Of a DNA stretch of 64,000 bases, positions 1 to 64,000 are shown piece after piece. The position numbers and the translations under genes were made by a program. The notes beneath the pieces were generated by a model. The model searched no databases, was not told where the DNA came from, and saw nothing but the letters and a program-made list of their open reading frames with translations. How positions within the stretch are numbered: the first letter of the stretch is position 1; every line of letters starts with the position of its first letter. Origin of the DNA: Mustelus asterias (Eukaryota); the NCBI RefSeq assembly GCF_964213995.1, contig NC_135814.1, forward strand, positions 14,508,001-14,572,000. The letters run 5' to 3'.

Positions 1-170
1 GACACTAATATATGAAGTTAAACTTTAGCTGGCATTAACTCGTAGAGCCAAGACAAAAGAGTTTTGTTTTTAATTTTAAAATTTTTTTGCCTGCAAGAGT
101 TATTCGTGAGGTGAGGGAGACTTGATTCTCATGGCAGCGCCTCATCTCTGGGGACCAAATGGTATTCTCT

Positions 171-491
171 GGAGCAGCATGGTGGCACAGTGGTTAGCAC
201 TGCTGCTTCACAGCACCAGGGACGCAGGTTCGATTCCCGGCTTGGGTCACTGTCTGTGTGGAGTTTGCATGTTCTCCTCGTGTCTGCGTGGGTTTCCTCC
301 GGGTGCTCCGGTTTCCTCCCACAGACCAAAGATGTGCGGGTTAGGTGGATTGGCTATTCTAAATTGCCCCTTAATGTCAGGGGGATTAGCTAGGGTGGTA
401 AGATGGGGTTGTGGGGATAGGGCCTGGGTGGGATTGTGGTTGGTGCCGAATGGCCTCCTTCTGCACTGAAGTATTCTATGATTCTATGATT
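171..491 (+). mobile_element. HE1-type V-SINE (CR1 tail)
   Basis: tRNA head TGGCACAGTGGTTAGCAC / GGTTCGATTCCC, V-domain GTGGGTTTCCTCCGGGTGCTCCGGTTTCCTCCCACA, (ATTCTATG)n tail. Confidence 0.9.
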
Positions 492-840
492 CCCTGCTGG
501 GGTGAGATAGATGGTAATGAATAAGTAGATATACAAAGAAATTATTGGCTGTTTTAGAAGTTTTTTTTTCAATCAGAGATTTTCAAATGAGGTTATGTTT
601 CGAATTTGTTTGTTTCCTGTCTTCAAAGCAAAACCTCTCAACACTCAGCTAAGAATCTGCACCGTATTATCCGAAGCTGCAAAGATTAAAAAGGAGGTCA
701 TTCTAATTCTGTTCACTCAAAGTAAATTTGATAAAGGTTTGCAATAAATACCAAATCATCTTACCACCAGGATTATTCACTGCTGGCAACAACCATCGAT
801 AAAATGTACAAATAGCTTTGCGTTTCTAAATTAGTTTCAA

Positions 841-1195
841 AGAACAAAGAACAGTACAGCACAGGAACAGGCCCTTCAGCCCGCCAAGACTGCACTAACA
901 CATGATGCCTTTCTAAACCAAAGACCTTTTTCTTCTACACGGTCCATAATGCTCTATTCCCTGCTTATTCATGCATCTGTCAAGTTGCCAATATGCCTTT
1001 TGCTATTGTATCTGCTTCTACCACCTCCTCTGGCAGTGCAGTCCAGGCACTTACTATCCTCTGTGTAAAATACCTGCCTCTCACATCTCCTTTAAACTTT
1101 CCTCCTTTTTACTTAAACCTCTGTTCCCTCGTGATTGCATTTTTACCTTGGGAAAAAGATTCCAACTATCCATTCTGTCCATGTCTCTCATAATT
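841..1195 (-). mobile_element. CR1 LINE 3' fragment
   Basis: Reverse CR1 tail (AGAACAAAGAACAGTACAGCACAGGAACAGGCCC) plus decayed ORF2 end. Confidence 0.8.
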
Positions 1196-1652
1196 CAAGT
1201 ACCTTTAATGAAAATCTCAATCATTATAGGTTTTTCTTCTATGAAGTAGCACTGATTAATGTCTGGTTAATCCACACTCTATTAGATTTCTAACATTATC
1301 TTACGTATGGTGAAAAAGTATACTGACATTCTTTCTTAGCGTAGCTCTCAGCATGATCATTTAATCAGCAGGAGAGGCAGTGAAACTTGTTGCTGACCTC
1401 AGGGGAGGCTTCCCAGAAGGATTGAGTGATCTTCATGTGTGGATTTCCTCCTTTCCAACATTAATTTGAATCTAGTGCAATTCCAAGGGAACCCAACAAC
1501 ATTAATGTCAGCAAGCAGAGCAATCAGCCAATCACATTGAAGAATTCTCACAGACAGCAAGCCAGGGAGCAAAAGGCATCGAATATCTTTCACATTTAAT
1601 TGGCCTTCAAACACAGAGTGAATTAATTGATAAGGTAGAGTTTGAAGTTTAA

Positions 1653-2773
1653 TAGAGCGATGCTCCCAACTAAGTGTCGAATTTGCGTAAAAATGAGTAA
1701 ATCCTGCGGGTTTTTCAACAGGAGTTTCAAAATGAATCTCCACACGTGATGCACTGCAGAGTGCACTAGCTTGAATCACGCTAAAAATCAGGGGGTGGGG
1801 GGAATCCCCACTGGAAAGGCCGGCAGCACAGTGCTAAGTGGGCCACTGCACCTACACTGATCTGTCAGCACCAAGATCAGTGCATCCACAGTTGCGTGCA
1901 CTGCTTGCCTCCCGATTGCTGGCCAGTTCCGCAGTCCCAACTTCACTGCTTCACCGAGTCTTCAGGGCCAGCCTCCAACCCCCCACCACTGTGGCCCACC
2001 TCGATCTCCCCCCCCCCCCAACAGTCCCAATCTCTCCTCCGCCCCCCACCGGCAGTCCCCCCACCACCTCCCCCACTCCCCCACAGACCCAGCCCCCCTG
2101 ACAGGCCGACACCCCCATCCCCTCCCCACCCCTATGTTCAGTCCCTCCCTCCCTCTGTCACCAAGTCCAAGTACAGACTGGCAGCGGGATCCCCCAGCCC
2201 AACCGATCGCCTCCCCCCTCCCCCTCCACAGAGACACCCCCCCAATTAGGCCCCGTTCCCTTGGCAATGCCTGATGCCCAGTGGGCAGTGCCAAAGTGCC
2301 CCCTGGGCATTTCCACTTTGCCCCATGGGCAGTGGCAGGGGGCCCAGGCTGCATTGCCCAGGGGGCACCTCCCCTTTCCCCGACTCACAGGGGGGCCTTG
2401 ATTACTCCCCCCTTCACTCCAGCGGGGTCGGGCTGCTCGTTTCCTGGAAGTGGGGAGCTACTGTAAACCCCGCTGGAGTGAACCACTCTGGCAGGCAGGG
2501 GCGGGATAGGGGGGGTGGTGGAGATGCTAGCGGGTTGAAAATTTCAGTTCCAGGCCCGCTATTCTCATTTAAATGAGATTCAAATAACTATTTAAATGAT
2601 TTCCGCATCTCCCTGCCGATTTCCGGCGCGGAGCTGACGCTGCCAGAAATCTGGCCCTGGGAGACGCTATCACAGCGGGAAAACATGCACAAACCCCGTG
2701 AATCGACTGATGCGAGAATCACCCGGTGCGGTGCGCTAAAAAATTAGCGCAGTGGGTTGGGAGAATCGTGACC
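1653..2773. mobile_element. About 1.1 kb non-autonomous TIR element (Harbinger-like) with a C-rich core
   Basis: Ends CGATGCTCCCAAC and GTTGGGAGAATCG are inverted. GC-rich island in AT-rich flanks with internal palindromes. Confidence 0.55.
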
Positions 2774-2879
2774 TTTGAGTCTGGATGACCCTTTGTCAGT
2801 GCTCTGATCAACGCTTGTCTTTACACATTTGTGGAAAAGATTTAAGAGAAAATGCTGAAGTTGTCACTTCGATATAAAA

Positions 2880-3218
2880 TCATAGATACACGACAGTGCA
2901 GAAGGAGGCCATTTGGCTCATCAAACCTGCACTGACTCTCTGACAGAGCCCAGGCCCTATCCCCGTAACCGCACATATTTACCCGCTAATCCCCCTAACC
3001 TACACATCTTGGACACTAAAGGGCAATTTAGCACAGCCCATCAATCAAACCCACACATCTTTGGACTGTGGGAGGAAACCGGAGCACGTGAGGGAAGCAC
3101 GCGCAGACACAAGGAGAACGTGCAAACTCCACACAGTTAGTCACCCAAGGCCGGAATCAAACCCAGGTCCCTTGTGCTGTGAGGCAGCAGTGCTAACCAC
3201 TGTGCCACCGTACCGCCC
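2880..3218 (-). mobile_element. HE1-type V-SINE (CR1 tail)
   Basis: Reverse-complement copy of the head, V-domain and tail. Confidence 0.88.
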
Positions 3219-4046
3219 ATCGTGAGCACTTCCACTTTAACATATCAAGTGAGCGTTTTTCAAGTTTGTTGTAACAGGTTGAGGTTCACCTGTGGTCATT
3301 TCACATTTCACAGGTGCCAAATGAAACAAGGAGGTAATTCCATTAATCATTGATATTCTGCCAAGCGATGGCTATCAGAAATACTGAACTTGTTGACCTA
3401 TCCTTTATACGTACAGATGGTAGAGCTTTGATTTCCACTAAAGTGCAGGATGAAAGGGACAATCATTACTGATGTTACAACAATGATTTTAACCATATGC
3501 TCTCTCACTTATAAAAGATGCTTGATTATTAAGCGGTTAATATTCTGTATCACCAAAGTATTTGGAATGAATCCAATTCCAAAATATAATTTGCAACAAA
3601 TACTGTTGACCTCATCATGAAAGAAAGGGTTATTATTATTAATTAATGGCACTTCTCCAGCTGTCTGTACTTTTACCCTTGGAAAATGATGAGAAGAAAA
3701 ATGCCAGTATTCACGAAATGTTTAAAGAACTCGGGCAGTGTGTCTTTTGGGATTTGTTAAAAATGTGCCAGGAGTCACTCCTGCTCTATTCAAGCTCAAA
3801 CCTGAACATTATTTAACCGGAGAGACATTTACTAAAGGTTTCATCATGAGCTCTGTGATCGGGCATCGGAAGATAATTAAAAGGATGCTGGGACATTAAC
3901 AGATGTGTCTTCAAGCCGGCTGTTTCTAAAATTGCCAGATAATGTTTGAAAGACTTTTTTCAGTGTTAGCTGTTGGAACAATTGTGCCCAACTGCAGGGA
4001 TTAAAGCATCAACAATTTTTTGGTTTTACTTTCCGCTTTGCAGCAC

Positions 4047-4352
4047 ATCATAGAATCCCTGCAGTGCAGAAGGAGATCATTCAGCCCATCAAGCCTGCAC
4101 CGACAACAATCTCACCCGATCCCTGCTACCCCACATATTTACTCTGTTAATCCCCCGACACTAAAGGGCAATATGGCATGGTCAATCAACCTAACCCACA
4201 CTTCATTGGACTGTGGGAGGAAACCAGAGCACCCTGAGGAAACCCACGCAGACATGGGGGGAACATGCAAACACCACACAGACAGTCACCCGAGGCCGGA
4301 TTTGAACCCAGACACTTTAAGGCAACAGTGCTAACCGCTATGCCATTGTGTC
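4047..4352 (-). mobile_element. HE1-type V-SINE (CR1 tail)
   Basis: Reverse-complement copy. Confidence 0.85.
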
Positions 4353-4694
4353 GCATGTTTTTGGGTATTTGTTATTGGGTAGCATAAGGCACTGATTTAA
4401 GAAGCAATAATGATACAAGGTAATGCTTTTATTTTTAACACAGTGAGTGATTAGGATTTGGAATGCACTGCCTGACAGCGTAGGTGGAGGCAGATTCGCT
4501 TGTGGCTCACAAAAGGGAATCGGATAGTTACCTGAAGAGAAACATCTGCTGGGCATGGGGTACAGGTGGGGTGAGGTGAGTTACTTTTACAGTTGCATCA
4601 TTGCCCAGAGCTATGTTCAGTAAATGTGCAAGTGATACATTTCTTCATCAATTATGGCAGATAGGCCATTTTTTTTCACATGTTTAACATACAA

Positions 4695-5265
4695 GATTGG
4701 TGACGTAGTGGACAGTGAAGAAGGTTATCTAACATTGCAATGGGATATTATTAAACTAGAAAGAGTGCAGAAAAGATTTAATAGGATGCTACTGGGACTT
4801 GATGGTTTGAGTTATAAGGAGAGGCTGGATAGACTAGGACTCTTTTCCCTGGAGTGTAGGAGGCTTAGGGGTGATCTTATAGAGCTCGATAAAATAATGA
4901 GGAGCATAGATCAGCTAGATAGTCAACATCTTTTCCTAAAGATAGGGGAATCTAAAACTCGAGGGCATGGATTTAAGGTGAGAGGGGAGAGATACAAAAG
5001 GGTCCAGAGGGGCAATTTTTTCACACGGAGGGCGGTGAGTGTCTGGAACAAGCTGCCAGAGGTAGTTGTAGAGGCAGATACAATTTTGTCTTTTTAAAAA
5101 GCATTTAGGCAGTTACATGAGTAAGATGGATATAGAGGGATATGGGCCAAATGTGGGCAATTGGGATTAGCTCAGTGGTTAAAAAAAGGGCAGTGTGGAC
5201 GAGTTGGGCTGAAGGGCCTGTTTCCATGTTGCAAACTTCTATGACTCTATGGCTATGACTCTATG
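4695..5265 (+). mobile_element. CR1 LINE 3' fragment
   Basis: LERVQKRF...LSYKERLDRLGLFSLECRRLRGDLIE...NFFTRRAVSVWN with a (CTATGA)n tail. Confidence 0.9.
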
Positions 5266-5455
5266 TAAACGTGAGAAAAAAATGAAGAAAGTTATCAAAT
5301 AGATGAACATCTCTGTTGAGATCACAAGGGGTTTGTCAATCCACTTTTTCATTACATTTGAGGCTTTTAAATTGAATTCAGAGGAATGTCCCTAACATAT
5401 GGACCTCATGTTAGGTAAACACCTTTGCATGTTCGTTTAAAGTCCCGAAAACAAA

Positions 5456-5670
5456 GGGCAGGATTATATGCTCCACCCCCATCCCTGCGGTAAGTTTTCC
5501 GGTGGCGGAGGCACCTCGCCATAAGCCACCGTTGGGATCTTCCAGTCCCACCGAAGTCTACGATGTTTAGCATGGCTTGCCCATCCTGCTGCTGGGGAAC
5601 TCATCATGGGGGCCACCTTCAGTGGGACTGGAAGATCCCACCGGTGGAAAGGGCCAAAAAAATCCTGCCC
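5456..5670. mobile_element. 215 bp MITE (PIF/Harbinger-like)
   Basis: TIR GGGCAGGATT/AATCCTGCCC, flanks AAA/AAA, internal inverted repeat TGGGATCTTCCAGTCCCAC/GTGGGACTGGAAGATCCCA. Confidence 0.75.
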
Positions 5671-5999
5671 AAAATAAGGGTTTCCGACAAATATCGCATA
5701 CAAACTCAGCTGCTCATACGGAAAATTAGTAACTTAATCAGAATGATGCATAATGATGCCTAAACTAGTTCCTCTCATCTTGCCTAGATCTCAATCTGAA
5801 TTGTCATCAACATGACCAACGCTCGCAATTTCTGCGATTCATTGATACCGCATGATTTTAATGTGTGTTATTTATGGCACAGAGGAGCCAGTAAGAGAGA
5901 GAAATGTTCACCCTTCTATCCCGTGAAAACTACACCATGAAACAGTTGTGCAAAGTCAATCAATCATTCACAAAATCGAGAGTGTTGGCAGTACTGTAC

Positions 6000-6620
6000 T
6001 TGCGCATTGTTGGCTGAGTGGAGTTTGCTATCAATCGTTTAAAATGGCGACAGCTTGTCGCCACACTTTGAGTCACAACACCTTCATGATAGTTGGAAGC
6101 TTTTTCCCATAGTGGAAGAGTCAATTACTTGGGAGCATAGGTTTAAGGTGCGTGGGGCAAGGTTTAGAGGAGATGTACGAAACAAGTTTTCTTTACACAG
6201 AGAGTGGTGGGTGCCTGGAACTCACTGCTGGGGGAGGCAGTGGAAGCAGATACAACAGTGACTTTTAAGGGGCATCTGGATAAATACATGAAAAGGATGG
6301 GAGAGATTTGGTCCCTGAAAGGGTCGGGGGGTTTAGTTCAGTCGAGCGTCATGTGCGTTGCAGGCTTGGAGGGCCGAAGGGCCTGCTCCTGTGCTGTAAT
6401 CGTCTTTGTTCTTCATTCTTTGTATGATGAGGCAGAACGGCAACAGAGAAGGAAAGGAAAGGGAGCAAATCCCACTCTCCGGATCTCACTACCTCATGGG
6501 ACATCCTGTCCCATATGCTGAAAGTTCTGGGGGATGACAATCGGCCTGTTCAGTCAAATGAAGGCTCGCGACCCCAAGTAGCCATCATCCTCCAATCGAG
6601 GGACAACCGTGACCATGATT
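6000..6620 (+). mobile_element. RTE-clade LINE 3' remnant (interrupted by CR1)
   Basis: KWRQLV..HFESQHLHD/EAERQQRRK...TSCPIC...IGLFSQ resembles the RTE ORF C-terminus with its C2H2-like finger. Confidence 0.55.
6091..6423 (+). mobile_element. CR1 LINE 3' fragment inserted into an RTE remnant
   Basis: HRFKVRGARFRGDVR, VGAWNSL and a CR1 tail. ATGAT on both sides. Confidence 0.8.
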
Positions 6621-7268
6621 TACACTGGCACTAGCACAATCCAATTTAACAAACTTAAAGAGCAAAAATGTACCAAATCTCTGCACCCCCCAGGTAATGA
6701 GAATGCATAGCTAGTTCCCAACCAAACACTTCCTTCGTAGATTTGATTACTTTTCTCATATAATTCATTGAAAATAGTTTCCCACAATATTTTCTATCGG
6801 AATGATAAGTTGTCAACCGGGAAACTGGAATGTTACCTTTCAGATATTTGCTTTCTTATATAAATAAATGTTTCTCTTCCCTTTGGGAGAGAAATTCTCC
6901 TGTGTATGCACTCTGCCCAAGGCACAACAACAAACATTTGACATTAGTTATTAACATTTAAATGACCTTCGTGCATGCACAAGCTGCATGAATATTCCCA
7001 AGGGTAATTTACAATGGTAACACTTGACTGGTATCAGGGAAAAATAGGTGAAAGGCCAAGATCCATTTCTATGTGCTTTAGTTTTTAAAACAATTTCACA
7101 CAGCTTAATATTTACAGTGACTATTTTTCACACAAGTGTTCACAACATGAGGACTGCACATTGCAGCAATTTGGAAACACAGTTGTGTGACGCCAGTCCG
7201 ACTATTGCAAGCATTGCCCTTCAATACAAAAGGTTCAAATAAATACTGTCGCATCAAACTCATACATT

Positions 7269-7395
7269 GGGCAGAATTTTCCGACCGCAGTCGCCCCAAG
7301 ACCGGAAAATCCCACCTGAGGTCAACGGACCTTTGCATGGTCCGTGTCCTGGCCGCTATGATTCCCGTGGCGGGCAGGACAGGAAATTTCCACCC
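7269..7395. mobile_element. 127 bp MITE
   Basis: GGGCAGAATTTTCC...GGAAATTTCCACCC, TSD ATT. Confidence 0.75.
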
Positions 7396-7429
7396 ATTGA
7401 GTCCGACAACTGTAACGTGGCAGTAGGTG

Positions 7430-7763
7430 GGGAGGCGGTGGCATAGTGGTATTGTCCCTGGACTAGTAATCCAGAGGACTAGGGTAATGGTCTGGGGACC
7501 CGGGTTCGAATCCCACCACAGCAGATGGTGAAATTTGAATTCAATAAAAATTAATCTGGAATTAAAAGTCTGATGATGACCATGAAACCATTGTTGATCG
7601 TCGTGAAAACCTATCTGGTTCACTAATGTCCTTTAGGGAAGGAAATCTGCCGTCCTTACCTGGTCTGGCCATAGCAATGTGGTTGACTCTTAAATGCCCT
7701 CAGGGATGGGCAATAAATGCTGTCCCAGACAGTAATGGCTACATCCCATGAACAAATAAAAAA
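7430..7763 (+). mobile_element. Second tRNA-headed SINE family (tail shared with the CR1/L2-group LINE)
   Basis: A box TGGCATAGTGG, B box GGTTCGAATCCC, body GGTTCACTAATGTCCTTTAGGGAAGGAAATCTGCC, tail GGGCAATAAATGCTG...CATGAACAAATAAAAAA. Confidence 0.8.
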
Positions 7764-8362
7764 TTGGTGGTGCAAGTTTGAAGAGCATTAATATTCTCAC
7801 ACCCTGAAAATAACCGTCAGTCACTATCATTGTCCTGCATCAGAGGTTATGAGAAACTTGGAATATAAACAGAAGAGGCTGGAGATTCTTATGTGGTCAT
7901 GCTGCATCTGTAGAGAGGGAAACAGAGTTAACAGGCAGGATTTTGTGGTGTTCCCTCCACTGGGCAGGATGACCGGGCACACTGGGAGAATGGCACAGCA
8001 GTGTCTACATCTGATTCCTGGCATTGGGAAAACTGCATTAGTTGGGGGCAGGGAGGACCCAGTGCAGGAATCACACCCGCTGGTAGCGGCAGATCAATTA
8101 GGCTCATAAACGATCCACTTGAGAGATATTAACCCTGATCCCACTGAGATTTAATGGCGACTCAGGTATATAAATGGACACACACGTATCTCCCACACCT
8201 CCAGAAGAATTGCCAACACCCGAACGGAGTGGGGGCGGAATCCCTCATTCACAGGGGCCTAATCAAGAGACCCAACAACAGGAAGGGAATGCCAATGAAA
8301 GCCAACCCCTGGCCCTTGAATCTGACATCCCCTCTTCCCTTCAATGCTTTTTAGTGCAAGAG

Positions 8363-8522
8363 AAGTCCAAAGATGTGCGGGTTAGGTAGATTGGCCATGC
8401 TAAATTGCCCCTTACTGACAGGGGGACTAGCTAGGGTAAATGCATGTAGTTATGGGGATAGGACCTGGGTAGGATTGTGGTCGGTGCAGACTCGATGGGC
8501 CGAATAGATTCTATGATTCCAT
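8363..8522 (+). mobile_element. HE1-type V-SINE, 5'-truncated
   Basis: AGTCCAAAGATGTGCGGGTTAGG through the tail. Confidence 0.8.
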
Positions 8523-9238
8523 GAGAACTTGAGTACAGGAGCAAGGATGTCTTACTGCAGTTGTACAGGACCTTGCTGAGGGCACACCTGGAGTGCTGTG
8601 TGCAGTTTTGGTCTCCTTACCTAAGAAAGGATATACTTGCCATAGAGTGAGTGCAGTGAAGGCTCACCTGACTGATTCTTGGGATGGCAGGATTGTCGTA
8701 TGAGGAGATATTGGGTCGACTATTGGGTCAACTGAATCTGTAATCATTGGGATTTAGAAGAATGAGAGAGGATCTCATTGAAATGTATAAAATTCTGATG
8801 GGGTTGGACAGACTGGATACAGGGATATTGTATCTCCTGGCGGGGGTTGGTCGAGAACAAGGGTTCACAGTCTTAGGATACAGGGAAGGCCACTTAGAAC
8901 TGAGATGAGGAGAAACCTCTTAACTCAGAGGGTGGTAAACCCATGGAATTCTCTACCACAGAAGGCCAAATCAGTGAATTATTTAAGAGGCAAGTTATTA
9001 GAATCATTGAATCACAGAATCTTTACAGTGGAGAAAGAAACCATTCGACCCATCAAGCCTTCTTCGGCAACAATCCCACCCAGGCCCTATCCCCTCTATT
9101 ACCGGACTCTAAAGTGTCATGGGGCCTGGGAGAGCACAAAAGTATAGTGTTAAGATAGAGTATCAGCCATGATCATACTGAATGGCAGAGCAGGCTCAAA
9201 GGGGCAAATGGCCTACTCCTACTCCTATTTTCTATGTT
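8523..9238 (+). mobile_element. CR1 LINE 3' fragment (contains a V-SINE tail fragment at about 9005-9095)
   Basis: HLECCVQFWSP-like and RRNLLTQRVVNPWNSLP motifs, tail GGCCTACTCCTACTCCTATTTTCTATG. Confidence 0.85.
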
Positions 9239-9759
9239 TCCCTGTGTCCTCTCCACTTACCTGTCTCCAGGCTTCCAGCAACGATCCCAAGTGAAGGCCT
9301 CAGTGCATTACTGGCTCCAGCCGCCATTCTCCGGTACTGAGGAACTGCCAGCCTCTATTGACCAGCAAGTCTCAATGGAGGGATCCCTGGCCCAATGGGG
9401 CTTTGCTTGGGTGAAAGGTAAAACACTGCCTAGGTAAGTACCTGATGACACTTAAATAGCATTGTGCTTCCTGGGGAAAGCGACATGGGGTTTTGACTGG
9501 TTCTCCAACCAGTGGGTAGGATCCCCATTGCTGATACTAAATTCCATTCAATGTTTCATGTTAATGCCCAATCTTCAGAACTGGCAAATGTTAGAGATGT
9601 AGCAGTAATCATAGTGCCAGGAAATATGGGGGAAGGGGCAGGGGGGAATCATTCAGGGAATACTTGTGATGGAGGAGGACATAAGAACATAAGAGAGGTA
9701 AGGATAAACCGTATGACCCATTGGGCCTGTGGAAAACTGAGATATCTGGATGATATCTG

Positions 9760-10058
9760 GGGCAGCATGGTTGCACAGTGGTTAGCACTGCTGTCTCACA
9801 GCCTAGGGACCCGGGTTCAATTCCCGGCTTGGGTCACTGTCTGTGTGGAGTCTGCACGTTCTCCCCATGTCTGTGTGGGTTTTCTCCAGATGCTCTGGTT
9901 TTTTCCCATAGTCTGAAAGATGTGCTGGCTAGGTGCATTGTCCATGCTAAATTCTCCCTCAGTGTTATCTGAACAGGCGCCAGAGTGTGGTGACTAGGGG
10001 ATTTTCACAATAACTTCATTGCAGTGTTAATGTAAGCCTACCCGTGACACTAATAAAT
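9760..10058 (+). mobile_element. V-SINE, alternative (Rex1-like) tail subfamily
   Basis: HE1 head and V-domain, then TTTTCACA...GTGACACTAATAAAT. Confidence 0.85.
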
Positions 10059-10870
10059 GAATGAAAAAGATTTGCCCTGGCCAAGTCGGGATGTAACATA
10101 GACTGGGTGGATTTTAACTGTTGGTGGTCTCTGAAAACTGAGGGAAACGCCTTTTGATGGCCACTTGATGATACAATTTGACTTGGGAGATGTGAATCCT
10201 TTCCACCGGGAATTTAAATCTCTTGTTTAAAATTACCAGTATCCATGAGGATCTAAACAATATCCCTTGATACCCCCCTAAGTGCCCAAAAATCTGTCCA
10301 GTATATCTGTAGGCAGGCAAGACATGAAATAGGATGGGTGACTAGGCCACCAGCTTCCAGTCCACCCCAAACTTTCCCCCAAAATAACACATCCACCTGC
10401 CCTTAAGCTTTTGAGGCCCTTAACTGGCCATTCAAGGGCCTGATTTTTAGTTCTCGCCACAATAATAAATGTGGCTGGGGAAGAACGAAGAAGGCTAGCC
10501 CCGTAAGTTCACCAATTGAGTTGGGCCCACCAGGGGTCACACACCCCAAGATGTTTCGCCCTTGTGACTGCTCCCCCTGCCATACCTGGCCTACAAAACC
10601 CAAACCCCACCTTTCGTTCCCCAGTCCTCAGGGACATCAAACCCTCCCCAACCAAGAGCTGAGGACTTACCTTTAAGTCTGGTCACCATTGATTTTCTCC
10701 TGGGGTCTGCTAGCAGTTCCAGCAGCGACCACTATCTCGAGTTTTGGCGCTGCTGGGATTACTCAACTGGAGGCCAGTCAGAGAAGATGGCAGCTCTCAA
10801 GGGCGGGACTTTCTTTCCATGCGGGGTGGAACTCACAATCTCAGCTCATTAAGCCCGCCCCAGTATATTT

Positions 10871-11210
10871 CATAGAATCATAGAATCCCTACAGTGCAGA
10901 AAGAGGTCATTCGGCCCATCGAACCTGCACCGCCAACAATCCCACCTAGGCCCTACCCCGTGACTCCACGTATTTACCCTACTAACTCCCCTGACACTAA
11001 GGGGCAATTTAGCATGGCCAGTCCACTTACCTTGCACACCTTTAGACTGTAGGAGGAAACCGGAGCACCCGGAGGAAACCCACGCAGACATGGGGAGAAT
11101 GTGCAAACTCCGCACTGATGGGAACTCTGCAGTGACTCAAGTTGGGAATTGAACCCGGGTCCCTGGCGCTGTGAGGCAGCAGTGCTAACCACTGTGCCAC
11201 CGTGCCACCC
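10871..11210 (-). mobile_element. HE1-type V-SINE (CR1 tail)
   Basis: Reverse-complement copy. Confidence 0.88.
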
Positions 11211-11282
11211 TATTGATTTATTGTTTCATGTTTGGTTTCTTTTCTTTCAAAGCTTGGGAACTATAGGACTTAATTTTCATAA

Positions 11283-11857
11283 GTTCATAAAATATAGGAG
11301 CAGAGTTAGACCATTCGGCCCATCAAGCCCACTCCGCCATTCGATCATGGCTGATATGCTCCTCATCCCCATTTTCCTGCCTTCCCCCCATAACCTTTCA
11401 ACCCATTACCAATTAAAAATCTGTCCAACTCCTCCTTAAATTTACTCACTGTCCCAGCATCCACTGCACTTTGGGATAGTGAATTCCACAGATTCACAAC
11501 CCTTTGGGAGAAGTAGTTTCTCCTCAACTCTGTTTTAAATTTGCTACCCCTTATCCTAAGACTGTGACCTCTTATCCTCGAATGCCCCACAAGAGGAAAC
11601 ATCCACTCCACGTCTACTTTATCCATACTTTTAACCATCTTGCACACCTCAATTTGATTTCCCCTCATTCTTCTAAATTCCAGAGAGTATAGGCCTAAAC
11701 TGTTCAATCTCTCTTCATACGACAAACCCTTCATAACTGGAATCAGTCTAGTGAACCTCCTCTGATCTGCCTCCAATGCCACTACATCTTTACTCACATA
11801 AGGGGACCAAAACTGTGCACAATACTCCAGGTGCGGCCTCAACAATGCCTTGTACAG
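11283..11857 (-). mobile_element. CR1 LINE 3' fragment
   Basis: ORF 11363..11911: LYKALLRPHLEYCAQFWSP...FRRMRG...SQRVVNLWNSL. Confidence 0.9.
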
Positions 11858-11976
11858 AAATGCTCCTATAGAAATGTCAAGAAAAATAGAATTGAACCAT
11901 ACTTTGTGCAACTATACAGCGTTCCAAAGGCTTCAAATCGGCAATCTGCAGAGCTGAGCCATCGTATAATCAGTGG

Positions 11977-12110
11977 ATTTGATTTGATTTGATTTATTAT
12001 TGTCACATATATTGGGACACAGTGAAAAGTATTGTTTCTTGCGCACTATACAGACAAAGCATACCGTTCATAGAGTACATAGGGGACGAGGAAAGGAGAG
12101 AGTGCAGAAT
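11977..12110 (-). mobile_element. Rex1/Babar 3' tail fragment
   Basis: Reverse (AAATC)n tail and TTTTCACTGT...TGTGACAATAATAAA. Confidence 0.7.
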
Positions 12111-12760
12111 TTTATCACAGTAGGCTGTGTGGGGGCTGGAGCAATATGTCCCCCCAATGTGAAGTGCAGCCTGTTTTCTTGCATTTCCACATTGTGAAAC
12201 AGAGAAGTTAAATGGAAATAGAAGAAGCGTATTTGAAAAAAAGATTGGCTTGCTTCTTCCAAGTTTTTTTTAATCGTTCATTTCTAACCATATGGAGGAA
12301 AACTCAAAACAAATAAGAACAGGTCCCAATAATAACATTGGATTTATTCCATCTCGTGTCAAACAAGGCTGACAATACTGTGGTATCAGTTTATAATGAT
12401 TTCTTTGCTCCTATGCACTAATTGGGCCAGGAATTTCTAATATCATTATTCAGCAGAACATTTTTAGTGCTTCACTGATTCAGTTTACGTGGGAGTTTCA
12501 CACAGATTCCACCAATTCTATTTGTTTGCTCAAACACGCTGAAGATAGCTGGATGACTCAGGCCAGATGGAGGTCTGATAAACTCAAGTGTATTACAATA
12601 AACTCATTCAGCATACACGAAGTTTCAGACTACAAGTACTGGGCAACAAATTCATCTCAATGTAGAAACATCTTGCCTTCAAGCTGTGGCGTATTCTTTG
12701 AATAATTTACTTCACAAGAATGGAAATTAAGCTTTCTGCACAAGCTAAAACGACAAGCAG

Positions 12761-12960
12761 GAAGTCTCACAACACCAGGTTAAAGTCCAACAGATTTATT
12801 TGGTCCCACGAGCTTTCGGAGTGCTGCTCCTTCATCGGGTGAGTGGAGGAGCAGCGCTCCGAAAGCCCGTGATGCCAAATAAACCTGTTGGACTTTAACC
12901 TGGTGTTGTGAAACTTCTTACTCTGCCCACTCCAGTCCAACACCGGCAACTCCACATCAT
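12761..12960. mobile_element. Penelope-like element terminal fragment in inverted-repeat arrangement with hammerhead-like motif
   Basis: About 70 bp near-perfect inverted arms (12761-12832 and 12845-12917). Minus strand reads CCGATGA-AGGAGCAGCACTCC-GAAA. Confidence 0.65.
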
Positions 12961-15420
12961 AAAATGACACGGAAATGGGTTGCTCCATTCAGAATACAGA
13001 TTCATCCGCTCATCCAGTTATGTTCCTTTTCTTTAAATAGAAATCAGTGTACAACATGCCCTGTACTTATGAGAAGAAGGGGGTACAACCTTCTTATTCA
13101 GACTTCAAATTCAGGTTTGCCTCATATATATTTAACACAACTAGAACTCTTGGAGCTGTGTGGAAATGAAGGCTGCAGCCTGCGCTTGGAACCTATTTCC
13201 CAGCACTACGATGTGAAGGAAAAGAAAACTGTTGAATGAGATTTCACTTTTTAAAGCTTTTATCCTAACAAGCCAACTTATAACAACATTATTCAAACAT
13301 TAATTATAAGGTAAAGTATATTTCAAATAAAAAGACAAATTGTGCTTTAAATTGTTGACACAACCAGTGGACACCTCATGTCGCTACAAGCACTCACATT
13401 ACATCCTGCACAAATGTGGGACCGCATGTAATCTCACACTCTTTCCAAGTCCTGCCTCTGCTATGTAGGATCTCTCACTTCCCACTCAATCATTTTGGCC
13501 TTTGAGTCGCATTCATCTGGATGGGATGCTGTTTTGGAAATTCGGTGCAGACTCGATGGGCTGGATGGCCTCTTTCTGCACTGTAGGGATTCTATGGTTC
13601 TATGGTTCTCTGATCCTTTTAAATTGTTGAGTGGGCGATGGCAACACTGAGAGAAGCAGCAATAGGTCTTTTCCAATTCACAATCCATTGCCCTTCCTCT
13701 CTTCAGCTGTTTCCAACTGTATAGCACACACAGTAGCCTAGACCTAATTCCACCCCATGCTCCCACCCTATCACACTACCTCAGTTGCCCGATGTATGTA
13801 ATTATATGTAATTATGATATTCTAAACTATATGGACAACTGTTTTAAAGACACGTTTCTGGTATTACATTGAGTTTAAAAGCATTTTACAAAATGGTAGT
13901 ATGGACAGACAACAAGCCATTTTCCAGTGACAGTCAAACCTTGTCAGACTCATTTCTCTTGAGCTGGCTATGAGATGTCATTCTAAATGCAAAGACCCCT
14001 TCACGGATGTCCATCAATTTCTAAAAGGTGTAGTAAAAATCTTTTAACTTCTCAGGGAATAAGGAGGGACTTCAAAGGACCTCAACATAATTAATATATT
14101 TAACTGGTTGAATGATGATTCATCAAAATTAACATAGAAGATTTTTTTTTTGCTTTTTGATAAAGGTTGGCAGACAACAACCATTTTGGTGCGAAGAACT
14201 CAAAGAAATAACTTCAGGGAGGGTTCTTGACCAAGGGAATTACTTATAATGCTGGCCAGGTGTGAGGTAAAGAGGGCTGGGAGATGTAATTCCATATCTC
14301 TGCTTCTTCAGAAATATGAGATTTAGCAAAGGATGAACTTTTCTATTAACCAGTGGACACAGAATGTTTCCACTTGTGGAAAAAAGCAAACCTAAAGGTC
14401 ATCAATAAGTCAAGAATTCCAATAGGGAATTCAGAAGAAACTTATTTCACCAGAGAATGGTATGAATGCTACATGCAGTGGTTCAGGCGAATAATATCAA
14501 TGTATTTAAAGGGAGGCTACATGAGAGAAAAGGGAATGGAGGATTAAGAGTTAAATGAGGAACAATGGGAGGAGAGTTGAGTAGAGTCTAAAAGCCAGCA
14601 TGGGTTGGGTGGGCCTAATGGACTATTTCTACACTATACATTCAACCTAATTCATTTTTTCCTTTCATCCAGAGAAGAAGAAGAGGAGGATGAGAGGGAG
14701 AAAGGAAAATTGAAGCTTGATGGTGGATCCCAATGTGGCCTGTCTCTTTCCCAACAATGGGGGCATTTTCCACAGTTGTGAAGCCATTGTCTTGTCTTCC
14801 ATTGTCTTGTCTGAGATTATCTGAAGCTGCCAAACACAAGACTGGTCATTGTCCATGGGCATTTGCATTTAATTCTCATCTCACACTTCTTCTTTTCATT
14901 CAAAATCATTACACTTTTTCTCTTTCTTAAAATGGTATCACTGATGCTCCTCGGTGTTCTTTAAAGAAAGAAGTTGAAATGTATGACAAAGTCCAGCCAA
15001 CTGCTGGTATCAAATCAATAATTGCTGCAGAAAGTTGGTCTCCAAAACTGATAATTTAGGAGTGGATGACAGTTAACTTTGAAAATGGATATCTCCCAGA
15101 AAGTCTTGAAGAGATAATGAAGGCCAATCTTTGAGACTGTCTTGATTCTGAAAGCTGTGATTTTTAGTGTCACAAAGTCCTTCTGACAGTACAAATCTGC
15201 TGCTTGCTTGACGAGGGAGGCCGGTGTAAAGTTATAGTCAGTAATAAGGAGAAAGATGCACGGCTAGAAGGAAATTAATTAAATTAAACATCCGCATCTC
15301 TCTTCTTCTTTAAGATGCTCCATACAATCATCGTTTTTCATCTGGCTTTCATTGACTTTTACCTCTTTATGTAGCTTGGTATCTAGTTTTTTTCTTCGAC
15401 AATGGTCCTGAGAGGTTTGA

Positions 15421-16260
15421 GCATGTTGAAGGCACAGATAGGAATGCACATTTAGGAAGGATGCAAAGGCTTTAGAGAGAGTGCAGAAAAGATTCACAAG
15501 AATGGTTCCAGGGATAAATGGGAGAATCCATCAAATTCATAGAATGCCTACAGTACAGAAGGATGCCATTTGGCCCATCGAGTCTGCACCGATTCTCTGA
15601 CAGAGTATCTTCCCAGGTCCTCTCCCCCACCCTATCCCTGCAACCCCGCACATTTATCATAGTCAATTCATTTAACCTAGACATCTTGGGACACTAAGGG
15701 TCAATTTAGCATGGCCAATCCACCTAACCTGCACATCTTTGGACTGCGGGAGGAAACCAGGGCACCCGGAGGAAACCCGCGCAGACACGGGGGGAACGTG
15801 CAAACTCCACACAGTCACCCAAGGCAGGAATTGAATCCTGGTCCCCTGGCGATGTGAGGCAGCAGTGCTAACCACTGTGCCACTGTGCCGCCCATTCTGC
15901 CCAGAAGCTGGGGTCAGTTTCTTCAGAGAGAAGATTTGATAGAGGTCTTCAAAATCATGAGGGGGGTCAGGACTCAGTGGACAGAGGGAAAAACTGTTTC
16001 ATCAGCAGAACAGAGAGGGCACCAATTTAAAGTGATTGAGAACAGAATTAACATCAGCAAAAAAAGAATGCAGTGAGTGCTTAAGATCTGGAATGTATTG
16101 TGTGAGAGTGTGGTGGGGAAAGGCTCACTGGTGGCTTCCAAAAGGGAATCGGATCAGCACCTTTGGGAAAAACATTTGCAGAACAAGAGGGAAATGAGGA
16201 ACGGGACTTGCTGATGTGTTCTTGCAGAGATCCTGCACAGGGACAATGCTGGAAGCATTC
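15421..16260 (+). mobile_element. Degenerate CR1 3' fragment interrupted by a V-SINE
   Basis: ALERVQKRFTRMVPG before and REDLIEVFKIMRG after the SINE. Confidence 0.65.
15538..15892 (-). mobile_element. HE1-type V-SINE (CR1 tail)
   Basis: Reverse-complement copy inside a CR1 fragment. Confidence 0.88.
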
Positions 16261-16929
16261 TGTGATACAATGTGAAGATCAGAGAATTAGTGTGATTCAC
16301 GTATTCACCTTCAACATACTCAAAGCTTACAAGTTGTTAGTTATATTGTCCTTTTCTTTCCTTGCTGCAGAATTCCTGTCATCTGGTAAATATGAAGGTG
16401 ACATGTTATAAATACATTTTATTTTATAAATATAAATCATAAGTAGGATGAGCATGAAGCAACAGAAAACAGGCAAGGTTCTATTCTTTTTATCTATCAG
16501 TGATAAGTATATTGGTGTTAGATTGTGTATCTCAAGGATCTTCTTAGATACATAAAAATAGATTTGCTCTGAGCTGGTGCTGAGATTGAGTTTATTAATC
16601 AATCTCAGGGGAGGTGAGTGGTACTTCAGCGCCCTGAGTTAGAGCAGAATCAGATGCCAGGCCCTGGTCACCATTGGGCACTTCTTGAGGGGCACTAGGG
16701 CCATGCCCGCAGAGGTCATCAGCCTGGGAGGACACCAAGCAGGGAACTCAGTCATCAAATAGGGCAGGTTGAACCCTCTGAGATTGGCTCGAGAACCAGG
16801 AAATAGAAGTTGTGTGGCCATACAGCTGCTGGAAACACAGACTGACCACCAGACAGTGCCCCAAGAGGCCAGGAGGAGAGGTAGATTCCCTTCTGGACTG
16901 CATGACAAGGTAATCTGGGTCACATTGCC

Positions 16930-16987
16930 ATGGAAAATTAGCAATGGAAGTTCCGCCCATGGGAAATTAGCAATGGAAGTTCCGCCA
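16930..16987 (+). repeat. 28 bp tandem duplication
   Basis: ATGG(A/G)AAATTAGCAATGGAAGTTCCGCC occurs twice. Confidence 0.85.
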
Positions 16988-17015
16988 ACTGAATTCTGTT
17001 ACCCAGCTGGTGGAA

Positions 17016-17342
17016 TCATAGAATCATAGAATCCTACAGTGCAGAAGCAGGCCATTCGGCCCATCAAGTTTGCATCAACAACAATCCCACCCAGGCCCTA
17101 TCCCCTTAACCCCATGCATTTACCCCAGCTAGTCCCCTGACATCAAGGGACAATTGAGCACGGCCAATACAGCTAACTCATACATCTTTGAACTGCGGGA
17201 GGAAACTGGAGCAGCTGAAACCCACGGAGACACTGGGAGAATGTGCAAACTGCACACAGACAGTGATCCAAGGCTGGGAATTGAACCCGGGTCCCTGGAG
17301 CTGTGAGGCAGCAGTGCTAATCACTATGCCACTGTGCTGCCC
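17016..17342 (-). mobile_element. HE1-type V-SINE (CR1 tail)
   Basis: Reverse-complement copy. Confidence 0.85.
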
Positions 17343-17429
17343 CCTGGTGAAGACTCTGCTTCCACTGTCTTTTGAGGAGAAGATATTCAAAGACGCATGA
17401 CCTTCTGAGAGAAAGAAATTCTCAGCTTT

Positions 17430-17655
17430 GTGGTGGTGTATGTCCAGATCGCACTGCCCAGGGAGGTGGTGGGAGCAGATACGATAGTGGCAGTTAAGGG
17501 GCATCTAGAAGAATACGTGAATAGGATAGGAATAGAAGGATACGGACTCTGTAAATGCATAGGGTTTTAGTTTAAGCAGGCATCATGATTGGCACAGGCT
17601 TGGAGGGCCGAAGGGCCTGTTCCTGCACTGTACTTTTCTTTGTTCTTTGTTGTTC
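17430..17655 (+). mobile_element. CR1 LINE 3' end
   Basis: GGCTTGGAGGGCCGAAGGGCCTGTTCCTG...TTCTTTGTTCTTTG tail. Confidence 0.75.
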
Positions 17656-17656
17656 T

Positions 17657-17945
17657 TACTCTCTTCCACCTTCTTCCATCGGGAGAAAGATACAAAATTC
17701 TGAGGTCACGTACCAACCAACTCAAGAAAGGCTTCTTCCCTGTTGCCATCAGACTTTTGAATGGACCTACCTCACACTAAGTTGATCTTTCTCTACACCC
17801 GAGCTAGACTCTACCACTACGTTCTGCAATTTATCTTTTCCTTCTCTATGAACGGCATGCTTTGTCTGTGCAGCGCACAAGAAACGATACTTTTCACTGT
17901 ATACTAATACATGTGACAAAAATAAATCAAATCAAATCAAATCAA
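17657..17945 (+). mobile_element. Rex1/Babar LINE 3' fragment
   Basis: LFHLLPSGERYKILRSRTNQLKKGFFPVAIRLLN, the Rex1 C-terminal motif, with an (AAATC)n tail. Confidence 0.8.
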
Positions 17946-17947
17946 GT

Positions 17948-18158
17948 ATTGCAATGAACTGACTGTGAAAATCTCCTAGTTGCCACACTCCGGCGCCTAA
18001 ACTTCTAAGGGAGAATTTTAGCATGGCCAAAGCACCTAACCAGCACATCTTTCAGACGGTGGGAGGAAACCGGAGCACCTGGAGGAAACCCACACAGACA
18101 CAGGGAGACCGTGCAGACTCCGCACAGACAGTGACCCAAGCCGGCAGTGAGGCAGCAC
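17948..18158 (-). mobile_element. V-SINE, alternative tail subfamily, partial
   Basis: Reverse V-domain plus ACTGTGAAAATC tail part. Confidence 0.75.
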
Positions 18159-18444
18159 GCTGGACTCAATCCTGAAAGAAGATTACAGTGGAGGGTAAGT
18201 AACTGGGAGGCTTAAACATGGAGGTGGCCTCTCCTAAACTTTATTAAACATTTTAAATAAATATGAGGATAAAAGAGCCAGGCTATCACTAAAGGGGGAA
18301 ACACGGAATCCATCCACAGGGTGGTCTTCAGCTGCATTTGCACCAAGGGAGCAGGGTGAATCTGCCACTGTGCATCTACCTCTACACCCGAAGAAAACAG
18401 GAGTGGAAAGTTCCTCCCCCTTTGTCTTTATTAATCTCTCCCTG

Positions 18445-19128
18445 CTCTTAGGCCCAGGCTCAGGCTTAGGGAACATGGGTTCAAATCGCACCACAGCAGC
18501 TGGTAGCATTTAAATTTAATGAATAAAATCCATAATTGAAGGATAGGCTCAGCAACAGTGACCATGAAACAACCATTGATTATTGTAAAAACCCAACTGG
18601 TTCACTAATGCCCTTTAGGGGTGGCACAGTGGCAGGGGCAGCACGGGGGCACAGTGGTTTGCACTGCTGCCTCACAGCACCAGGGACCCAGGTTCAATTC
18701 CCATTTTGCTGTCTGTGTGGAGTTTGCACATTCTCCCCGTGTCTGCGTGGGTTTCCTCCGGGTGCTCCGGTTTCCTCCCACAGTCCAAAAGATGTGCGGG
18801 TTAGGTGAATTGGCCATGCTAAATTCTCCCTCAGTGGAGCCAAACGGGCACCAGACTGTGGAGACTAAGGGATTTTCATAGTAACTTCATTGCAGTGTGA
18901 ATGTAAGCCTACTTGTGACTAATAAATAAACTTTACTTTTCCTTTGGAGAAGTAAATCCACTATCCTTGCCTGGTCTGGCCTACACCTGACTCCAGACCT
19001 TCAGCAATCTGGTTGACTCTGAAATGACCTGGCAAGCAACTCAGTTCAAGGGCAATTAGGGATGGGCAACAAATGTTGACCTTGTCAATGGTGCCCACAT
19101 CCCATGAAATAAGAAAAAATAAAAAAAT
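18445..19128 (+). mobile_element. Second-family SINE interrupted by a V-SINE
   Basis: Same body and tail as 7430-7763, split at CCTTT by 18635-18938. Confidence 0.7.
18635..18938 (+). mobile_element. V-SINE, alternative tail subfamily
   Basis: Head, V-domain and GCCTACTTGTGACTAATAAATAAACTTT tail. Confidence 0.85.
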
Positions 19129-19842
19129 GCATCAGTGTTCAAATATTTTTGGTTTAAGTCTCTCCTTTTCAAGAGATAGAATATTGCATGATGCAATGGT
19201 AGCTTTTTCATCTGATAAAACAAAGAGAAATTGAATTGTGTGGAACTTAAGTCGCAGAATATTCATAAGATGAGCCACAAAATTAATTTAAGCAGCGTGA
19301 GTAATTCAACCCTCTTTAACCAAATCAGAAGAAAAATTGGCTAAGTAATTGCTCAGTGTACCCATGATTCCCTGCTGGGAATAATAGCTGTTCTCTAATC
19401 TGGAATAATTTCAAACCATTAAATCCTGCCTCGGCCTGTGCACAGCCAGTGGTGTACTTGTATATGAGGCATGCAGCAATAGATAAAAGCAAACTGCAGC
19501 CATGTTAACCCATCGTGAGATCTCTGCTCATATCATTTACACACAGTGGGGTAATTCTGACTTGGTGTGGGATTGTTTGAAAGAATGGTAGTGAACTGAT
19601 AGTCTGTTTCGCTCCTCTCAATTGAATATAATTCAATATAAAGTCACAATTTACCACCTCCTCACCCCCACTCTCTCAGTTGTTTTATGTCTCTTGGTTT
19701 CTCTATTAACACATAAACACCCTCGCAGCACAAAATAAGGATGGTTAATGCTTAATTTCTTTGGGCTCTATGACTTCCAAAATGGTGTACACACTGCTGC
19801 AGTAAGTTGTGCCAGATGCAATATTGGTGAGGGTGCCAGCAT

Positions 19843-20148
19843 TGGCATGGTGGCACCACGGTTAGCACCGCTGCCTCACAGTCACCATGGACACGGGTTT
19901 GATTCCCGGCTTGGGTCTCTGTCTATGCAGAGTCTGCACATTCTCCCCGTGTCTGCGTGGATTTCCTCTGGGTGCTCCGGTTTCCTCCCACAGTCCGAAA
20001 GACGTGCTGATTAGGTGCATTGGCCGTGCTAAATTCTCCCTCAGTGCACCTGAACAGGTGCCGGAGTGTGGCAACTAGGGGATTTTCACAGTAGCTTCAT
20101 TGTAGTGTTAATGTAAGTCTACTTGTGACACTATTAAATAAACTTAAA
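19843..20148 (+). mobile_element. V-SINE, alternative tail subfamily
   Basis: Head, V-domain and alternative tail. Confidence 0.85.
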
Positions 20149-20491
20149 CGAGTAAATGACCACTAGAAGTGTGCAGAGAAGGTAGGTCATGAAATCAATC
20201 AACATGCCATGTTATTAGATAAGTTTTGGAACTCAATTCTCAAGCTAATCTCCTCTCATAACCTTGCACAGCTGAACCCGCATTCAACAGCAGGAAGGAT
20301 TCCCCCCGCATTGTTTTCCAGGGATAATCAACTACTTAACGCTTAGTTCCTGTCTGATTTCATCTGGTTCTTGCTTCAATCCTACAAGTGTTCAGTGCTT
20401 TCTTTAGCTCCTTAAAGTCGCAAAAGTCAACAATGACTGACGGTGCGGATGCTGCTGGAGCTCTACCTGACTTTTCAAGGCTTCAACCCAT

Positions 20492-20772
20492 GGCGGCACG
20501 GTGGCACAATGTTTAGCCCTGCTGCTTCACAGTGCCAGGGCCTGGGTTCGATTCCACACTGTCTGTGTGGAGTTTGCACGTTCTTCCCATGTCTGCGTGG
20601 GTTTCATCCGGGTGCTCCGGTTTCCTCCCACATTCTGAAAGATGTGCTAGTTTGGTGCTTTAACCCAAACAGGTGCCTGAGTGTGGCGACTAGGGGAATT
20701 TCACAGTTACTTCATTGCAATGTTAATGTAAGACTCACTTGTGATGAATGAATAAATTTTAACTTTACTTTA
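20492..20772 (+). mobile_element. V-SINE, alternative tail subfamily
   Basis: Head, V-domain and alternative tail, with an internal deletion. Confidence 0.8.
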
Positions 20773-20871
20773 AAAAACTTTAAAAAGCTGCTCTTAGCCA
20801 TTCCTCTTGGAATACATTCCTGACTTGGAAAATTAACAGAGGTCAAGCAGAGAAGGACAAATTGTTAAATT

Positions 20872-21029
20872 GCTAAATTGCCTCTTAGTGTCCCAGGATG
20901 CGCAGGTTAGAGGAATTAGCTGGATAAATACGTGGGATTACGGATAGGCCCTGGGTGTGGTTGTTGTCGGTGCAGACACGCTGAGCCGAATGGCCTTCTT
21001 CTGCACTGTAGGGTTCTATGATTCTATGA
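20872..21029 (+). mobile_element. HE1-type V-SINE 3' half
   Basis: GCTAAATTGCC through TTCTATGATTCTATG. Confidence 0.8.
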
Positions 21030-21448
21030 CGAGCTGCTCGAAGAGGAAGGAAGAGAAGGAAAGGGAGAAAGGCTCTCAGCAGTAAGTCAAAGCCACTGCC
21101 GGTATTCAGGACTCTGTTCTCCTACCTGAACCTCAACAAGCAAGCATTTGTGTCACATTAGCATTTCAAAAAGGAAGTCCTCACTGAAATCATCTACTCC
21201 TTGCAACCACAATACAGAGCAAGATCCAGGTTGCCAATGACTGGCACCTTCACAGCAGGAACTGACCATGACAAACATTGTAACACCTCTCTATTCGTTG
21301 ACAGCTAACTACATTTCACACTCTCTCTTGCTGAAGAGAAGCAAGCAGGATTCGAACCTGAGTCCCCAGAACATTAGCTGAATTTCTGGATTGTTAGTCA
21401 AGCGATAATACAAGTAGGCCATCACCTCCCCTAAATCCTTTCCTAATT

Positions 21449-21770
21449 TGGGCGGCACGGTGGCACAGTGATTAGCACTGCTGCCACACAGTGCCAGGGA
21501 CCTGGGTTCAATTCCTGGCTTGTGTCACTGTCTGCGTGGAGTTTGCACGTTCTCCCCACGTCTGCTTGGGTTTCTTCCGGGTGCTCCAGTTTCCTCCCAC
21601 AGTCCAAAGATGTGCAGGTTAGGTGGATTGGCCATGTGAAATTGCCCCTTAGTGTCAGGGGGACTAGCTAGGGTATATGGATGGGGTTAGGGGGATAGGG
21701 CCTGGGTGGGATTGTGGTCAGTGCAGACTCGATGGGCCAAATGGCCTCCTTCTGCACTGTATGATTCTAT
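21449..21770 (+). mobile_element. HE1-type V-SINE (CR1 tail)
   Basis: Full-length copy. Confidence 0.9.
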
Positions 21771-21771
21771 A

Positions 21772-22800
21772 ACATTTGATTCCCTTGTTAGTTAAGAATC
21801 TATCTACCTCTGCCTTGATAATATTCATTGATTCTGCCTTCACTGTTCTCTGGGGAAGTGAGTTCCGAAGATTCACAACTTCTAAGAGAAAAAAATCTTT
21901 CTCATCTCCAACATAACTAGGAGCCCTCTTATTTTTAAGCTGTGTCCCCTGGGTCTAGTCTCTCCAATTAGGGGAACATCCTTTCAGCATTCACCCTGTC
22001 AAATCCTCTCAGGATCTTAATGTTTCAATAAGATCACCTCTAAACTCCAATGGATATATGCCCAACTTGTCCAACTTTTCCTCAGAAATCATAGAAATCA
22101 TAGAAACCCTACAGTGCAGAAAGAGGCCATTTGGCCCATCGAGTCTGCACCGACCACAATCCCACCCAGGCCCTACCCCCATATCCCTACATATTTTACC
22201 CACTAATCCCTCTAATCTACGCATCTCAGGACACTAAGGGGCAATTTTAGCATGGCCAATCAACCTAACCCGCACATCTTGGGACTGTGGGAGGAAACTG
22301 GAGCACCTGGAGAAAACCCACGCAGATACGAGGAGAATGTGCAAACTCCACACAGAGAGTGACCCAAGCCGGGAATCGAACCCAGGTCCCTGGAGCTGTG
22401 AAGCAGCAGTGCTAACCACTGTGCTACCGTGCTGCCCATAGGTACCCTTAGAAGATAACTTCTCCCCTTCTCCCTCAACCAACCCAGGTATCAGTCAAGT
22501 GACCTTTCTCCAAACCGCGTCTAATGCATTTATATTCTTCTTTAAATAAGGAGACCAAAATTGCACCCAGTACTCTCGATATGGTCTCATCAGCACCCTG
22601 TACAACTGCAGCAAAACACCCCTACTTTTATATTCCATTCCTCTTGCAATAAATGACAACATTCAATTTGCCTTCCTAATCACTTGCTGTACCCGTACAA
22701 TAACTTTTTCCTGATCAATGTAGCAGGAGACCTAGGTTCCTCTGTACCTCAGAGTTCTGCAATCTCTCTCCATTTAGATAATATGCTGCTTTTCTATTCT
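21772..22800 (-). mobile_element. CR1 LINE 3' fragment interrupted by a V-SINE
   Basis: EEKLDKLGIYPLEFRGDLIET and reverse EYWVQFWSP-type sequence on either side of the SINE. Confidence 0.75.
22086..22437 (-). mobile_element. HE1-type V-SINE (CR1 tail)
   Basis: Full-length reverse copy inside a CR1 fragment. Confidence 0.9.
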
Positions 22801-23379
22801 TCCTGTTGTTCCTTCACTCCTTGGCCAAGGATATTTCTTGATAGTCTGTCAGGAGAAAGGCAGAAGGATAAGGTTGGGTTGTGGAGATGGCAAGGAGAAT
22901 GTAAGAGGTTCCTCTTACACATTCTGCAGGAGACAGTGTGGGATGAGGATGAAGTGGGATGTGAGATTGAGGATCAGGTGTGAGGATGGTTTATACTTTC
23001 AGCCATGGCCTCTGCAATGACTGTCCTAATAAGGGCCAGTACCATCTCCTCCATGGGACTTAGGATCTCTTGGCTCTGGCTGGTTTCCATGTGTCCACCT
23101 TACTCTACAAGAGAGAAGAAAGGATGCCAGCGAGTGTTGTACAATCTGTTGGGTGATGTGGGTGCTGCAGGTAAACAGATGGCATTATGCTCAAGCTATG
23201 AGATATGGGTGTGAGGTTTGCAACTGTGATATGTGATGAATGCACAGAGTCAGATATCAATCCTTATTATATTGATAAGGATAGTTGAGGAATGAGTGAT
23301 GGGGATGGGGTGACTTCAGCTGAGGCAAATGGTGTAGTGAGTAGGAAATGTCATTTGAAGATGTATTTAGTGACCTCAT

Positions 23380-23895
23380 TTGAGGTCATTAAATTGCTAA
23401 TGAAACTGCATCCAGTTCCTTAGGTCTTGATTCCTTGCATTGACCTCATATCTATCTTCTCCCATTCCCTTCTGAGCATGTATCCTTCAGGTCTCTGGCT
23501 CTGAATGAGTAGAGGACATCTCTCTTTGCCACATCCTCAAAACAGCCTGTAGTGCAGCATCTGAAAACCATGGAGCCCACGCTCTCCCAGGTCAGATACA
23601 TTTCCTTTATAATTGCCAATGCCTGCAGCAGACACAATCTAACTCTCTGCTCAGAGGTGCAGGATAACTTTAAGCAGCGTGGCTTGTTGTAATTCAGCTG
23701 GCCCCTCACAATATTAGCCTCCTGCTTCGGTGCCCTGCCAATCAATCACACGGATGGTGCTGGCTTGTATCTGTGATCACTGATATAAGCAGATAGCACA
23801 AAGTTGCTGCGCGGCTTGCATTGCAATCAATGGGAACAGATTAATAACGCGCGCTGATTCCGATTCCCATTTCTTGGGCTATCAAATTTAGACCC
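23380..23895 (-). pseudogene. Harbinger-associated Myb/SANT-like ORF remnant with putative element terminus
   Basis: Frameshifted APWFSDAALQ..., KRDVLY..., LRREWEKI, EVNARNQDLRNWMQFH*QFNDL. A GGG-starting terminus-like sequence lies near 23895. Confidence 0.55.
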
Positions 23896-23959
23896 CTCTG
23901 CCTTTAATCTTTATTCATTACAATGAGAGCCGACCATCTGATTCAATCGAACAATTCAA

Positions 23960-24480
23960 AAGGAGGAAGAACATTCAAAGATAAAAGCACTCGGCATGAA
24001 AAAAAAACAAATTTCAATAAGATAAAAAGAAAACCATTCCAGATAAATTGGAATGAAAAATTGGTAGATAAGACTTTGGATGAACAATGAAAAATGCTCA
24101 AACAGAAGTATTTTTGAGCTTGGAATAGACTCCCACAAGTAATTGGGATGCAGCGAAAACTACTTTCTTGGATGAGTGGAGAATTTAAAATGAAAATCAG
24201 ACCAAAAGACAGAGGGCAAATTCGGCAGTACTTAAGGAAATTAAAATTAAGTTCTGAGCATGTAAGTTCTGAGAAAGCTAAAGAAGAAAGGGAGATTAAA
24301 GGATTAAGCGGGGTTTGAAGAAAGTCTGGCAGGAAATATAAAAGCAAATATTGAACAGTGATCTCATAAACACAGGAGATGTAACAAAAAGTTAATAGTG
24401 GGTAAGACCATTTAGAGGCAAAAGGATAATCTCCATCGGATAAAGAAATGGCAGACATGCTAAATGATACTTTGCCTTGA
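23960..24480 (+). mobile_element. Highly degenerate CR1 ORF2 internal fragment
   Basis: Purine-rich decayed coding sequence ending in KEMADMLND (CR1 EN-RT linker motif). Confidence 0.45.
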
Positions 24481-24530
24481 ATTTAACACAAGGGGGAGAA
24501 TTAAAAGATACACAAAAAAGAGATGGGGGG

Positions 24531-24764
24531 TGTAATAAGTCTCCAGAGGCAGAAGCTCCGTCACCAAAATCCTTTTATTTACAATCCCAACAGCAGTACA
24601 CAGAGTGCTATCAGTCAGCAGTCTACCTTCAGAGTGCCAGAGGAACTGACACTCCCAGTTAAATACAAGGAAAAAACTCCCTGATTGGCCCATCAATTAA
24701 CTCCTTAATCAGGGAGTTCATATTCCAATAGGCCAACCTCAATGGCCAGATTGAAGTCATTACA
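24531..24764 (-). mobile_element. Probable solo LTR
   Basis: TGTAAT...ATTACA inverted termini with a minus-strand AATAAA. No clean TSD. Confidence 0.5.
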
Positions 24765-25816
24765 GAGAGGTAAACAGAAAAGGATCAGAGTGGATAATGT
24801 AGCAGCATGGTAAAATTTGCCGGGATTCAAAGTGGGGATGCCATTGAAGTGTCATTCCGATTCCTGGAAAAGGAACTTGATCAAAGTCTACATAAAGGGC
24901 TATTATGTAATTTCAGGTGCTCTGGTATGTTATAATGTAACCAATCATAACATTGGAATCTGTTAATATATAACCAATGGTAGCATGCTATGAGGGTCAG
25001 CTGGTTAGCTATCAGTAGACAATGTGACAAACAGCAAAATGATGGGGTGGTCAGCTAACCCGGTATAAATTTTAAGCAGATGGGGATTGTGGGGAGCATT
25101 TGTGGCCCAGGGTGTGGCCCAAGTGTTGGGGTGATGAAGATTCTCTATTAAACCTTTTATTTTGATTTACTTTGTGCAGTTAGTTCTTGTATTTCTTGCA
25201 ACTGAAGTATCCTCGCTGCTGGATGGACATGGTAAATGGGTGGGTAAGGGCAGAATGCGCCTGGTGATGGCACAGAAGGCGCAGGGCAGAACCTCATCTG
25301 ATTTTATCATGGCTGGCACTCATTAAAATGCAGTTGGTGAGCTGACAGCATGAAACACATTCCCCAAAAATAGCTCAACACCAGGAACAGCCAGCTCTGC
25401 AAATATGCCAAATCTCAACTATCGGTGATACGAGCTCAATATAGTTAGCCCATGATAGAATGGAGCATGTTAGACTAAGTCCCGCTAAGGGTTAACTGTA
25501 ATGGTCTGTGATGTCACAGAATGAAATGACTCATCTGGTCTGAGTCTGAGTCAAGGAGAGAGCAACATGGAAAGACACTGATGTTCTCATAATTGTCCTA
25601 CATATGTTACAAGAAAGTTAGCATGTTTCACGGTCCTTCAGAGTTAATGAAACAACTCCAAACAAACAACACAATAAAATAGGAAAAAGAAGGAAATATT
25701 GTTGTGGAACAATAGTTATTGAATGCAGATGAACCCACAGCAACATGCCCATATGATTCCCTAAGTTACAATCGAGGAGGCAATTAAAATAATTAACGAA
25801 CCAACTCATACCACAG

Positions 25817-26083
25817 ACCGGGGTTCAATTCCAGCCTTGGGTGACTGTGTGGAGTTTGCACGTTCTCCCCGTATCTGCGTGGGTTTCCATTGGGTGGTCC
25901 AGTTTCTTCCCACACTTCAAAGATGTGCAGGTTAGGTTGACTGGCTAAACTGTCTCTGAGTGGCAGAGGGATTAGCGGGGTAAATATTTGGGGTTAGGTT
26001 AATGGTGGGATTGTTGTCGATGTAAGCTCTATGGGCTGAATGGCCTCCTTCTGCACTGCAGGAATTCTATTATTCTATTCTGT
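25817..26083 (+). mobile_element. HE1-type V-SINE, 5'-truncated
   Basis: B box through the tail. Confidence 0.8.
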
Positions 26084-26851
26084 GATTTCATTTCCATTAA
26101 AGATGGAAAATCAAAAACAAAAGATGGCCATAAAGACAACTCTTTAAAAGGTCCATCCACCTTGATTTGATAGAAGCTGAGGATCCCTTTTGAGGACAAT
26201 TTCTCCCATTGCTTGTCACTGCGTTGTATAGGTGGTGAACCTGAGCAGAAACTAGTAGTAGCAGATGAGCAGAAACAGAAATGGTGCTGGGATCTAAATG
26301 ATGTCCCTTGACTGCAGAGATGCTGGTAAGGGCAGAATTCATAACAGCAGTTGAAAGCAAGATCGATAAGCTTTGAAAAACAAAGACATGAAAGTGCAGG
26401 AGAATGAGACGACATGAATAGCTTCTTCCGACATCCAACACAGGTGTATTGGATCAAATGCCCTCCATGTCATCATCATTGATCTGCCTAATGCAGGTCT
26501 TAAATCAATCTGTTCTCTATTCTGATGTGTTTTACTCTTCAATTGTCTATACAATCGCCCATGTTCTATTGATCCAAAAGCATAATTATTTTCCTCCCTC
26601 ATGGTTTATTTTCCTTACATTTAGTTTTTGAACACTTTTTTCCCATCCATCTCAGTACATGCATCCAACTCAAATGCCTTTTCCTGATAATATTAGTTTA
26701 GCATTTGCAACATCTCCTCCCTACTTTTCTTGTCTGTCCACTTTATTTGCTCTAGGTATCTCCAAGGTCATATCTCAGAATGCTTGAGAAGCCCAGCATT
26801 GTCTTTCATTCAAATCTGTGTTTCAGTGCCACACTCCATATCAAACTTCTG

Positions 26852-26978
26852 CGCCAGAATTCTACCTCCCTGCCCGCCACAGGAATCGTAGCAGGCAAGG
26901 GACAGACAATGGGAAGGTCTGTTCACCTCAGGCAGGATTTTACAGTTCCGGGATGAGCAGGGCTGTAAAATCCCGTCC
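26852..26978. mobile_element. 127 bp MITE
   Basis: CGCCAGAATTCTAC...GTAAAATCCCGTCC, TSD CTG. Reverse homologue of 7269-7395. Confidence 0.7.
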
Positions 26979-27515
26979 CTGATCTTTGTTTCAGTTTTCC
27001 ATTTAATTGTCTATGCAATATTCTCTTCCTTCTCTTAAACGTAACATTTCTCCCCGTAAACATTAGCTCTCACATCTTTGGGTACTGTTGCCATCTTTAG
27101 TTAATATACTTCCCAATGTATCCCACCTAATCCAAATTTACTCCTGTTAAAATGCTCTTTTCTCAGCATTACTGGAAGCCTTCATAGCTTTGGTTTTACC
27201 CACAATGATTCATGTAAGTCAATGCGTGTAGACTTGAGGGACTGTTAACCAGGGAATTGTAGATCATGTGTGCCCCAGTGACTTTTCTGAGGGTCTGTCT
27301 TGCCTTTGATATATGCACAATGGCCCAGGTAGCAATGATGGCCCACGGTAACAATATAGAGTTCTATGACTTAATGATCTTTATTGTTAGAAGTGATCTA
27401 CATTCTCAGGTGAAATGTTACAGAATGAGATACTCCTGCATCTCTCTGCTTCTGAAAGCCTCTCGGCTTCTGTCATTAGAGGACATAGCCCAGATCCAGC
27501 AAATCCTCCTGTTTA

Positions 27516-27827
27516 GAGCAGCACGGTGGCACAGTAGTTAGCACTACTGCCTCACAGCACCAGGGACCCGGATTTGATTCCTGGCTTGGGTTACTGTCTG
27601 TGCAGAGTCTGCATGTTCTCCTTGTGTCTGCGTGGGTTTCCTCCGGGTGCTCCAGTTTCCTCCCACAATCCGAAAGACATGCTGCTTAGGTGCATTGGCC
27701 ATGCTAAATTCTTCCTCAGTGTGCCCAAACAGGCGTCGGAGTGTGGTGACTGGGGGATTTTCACAGTAACTTCATTGCAGTGTTAATGTAAGCCTACTTT
27801 TGACTAATAAATAAACTTTAACTTTAA
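27516..27827 (+). mobile_element. V-SINE, alternative tail subfamily
   Basis: Head, V-domain and tail ending TAATAAATAAACTTTAACTTTAAC. Confidence 0.85.
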
Positions 27828-27834
27828 CTCTTCT

Positions 27835-28400
27835 CTGTGTGCCAGGTTATATATAACAATTAGATGAGATCAAAGCTGGGTCATATTGCAGAATGTCTCC
27901 TGCATGGTCCAACTATCTGAATTTCATTTTGAGCAGATCAAAAATCTTTTCAATGATGGAAGTATTGGATGAGTGGCTCTCATTGTAAAGCAGCTCATCA
28001 TCTGATCGCTTTCTTCACGGGATCATGAGTTATCTCTTCAATGGATAGCCCTTGTTCTCAAGAATCGAGCTCTTGATGGAACAGCTCTAGGATCTGGGCG
28101 TGCCCAATGATATACGTGTTGTACTGGATAACATGTCCAAACCTGAATTAAGCTTTGTCAGTACTCACTCAGCAGCTGGACATATAGAGAATGAAACCCT
28201 CTACAGTTTACACATGCTCCTGGCTGGCCCAGCTGGCAACTCCACGCCTTCATGCACGCAATCTATGCAATCTTGCACTTTTAGGAATCTAGCAATGTTC
28301 CGAAATCCTCTGGCTTGTTTTGCCTGATGAACCTCATCTGTGGTGAATGTGAAGGCTTGCAAGCCTAAACATTGCATCCATTGCCACCTTGATGCAATAG
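27835..28400 (-). pseudogene. PIF/Harbinger (HARBI1-like, DDE_Tnp_4) transposase remnant
   Basis: Frameshifted motifs FRNIARFLKVQDCIDCVH, NCRGFHSLYVQL, NKGYPLKR*LMIP, YNESHSSNTSIIEKIFDLLKMKFR*LDHAGDILQY match the Harbinger transposase motif order. Confidence 0.8.
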
Positions 28401-28789
28401 TGCACAGAAGAGGGCAGAATGTACGCAGCATATCATTGGCATTATGCATAGGATGGTCCAATTAGTGACACATTCCATCTGTCTTTTCTTGGGTCAGTGA
28501 ATATAATCCTGCCTCATCCCTGCCCCTCATTTGCCCCTACCCCCTCCAGACCAGCATGCTAGCCATAATTGTCGCATTTGCTTAAAATATATACTCAATT
28601 CAATTTTCTAGTACTTGCCCAGTGTTATATATTGGTAAGGTATCTACTTTTATGGACATACTGTCAAACTTGCAGGTTTCTGAGTTCTTCTGGTACTTTG
28701 GCGTTCAATGTGATGCTTGGCTGGGGCAGAGTTTGGACCTTTTGTTCCTTCCACATATCAACAATACTTCATTACAGCTTGTTTTAGGC

Positions 28790-29515
28790 ATGAGGAGAGG
28801 TTGGATAAACTCGGATTGTTTTCATTGGAAAGACAGAGACTGAAGGGCGACCTAATAGAGGTCTACAAAATTATGAGAGTCATAGATAGGGTGGATAGTC
28901 AGAGACTTTTTTCCAGGGTGGATAGGTCAGTTACAAGAGGGCACAGGTTCATGGTGAGAGGAGGAAAGTTTAGGGAGATGTGCGGGAAAGTTTTTCACAG
29001 AGGGGTGGTGGATGCCTAGAACTCACAGCTAGTGGAGGTGCTGGAAGCAGGCACATTAGCAGTGTTCAAGGCATATTTGAGGGGCGGCATGGTGGCACAG
29101 TGGTTAGCACTGCTGCCTCACAGCGCCAGGAACCCGGCTTCAATTCCGGCCTCGGGTCACTGTTTGTGTGGAGTTTGCACGTTATCCCTGTGTCTGCATG
29201 GGTTTCCAGATGTGCCTGTTGGGTTGATTGGCCATGATAAATTGACTCTAGTGTCAGAGGGATTAGGGGGGTAAATATGTGGGGCTATGGGAATAAGGCC
29301 TGGGTGGGATTGTGGTCGGTGCAGTCTTAATGGGCCGAATGGCCTCCTTCTGCACTGTCGGGGTTCTATGGATTCTATGATTCTGATAAACACGTGAACG
29401 GGAGGGACAGAAATCGAGTATGGGCAATAAGTAGTGGGTCTAAATAAGGAATAGGAATCGGTGTAGGCTTGGTGGGCCGAAGGGCCTGTTCCTGTGCTGT
29501 ATTGTTCTTTGTTCT
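28790..29515 (+). mobile_element. CR1 LINE 3' fragment interrupted by a V-SINE
   Basis: EERLDKLGLFSLERQRLKGDLIEVYKIM. The CR1 tail resumes after the SINE. Confidence 0.85.
29081..29385 (+). mobile_element. HE1-type V-SINE (CR1 tail)
   Basis: Copy with a V-domain deletion, inside a CR1 fragment. Confidence 0.85.
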
Positions 29516-30107
29516 CAGATGCTAATTGTTGTACATGTATCTTTATTTCTGCACGTTTTTAGAGCCTTGTTCCTCAATCTTGGTAATTTTATTTCAGTTT
29601 GTCAGTGTCACTCAGGATCCATCCAATCTCCCATTTGATCTCTCTGTATATAGGGTCTTGCTTGGCAAATGTTTTCAGTTTTTAATCATGCAGGATGAAC
29701 CGTATCACTTGGTGAATCAGTTACACAGCATCATGTAACCTTAACATCCCCACTCTTATCACCATGCATTGTATCCAGTTTCACCCACAATGCGCAACTT
29801 CAACTATAGCTTATTATATTAACAGTTATAACACATCAAATCATATCATCACCAGCCCCAGCTATACAAATGGAATATTTTAATAAAAACATTTAAATTT
29901 ATTTTCTACAATTTATAATATCTGTAGAGTTTCTGTTCATTGGGATCACCGTTTTCTTAATACTACGAGTTATTTCTCTACATAGAGTATGGGTGAAGGT
30001 AGCACAGTGATCTTATAAATAGAAGACTGGTAATTGTTCCCAATTAGATCTCTGTTCAAATAAAGTTGTCCCTTGAAACGGGCGCAGGAAGAGGAAGCAC
30101 CTTGCTT

Positions 30108-30428
30108 TCATCGAACCTAAGTGCAGAAGGAAGCCATTCAGCCTATCAAGTCTGCACCGACCACAATCCCACCCAGGCCCTCTTCCCATAACTCCGTGCA
30201 TTTACCCTGCTAGTCCCCCTGACACTAAAGGGCAATTTTAGCATGGACAATCCACCTAATCCACACATCTTTGGACTGTGGGAGGAAACCGGAGCACCCG
30301 GAGGAAACCCACGCCAACACGGGGGGAATGCGCACACTCCACACAGACTGTGACCCAAGCCGGGAATCAAACCCGGGTCCCTGGTGCTGTGAAGCAGCAG
30401 TGCTAACCACTGTGCCGCCGCGCCACCC
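30108..30428 (-). mobile_element. HE1-type V-SINE (CR1 tail)
   Basis: Reverse copy. Confidence 0.88.
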
Positions 30429-30515
30429 GTTTCCTTGAGGAGCTCAGTGATCATACCATAAAGAGGAAGAAAGTAAATTAAATCAGAGTGCTAGTTTATC
30501 AAATCACATCGGTGA

Positions 30516-30857
30516 GGTTAGTACTGCTGCCTCACAGCACCAGGGGCCCGGGTTCTATTCTGGCCTTGGGTGAATGTCTCTGCGGAGTTTGTACATTCTG
30601 CCCGTGTCTGCGTGGGTTTCCGTCGGGTGCTCCGGTTTCCTCCCACACTCCAAAGATTTGCAGGTTAGGTGGATTGGCCATGCTAAATTACTCCTTAGTG
30701 TTCAAATTTGTGTAGGTTAGGTGGGTTAAACAGAGTAAATGAGTGGAGCTAAGGGGATCAGGCGAGGGAGTGGGCCTGGGTAAAATGTTCTTTTGGAGAT
30801 TTGGTGCAGACTCGATGGGCCGAATGGCCTCATTGTGCACTGTAGGGATTCTATGAC
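30516..30857 (+). mobile_element. HE1-type V-SINE (CR1 tail)
   Basis: Forward copy, head-to-head with 30108-30428. Confidence 0.85.
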
Positions 30858-31899
30858 CTCTGTCTGCTTTTGAAACTGAAACTAAAACGTGTTCCGAAAG
30901 GTTCTCTATTTCCCCATCCGTGATATTGAAAATGTGGCTCGGCAAAGTCAAACTCTTCCCAGTCCCACCTCTCCTGGTGGATAACTTGAAAGAAATATAA
31001 GGCAGTCAAACATCTAACAGCAAGAAGCTGATAACTACAAGGGAACATTATGGGGAAAATGAATCTTTAAATGTGGGTACCGATCAAATCAGGAATAATG
31101 AGATTGTTCAGTGATAAAACCTAAACATATCCATTGTATTAAAGGCAGATTGAATGGCTTTTTCCAAAGAGAGGAATTATTGTGTTGCTCTAATGCACGC
31201 ATGGTGCTTCTAACATCTTATTCTGGCAAACATAATCATGAATCTCTCAGAAAATTCAATACTTAGGTGTCAGGTAACAAAATTTACATCTCCTGTGTAT
31301 GTTTTGCTGTGGATCGGAATTGATTTAAGCTTTTCCTTTGAAAGCAGCAAGATGCCAAATTTTTATTCCCGAAACATTGAATTGAAATAAAGTGCAATAT
31401 GCCTGATTTAGTGTCAAAATTCCACCTGGGTGCTTTACACTACATCAGTTTTTTGTCATAATTGTGACGCATCGTGCAGAATGCGGTTGAATTATTTGCT
31501 CACTTGTCCGGTTAGTGCGCCTACTTTCTGGTTGGCGGATGGTTCACTCAACAAAGAGCAGTTAATGTTATATCAAGCGCTCGTGCACCAATGACCTCCA
31601 GCAGACATGTTCAATCCTTTGATTCACAGACTAAATCTGGCCTTAAATGTTTAACCATGATCACAAAGGTAATTTAATAACTCGTGGCCCATTAGCCAGT
31701 TCTGCCTCACGTGTCTCTCCCTTTGCTCAGAAAGATCGGCTGGTCCGTAAAATCTATCAGCTACTTGGATAAATTCATTGAACTGAAATATGATACCTAC
31801 AAATCCAAGATATATGATGGGTAGGAGATGGCAAGAAAGGAGATTTTTCTGTGTAATATAGTGCCTTTTTTATTACATCATGGCACACATCTGATTCAG

Positions 31900-32610
31900 T
31901 TGTAGAGTTTAAAGCACAAAAATACACCCTTCGGCCCATCATGTCTGCTTCGACCATTAAGCACCTCATAGAGTCATAGATATATACAGCTAGAAAACAG
32001 GCCCTTCGGCCTAACCCGTCCATGCCGACCAGGTTTCCTAAACTGAACTAGTCCCATTTGCTTGCATTTGGCCCATATCTGGGTGGCACGGTAGCACAGT
32101 GGTTAGCACTGCTGCTTCACAGCTCCAGGGACCTGGGTTCGATTCCCGGCTCGGGTCACTGTCTGTGTGGAGTTGGCACATGCTCCTCGTGTCTGTGTGG
32201 GTTTCCTCCGGGTGCTCCGGTTTCCTCCCACAGTCCAAAGATGTGCGGGTTAGGTTGATTAGCCATGCTAAAATTGCCCTTACTGTGTCCTGGGATGCGT
32301 AGGTTAGAGGGATTAGTGGGTAGATATGGGGGTGGGGCCTGGGTGGGATTGTGGTCGGTGCAGACTCGATGGGCCGAATGGCCTCTTTCTGTGCTGTCGG
32401 ATTTCTAAGATAAACTTTTCCCATCCATGTACCTGTCCAAATGTCTTTTAAATGTTGTAATTGTACCCACCTCCTCTGACAGTTCATTCCATATACTACC
32501 TTTCCACCCATATCACACCTATCTATTCTAATCCCATTTCCCAGCACTTGATTAGTAGCCTTGTAAGCCAAGGCATTCCAATGCTCATCGAAGTGTTTCT
32601 GAGATGTTGT
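31900..32610 (-). mobile_element. Nested CR1 3' fragments with a V-SINE insertion
   Basis: Reverse CR1 tails (CATAGAGTCATAGA...AACAGGCCCTTCGGCC) and FKRHLDRYMD-type sequence. Confidence 0.65.
32081..32408 (+). mobile_element. HE1-type V-SINE (CR1 tail)
   Basis: Full-length copy inside a CR1 fragment. Confidence 0.9.
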
Positions 32611-32894
32611 GAGGGTTCCCACCAGAAAAAGGTCCAATGTATTTTCATCATCAAAATCTCAGAGTTTGGACTTTGCAAAAGCTTTTCCCATCTTCGGGCA
32701 TATTGGATCATTTGGGCTCAGAACAGAGGGGAAATTTCACTGTAAAGGATGGATAATGGAACATGATCTGTTTTCATCCCATTAAAATTAACAAATCAAA
32801 GTCAGGCATGTTCTTTTGCAAGCACCCCTTCCCCCCAACTGTTTCTCCATTAAACACTGGGATCATTCAATCCAATATACTTAAGAAGTCATAC

Positions 32895-33840
32895 ATTTTT
32901 AAAATTTATTATTGCATGGAATGTGAACATCACTGGCAAAGTCAGCATGCATTGCCTTTGAGAAGGTGATGCCTTCTTGAATCGCTGTGGTCCACATAGC
33001 ATAGGTACCTCCACAGTGCTGTTAGGGAGGGTGTTCCACGATTTTGACCAGTAACAGTAAAGGAACGATTATATAGTTTCAAATCAGGATGGCGTGAGGC
33101 TTAGAGTGGAACTTGCAGCTGGTGGTGTTCCCCTACATGTGCTGCCCTTGTCTGTCTAGGTGGTAGAGGTGGCGGGTTTGGAAGTTGCTGTCAAAGGAGC
33201 CTTGGTGAGTTGCTGCAGTGCATCTTGTAAATGGTACACACGCTGCTGCGATTGTGCATTGGTGGTGGAGAGAGTGAATATTTAAGATGGTGGAGTGGCT
33301 CCCTTATTGTGGCTGGTGCCAAGCTTCTTGAACGTTGTTGGAGCTACGCTCATTCTGGCAAATGGAGTGTCTTCCATCACACTCCTGACTCAGAACCATA
33401 GAAAAGTTACAGCACAGAAGAAGACCATTTGGCTCATCTTCTCCATCCCAGCCCGAGGACCCTTTTTAAACCCACCTTCCTGTATCCGGTTCACAGCCCT
33501 GTAGCTTACTGCACTTGAGGTGCCGATCTGGGTACTTTTAAAAAGAGTTTAAGGTCTCTACCTCCACCACAAATTCGAGCAGCAAATTCCAGACACCCAC
33601 CACTCTCTGCATAAAAAAGTTCTTCCTCATAAACCTACTGCCTACTACACCTACTGCCACTTAAAGTGTCCTGGTACAAGACAAAGGTTCTGCACCAAGG
33701 GAAACAATTGTATCCTGTCCACTCTATTTCTTCCCCTCATAATTTTATGCACCTCTCCTTGTGCCTTGCAAATGGTGGACAGGTTCTGGGGAGTCAGGAG
33801 GTGAGTTACTTACTGCAGTATTTCCAGCCTCTGATCTTGA
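32895..33840 (-). mobile_element. Degenerate 3' fragment of the same CR1/L2-group LINE (with an inserted CR1 tail)
   Basis: Collinear similarity to 61385-61980 (CACAGTGCTGTTAGG, GGAGCCTTGGTGAGTTG). Confidence 0.7.
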
Positions 33841-34597
33841 TTATGTCTGATCAGTTATCTGTGAACCTACTAAATTACTTAACTGCGATACAAACATCTT
33901 GCAGGGTCATTTTGAGTATATGTTTGATTGTATTCCTTTTGGAGATAAGAGACTCATACTTGAATTTCCTTTATGCCTGTCAAATTTTGGAAACTACTTC
34001 TCAGTCTGGTCCTTTCAAAATTGGATACATTGCCTGGAGGCAGAAGAGAGAAATAAATCATGGACTGTAAAATCAGCAACAAACCATTGTGTAAGGGTAA
34101 ATATTCAACCAACTGATGTCCAGTACAAGTTGTTTTGCAGTTTAACGCTGTAGCTATTACCTTATTAATGACTTTTATTTTTCTCTCTTCTGAAGAACGG
34201 TAGCTATCTATTGAAAATCAACATCGTGCCATTTATTTTGTTCACTTAGCCATTCATTGTATAATAAATCTACTTGACAGTTTATAACCGAAGCCTTGTT
34301 CTAATGAAATGTTTATTCCATCATTTTCCACAGTTCAGAGAAATCATCTGAGGACGCATGCGAAAACCAGAAAATCCCAATGCAGTAACAAGGTTCTACA
34401 GTTGTATTTGTGATCATGCTATGAATTGCCTAGATATTGAGCAGACAAAAGCAGAATCTGCACTCCCAGAAATGACACTGAACCAGAGATAGTTCCCTGG
34501 ACTAAAAGCTCAAAATACAGATAAGAAAATTTTTGACTTCAACTTATTTTTTTCTTGGGATATGGACAATGTTGGCAATGCTATTTGAAAAGACTTG

Positions 34598-34733
34598 GGG
34601 TGCGATCTTACCTGCCATTCACGCCACACTCCCACCGCAGCGAGGTCGGAGAATTTGGCACCCAGCCAAATCTCTGTTCGATGCAACGGGATGGGAAAAT
34701 CCCACCGGCGTGAACGGTGATAAGGTTCCGGCC
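34598..34733. mobile_element. 136 bp MITE
   Basis: GGGTGCGATCTTA...TAAGGTTCCGGCC, TSD TTG. Confidence 0.65.
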
Positions 34734-35136
34734 TTGGGGTGGGATTCTCTCTTCTCGCCCGCTGTGGGTTTGGTGGTGGGTGGGAGAATCTAGCAGGAGC
34801 CAATAAGTCGGAGACCCGCCAGCGCATCTAATGAATGCTCATTAGAACTGGAATCTCTCCGCGCCTTCCAATCTTGTGTCACACGAGCAGGGAAATTATG
34901 TCAGCCTCAAACCTGTTTGAAAATGAGTGGTGTGCACAAGTTGGACCTCAGTCAGCTTGAAACTTCAACCTGCCATAGTGCTGCATGACCCCTGTTGCAC
35001 TGGATGTCACTTTTTTTATTCATTCGTGGAACATGGGTGTGGTTGGCTGGCGAGCGTTTATTGCCCATCCCAAGTTGCCCTTGTTCAGAGGGCAGTTGAG
35101 ATTCAACCATATTGCTGGGACTGAATGGTTTGTGTC

Positions 35137-36742
35137 AAAGAACAAAGAACAAAGAACGGTACAGCACAGGAAACAGGCCCTTCGGCCCTCCAAGCCTGTG
35201 CCGCTCCTTGGTCCAACTAGACCAATCGTTTGTATCCCTCCATTCCCAGGCTGCTCATGTGACTATCCAGGTAAGTCTTAAACGATGTCAGCGTGCCTGC
35301 CTCCACCACCCTACTTGGCAGCGCATTCCAGGCCCCCACCACCCTCTGTGTAAAAAACGTCCCTCTGATGTCTGAATTATACTTCGCCCCTCTCAGCTTG
35401 AGCCCGTGACCCCTCGTGATCGTCACCTCCGACCTGGGAAAAAGCTTCCCACTGTTCACCCTATCTATACCCTTCATAATCTTGTATACCTCTATTAGAT
35501 CTCCCCTCATTCTCCGTCTTTCCAAGGAGAACAACCCCAGTCTACCCAATCTCTCCTCATAGCTAAGACCCTCCATACCAGGCAACATCCTGGTAAACCT
35601 TCTCTGCACTCTCTCCAATGCCTCCACGTCCTTCTGGTAGTGCGGTGACCAGAACTGGACGCAGTACTCCAAATGTGGCCTAACCAGCGTTCTATACAGC
35701 TGCATCATCAGACTCCAGCTTTTATACTCTATACCCCGTCCTATAAAGGCAAGCATACCATATGCCTTCTTCACCACCTTCTCCACCTGTGTTGCCACCT
35801 TCAAGGATTTGTGGACTTGCACACCTAGGTCCCTCTGTGTTTCTATACTCCTGATGACTCTGCCATTTATTGTATAACTCCTCCCTACATTATTTCTTCC
35901 AAAATGCATCACTTCGCATTTATCTGGATTAAACTCCATCTGCCACCTCTCCGCCCAATTTTCCAGCCTATCTATATCCTGCTGTATTGCCCGACAATGC
36001 TCTTCGCTATCCGCAATTCCAGCCATCTTCGTGTCATCCGCAAACTTGCTGATTACACCAGTTACACCTTCTTCGAAATCATTTATATATATCACAAATA
36101 ACAGAGGTCCCAGTACAGAGTCCTGCGGAACACCACTGGTCACAGACCTCCAGCCGGAAAAAGACCCTTCGACCACTACCCTCTGTCTCCTATGGCCAAG
36201 CCAGTTCTCCACCCATCTAGCCACTTCTCCTTGTATCCCATGAGCCTTAACCTTCTTAACCAACCTGCCATGTGGGACTTTGTCAAATGCCTTACTGAAA
36301 TCCATATAGACGACATCCACGGCCCTTCCTTCATCAACCGTTTTTGTCACTTCCTCAAAAAACTCCACCAAATTTGTAAGGCACGACCTCCCTCTTACAA
36401 AACCATGCTGTCTGTCACTAATGAGATTGTTCCGTTCTAAATGCACATACATCCTGTCTCTAAGAATCCTCTCCAACAACTTCCCTACCACGGACGTCAA
36501 GCTCACCGGCCTATAATTTCCTGGGTTATCCCTGCTACCCTTCTTAAACAACGGGACCACATTTGCTATCCTCCAATCCTCAGGGACCTCACCCGTGTCC
36601 AAAGAAGTGACAAAGATTTCCGTCAGAGGCCCAGCAATTTCACCTCTCGTCTCCCTGAGCAGTCGAGGATAGATGCCATCAGGCCCTGGGGCTTTGTCAG
36701 TTTTAATGTTCCCTAAAAAACCTAACACTTCCTCTCTTGTAA
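35137..36742 (-). mobile_element. CR1 (HER1-like) LINE, 5'-truncated, with uninterrupted 503 aa RT/C-terminal ORF2 (35217..36728)
   Basis: KAPGPDG, NYRPVSLTS, DFSKAFD, GVPQDSVLGP, KFADD, RPHLEYCVQFWSP motifs. (TTCTTTG)n tail. TSD TGTGTC at 35131-35136 and 36743-36748. No endonuclease domain. Confidence 0.95.
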
Positions 36743-38247
36743 TGTGTCCTTCAGCTCCATTGTCTTTATGGGCAGCACTATGTTGCAGGACTCAAGAAGC
36801 CTCCACGTTGACCAACTCTGATCAATACAGCACCAGGGGTTGAGGACTGCAGGCTCTTCTGTTCTCAATGTCATTTTCTGTATAAGCAGCACTGTGCTGC
36901 GATATGCATACAACCTCCACTTTGCCTAACTCGAAGTTCGACTACGGGTGGGATGTGAGGTGAGGGTAGGGTTGATGAAGACAAGGGGGGGGAATGGAAA
37001 GGTGGACTGTGCAAAGGCTGGGAAGGGAAGGGCAAACAAAAGGGAGGCAATGGAGAAGGAGGGCTGTGCAAGTGAGGGACAAGAGCAAGGAGGGTGTGAC
37101 AGCATAGGGCAAGGAGATGGAGAATGGCAAACAATGTAAGGCAGAGGGAAGACTCAGGGGCAGGAAACTGAACCCCAACAAAGGGTTCAAAAGAACATCT
37201 CATTGTTTAATGTAAGAATCTGGAAGAGTGAGAAGGGACTGGGGGGGTCATTATTATAGCACATTAGGGATGGATCACATGAGCACTCTGAAGTTGGGGA
37301 TGGTGTGGTTGGAGATGGTCACTGATGTCCTTAGTCCTCTTTGGAAAGGGTCCAGTGACTACTTGCACTGAGTTTGACATCACATACATGTTCATCTCAC
37401 AGTTGTACACTACCACAATAGAGCGAGGATGACTAAACCGAGAGATAAGAGGATTCCAAAGTATAAATTCACAACACCTTCAGTTGACGAGCATATTCAC
37501 ATGCCCATCAAATGATTTAGAAATAGTGCAATTTATTTCCTGGGAGAGCTCACCCATTCACTAGAAGAGACACCACTACACCTTGGGGCAGCCCCAACCT
37601 CTGGCCTGATAAAGGTGTCCCGCTCCGGGTCAGAAGCACCCTTGGTGGCCATGCTGCTGAATTGGATCTGGGCACAGGCAGATGGTGAACAGCTGAACAC
37701 CCTTGAAGTGTCCTGAGAGGAGGCTCCCAGGCTGTCCCACTGATGTTCATCTTCCCTGTGAATACTAGAGGGTCCCAGCCTGACTCCTTCAGGGGACGGT
37801 GTATTTGGAGTGAGGTCAAACTGCCTCATCCCCTACCGTCTACATCCTGATGGTGTCCACCAGCATCTGTGGCCACGGAGTGCAGCTTCAAGCTCAAAAC
37901 CGACAAGACCTGTTGGACCAAGGTCTCCATAGTGGTCATCCCAAAGGAGGGGACCCTGTCCTCCCCAGAAAGGTCGGCTATAACCTCCACAAATACGGTG
38001 CGCACCAGGATCTTGGTCAGCCCTCCCCCGTCTGGGCTGACTCAAGTCTGTTGTGTGGCAGCTCAGTCTGTACGAAAGTAAAAAAAAGCATGGTGATCAG
38101 AGGGGATGGGGAAGAGGTTGGCTGAAATACACATCCCCCTTGGGTGGTGAGCCCCCTTCCCGAGAAGAGCTAAAAGATGGAGGTTGAGTGTTGATATGTA
38201 CCCCCCGCTAATGGATGTGTGAGATCTGTGGAGAGAGTCGGCGTATG

Positions 38248-38335
38248 ATTAGATGTTGGAAGGGGTTGAAGGATATCTTACCCTCGCGGAGTTAGATGTT
38301 GGAGGGGGTTGAAGGAGATCTTAACCTCGCCGAGT
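38248..38335 (+). repeat. About 43 bp tandem duplication
   Basis: TTAGATGTTGGA(A/G)GGGGTTGAAGGA(T/G)ATCTTA(C/A)CCTCGC occurs twice. Confidence 0.8.
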
Positions 38336-38530
38336 AGATGAGATCATTCATCCTCTTCCTGCACTGCGTGGCATTTCAGGCAGGGTTGCCAGCCACGCTG
38401 ACCTCTTGGGTGACTGCCTCCCAGTACGGAAAGGTGACATTGGGATGCTTTTGGAGCCATCCCATAGTTAGACAACATGTCTCTGCACCCAGACTCCTCA
38501 AATCAAGGCCCTCAAGGGGCCTTGTTGGTT
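38335..38530 (-). pseudogene. Harbinger-associated Myb/SANT-like ORF remnant
   Basis: YWEAVTQEVSVAGNPA*NATQCRKRMNDLI matches the W...QCRKRWNDL trihelix motif and contains one stop. Confidence 0.7.
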
Positions 38531-38560
38531 AGAGACCATAAAGTGTAGGAGCAGAAATAC

Positions 38561-39557
38561 AGGTGGTACAGTGGCACAATGGTTAGCACTGCTGCCTCAC
38601 AGCACCAGGGACCCAGGTTCGATTCTGGCCTTGGGTGACTGTGTGGAGTTTGCACATTCTCCCTGTGTCTGCGTGGGTTTCTTCCATTTAAGACTTATCT
38701 AGACAGCTATATGAACGGAGTGGGAATGGAGGGATACAAAAGAGTGGTCTAGTTTGGACCAGGGAGCGGCGCGGGCTAATTGTTCTTTGTTTCTCGTTTC
38801 AAGGCTTCATTCTATGATCATCTTGCTAGTGCCAGTACAGAGCGAGACTGCGGATAGTTGGGAACCTGTCTCGGGGGCAGGGAATTCAGATGGTGTTCGT
38901 GGAAGTGGAAATGAATAGGGTTGGGAAGCATTTTCCGATCAGGGCCAGTGTGATCTCCTGGACTCGTTTCGATCGCCTCAGGGGGTCGGAGAGGAATTTC
39001 CCAGATCTTTTTCCCCATATTGGCCCTGGGGTTTTCACTCTGGGTTTTCGCCTCTCCCTGGAGATCACATGGTCTGAAATGGGGGGGTGGGGGTGAGTTA
39101 ATAGGTTGTGATGAACAAAGCATCGTAGTTGTGAGGGACAGCTCGGTGGATAGGATATTAGTATGTAGATAGGCTGGAAAATTGGGCGGGGATCCTGGAT
39201 TCAGGATTCAATCCTGGACCGGGGAGCGGCGCGGGCTTGGAGGGCCGTAGGGCCTGTTCCTGTGCTGTATTGTTCTTTGTTCTTTGTTCTTCTTTGTTCT
39301 TTGTTTGTTCCAGTTGCTCCAATTTCCTCCCTCAGTCTAAAGATGCGCAGGTTAGGTGGATTGGCGATACTAAATTGCCCCGTAGAGTCCACAGATGTGT
39401 AGGTTATGTGGATCGGCGATGCTAAGTGCATAGGTTTATGGGGATGGGATGGGGAGTGGGCCTGATAAGGTGCTCTTTCAGAGAGTTGGTGCAGACTTGA
39501 TAGGCTGAATGGCCTCTTTCTGCTCTGTAGGGATTCTATAATTTCATGATTCTATGA
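38561..39557 (+). mobile_element. HE1-type V-SINE split by the composite CR1-derived element
   Basis: 5' part 38561-38685 and 3' part 39308-39557 rejoin within the V-domain. Confidence 0.8.
38686..39307 (+). mobile_element. Composite non-autonomous CR1-derived element inserted in a V-SINE
   Basis: CR1 3' segment, structured middle, short RT-derived piece, repeated TGGACC(A/G)GGGAGCGGCGCGGGCT and (TTCTTTG)n tail. Flanked by TTCCA inside the host SINE. Confidence 0.7.
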
Positions 39558-40638
39558 AGTAGGCTGGGGGCTTTCCAATTCTGGATGGGTGATACCTTTA
39601 GCCTTATCATGAAGTCAGGTGGGCTGGCGAGAATGAAATGAATGTGTTGGACTGGCATTTAAATATGGCACCCAGACCTTTGAACCCCCGCTGCTGACGG
39701 AATTATCTCCTGAGCCGCCAGGTGATTCAGAGTGATATTCACTTGTGCATAATTAATGAGGTTCTGAGCAGGTTCTCAATGGTGCTTCCAGAACCGCCCA
39801 CCACTGCACTTAGCCAAAAATTGGAAAGTTCTGCCCTTGACTTTTAGCTCCAGGTTTATACGTGCAGAATTCTACAAATTTATCTCAGACAAGTAGAAGA
39901 ACATATCCACTAAAATAAATTAATAACTGCCCCGTGGCCCAAGAAATTCATTCTCTCTGACTGGCTTATATGTAAATTTGTCTGCTATTGTGTAGCTCAA
40001 ATTACTTGATTTTATCAAGCTCTGAACAGCCACAGACAATGCTTCCGATAAGAAAAATCTCTGGATTTTCTCCGACAAACGTAATCTTTCTTTAAAAAGT
40101 ATTATCAGTTATACCACATAAACAATGTTCTTTGATTCTCAGGTGCAAAGTCATTGTTGTGTGTAATTGTCTCTAAATACACTTATCACAATATTCTTGA
40201 GCTTCATTCATAGGCAGATATTTTTCCAGGTATTATTAAAATACTTCACTAAAATATCAATGCACCTTGAGTTAATTTGTAGGAAGGATTTTTTTTTTGG
40301 TTTTACGCCAACTTTGTAATCTTGAAGGGGCTGATACATTTGTTCTTTAATAATACTAATTTGAACAGGCTAAGTGGCAGGGCAAGCTCAGATAGAATTC
40401 TTGGAACACAGATATATGTGTAAGATATTAATTCCATGACATGATTTCTAAATGTGGACACTGGGTTAGAACTATATTTGTGCTGTCCTTCCATTCTGCT
40501 GTTCAAGGTCGACTTCAATGCTTCATGTTGCTGAAGGGTTACATGCTCCTGTTGCATTTGATATTGAAGGACGGTTAGCTGTTCTTTAAATTGTTCATTT
40601 CCTTGTTGACCTCTTGCAAACTTACATTACACTTCAGT

Positions 40639-41323
40639 CCCTTACTATGCTCCTTATACACCTATGACTGCCTGGCTAAATTCTACTCCAACTCCATCTT
40701 CTGATATCGTAAAAGTTTAAAGTTTATTTCTTAGTGTCACAAGTAGGCTTACATTAAAACTACAATGAGGTTACTGTGAAAATCCCCCAGTCGCCACACT
40801 CCGGTGCCTGTTCGGGCACACTGAGGGAGAATTTAGCATGGCTAATGCACCTAACCAGCACATCTGTCAGACTGTGGGAGGAAACCGGAGCACCCGGAAG
40901 AAACCCACGCAGACACAGGGAAAACGTTCAGACTCCCCACAGACAGTGACCCGAGGCTGGAATTGAACCCAGGTCCCTGGCGCTGTGAGGCAGCAGTGCT
41001 AATCACTGTGCCATCGTGCCACCCATATAAGATAAGATATAAAAGGCTGAAAACACGTACCAACCGACTCAAGAACAGCTTCTTCCCTGCTATCGGTGGG
41101 GCTGAGTGTCGGTAGGGCTGAGTGTCGGTGGGGCTGGTCCTTTCATATGTTAAGCTGATCTTTTTCTTCACCCTACCTGTAACTGCAACACTGTTTCCTG
41201 CACCCTATCCTTTTACTCCTCCTCTATGTACTCTTTAAACGGTATGTTTTATCTATATAGTGTGCAAGAAATAATACTTTTCACTGTAACCCATTACATG
41301 TGAGAATAATAAATCAAATCAAA
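40639..41323 (+). mobile_element. Internally deleted Rex1/Babar element with nested V-SINE
   Basis: SPLLCSLYTYDCLAKFYSNSIF RT piece, RTNRLKNSFFP end, (AAATC)n tail. TSD TTCAGT at 40633-40638 and 41324-41329. Confidence 0.75.
40714..41024 (-). mobile_element. V-SINE, alternative tail subfamily, nested in Rex1
   Basis: Full reverse copy. Confidence 0.85.
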
Positions 41324-43249
41324 TTCAGTGCATTGCTTTGTCGCTGCTGCTGGTTTCAGTGTACCCTTTTCTGAGGTAGTATTCAACATCTCTTGTACAG
41401 TCCCATGTTTTTCCAGGGTCACATATTGATTCTTCAGAGCCTTTCAAGGCAGAACTTCTTTGAGTACATCTTCTGCCTGCTATTTTACCTGGCTGTCCTT
41501 CTGGTTGAGTTTTTCAAACTCCCTTTTCAACTTGCCAACAATGGAATTCAGAGTTATTATTTCCTCCCTGCGCTTTTCTGGAGATACATACTGAATCTGC
41601 ACACGATTAAGATTTTCAATTCTTGCATTCATCCAAACATTCAACCTTTCTGCTTCTTTCAAAGTCCCTTTGAGTCTTTGTGGCATCTCAGAAATTTATT
41701 TGTTCAGATCTTGAACAGTTTGGTTCATTGAAAAATATACTTTATCACGTGCTTTCAAAGGTATATACTCAGCTTGAATCTTGTGTTTCAAACCTTCCAA
41801 TTCAGCTTTGATCAGACATTTTAGGTTAATTCCTATCTTTTTTTCTCCCCCCTGATTCAGAGATTGGTCATCATTTTGGTTTCATTATTAACGAGGTCTG
41901 CCTCCAATGAAGTCTTTGCATGGAAACTTCCGCAGAGGATGTTTGGGCAGTGCAAGGGTTAATGTGGGACTGGGAAGCATTACGGCAGGAGTACTGTGCA
42001 TAGTATGATGTAAAGAGAGATATTAGTCTGAGTAGTAGCCAAACAGAAGTCAGCATGGAGACAGCACCCGTGCCAAACTGTACCTTTGGATGTATATAGC
42101 TATGCGTTGTTAATAAACCCTTAATGTTTAACCATACAAACCTCCAGACCTCTCAGTGAGACATGGTGGCAAGGAAGGATGGACCTTCTCCAGTGGAGCT
42201 ACAGTGTTCAAAGATTATTTGATCATTTATGAATACACTTTTTAAGAATGAAGTCTGCCTCCAATGAAGCAACTTCCTGGGGGAATCAGAAGATCAGCGG
42301 CCAGTGACTCACTGCTTCTGCCATGGGAAATCCCACTGCAGAGGGGGGGATGGAACATCCCAATCTAGAAGGTACCCAGCTGGGAAAAAAAAGGGGTCAG
42401 GTTTTGGGAGCGGAGAATGGCTTTAGATTGGTTCTGCGAGAATAAAGTGGCCACTTAAAAGACAGTATAAAGTATAATGGTGGGATTTTTGGACGTGTTG
42501 ACTATGTGTGGCATAGGGTTTTTAGTCATTTTAGAAGTCACAAGTGCGGTGTTTCTGTTGTTTAAAGTATAAGATACTGATTAAATAGGAGTTAGCCATT
42601 TTGTTTAGTTTGTTTGCCACATTGCAAGTCTTAAAACTCATATTCTTAACATGTGCTTCTTTTAGCCAGATACAGGAAATGTATCTTTTTAAATTATTGT
42701 TCTCCACAATATAATGCTTTCATTATTATTGAAGCTTTCATATCAAGGGCCACAACATGACTCCATAACATTGAGACACTAACAAGAAAGAAATGTAGAA
42801 TGATCAGCTATGATACAAGACATCATTACACTGTCGCAGATTCAAAGGAGACATGTTGAAACACTTTCCCTCAATTAGGCAACCAACATGTCAAATCACA
42901 GGCCTGAATCAGTCTTGAAATGTAAAACTATGAGTTTTCAAACAGCAGAAAGGAGGTGAAAAGTTGCAGCATGCTTGTTTCAAAACTAAGATATTGCAGT
43001 ACACAACAATTTCTTGAGTTTATGCCACATGACATGCTAAGCAGTGCTTTGAATACTGAGAACCACTGTTTAGAAAGGATATATTGGCCATGTTGGGGTT
43101 CAAACTGTGACCAGGGCTCCAAGAGTCAGATTATAAGAGATTACAAAAATTAGTTTGACATTTCCTCAAATGTAAAAAGTTAAGGGGTGATTTTATTGAG
43201 GTTTTTGCAGAATTGAAAGGAATTCATACAGTAAATCGAGGCAAAGACC

Positions 43250-44248
43250 TATCCAGCCCTCACTCCTGTACTCACTAACATATACTTGCTCCCAGTCAAA
43301 TGATGCCTTGATTTTAAAATTCTCTTTCCTCTTTTCAAATCCCTCCATGGCATCCCCTCTCATCTTCTCTTTAATTTCTTCAAGGCATACAATCATAAAA
43401 TCATAGAGGTTTACAGCATGGAAACAGGCCCTTCGGCCCAACTTGTCCATGCCGCCCAGTTTTTACCACTAAGCTAGCCCCAATTGCCCACATTTGGCCC
43501 ATATCCCTCTACATCCATCTTACCCATGTAACTGTCTAAATGCTTTTTAAAAGACAAAATTGTACCCGCCTGTACTATTGCCTCTGGCAGCTCGTTCTAG
43601 ACACTTATGACCCTTTGAGTGAAAAAATTGCCCCTCTGGCCCATTTTGTATCTCCCTCCTCTCACCTTAAACATATGCACTCTGGTTTTAGACTCCCCTA
43701 CCTTGGTAAAAGATGTTGACTATCTAGCTGATCTATGTCCCTCATTATTTTATAGACCTCTATAAGATCATCCCTAAGCCTCCTGCACTCCAGCGAAAAA
43801 AGTCCCAGTCTATCCAGCCTCTCCTTATATCTCAAACCATCAAGGCCCGGTAGCATCCTAGTAAATCTTTTCTGCACTCTTTCCAGTTTAATAATATCCT
43901 TCCTATAATAGGGTGACCAGAACTGTGCACAGTATTCCAAGTGTCATCTGAGAGACTTGCACTCCTCCAGCTTCAAGTGTAGCTCGGATTTAATAGCCTC
44001 CACCATTCGAGGCTATGTCTTCAGCTACTAAAGTGCTGAACTGCAGAATTCTTTTCTGAACACTTTCCGCCTTTCCTAATCTTTTTCTTCCTTTTTAGAT
44101 GCTCCTTACAACCATTTTGTTACCGACCCTAATATTTCTTGTGCTGCTTTGTGTCATATTTTATTTGATAATGTTCCTGTAAAGAACTTTGGGATGTTCT
44201 GCCATGTTGAAAGCATTATATAAACACAGGCTACTGTTGTTGTTGTCA
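43250..44248 (+). mobile_element. L2 LINE 3' remnant (split by CR1)
   Basis: TPVLTNIYLLPVK*CLDFKIL resembles the L2 ITPVLxxLHWLP motif, with a (TGT)n tail at about 44235. Confidence 0.6.
43392..43944 (-). mobile_element. CR1 LINE 3' fragment inserted in an L2 remnant
   Basis: ORF 43698..43940 EYCAQFWSPYYRKDIIKLERVQKRFTRM. Same subfamily as 4695-5265. Confidence 0.9.
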
Positions 44249-44658
44249 TATATTTTCATGATTTGATCATAATTATGCCCTGAATTTTTCAGTTGCTGCG
44301 CATATGCCTGTCTGGTAGGCCTGGAAGCGAATGTAAACTCTGCTCCCACCATCTGGCTGTCTGGTTAATAGCAACCCAACGTGAAAGGGTTGAGAGCCCA
44401 GCGGTAATGGGGGTGGGTGGGGTAACAGAACAGGGTGGGTGTCCCAAGGAGTCAGCTGAAGGCAGGGGACAGCTGGTGGAGAGCGTGTTAAAAAGATACA
44501 AGGGGAAGGAAGCTGTGAAGGTCATGAGGAGGAGCTTTGGAAGTTTGTGTTGTGGCTGGAGTAATTAAATATTTTCCATTAGATTCAAAGGCAGAAGCAA
44601 CTTGTGCGTGGACTTGAGTAATGTTGTCCAGAGGGTCAAGCCGCAGAAGTGAGCATGG

Positions 44659-44895
44659 AATGGCCACAGCCAAGCCAGCCCCTTATTTATCAGATGACTG
44701 CTTGCGGACATTCATGCAGGTGGTAAATGATCGCTGTGAGATAATGCTGACATCTGAGGGCAAGAGGAGACCTTCGCATGTCAACAAGAAAGCATGGACA
44801 GAGGTGGTAGCATTAGTCAGCAGCTGTGGGGGTCATCTCAAAGACCTGAGTGCAGAGTCAGAAGCTGTTGAATGAACTCCAGTCTTCAAAGGTGA
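44659..44895 (+). pseudogene. Harbinger-associated Myb/SANT-like ORF remnant
   Basis: APYLSDDCLRTFMQVVNDRCEIMLTSEGKRRPSHVNKKAWTEVVALVS, then after a frameshift VISKT*VQSQKLLNEL, followed by a GTGAGT donor. Confidence 0.6.
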
Positions 44896-45613
44896 GTAAG
44901 GAAGCCACTTTGCACCTTGATTGAGTGTTTATGTGTAGGCCTGCATTCGGAGGAGGCTGGAAGGTGGTAAGCGACCAGCACCAGTTGCCTAGTTGTTCTG
45001 TGCCCTAACAGGCTGCTTGGCACCAGACAGGATGGTAGGCATGGTTAGAAGGAAGCAATCCTGCAATGTAGTGCACATTACCAAACACAAAGTGTACCTT
45101 TAAAATGTTGCTACCATAAATCTGCATTAAAAATAGATTGTTCAACTGCTAAAATACCATTTTTTAAAAAATGGTTTTCATTTGCACATTTCCATGGCTA
45201 AGCCAACAAGTAAAAACATTGAAGTAGTCAAACAGAGACACTCATCTTCTCATATATTAGTTCACTTTTGCCTGTCAAAACTGAAGAAGCTTTTGTGACC
45301 TGCTATTGCATGTTCTTGCACCTCTTTGTTACGTGAATAAAGCTGTTTGAAGCTTTTACTCCAGAATCGTTTTCTTTTTGCTTTGCTATATTGCAACGGA
45401 TGACTTACAGCTGGATTAACAATTGAGACTGAAGTCTGAATATTATTGTGTTGGAAGACCTTTCCCTTTTATATGCTTGCAGTTTTATCTACTACCTAGT
45501 GATGTGGTGGGCGAGATAACTAGTGGCTGCATATAATGCCACCACTGGTCCTGACCAGAATGGAGATGATTGGGTAGCTCCTTCATCAATAATGGTTGGA
45601 GATTATACGATTG

Positions 45614-46021
45614 TGGGTGGCATGGTGGTTAGCACTGCTGCCTCATGCTGCCAGGGACCCAGGTTCAATTCCAGCCTCGGGTAACTGTCTGTACGGAGCT
45701 GTCCCCGTGTCTGCATGGGTTTCCTCTGGGTGCTCTGATTTCCTCTCACAGTCCAAAGATGTTCAGGTTAGGTTGATTGGCCATGATAAATTGCTCCTTA
45801 ATATCGAGTTGAATAGTCAATTAATAATTAAATAATCAGTCCAAAGATGTGCAGGTTAGCTGGGTTGGCCATGTTAAATTTCCTCTTAAACTGTAGATTA
45901 GGAAGGTTAGTGGGGTAAATATTTGGGGTTATGGGGATAGGCCCTGGGTGGGATTGTTGTCAGTGCAGACTCGATTGGCCGAATTACCTCCTCCTGCATT
46001 GTAGGGATTCTATGATTCTAT
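45614..46021 (+). mobile_element. HE1-type V-SINE with internal duplication
   Basis: AGTCCAAAGATGT...GGCCATG segment occurs twice. Confidence 0.8.
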
Positions 46022-46399
46022 AACCGTAGGTGTTCAGGATTGATTTTACAGTCATAATTTGCATAATATAACTATCCTCCACCAATTGCACTTTGCTGGA
46101 AAAATAATCCTGCTTTTATTAGTAGAAGTTGCTGCAGTTTTGTTCATGAGTTCTCTTTGCTGTAGTACTTACAGACTGTTTAAATAGACTTTGTAAAGGA
46201 GTCTTTATTGGTTTGTCTGTTCATTGAGTAAATTAACTTTGCTACAAACGGCACTTGTTTCTCCTAAGTCTTGCCGTTAGTTCCACCTTGCCTCCAACTC
46301 ATTGTTTGATACAATTGGACCCAGAATGGTAAATTATGTACAGACAACTTTCAGGCCCTAGATGTAGTGGCCTTGATCTGGCCTATTGAGTTAAGGAAG

Positions 46400-46586
46400 G
46401 TCCAAAGATGTGCGGGTTAGGTTGATTGGCCATGTTAAAATTGCCCCTTAGTGTCCTGAGATGTGTAGGTTAGAGGGATTAGCGGGTAAATATGTAGGGG
46501 AAGGGCCTGGGTGGGATTGTGGTCGGTGCAGACTCGATGGGCCAAATGGCCTCTTTCTGCACTGTAGGGTTTCTGTGATTTCTGTG
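46400..46586 (+). mobile_element. HE1-type V-SINE, 5'-truncated
   Basis: GTCCAAAGATGTGCGGG through the tail. Confidence 0.8.
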
Positions 46587-46859
46587 AAGGTGATGAGCAA
46601 GTCTGGGTATGAAGCTACAGGGGTTAGAGAAAACTAAGCATAAATCAAGCTAGCACGATCACGATCACGAATCATTTTATATCTTCTCGAGGTCAGTAAT
46701 ATAATGCTGAGGAACTGGAGAATGAAGCAAGTTCAGAGTGGATAAGAAATATAAAAATGTATAGAAGCATAGAAAACTTATGATGTTAAAGGCCATTCAG
46801 CCCATCACATCAGCGCTGGCCAGAAAAAGTCTCAAAAGTAACTAACTGTTCATTTTAAT

Positions 46860-47168
46860 CCTAATGTTCTGGGGACCCGACAGATGGTGGAATTTGAATT
46901 CAATGAAAAAAAATCTGGAATTAAGAATCTGCTGATGACCACTAAACCATTGTCAATTGTTGGAAAATGCCATCTTGGTCACTAGTGTCCTTTAGGGAAG
47001 GAAATCTGCCATCTTTACCTGGTCTGGCTTACATGTGACTCCAGATCCACAGCAATGCGATTGACGCTCAACTGCCCGAAATGCTCTAGCAATCCACTCA
47101 GTACAAGGGCAACTAGGGATAGGCAATAAATGCTGGCCAGCCAGCGATGCCCATTTCCCACAAATGAA
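46860..47168 (+). mobile_element. Second-family SINE, 5'-truncated
   Basis: Body and tail collinear with 7430-7763. Confidence 0.75.
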
Positions 47169-47169
47169 T

Positions 47170-48120
47170 GCAGATCCGGGTACCTTTTAAATGAGTGAAT
47201 TCCGGACCCCATTATCCCCTGGGTCAAAACGTTTTTCCTCATGTCTCCCCTAATCCGTCTACCAACCTCCATATGTCTGGCAGGTTCTGCCACACCTGCT
47301 GAGTTTTTCCAGCATTTTCTTCTTTTTATCATGCCTTACATCTATTCTCCTTAAAATTTACACCTCACCTCGGGGAAACAAGTGTTTCCTGCCTACCCTA
47401 TCTCGGCGCCTCATAATTTTAGTACACCTCAATTAGGTCGCCACATTGCCTCCTCTGATCTAAGGAAAGCAACCCTAGCCTATCCAATATCTCCTCATGG
47501 CTGCAATTTTCAAGGCCTGGCAGCATTCTTGTAAACCTCCTCTGCATTCTGTCCAGAGCAATTATGCCCTTCCTGTAATGTGGTGACTCGAACTGTAGCT
47601 AAAACTCCAAATGTAGCCTAATCAGCATTTTATACAGTTCCATCATTACATCCCTGCTCATCCAATAAAGGAAAGCATTCCATATTCTTTCTTGACCACC
47701 TGTCCTGCCACCTTCACGAACCTGGTGGAAAAGCACTCCAAGGTCTCTCACTTCCTCAATTCCCCTCAATACCTTCCCAATTATTGAGCATTCCTTTGCT
47801 TTGTTTGCCCTCCCCAAATGCATTCCCTCTCACTTTTCCAGTTTGTATTCCATTTGCCACTTCCCTGCCCGCTCAATCAAACTATTACACATATAAATAT
47901 GTGACATATTTAATGACATTAATTAAAATCTATATGTCACTTTTAGGTGCATCACGGTATCTAATGTATTTATGTATCACAGAATCATAGAATGGTTAGG
48001 GCACAGAAAGAGGCCATTTGGCCCATTGTGTTTGCACTGGCTCTCCAAAAGAACATCATGGCTTAGTACTATTCCCCTGCCTTTTCCCCATACCCCTATA
48101 CATTGTTTCCATTCAAGTAA
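47170..48120 (-). mobile_element. Degenerate CR1 fragments
   Basis: MHLGRANK...EEVRDLGVL, LYKMLIRLHLEF, and a separate CR1 tail at about 47980-48120. Confidence 0.65.
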
Positions 48121-48422
48121 TCAGCCTGCTTGATTGTCTCTAATATCCAGGTCATCAATATGTTTTCCTGAGCATTATTGCACCATCCTTGTGCGCTCCT
48201 GCCGTCAAGATGTGATTTGGGACACTCATTATACAAACTCCCGGTTCCTAGAGTAGCACTGTGGGGCATAACACACCAGTGTCAAATAAAAGTAATGCCT
48301 TTTGACTGAAGCTAATTTTGCACTTGGTGTCTCTCCGTCAAGGCAATGAGACGTAAGAGGCTGATGTCGAGCCTTAATGCTCCAACATAATTTGTTTTGT
48401 CATTTGTGGCACTGGTACTTAC

Positions 48423-48623
48423 CGGGTGTATTTAAAAGGCGTGACTTCTTGCAGTAGTAGGCTACTTGCTGTTCACAGTAGTCCATGCTATTAATCATGG
48501 CCCGGAGCTGTTCCATGCTGGCATTGTAGTTAAACTGCACGAGATGGGGGTTTTCTGCACTGGAGCCTCGTACTTTGGTTAGCTCAGTGTTGTTGTGCTG
48601 AATCACAGTCCAGGTTTTGTCCT
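48423..48623 (-). CDS. Contactin-associated protein-like (CNTNAP4/CNTNAP5 clade) internal exon, fibrinogen-like domain (equivalent to exon 13)
   Basis: 201 bp phase 1-1 exon, TCAG acceptor, GTAAGT donor. Translates (E)[66 protein letters not shown] and lies inside ORF 48400..48732. The next exon was not found in the window. Confidence 0.94.
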
Positions 48624-49014
48624 CTGATTTTTTTTTTAAAGAAATAAAAAACAATAAATGCACATTATGGCAATGGCATACATACAGGAACTGTAATTGA
48701 TTTGCAATGCAATCTGGAAAAGCTTTTTCCATGCCGGTGTAATTTTCCTGTAACTAACATTTGATCTTGAAGATCCATTATCATGGCTCAGAGTTAATGG
48801 TAGTAATTCCAGTGAAAAGTCAGCATCATCATCAATACTCCACTGAAACGGTGAGCAACTTCAGGGAGTCTCCACATGCGCAGAATAACACAGCTACTCA
48901 GAAGTTGTTGTCAATCATTCTGTTTCTCCAGAGGTAACAGTTGAGCCTCTCTTACCCAGACCAATCAATGGGAAATCTTTGAATTGATGTAAATTTCTTG
49001 CCCTATGCTGTTAA

Positions 49015-49307
49015 TCATAGAATCATAGAATCCCTACAGTGCAGAAGGGGGCCATTCGACCCATCAAACCTGCACTGACAACAATCCCAGCCAGACTCTA
49101 TCCCCGTAACCCCTGCACATTAAGGGGCAATTTTGCATGGCCAATCCACCTAACCTGCACATCTTTGGACTGTGGGAGGAAACCAGAGCACCCGGAGGAA
49201 ACCCATGCAGACACAAGGAGAATGTGCAAACTCCACACAGTCACCCAGGGCCAGAATCAAACCCGGGTCCCTGGTGTTGTGAGGCAGCAGTGCTAACCAC
49301 TGTGCCA
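49015..49307 (-). mobile_element. HE1-type V-SINE (CR1 tail)
   Basis: Reverse copy. Confidence 0.85.
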
Positions 49308-49487
49308 ATGAGCCACTCCCACTGCAAAAATGCTTGAAAAAGTTACACCTTGTTGAATGAAATGCAACTGAGTTTGTAACGATGTACTCTGTTCATAGTT
49401 AATGCTGTATCCTCACTGGTTGTAAAAAGCTAATTTTATATTAGTGGAATGTCAATGTTCCACATATCTTTTAAAATAAAATATATT

Positions 49488-49698
49488 GGGTGGGATTCCT
49501 TGGTCTTCCAGCCATGTGTTTTGCGACAGTGGGAGGCAAAGTGCCGTTTGTGGGTAGTGGGATTCTCCAGTCCCGCCGCTGTCAATGGAATTTCCCATTG
49601 AAGCCACTCCACACTGCCAGGAAACCCATGGGCGGGGGTGGGCTTCCGCCAGGACCAAAGAATCCCGCCCCCCAGGGAACGTCTGGAGAATCCTGCCC
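49488..49698. mobile_element. 211 bp MITE
   Basis: GGGTGGGATTC...GAATCCTGCCC, TSD ATT. Confidence 0.75.
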
Positions 49699-49774
49699 AT
49701 TGTTTCAAGTTTGGCTCTCTTTCTTGCGGCTTCTATTTTAATTGAGTCATAATCAGTCCCTTAGTATTACAAAA

Positions 49775-50025
49775 AATATGTTGAAAAGAGAGACATGTTG
49801 CCGAAGCTTTTCACCTTGCACTCATCAGGACAAACACAAGAATGCCAAATTTCAAATGACCCCAACAATTCATACTAGAGGGAAAAAGGATGCTGGTCAG
49901 GTTGGCAAATTAACTTTGATTGGCTGAGGCATTGCTGTGGGGAAAGCAAAATTGGAAAACTTGCGTTTGTCCAGATGATTGCAAAAAAATAACTTTGGTA
50001 ATATGTCTCTCTTTTTAGCAATATC
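49775..50025. mobile_element. Penelope-like remnant with inverted hammerhead-bearing ends
   Basis: Minus strand CTGATGA-GTGCAAGGT-GAAA-AGCTTCGG at 49801-49828, and a decayed opposite-strand copy at about 49965-50025. Confidence 0.5.
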
Positions 50026-50315
50026 TCATCATAATCATCTATCCCCCTATCTGAAGATATAAATTAAAAGTAAAGGGATTCAGTGTTTTTAACTTTCGGG
50101 TTTGCTGCCTATGAGAATACTTTAAGATATTTGTCTGTAGCCTGTTTGCTGTCATTACTGCAGCAACATGTCTCCAGATCTTTGTAGGCAGCTTTCTTTG
50201 AGGTCAGCTGCAAACACTGTAACATTGCCGCTAACTGCAAAATCCAGGCCACCGTGTTATATTTGTGACTATTTGAGCACACAGGAAGATAAAAAAGAAA
50301 TCAAAATCAAATTAA

Positions 50316-50640
50316 GGGCAGCACAATGGCACAGTGGTTAGCACTGCTGCCTCACAGCGCTAGGGACCTGAGTTCAATTCCGGCCTCGGGTCACTGTCTG
50401 TTTGGAGTTTGCATGTTCTCCCTGTGTCTGTGTGGGTTTCCTCCGGATGCTCTGGTTTCCTCCCCAAGTCCAAAAATCTGCGGGTTAGGTTGATTAGCCA
50501 CGGTAAATTGCCCCTTAGTGTCAGGGGGATTAGGAGGGTAAATACGTGGGGTTACGGGAATAGGGTCTGGGTGGGATTGTGGCCGGTGCAGACTTGATGG
50601 GCCGAATGGCCTCCTTCTGCACGGTAGGGATTCTATGATT
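50316..50640 (+). mobile_element. HE1-type V-SINE (CR1 tail)
   Basis: Full-length copy. Confidence 0.9.
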
Positions 50641-50792
50641 CAAAGCTTGTTTTTTTGTTGTAAAAATAAATTTAAAGTAATGGTGAAGATAAAACATTGA
50701 GAAAAGTAGTTAAATTATAATCTACTAAGGCTTGGAACAGTTTCCCCACTGACGGAAAAAGGAAGGAAAGATTGTGACTGAAGAAAATGTCC

Positions 50793-51131
50793 CATAGAAT
50801 CATAGAAACCCTACAGTGCAGAAGGAGGCCATTCGGCCCATCGAGTCTGCACCGACCACAATCCCACCCAGGCCCTACCCCCACATATTTACCCACTAAT
50901 CCCTCTAACCTACGCATCCCAGGACTCTAAGGGGCAATTTTTAACCTGGCCAATCAACCTAACCCGCACATCTTTGGACTGTGGGAGGAAACCGGAGCAC
51001 CCGGAGGAAACCCACGCAGACACGAGGAGAATGTGCAAACTCCACACAGACAGTGACCCGAGCCGGGAATCGAACCTGGGACCCTGGAGCTGTGAAGCAG
51101 CAGTGCTAACCACTGTGCTACCGTGCCGCCC
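50793..51131 (-). mobile_element. HE1-type V-SINE (CR1 tail)
   Basis: Full-length, near-consensus reverse copy. Confidence 0.9.
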
Positions 51132-51222
51132 TAAGGCTTCTGGGGTGCCAGCCTAAGGCAGTATGGGAAATTGTGGGTGTACCATTTTAAATTTGCTGAC
51201 AATTAAAATTAACAGTCAACTA

Positions 51223-51550
51223 TGGGCGGCACAGCAGCACAGTGGTTAGAACTGCTGCCTCACAGTGCCAGGGACCTGAATTCAATTCCAGCCTCGGATC
51301 ACTCTCTGTGTGGAGTTTGCACATTCTTTCCGTGTCTGCATGGGTTTCCTCCGGGTGCTCTGGTTTCCTCCAACATCCAAAGATGTGCGGGTTAGGTTGA
51401 TTGGCCGTGTTAAATTGACCCTAGGGTCAGGGGAATAGCAGGGTAAATATGTGGAGTTATGGGAATAGGGCCTGGATGGGATTGTGGTCAGTGCAGGCTT
51501 GATGGGCCAAATGGCCTCCTTCTGCACTGTAGGGATTCTATGATTCTATG
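51223..51550 (+). mobile_element. HE1-type V-SINE (CR1 tail)
   Basis: Full-length copy. Confidence 0.9.
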
Positions 51551-51700
51551 GGCTGTGTAACTCTGAATAGCTACTTGTGAATGTGTTTTTTTTGTTGGGA
51601 ATGGAGAGATCAACCTTAAAGTGGAGGAATTGATGACAAATAAGTTGTCACGGTCATACCTTTTGCTTTGTCTTCCGTGTGAGTGGTTGGTTCCTTCTCT

Positions 51701-52036
51701 AACATGAAAGTTTTGGCTAAGATCAAGTGTAGTATGGATCACCTGCACTTGGTTGAGATCATTAGGTTATGCTGAGGCTTCATATGTTTCATATGAAGCA
51801 ATTTTTAAAAGCGGCATCTCGGCCTTTTGGCTAAGATGCAAATGAGCTCAAGTCTTGGAGGAGGATCCTCCCCCTTCTCCAATCAGCTTGACTCATGTAG
51901 ATCAGGCCCAGGACAGGGTGGTTTTGGTCTCCCGTCCTGTCTTGTCAGCCTGGATCTGAAATGTCTCAACTTGTTGAGACTCTGAATTGGATTTGAGTTG
52001 ATTGAATTGGAAAAGTATAAAAAAAACATGAAAGTT
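51701..52036 (+). mobile_element. Short retroposed element with two U2 snRNA-derived segments (candidate U2-headed SINE), including 12 bp TSD
   Basis: TSD AACATGAAAGTT at 51701-51712 and 52025-52036. TTTTGGCTAAGATCAAGTGTAGTAT (51711-51735) equals U2 nt 15-39, and TCTCGGCCTTTTGGCTAAGAT (51817-51837) equals U2 nt 7-27. A-rich 3' end. Confidence 0.8.
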
Positions 52037-52154
52037 AGCACCAAGATGCTCACTCTGCCCATATTCAAATTCTTCCAGGGGTTACAATTTCCACAATCAA
52101 ATTGCATGACCATGTAACTAATTACACATGATTTACAGCCAATGACTAAAAGAA

Positions 52155-52578
52155 GTTTAAAGATTTAAAGTTTATTTATTAGTGTCACAAGTAGGCTTTC
52201 ATAAACACTGCAATGAAGTTACTGTGAAAATCCCCAAGTCACCACACTCTGGCTCCTGTTCAGGAACACTGAGGGAGAATTTAGCACGGCCAATGCACCT
52301 AACCAGTACGGCCAGAATTCTCCCAACCCTCCCGCTGCTGGAATTCTAGCGGGCGGGTTGCGGAGAATGTGAAATGCCATCGACAGTCGGGCCGAATTTT
52401 CGGCTTTTAGACCAGCGCGGCCAGAGAATTCTGCCCTACATCTTTCAGACTGTGGGATGAAACCGGAGCACCCGGAGGAAACCCACGCAGACACGGGAAG
52501 AACGTGCAAACTCCACACAGACAGTCACCCAAGCCGGGAATCGTACCTGGGTCCCTGGTGCTGTGGCACCGTACCACC
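52155..52578 (-). mobile_element. V-SINE, alternative tail subfamily, interrupted by a MITE
   Basis: Reverse copy split at 52310-52436. Confidence 0.85.
52310..52436. mobile_element. 127 bp MITE inserted in a V-SINE
   Basis: GGCCAGAATTCTC...GAGAATTCTGCCC, TSD TAC. The host SINE sequence is contiguous when the MITE is removed. Confidence 0.85.
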
Positions 52579-53242
52579 CCAGGTGTTTTTAACTGATGTA
52601 CTGATGGCAATTTAATTGACAGCACATGACACTCAGGCCCCTGGCAGGTACAATCACTGAGTAACAGCTTTGCGCATGTAAGCACTTTGGGAAATATACT
52701 ATGAGAGAGATTGTTAATTTCACTCATGTCCCATCATAGTAAGATCAAGCAGCTTACAGAATCATTCCCTCATTCTTATATAAAAAAAAGGTTGCCTTAT
52801 TCAAACTATTTGCAATTCTTACAACATTTGACAGATTTGCTAAAGATGAATTATTGTGTGCAATCAGTGGCCTTTTGGGAAGAAAATCTGCCGTCCTTAC
52901 CCTATCTGACTCCAATTCCACATCAATGGGGTTTATTATTAACTGCCCCTTGAAGTAGCCTAGCCAGACACTCATTGTATTACCATCTTCACAGGGTACC
53001 AATGGCCAAAATTATTGCTGACCTTATCAGCAAAACCCACTTCACGAGAATTAGTAAAATGAATCACGCTAGCACGATAATGTCACTAGACAAAATAACT
53101 AGGTTCAACGTTTGCATTATATTTTTCCATTTCTTTTCATTGTTGTCAATGCTGTTATACTTTCGGAATTCTTTTTTGCTCTTTGCAGTGAGATTCAGGA
53201 CCAGGAAGTAGGAAATTTTATCCACTTCTTGGCATCCGGTAA

Positions 53243-53482
53243 CAACAAAGAAAAGAACAAAGAACAAAGAAAAGTACAGCACAGGAACAGGCCCTATGGT
53301 CATCCAAGGCCGTGCCGATCATGATGTCCGAACTGAGCTGAAAAAAATACCTTCTGTCCTTACTCGGACCTTATCCCTTTATTCCCTCCCTACTCATGTA
53401 CCCATCCAGATGCCCCTTGAATGTTGCTAATGTGCGTGCTTCCATCACCTCCTCTGGCAGTGCGTTCCAGGCACCCATCGCT
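53243..53482 (-). mobile_element. CR1 LINE 3' end
   Basis: Reverse (TTCTTTG)n tail and GAWNAL-type sequence. Confidence 0.75.
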
Positions 53483-53960
53483 TCAATGCACAATGCACTT
53501 CAGATGCAGGATAGGGCTCTTGTCACCATCTAAATAATTATTCCTGAAGAGCAATTATCCCTGCAGCTGCGGCAGTGTGATATTTCCACTTCCACTTCAA
53601 ATCTACACGAAGGCCCATTGTGCACTGCAGACTCAAACTGACTATTGACATGGGTAGATGAACGGCCCATAATTCAATATCCTTTGAGAGGCTTAGAGCT
53701 GTTGAGGTTGAGGAGCTGTTTCTATCCAGGTTTGCGAGATTCACCCTCACCTCCCACAAATGGAAGTGCAGTGTACACCACCTGGAGTCAAAGTTGAAAT
53801 TTTAAAAGCTAAAGGTGACTAGGATTCATGAGGCAATTCTTATTTCACTTTAAACCTGCATTAGGAAATCCGAAGTATATATTTTTTGCAAATAGCTATG
53901 ATCTAAAAGTCTGATCAAAGTGTGAAGCAAAAGACTATTCTGGGGACCAGGGAACCAGAA

Positions 53961-54282
53961 ATCGTAGAATCCCTACAGTGCAGAAGGAGGCCATTTGACC
54001 CATCAAGTCTGCATTGACTCTTTAACAGAGCATCTTATCCAGGCCTTATCCGCATAACCTCATATATTTACCCCACTAATTCCCCTACCCTATACATCTT
54101 GGGACACTAAGGGACAATTGAGCATGGCCAATCAACCTAACCGGCAATCTTTTGGATTGTGGGAGAAAACCAGAGCATCCGGAGGAAATCCACGTGATCA
54201 GGGGGAGAACATGCAAACTCCACACAGACAATCACCCCAGGCCGGAATTGAACCCAAGTCCCTGCTGACCACTGTGCCACCC
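53961..54282 (-). mobile_element. HE1-type V-SINE (CR1 tail)
   Basis: Reverse copy. Confidence 0.85.
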
Positions 54283-54765
54283 TGTCAGATCAGGAAATTG
54301 TGGAAATGCACAACTTGCCACTCAGGAACTGGAAGAACAAGAAAGGTCATTAAGGAGTGATTTAGAGATCCTACTCTCGCGGTGAGTTGAAGAATTGATG
54401 CTACAATGTGGTAGCGCTGTCTCTCATCATTCTCCCTGTGAGCACAGCTTCCTACTGGCAATACGATTGTAACCCTGATCTTATAGTCCAAGAATCGTGA
54501 AGAGTCATATTTCCCTCCCAACCTCTACCCAAGAACATGATTCTGTCTTTCTCCTTCAGAAGTTGATTGTCATGTCTTCCATTTCATACCTATGTCTTAA
54601 CAACTCCCATAAAACTGATCTTTGCCTTGCAAAGAAAGATTAGAACAAGGAATAAAGCTCTTCAGGGGGCGGGAGAAAATGCTTTGCCTGTTTCATGGTT
54701 TTTGACTCCCTTATATGTTCTGATTTATTGACTTTTTAAAGCAACAATGATGTAAAGCAGCTCAC

Positions 54766-54885
54766 CTGTCATGTTGCAGTACACAAGGAGTGCTCCCACT
54801 GGACCACTGCCATCTGGATCAATGGAGAAGAAACCTGATGTATTCCCTTTGTGTTTGTAAGCTTCACATGACTGTTCATGCACGG
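54766..54885 (-). CDS. Contactin-associated protein-like (CNTNAP4/CNTNAP5 clade) internal exon, start of fibrinogen-like domain (equivalent to exon 12)
   Basis: 120 bp phase 1-1 exon, TGCAG acceptor, GTGAG donor. Translates (S)VHEQSCEAYKHKGNTSGFFSIDPDGSGPVGALLVYCNMT(E), with the IDxDGSGP...VYCNM fibrinogen-like signature of Caspr proteins. Confidence 0.94.
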
Positions 54886-55555
54886 CTGCAATAAGGCAGA
54901 CAAGATAAAAAGGGCTCTTTCAGTCTAAGCATTTGACAATGTAATAAAACCAGGATGTTACAAACATTCTGTCACACATCGAGAGCAAACGCTAGGGCAA
55001 AATACCATGAAAACTGGAAATCTGAAATGAAAGAAGAGATGGATCAGATCGCATCTGTGCAGTGATAAACAAAGTTAATGGGCAGAGCTTGTCCATGGAC
55101 ATTGGGGCCTTGATGCCAGGACCAAATGGGGGCCCCAAGTCCACATTTACTGGGCGCCAAGCTGGGCAAAGCTAATTCCTGAGGTGACCTCCAAATTCCC
55201 CATCTCCATGTTTGTCACCCTATTAAGGATGGTTAGTGGGCTCCTGAAGCTGCCAATCTAATCAAAAAGTGGCAGCCCTACAACCTGGGCTGCCCCACCA
55301 AGGGAAGTGGGCACTGCCATAGTGGGGGCCTCTTCTGCCATACCACCCCGCTTTTGGGAGATGGAATCTCTGGCACTGAAGACTCCACTCCCACCCTCCC
55401 CCACCATTTGATCCCCATAACACCCCCCACCACCCCACCCCCCCCCCCCCCCCCCCACATCGATCCCCGCACCCCCCCTCCCTCCAAGCCTGCATGAAAG
55501 CCACTTCAATGGGAAATGCCAGTCAGCCTGAAAACTCACCCTGATTGGAGCTTTA

Positions 55556-55690
55556 GGATGGAATTCTCTGATGTCTTACACCCATCCCACTGTCAATGAG
55601 AACAGAGAATCTGGAACTCAGCCAAATCTCCATTCACAGCAGCGGGACTGGAGAATCCCAGCCACGGGCGAGGGTCGGAGAATCCGGTTC
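55556..55690. mobile_element. About 135 bp MITE
   Basis: Homologous to 34598-34733 (CAGCCAAATCTC...GCGGGA). Imperfect TIR and TSD. Confidence 0.5.
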
Positions 55691-56165
55691 TAAGTTACTG
55701 AAAATGGCGGCCCACCTCTAATTAGTGGGCAGCTGAGCTAGATACTGCCTGCCTCTGGAGAACTCTCTCGATGGAGTGGGGGGAATGTATTGGGGAGTCA
55801 CGGCTACTTTCTCAGCATCCCACCTTCAAGCCTGCCATCCTGGGGTTGGAAAATTTCATGCCAACATTTCAAATATGTTTGTTCTACGAGCAAAATGCTC
55901 CATAACATTAATCAAACCTTAATTTCAAAAGATAAATGATATTTGGAAGAAGAGAACAAAAACAGACCTCTAGGAGGTGATTTAATAAGTGTTTTATTAA
56001 TTATGAAGACTCTTGATAGAGTTAATGGGGAAAGATTATTTCAGGTTTAGAAGGCATTGGTGAGGAGTTGTCAGTTGAAAATGATTCACAAGTAAGTAAG
56101 GAAAGAATAGAGGATCAATTGATTTATGCAGAGCATGGAATTAAGGGGCTGAGATGGAGACCATT

Positions 56166-56598
56166 TTACTCATTGGAATTCAGAAAAATGAGGGGAGATC
56201 TTATAGATACATATAAGATTCTGAAGGGAATAGATAAGATAGAAGCAGGGAGGTTGTTTCCACTGGCAGATGAAACTAGAACTAGGGGGCATGGCCTCAA
56301 AATAAGGGGGAGCAGGTTTAGGACTGAGTTGAGGAGGAACTTCTTCACCTAAAGGGTTGTGAATCTGTGGAATTCCCTGCCCAGTGAAGCAGTTGAGGCG
56401 ACCTATTGAATGTTTTTAAGGTAAAGATATATAGATTTGTGGACAGTAAAGGAATTAAGGGTTGTGGTGAGCAGGCGGGTAAGTGGAACTAAGTCCACGA
56501 AAAGATCAGCCATGATCTTATTGAATGGCGGAGCAGGCTCGAGGGGCCAGGTGGCCTACTCCTGCTCCTAGTTCTTCTATTCTTATGTTCCTATTCTT
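56166..56598 (+). mobile_element. CR1 LINE 3' fragment
   Basis: YSLEFRKMRGDLIDTYKIL...RGHGLKIRGSRFRTELRRNFFT plus a CR1 tail. Confidence 0.9.
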
Positions 56599-57342
56599 AG
56601 ATTAAGTGGATGAAACAGAGAAAGGTATCAGTGGTGGGCAGAGTCGCAGAATTAGCTTTGGCTTGTCCTAGCAAAGTGCCAGCAAGGGCAGAATGGACCA
56701 AATGGCCTTCTGTGTCAGAAACTTTGGCGCATCGATGAACCTATCTTTTAATCTTGAAAATGAGCTTGAAGTTGTCAAGCAAAGAATGAAGATTCAAAGT
56801 TTATACAGAGTTGGAATTGTTTGTTTGGAAGATTATAGCATCATGAATGTGGGTGACTCGTAACTGCCCCCCTCAAGGGAAATTAGGAATGGCAATAAAT
56901 ACAGGCTCAGGCCATGACATCCACGTTCCATGAACAAATAAAGGAAAATTAATGAAACAAATTCTCCTCAGGAAGGTGACCTAGGGAATACGGTAGACAA
57001 GATAGAATGGCAAGGGCAACTCTTTCAATAGATTAAGAGTTGGGGAAATGTGGTGATTGTCCCTTTATGGATCAATTTGCAGGGCAAGGGTTACATGACC
57101 CAGAAACCAATTGGAGAGCAGAATGGGAGATCACCTGGTAAGTGCGGGCTTCTGTACTCAGAGTTATCTCAGGAGCTGATCGCAGCCACGAGGCTGCAAG
57201 CCTTTGTATAGTTTTAACTTGTAAATAAACAAGTTGTGTTTTCCCAAAACTGATGAATGAGCACCTTTACAAGAAAGTTGTCTGGTGGGGAAGGGGATGG
57301 GTGGTGATTAAGGAGCAATTAGAGATGGGGGGACATGAAGGG

Positions 57343-57650
57343 TGTGGTGAACCATAGATGGTTACCACTATGGGTACTGAACCATAGATGGTCAGCACTA
57401 TGGGTACTTGTAGATATGTTACTGTTGTCACTGTTGGGGTTAGGGTTGGGGGTGTTCTACCTGTTGATATTGTTCTGTGGTACACTCCAGTTGGCTCCGC
57501 CTACCTGGAGGAGTATAAAGGTCACTGCACTGCCTGGTGACCCTTTAGTCTGGGATTGTATTGTATATAGTATGCTCCATTCTTGTTAGTAATAAAAGCC
57601 TTTATTTCCCGGGTACGATCCAGCCTCCCGAGTGATTTAATCGCGTATCA
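57343..57650 (+). mobile_element. Solo LTR
   Basis: TG...CA ends, 5 bp TSD AAGGG (57338-57342, 57651-57655), TATAAA near 57515, AATAAA at 57591, internal ~30 bp tandem duplication. Confidence 0.8.
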
Positions 57651-57868
57651 AAGGGAAAGTGTTTTTTTTGTTCTTGGGCCACCTCCATTCTGATTCCACA
57701 AAGCTACTGGCGGAGATAGTAACAGGTAGTCTATGACCATGGAAATGCCTTCACGCACAAAAAAATAGAATAACCATAAGTAGCCTCGGTGAAACATGGT
57801 AAATGAATTAACCTATGGCAGGATTAGAAAGCACAATGATCAGCCTCAAGAAAAACATGAGACGTCAG

Positions 57869-58351
57869 ATCATAGAATCCCTCCAGTGCAGAAGGAGGCC
57901 ATTTGGCCCATCAACACTGACAACAATCCCACTCAGGCCCTATCCCATAACCTCAAGTAGCACTGCAGCCTCACAGCACCAGAGATTCCCAGCTTGGGTC
58001 ACTGTCTGGATTGCCCATGCTAAATCCTCCCTTGGTGTACCCAAACAGGTGCCGGAGTGTGATGACTAGGGGATTTTCACAGTAACTTTATTGCAGTGTT
58101 AATGTACGTCTACTTGTGACACTAATAAAATTAAATTTATTTACCCTGCTCGTGCCCCTGACACTAAGGGGTAAATTAGCACGGCCAATCAACCTAACCT
58201 GCGCATCTTTGGATAGTGGGAGGAAACTGGAGCAGCCTGAGGAAACCCACGCAGACACGGGGAGAATTTGCAGACTCCACACAGTCACCCAAGGCCGGAA
58301 TTGAACGCAGGTCCCTGGTGCTGTGAGGCAGCAATACTAACCACCACGCCA
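57869..58351. mobile_element. Reverse HE1-type V-SINE with a deleted forward alternative-tail V-SINE inserted (about 57957-58133)
   Basis: Reverse tail, forward alternative-tail piece, reverse head and V-domain. Confidence 0.75.
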
Positions 58352-58911
58352 CCATTCCACCCATGGTGGGGGCAGGATTTTTTCTTATTGATGAACTCCC
58401 TCACAAAGAGAGTAGATCATGATCTGGTTGGGAACTGAATTGGTGACTTTTGGCATCGCTGTAGAAAAAGACTGGAAAATATCCACAATAATTTTTTTAT
58501 GTATGTGGAGAAAGGGAGGAATGAGAGTCCTTTCTGTAGAGAGATGTCGGCCAATGCTCAATAATGGAAATGTGGAGATGGATGAATATTCGTGGAGGTT
58601 TATTTGGTTTCCTTCAGCAACCAGCGAATATTTAAACAGAGCTTTCCCTCAGCAGATTTAATAAGTCATGAAAAGTTCATGCTCAAGTTAATTTTAGACT
58701 TGACAAGATAAGTAGTTCCATCTAACTCACATCTTCCTACTCTAGTAGAAAGTTACACATTGATGTGTTGAACATTATTACAACCACACGTTCATAGAAG
58801 TGAATAAATAATTTAAAATATGGAATAATTTTAAACTCAGTACAAATAAAGTGGCTACCAGAGTAAGATGTCTTAACTTGGCAGTACTTTCCTTTAAAAA
58901 TTCATTGTTTA

Positions 58912-59070
<159 letters not shown>

Positions 59071-59127
59071 CTAAATAAATGTGCCTCAACAACGCCAACT
59101 TTCCTTCAAATAGTTCCTTTAACATAG

Positions 59128-59525
59128 TTTTCACCGGAAAGACGGAGGCTGAGGAGAGACCTGATAGAGGTCTACAAAATTATGAGACGCATAGACAGGG
59201 TGGATAGTCAGAGGCTTTTTCCCCAGGGTGGAAGTGTCAATTACAAGGGGGCACAGGTTCAAGGTGAGAGGGGGAAAGTTCAAGGGAGATGCGCAGGGGA
59301 CGATTTTCATTCAGAGAGTGGTGAGTGCCTGGAACATGCTGCCAGAGGAGTTGGTGGGAGCAGGCACATTTAAGAGGCATCTGGATGTGTACATGAATAG
59401 GGAAGGAATAGAAGGATATGGGCTGAGTAAGGATTTTTTTTTCAGTTTAGTTCGGGCACCATGATCGGCTTGGGCTTGGAGGGCTGAGGGGCCGGTTCCT
59501 GTGCTGTACTTTTCTTTGTTCTTTG
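59128..59525 (+). mobile_element. CR1 LINE 3' fragment
   Basis: RRRLRRDLIEVYKIM, RGHRFKVRG, QRVVSAWNML and tail. Confidence 0.85.
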
Positions 59526-60226
59526 CTCTAAATGCCCCAAGGCACCTCACAGGAGCATCATCAGCGAGAAGTTTGAAACCTAAGGAGGTATTTGGAGAGA
59601 TGACCAAAATCTTGGACAAGTAGGTAGATTTAAAGGAGCCCTTCAAAGGAGGAGAGAGATGGAGAAGTGTGGAGAGGTCGAGAGAGAAAAGTCGAGAGCT
59701 TCACTGCAGAGTTGGCTGCTAAGGACATGGCCACCCATGGTGCAGACAACTCAATCAAACCTGATTGGAATTCATGTATGGTAACAGAAGTTGTTACTGA
59801 GACTGCTTCCAGATCAAGTTGAAGGATGGGTCAGTTTTGAATTGCAGTGGGACTGGAGAATGGGCAGTGGGTGCATCAACAGGAGCAGCAAAGGGGTCAA
59901 ATCATCGTAGCACAGGAACTTCACTGGCACGTAACTGTGTGCAAATACTAAACAGCCTGAGAGTCAGAGCGGGCAAGAAACTGCACATTTCCTTTCCTGA
60001 GGAGACATACCTGGAGGGGAGGTGGTGAGGTCGGGGAGGACAGAGGGTGCAATCATGGAACAGGAATCAGCAACAGACCAGAATATTCTTGTGGGGCCAA
60101 GAGGAACACGCTAGCTCATCCTGGCCCCAATAAAAAATGAAAGCAAAACAAAAGCATTGGCCAGACGTGAAGTTGCCTGCAACAATCCCTTTAAGTAATA
60201 TTGGTTTGAGCCAACTGGGACACTAT

Positions 60227-60353
60227 TGGCGGGATTTTCCAGCCATGCTCGCCCGAAAACTGGAAAATCCCACCTGAGGTCAACGGACCTTTGTGTGGTC
60301 TGCCTCCTGACCTGGTACGATTCCCGTGGCTGGGGGATGGGAAAGCTCTCCCC
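60227..60353. mobile_element. 127 bp MITE
   Basis: Shares GGAAAATCCCACCTGAGGTCAACGGACCTTTG with 7269-7395, TSD TAT. Confidence 0.75.
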
Positions 60354-60489
60354 TATATCAATGTAAAATTCCTGTTTCTTACAACCATGAGTACTCAGTA
60401 CATTGTGAGTCTTCCTGCTGGGTTTCAAATCTCAACAACTTTCTGAATACAGTGAACAGCAGATGAGAACTAACTAGCCTGTGTAAGGG

Positions 60490-60880
60490 TCACCATCAGG
60501 AAAGCTATGGAGGTTTTCTTTTATTATTTCAAGCAATATTGGTGTCACACAGAAGGCCAGCATTTGATACTCATTCTTATTTGCCCCTTTACTGAATGGC
60601 TTGCTGGGCCACTTCAGAGAGCAGTTAAGCATAAACCACATTACTGTGGACCTTCAGTGAAATGTAGGCCAGACAGGGTAAGGATTGCAGATCTCCTTCC
60701 CTGAAGGACATGAGTGAACCACTTGCGTTTTTAACAATAACCAATGATAATTGTCAATGGCTTTATATTCCAGAAATTCTGCCATCTACCACAGCGTGAT
60801 GTAAATCCATTTCTCCTGAGCATTTGCCTAGATCTGTAGATTATTACTCCAGTGACATTACCACTATACTATCAACTACC
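60490..60880 (-). mobile_element. Second-family SINE, degenerate
   Basis: Reverse of the GGTTCACT...CCTTCAGGGAAGGAGATCTGC body. Confidence 0.6.
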
Positions 60881-61134
60881 CCAATAAAATCAAACTAAGC
60901 TTGCCAGCAGAGATCACTGGATACTGTTCTGGGTTGGGAACCATGGACACGTGGGGCGGAATTTTACCAGCCGTGACCTCCGCTTAGGCTAGACCAATGG
61001 TATTGAGAATATTTGTGACATCCAACTGCTAAGAAATTCAGCACAAACAGAGAAGTGAATTTGGGATCCTTCTAACCCATTTGATTCCAATTCCAAAGTC
61101 TTGAAAAATGAACTTATGTTAAAATGGTTCGGTT

Positions 61135-61311
61135 AAGTATGGTCAATCCATCTAACCTGCACATCTTTGGACTGTGGGAGGAAACCGGAAGAAACCCACG
61201 CAGACACGGGGAGAATGTGCAAACTGCACACAGACCACTAAGGCCGGAATTGAACCCAGGTCCCTGGCACTGTGAAGCAGCAATGCTAGCCACTGTGCCA
61301 CCATTCCGCCC
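61135..61311 (-). mobile_element. V-SINE 5' half
   Basis: Reverse head and V-domain. Confidence 0.8.
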
Positions 61312-62113
61312 CATTATTGGCTGGATAATTGGGTTTTCGGTTGGGATCCATTTCAATTGAAATTCAATTTACAGTCTGGAATTTTTATTTTTATTTATTT
61401 GTTCATGAGATGTGGTGTTAATGGCGAGGCCAGTATTTATTGCCCATAATTATTTGCTCTTGAGGAGGGTGAGTGAGCTGCCTTCTTGAACTTCTGCAGT
61501 CCACAAGATATACCCCCACAGTGCTGTTAGGAAGTGGGTACCAGGATTATGACCCAGAGACAGACAATGAAAATAGAGCAATACAGTTCCAAGCCAGGAT
61601 GGTGTGTGGCTTGGAGGGAAATTTGCAGCTGGAGATATTTCCACCCATCTGCTGCCCTTATCTTTCTAGGATGAAGAGGATATGGGTTTGAAAGGTGCTG
61701 TTGAAGGAGCCTTGGTGAGTTGATGCAAAACATCTCATAGATGGTCCACACTGTTGCCATTGTGCATCAGTGGTGGAGGGAGTGAATGTTTAAGATGGTT
61801 GTTGGGGTGTCAATCACAGTTTTGTCCTGGATGGTGTCAAACTTCTTGAGTGTTGTTGGAGCTGCACTCATCCCAGCGAATGGAGAACATTCCATCACAC
61901 TCTTGACTTGAGACTTGTAAATAGTGGACATGCTTTGGGGTGTCAGAAGGTAAAATATTTGCCACAGAATTCCTAGTTATTGACCTGCTCTTGTAGCCAC
62001 TGTATTTATATGGCTGGTCCAGTTCAGTTTCTGCTCAATGGTAATTCCCCTGATGTTGATAGTGGGGGATCCAGTCATTGGTAATGCCATTGAATGGCAA
62101 GGGGAGATGATTA

Positions 62114-62415
62114 ATAGAATCATAGAATCCTGCAGTGCAGAAGGATGACATTTGGCCTATCGAGTTGGCATTGACCACAATCCTACCCAGGCCCTATCCC
62201 CATAACCCCAATGCATTTTCCCTAGCTAGTCTCCCTGACACTAGGGAGCAATTTGTAGCATGGCCAATCCACCTAACCAACACATCTTTGGACTGGGGGA
62301 GGAAACCAGAGCACCTGGAGGAAACCCATGCAGACACGAGGAGGATATGCAAACTCCACACAGACAACCAGGAATGAACCCAGGTCCCTGGCGCTGTGAG
62401 GCAGCAGTGTTAACC
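62114..62415 (-). mobile_element. HE1-type V-SINE (CR1 tail)
   Basis: Reverse copy inside the LINE remnant. Confidence 0.85.
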
Positions 62416-63459
62416 TTCCTTTTTGGGGATGGTCATTTCCTGGCACTTGTGCGACTCGAGTGTTACTCGGCAGTTGCGAGCCCAAGCCTCAATGTTCTCC
62501 AGTTCTGCCAGCATATGAACACAGGCTGCTTTAGTATCTGAGGAATTGTAAATGGCACTGAACTTTGTGCAATCATCAGCAGACATCCCACTTCTAAATT
62601 TATGACGGAGGTAAGTAAGGTCATTGATGAAGCAGCTGAAGATCCTGAGGAACTCCCACAGCAATGTCCTGGGACTGAAATTATTTTGTGCCAGGTATGA
62701 CTCCAACCAGTGTCAAGTTTTCCTCTTGATTCCCATTAACGCCAGTTTTGCTGCAGCAACTTGACGCTACACAGGGTTAAATGCTGCCTTGAGCAGTCCC
62801 TTTCACCTCACCTTTGAAATTCAGCTCTTTTGTCCATGTTTAGACCAAGGCTGTAATGAGATCAGATGCTGAGTGGCTCTGGCAGAACCCAAACTGTTAG
62901 TGAGCAGGTTCTGGTAAGCAAGTATTGCTTGGTTGTTTTGTTCTTGGCATTTTCCATAACATTGCTGTTGATTGAGAGTAGATTGATGGGCAATAATTGG
63001 CTGGGTAGGACTTGCCCTGCCATTTGTGTAGAGGACATGCCCAGCAATTTCCACATTTGTCAGATGCCGGTGTTTTATCTGGAACAGCTTGCCTCAGGGC
63101 AAAGCTCGTTCTGGAGCAGTACTACTGCTGGAATATTGTCAGGGCCCATAATCTTCACAGTATCCAATGCCTTCAGCTATTTCTTGATATCATGTGAAGT
63201 TAATTGAATTGGCTGAAGACTGGCACCTGTGTTGTTGGGGATCTCAAGAGGAGGCCGACATGGATCATCCAATTGGCACTTCTGGTTGAAGACAGTTGCC
63301 AACGCTTCAACCTTGTGTTTTGCACTGGTGTGCTGGGCTCCCCCATCATCGAGGATGGGATACTTGTGGAGCTACTGCAACCTCCCATTAGTTGTATAAT
63401 TGTCCACCACAATTCACGACTGGATGGGACATGGCAGTAGAGCTTAGATCTAATCAAAG

Positions 63460-63853
63460 GGTTGTGAACATGACCCAGCCCATCAGGTAAACCAGCCTCC
63501 CATCCATTGATTCTGTCTACACTTACTGCTGCCTCAGAAAAGCAGCCAGCATAATCAAGGACCCCACATACCCCGGGGAAACTCTCTTCCACCTTCCTCC
63601 ATCGGGCAAAAAATATAAAAGTCTGAGGTCACGTACCAACCAACTCAAGAACAGCTTCTTCCCTGCTGCTGTCAGACTGTTGAATGGACCTACCTCTTTC
63701 TCTTTCTCTACACCCTAGCTATGACTGTAGCACTACATTCTGCACTCTCTCCTTTCCTTCCCTATGAACGGTATGCTTTGTCTGTATAGGGCGCAAGAAA
63801 CAATACTTTTCACTGTATACTAATACACGTGACAATAATAAATCAAATCAAAA
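63460..63853 (+). mobile_element. Rex1/Babar LINE 3' fragment
   Basis: KAASIIKDPT..LFHLPPSG...RTNQLKNSFFPAAVRLLN with an (AAATC)n tail. Confidence 0.8.
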
Positions 63854-64000
63854 TTCACTGATTGTGGGGTGGCTCAGCTCTGCAGATTGCCGCTTTGAAT
63901 CCTTTGGAATGCTGTAAAGTTGCATAAAGTATGGTACAATTTTTTTTTTGACATTAAGCCCTACAATTCCCAAGCTTTGAAAGAAAAGAAACGAACCAAG

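Follow-up and report, generated by a model that had tools for sequence, protein, structure and literature searches.

The window analysed here, a stretch of 64,000 nucleotides from Mustelus asterias, contains at positions 51713-52024 a slightly 5'-truncated, young copy of a dispersed SINE family whose head is derived from U2 snRNA. Our overall reading, to which we assign a probability of about 0.7, is that this copy belongs to a U2-headed, A-tailed retroposon of roughly 5,000 copies, which is likely to be mobilised by a Keno-type LINE and likely to be transcribed from sources located in U2 genes. The genome contains the family itself, with target site duplications (TSDs) and heads that start at U2 +1, insertions at U2 38/39 that it has in common with the LINE, and copies that lie behind U2 upstream DNA. 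From these arrangements we infer mobilisation by the Keno-type LINE and the existence of U2-embedded sources driven by the U2 promoter.

The insert had been described in an earlier note as being about 310 bp long, with a perfect 12-nt duplication and an A-rich tail, and this description is accurate. The direct repeat lies at 51701-51712 and 52025-52036. Because two nucleotides (TT) of the 25-nt head match belong to the left TSD as well, the insert itself comprises the 312 bp from 51713 to 52024. The two U2 segments, which the note had placed about 100 bp apart, are both exact when compared to the U2 gene of the same genome (L031) and are 106 nt apart; in this comparison no further U2 match of 8 nt or more was found in the insert on either strand. 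The features are as follows, all on the + strand.

51701-51712, +: left TSD, 12 nt, the final 2 nt being shared with U2 15-16 (junction microhomology); present as a single copy at the empty site (run X11)
51711-51735, +: U2 head, U2 15-39 (25 nt), 5'-truncated; complete copies begin at U2 +1
51743-51768, +: antisense arm; predicted pairing partner U2 11-36, the helix being interrupted by two 2x2 internal loops
51777-51799, +: 10-bp hairpin, the length of which differs between subfamilies
51812-51837, +: second, older U2 segment, with U2 7-27 (21 nt) at 51817-51837; the 4 nt before it are those of the -4 to -1 flank of major U2 genes, from which they probably originate
51838-52010, +: 3' body, with predicted hairpins and a short-repeat end, without similarity to the LINE
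52011-52024, +: A-rich tail, without AATAAA
52025-52036, +: right TSD, direct repeat of the left TSD

A rough estimate of the chance of such matches is about 1e-4 for the 12-nt TSD and 2e-8 for the U2 25-mer. Rfam gave no match at gathering threshold in the whole window, where U2 appeared as a sub-threshold match only, and no ribozyme or other snRNA pieces were found by Rfam in the window. No homology was seen between the insert body and the U2 spacer. The empty orthologous site that the note had proposed to look for is present in a contig of another organism (organism G, run X11), which joins 51700 to 52025 and skips 324 nt, the 12 nt fitting both sides. It is one contig, with a depth of 5.3 and a shorter side of 116 nt. 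Since it has a single copy of the TSD, the element in the window is a true insertion, absent in organism G. Several copies of an abundant tRNA-type SINE, which we take to be HE1/SacSINE-like, flank the insert in both orientations (50500-51546 and 52270-52570).

The note had interpreted the insert as a 5'-truncated copy of a U2-derived SINE, and had suggested that a family would be recognised by many dispersed copies with full-length heads and distinct TSDs. All of these were found. Exact patterns for the tail and for the head junction gave 4,988 and 2,721 matches in the genome respectively, and reversed controls gave 0 for both; such exact-pattern counts are lower bounds, and the family comprises roughly 5,000 copies. 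A DNA search with the SINE returned 2,127 first-look candidates, and the 40 that were scored are 97-100% identical and are located on many contigs. All 30 of the head-pattern loci that were read contain the same two-module body. That the insert is a one-off chimera made by a template switch on U2, or a chance match, has a probability close to nil and is ruled out by the thousands of copies with this body.

Among 139 near-full copies, 39 have a match to U2 that begins at +1, the others beginning at 2-19, and in 98 the match stops at 39-40. The start is within 10 nt of U2 +1 in 51 of the first 74 tail-selected copies on C1. TSDs of at least 10 nt are present in 82/172 copies, compared to 11/172 in a swapped-flank control, and differ from copy to copy; apart from AA at the nick, the target sites (n = 62) have no motif in common. 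The SINE is about 285-326 nt long plus the tail. It forms subfamilies that can be told apart by their head-body junctions and whose divergence reaches about 12-17%. Parts of the window are represented in runs of 10 studies; the four runs compared with it gave 2,851 contigs for X1, 1,725 for X11, 2 for X8 and 0 for X9. Many close copies occur in runs of organisms A and G, and in organism D a diverged but full copy was seen once. Old, diverged copies at L256 (- strand, about 3580-4040) and at L281 are directly followed by U2 from 39/40 onwards, so that the association with U2 predates the young subfamilies. Two further loci, L316 and L325, are U2-headed but have another continuation after U2 nt 30, and possibly represent another or older U2-headed family.

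The candidate partner was found in a U2 array on C24, where a LINE is inserted at U2 38/39 and is followed by U2 38-191. Its ORF1 contains ZCCHC3-type RNA-binding domains and a zinc knuckle (CCHC), and its ORF2 an APE endonuclease, a reverse transcriptase (RT) and zf-RVT. The LINE is followed by the 20 nt that PMC6136364 gives as the target of Keno. The note had Keno and Utopia inserting at about U2 37-38; the shared site stands, but the position needs correction, as the downstream flank of both begins at U2 nt 39 according to PMC4640811. In its APE endonuclease, its 20-nt target and its occurrence in U2 arrays, inserted ahead of U2 nt 39, the shark LINE resembles Keno, the U2-specific member of the Tx1 clade (PMC4494074, PMC4640811 and PMC6136364, in the parts that deal with it). 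It differs from Keno in being mostly dispersed, in taking a head of U2 1-33/35 along to sites outside U2, and in having a SINE passenger. Of 32 LINE 3' ends that were sampled, only 5 lie at U2 39, and because this falls short of strict U2 specificity the LINE is called Keno-type and not Keno. The same sample has a SINE within 60 nt of the LINE 3' end in 9/32 cases.

The LINE is young and widespread: there were 6,060 first-look candidates, 128 of which were scored at 94-100%, and one dispersed copy has unbroken ORFs of 353 and 1135 aa. The homologues found for its protein bear no Keno label, and the named fragments of highest identity come from two sharks, at 82% identity over 6% of the query and at 69% over 12%. 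The array itself (G000:C24:44815159-44935499, L061) is a tandem repeat with a unit of 8,035 bp and about 15 units, in each of which an intact U2 gene is accompanied by a U2 interrupted by the LINE. The LINE copy in it has broken ORFs and was amplified along with the array. Its ORF1 (L061:1675-2571) matches both of the Pfam RNA-binding domains whose names derive from ZCCHC3, a host gene of vertebrates.

In the note, the link to Keno had been a coincidence of position. It is now directly supported. There are 29 sites in the genome with an exact match to poly(A) followed by U2 39-58, of which 21 have the tail of the LINE (15 of these being units of one tandem array), six have the tail of the SINE, and two are without assignment; the tail of any other LINE was not seen at these 29 sites. 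Seven SINE tails at six loci directly abut U2 39-52, compared to 0 in the control, for which we estimate a chance of about 0.02, assuming up to 1,000 such 14-mers. At L134, the same TSD separates LINE, SINE and SINE. One U2 gene at the end of the major array contains a whole chain, which reads promoter, U2 1-40, SINE, degraded TSD, truncated LINE, TSD, SINE, U2 39-191 and 3' flank. Judged from these genomic arrangements, the Keno-type LINE very probably mobilises the SINE.

It might be argued that the SINE is real but is moved mainly by another LINE, such as a diverged Tx1, an L1 or Utopia. The SINE and the young Keno-type LINE have nothing in common beyond U2, and no shared 3' tail. The genome also contains more diverged Keno-like LINEs (about 67% in the 3' UTR), and Utopia uses the same U2 site, with 20-bp TSDs in reptiles (PMC4640811). 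However, 27 of the 29 sites belong to the Keno-type LINE or the SINE, TSDs are shared within the LINE-SINE chains, and both elements are young. Utopia, which like the shark LINE shows loosened specificity (in crocodilians), has a restriction-like endonuclease, unlike the APE of the shark LINE (PMC4640811), and was not seen at the sampled U2 sites. We consider a different main partner very improbable, although the diverged Keno-like LINEs could be additional partners.

The two elements also occur in tandem. Among the 74 tail-selected copies, 18 abut another SINE or LINE end, for which chance would be about 1e-4. The upstream partner is nearer to the youngest subfamily in 23 junctions and the downstream one in 4, with 3 ties; junctions within one array are not independent. 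The ages of the partners are not separated by private changes (55/8133 vs 64/8164, p 0.46) or by CpG decay (6/73 vs 13/72, p 0.09), and the distance from nick to head varies. The tandems could result either from sequential re-use of a site or from serial priming in one event. At L020 (G000:C2:112470998-112474315), at least six SINE copies of different subfamilies are arranged head-to-tail with one-base joins, possibly a SINE-derived satellite.

How such a SINE is transcribed is less obvious. The head of a SINE is normally where its internal pol III promoter resides, and an snRNA head cannot provide one. U2 promoters are external (PMC4494074), and U2-embedded sources that use the U2 promoter would explain the transcription of promoterless elements. 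Copies downstream of U2 gene upstream DNA, which the note had proposed to look for, do exist: four SINE copies (L140a, L270, L268a and L265) lie directly behind such DNA. In L140a, the head follows the flank of the major U2 genes (98.5% over 200 nt). In the other three, it follows the flank of variant U2 genes, with identities of 257/260 (L270), 238/245 (L268a) and 235/245 (L265), and this flank has a proximal-element-like match. The L268a SINE is identical to the window copy at 294/300 positions. The variant genes share 85-90% identity with U2, and it is possible that they are not active.

The major U2 array (G000:C24:42985299-43060740; L062, L063, L140) has units of 1,833 bp, several of which have a U2 gene bearing a 16-nt internal duplication near nt 21-37. 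The second array, of variant genes (G000:C21:28.05-28.09 Mb; L259, L260, L270), has a unit of about 449 bp and different upstream DNA, and is heavily invaded by LINE and SINE.

Some SINEs may have moved together with U2-locus DNA. Four dispersed blocks contain both between outer repeats (18 nt in L268, 13 nt in L267, 10 nt in L265, imperfect in L266), and three of the four have U2 39-58 behind the SINE tail. This suggests read-through from a U2-embedded copy; it is also possible that the SINEs entered the blocks after these had moved. A dispersed copy at L272 has 7 nt of the U2 upstream flank inside its TSD. Taking these loci together, we think that the sources are probably U2-embedded copies transcribed from the U2 promoter.

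A different view of the same family and partner is that dispersed copies serve as the sources, transcribed by read-through from promoters of the host or of LINEs, and that the +1 end arises when the RT switches onto abundant U2 snRNA within the homologous head, the U2-embedded copies being by-products of a residual target preference of the endonuclease. Extra U2 pieces on the 5' end gave 46 pattern matches, and the 30 that were read are found across all subfamilies, have differing junctions and fall into no clades, which means that template switching fits them as well. Two copies with the same junction (L321 and L327) are not sisters in the tree, and extension copies group with U2-embedded ones only in weak clusters (support 0.76-0.92). 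Kojima took similar extensions of SINEU-2 to be template switches (PMC4494074). Nor is any of the U2-embedded copies identified as a master: the pattern of major flank, head and window subfamily junction has two matches genome-wide, neither in a promoter, and L140a is not a demonstrated master because it has an internal deletion and is 7.7% away from its nearest sampled relative. Dispersed sources are however difficult to reconcile with head ends and head substitutions that are subfamily-specific and inherited with the body, with the rarity of 5' transductions (long non-U2 5' extra sequence in only 1/70 TSD-bearing copies), and with the U2-locus DNA 3' of the SINE tail in the blocks, which a 5' switch cannot supply. 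We therefore regard them as unlikely, and favour the U2-embedded sources.

It is less likely still that any full copy can act as a source, either through an internal promoter or because the 3' part of one copy drives the next in a tandem, in the manner of HeT-A. The tandems described above would fit with this, and the body does contain an 8-mer that we take to be octamer-like and a 10-nt match to what is presumably the proximal element region of U2. The 10-nt match is however in a hairpin arm, is altered in older subfamilies, and is about 90 nt from the next head and not 60; there is no octamer-like site within 500 nt upstream of the U2 gene. An internal PSE/octamer promoter is thus not supported. 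There is also no match to a pol III A or B box in the SINE, and there are four runs of four or more T (at 15, 106, 129 and 226 in the copy at L150), in contrast to a classical pol III SINE, which has an internal A/B-box promoter and no early T runs.

With U2-embedded sources, the cycle can be pictured as follows. The external U2 promoter would start at +1 and read U2 1-39 into the SINE body. ORF2 of the LINE would nick DNA at AA, mostly anywhere and rarely at U2 38/39, and would reverse-transcribe the SINE RNA from its A tail. Most daughters, such as the window copy, would be promoterless dead ends, and a rare landing in a U2 gene would renew the sources. The most speculative step is a role for the predicted antisense arm, which would hold the U2 head in a fold, out of reach of its pairing partners in the spliceosome. 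The complete picture is of an independently evolved shark SINE, a parasite both of a U2-targeting LINE and of the external U2 promoter, with a few U2-embedded sources, thousands of promoterless daughters, and an arm that masks the branch-point- and U6-pairing segments so that the chimeric RNA avoids the spliceosome. We put it forward tentatively, as having slightly less than an even chance of being correct in all its parts.

The shark SINE works like the SINEU families of crocodilians, with a different partner and presumably a body of its own. SINEU-1, -2 and -3 (Kojima 2015, PMC4494074) likewise have a U2-derived head (U2 1-39 in the shark), more than one snRNA segment, a poly(A) tail, TSDs and a length below 500 bp, as well as internal T runs, tandems sandwiching a TSD, and extra snRNA pieces at the 5' end. 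The shark family also has a multi-copy shared body which is not part of a LINE. The Tx1 partners of SINEU themselves carry snRNA heads, as the Keno-type LINE does, and there is no shared sequence tail between SINEU and Tx1-Mar. Mobilisation by a Tx1-clade LINE is indicated for the shark SINE by the site and TSDs that it has in common with the Keno-type LINE, where the evidence, like that for SINEU in PMC4494074, is confined to genome sequence. The shark SINE appears to be set apart from the three families, as they are described, by its probable partner and its specific target (Keno-type and U2 38/39, compared to Tx1-Mar and Mariner-N4), and by copies inside U2 genes and an antisense arm, neither of which is described in the relevant sections of PMC4494074. 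The closest working analogue is provided by the R2 SIDEs of Drosophila (PMC3414825), which are also non-autonomous passengers of a site-specific LINE and depend on a host RNA-gene co-transcript. They are internal deletions of the LINE that have a ribozyme and stay in rDNA, whereas the shark SINE has no LINE body and no Rfam ribozyme, and is dispersed.

According to PMC4494074, SINEU is absent outside crocodilians, and the transcription of snRNA-headed SINEs is an open question. A U2-headed shark SINE is not described in the sections consulted of the literature searched (including PMC5786205, PMC5499810 and PMC7245038), Repbase and Dfam being outside this comparison. The present family extends snRNA-headed SINEs beyond crocodilians and gives Keno a non-autonomous passenger, and the empty site indicates that young copies can serve as presence/absence markers for sharks. 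The genome offers a concrete route for the transcription of the SINE in the form of named U2-embedded loci, those at G000:C24:43060551, C21:~28064500 and C14:~62230100; if true, the reading as a parasite of the U2 promoter would show by example how transcription of snRNA-headed SINEs is achieved.

The antisense arm was seen in structure prediction. A complete SINE copy folds with a z-score of -6.5, and its junction loop is followed by 26 nt that form an imperfect reverse complement to U2 11-36. Among 129 copies, the 22 pairs of the helix between head and arm are each present in 87-100%, and the common variants exchange a Watson-Crick pair for G-U or the reverse. In 29 copies, 98.2% of cells pair, compared to 25-42% when slid, the structure being derived from the same sequences. 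Changes on both sides were found in 2 of 69 pairs, with none in the head-arm helix. The 80-nt fold of the truncated window copy is not significant alone (z -0.4). The arm is shorter and weaker in the young LINE (z -2.3 and -0.8), and is absent in two diverged LINE copies. The arm covers segments of U2 that presumably pair with U6 and with the branch point, and it is plausible that it masks them.

Four of 174 copies have 10-17 A>G changes in the sense strand with 0-2 T>C, namely L247 (-) 559, L076 (+) 2035, L181 (+) 1229 and L162 (-) 1153. This is the pattern that arises when ADAR edits duplex RNA which is then reverse-transcribed, and these four copies look like products of A-to-I hyper-edited RNA templates. 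Overall, there are 127 A>G and 88 T>C changes. When the eight copies with three or more are left out, the numbers are 65 and 83, so that the excess is mostly due to a few hyper-changed copies.
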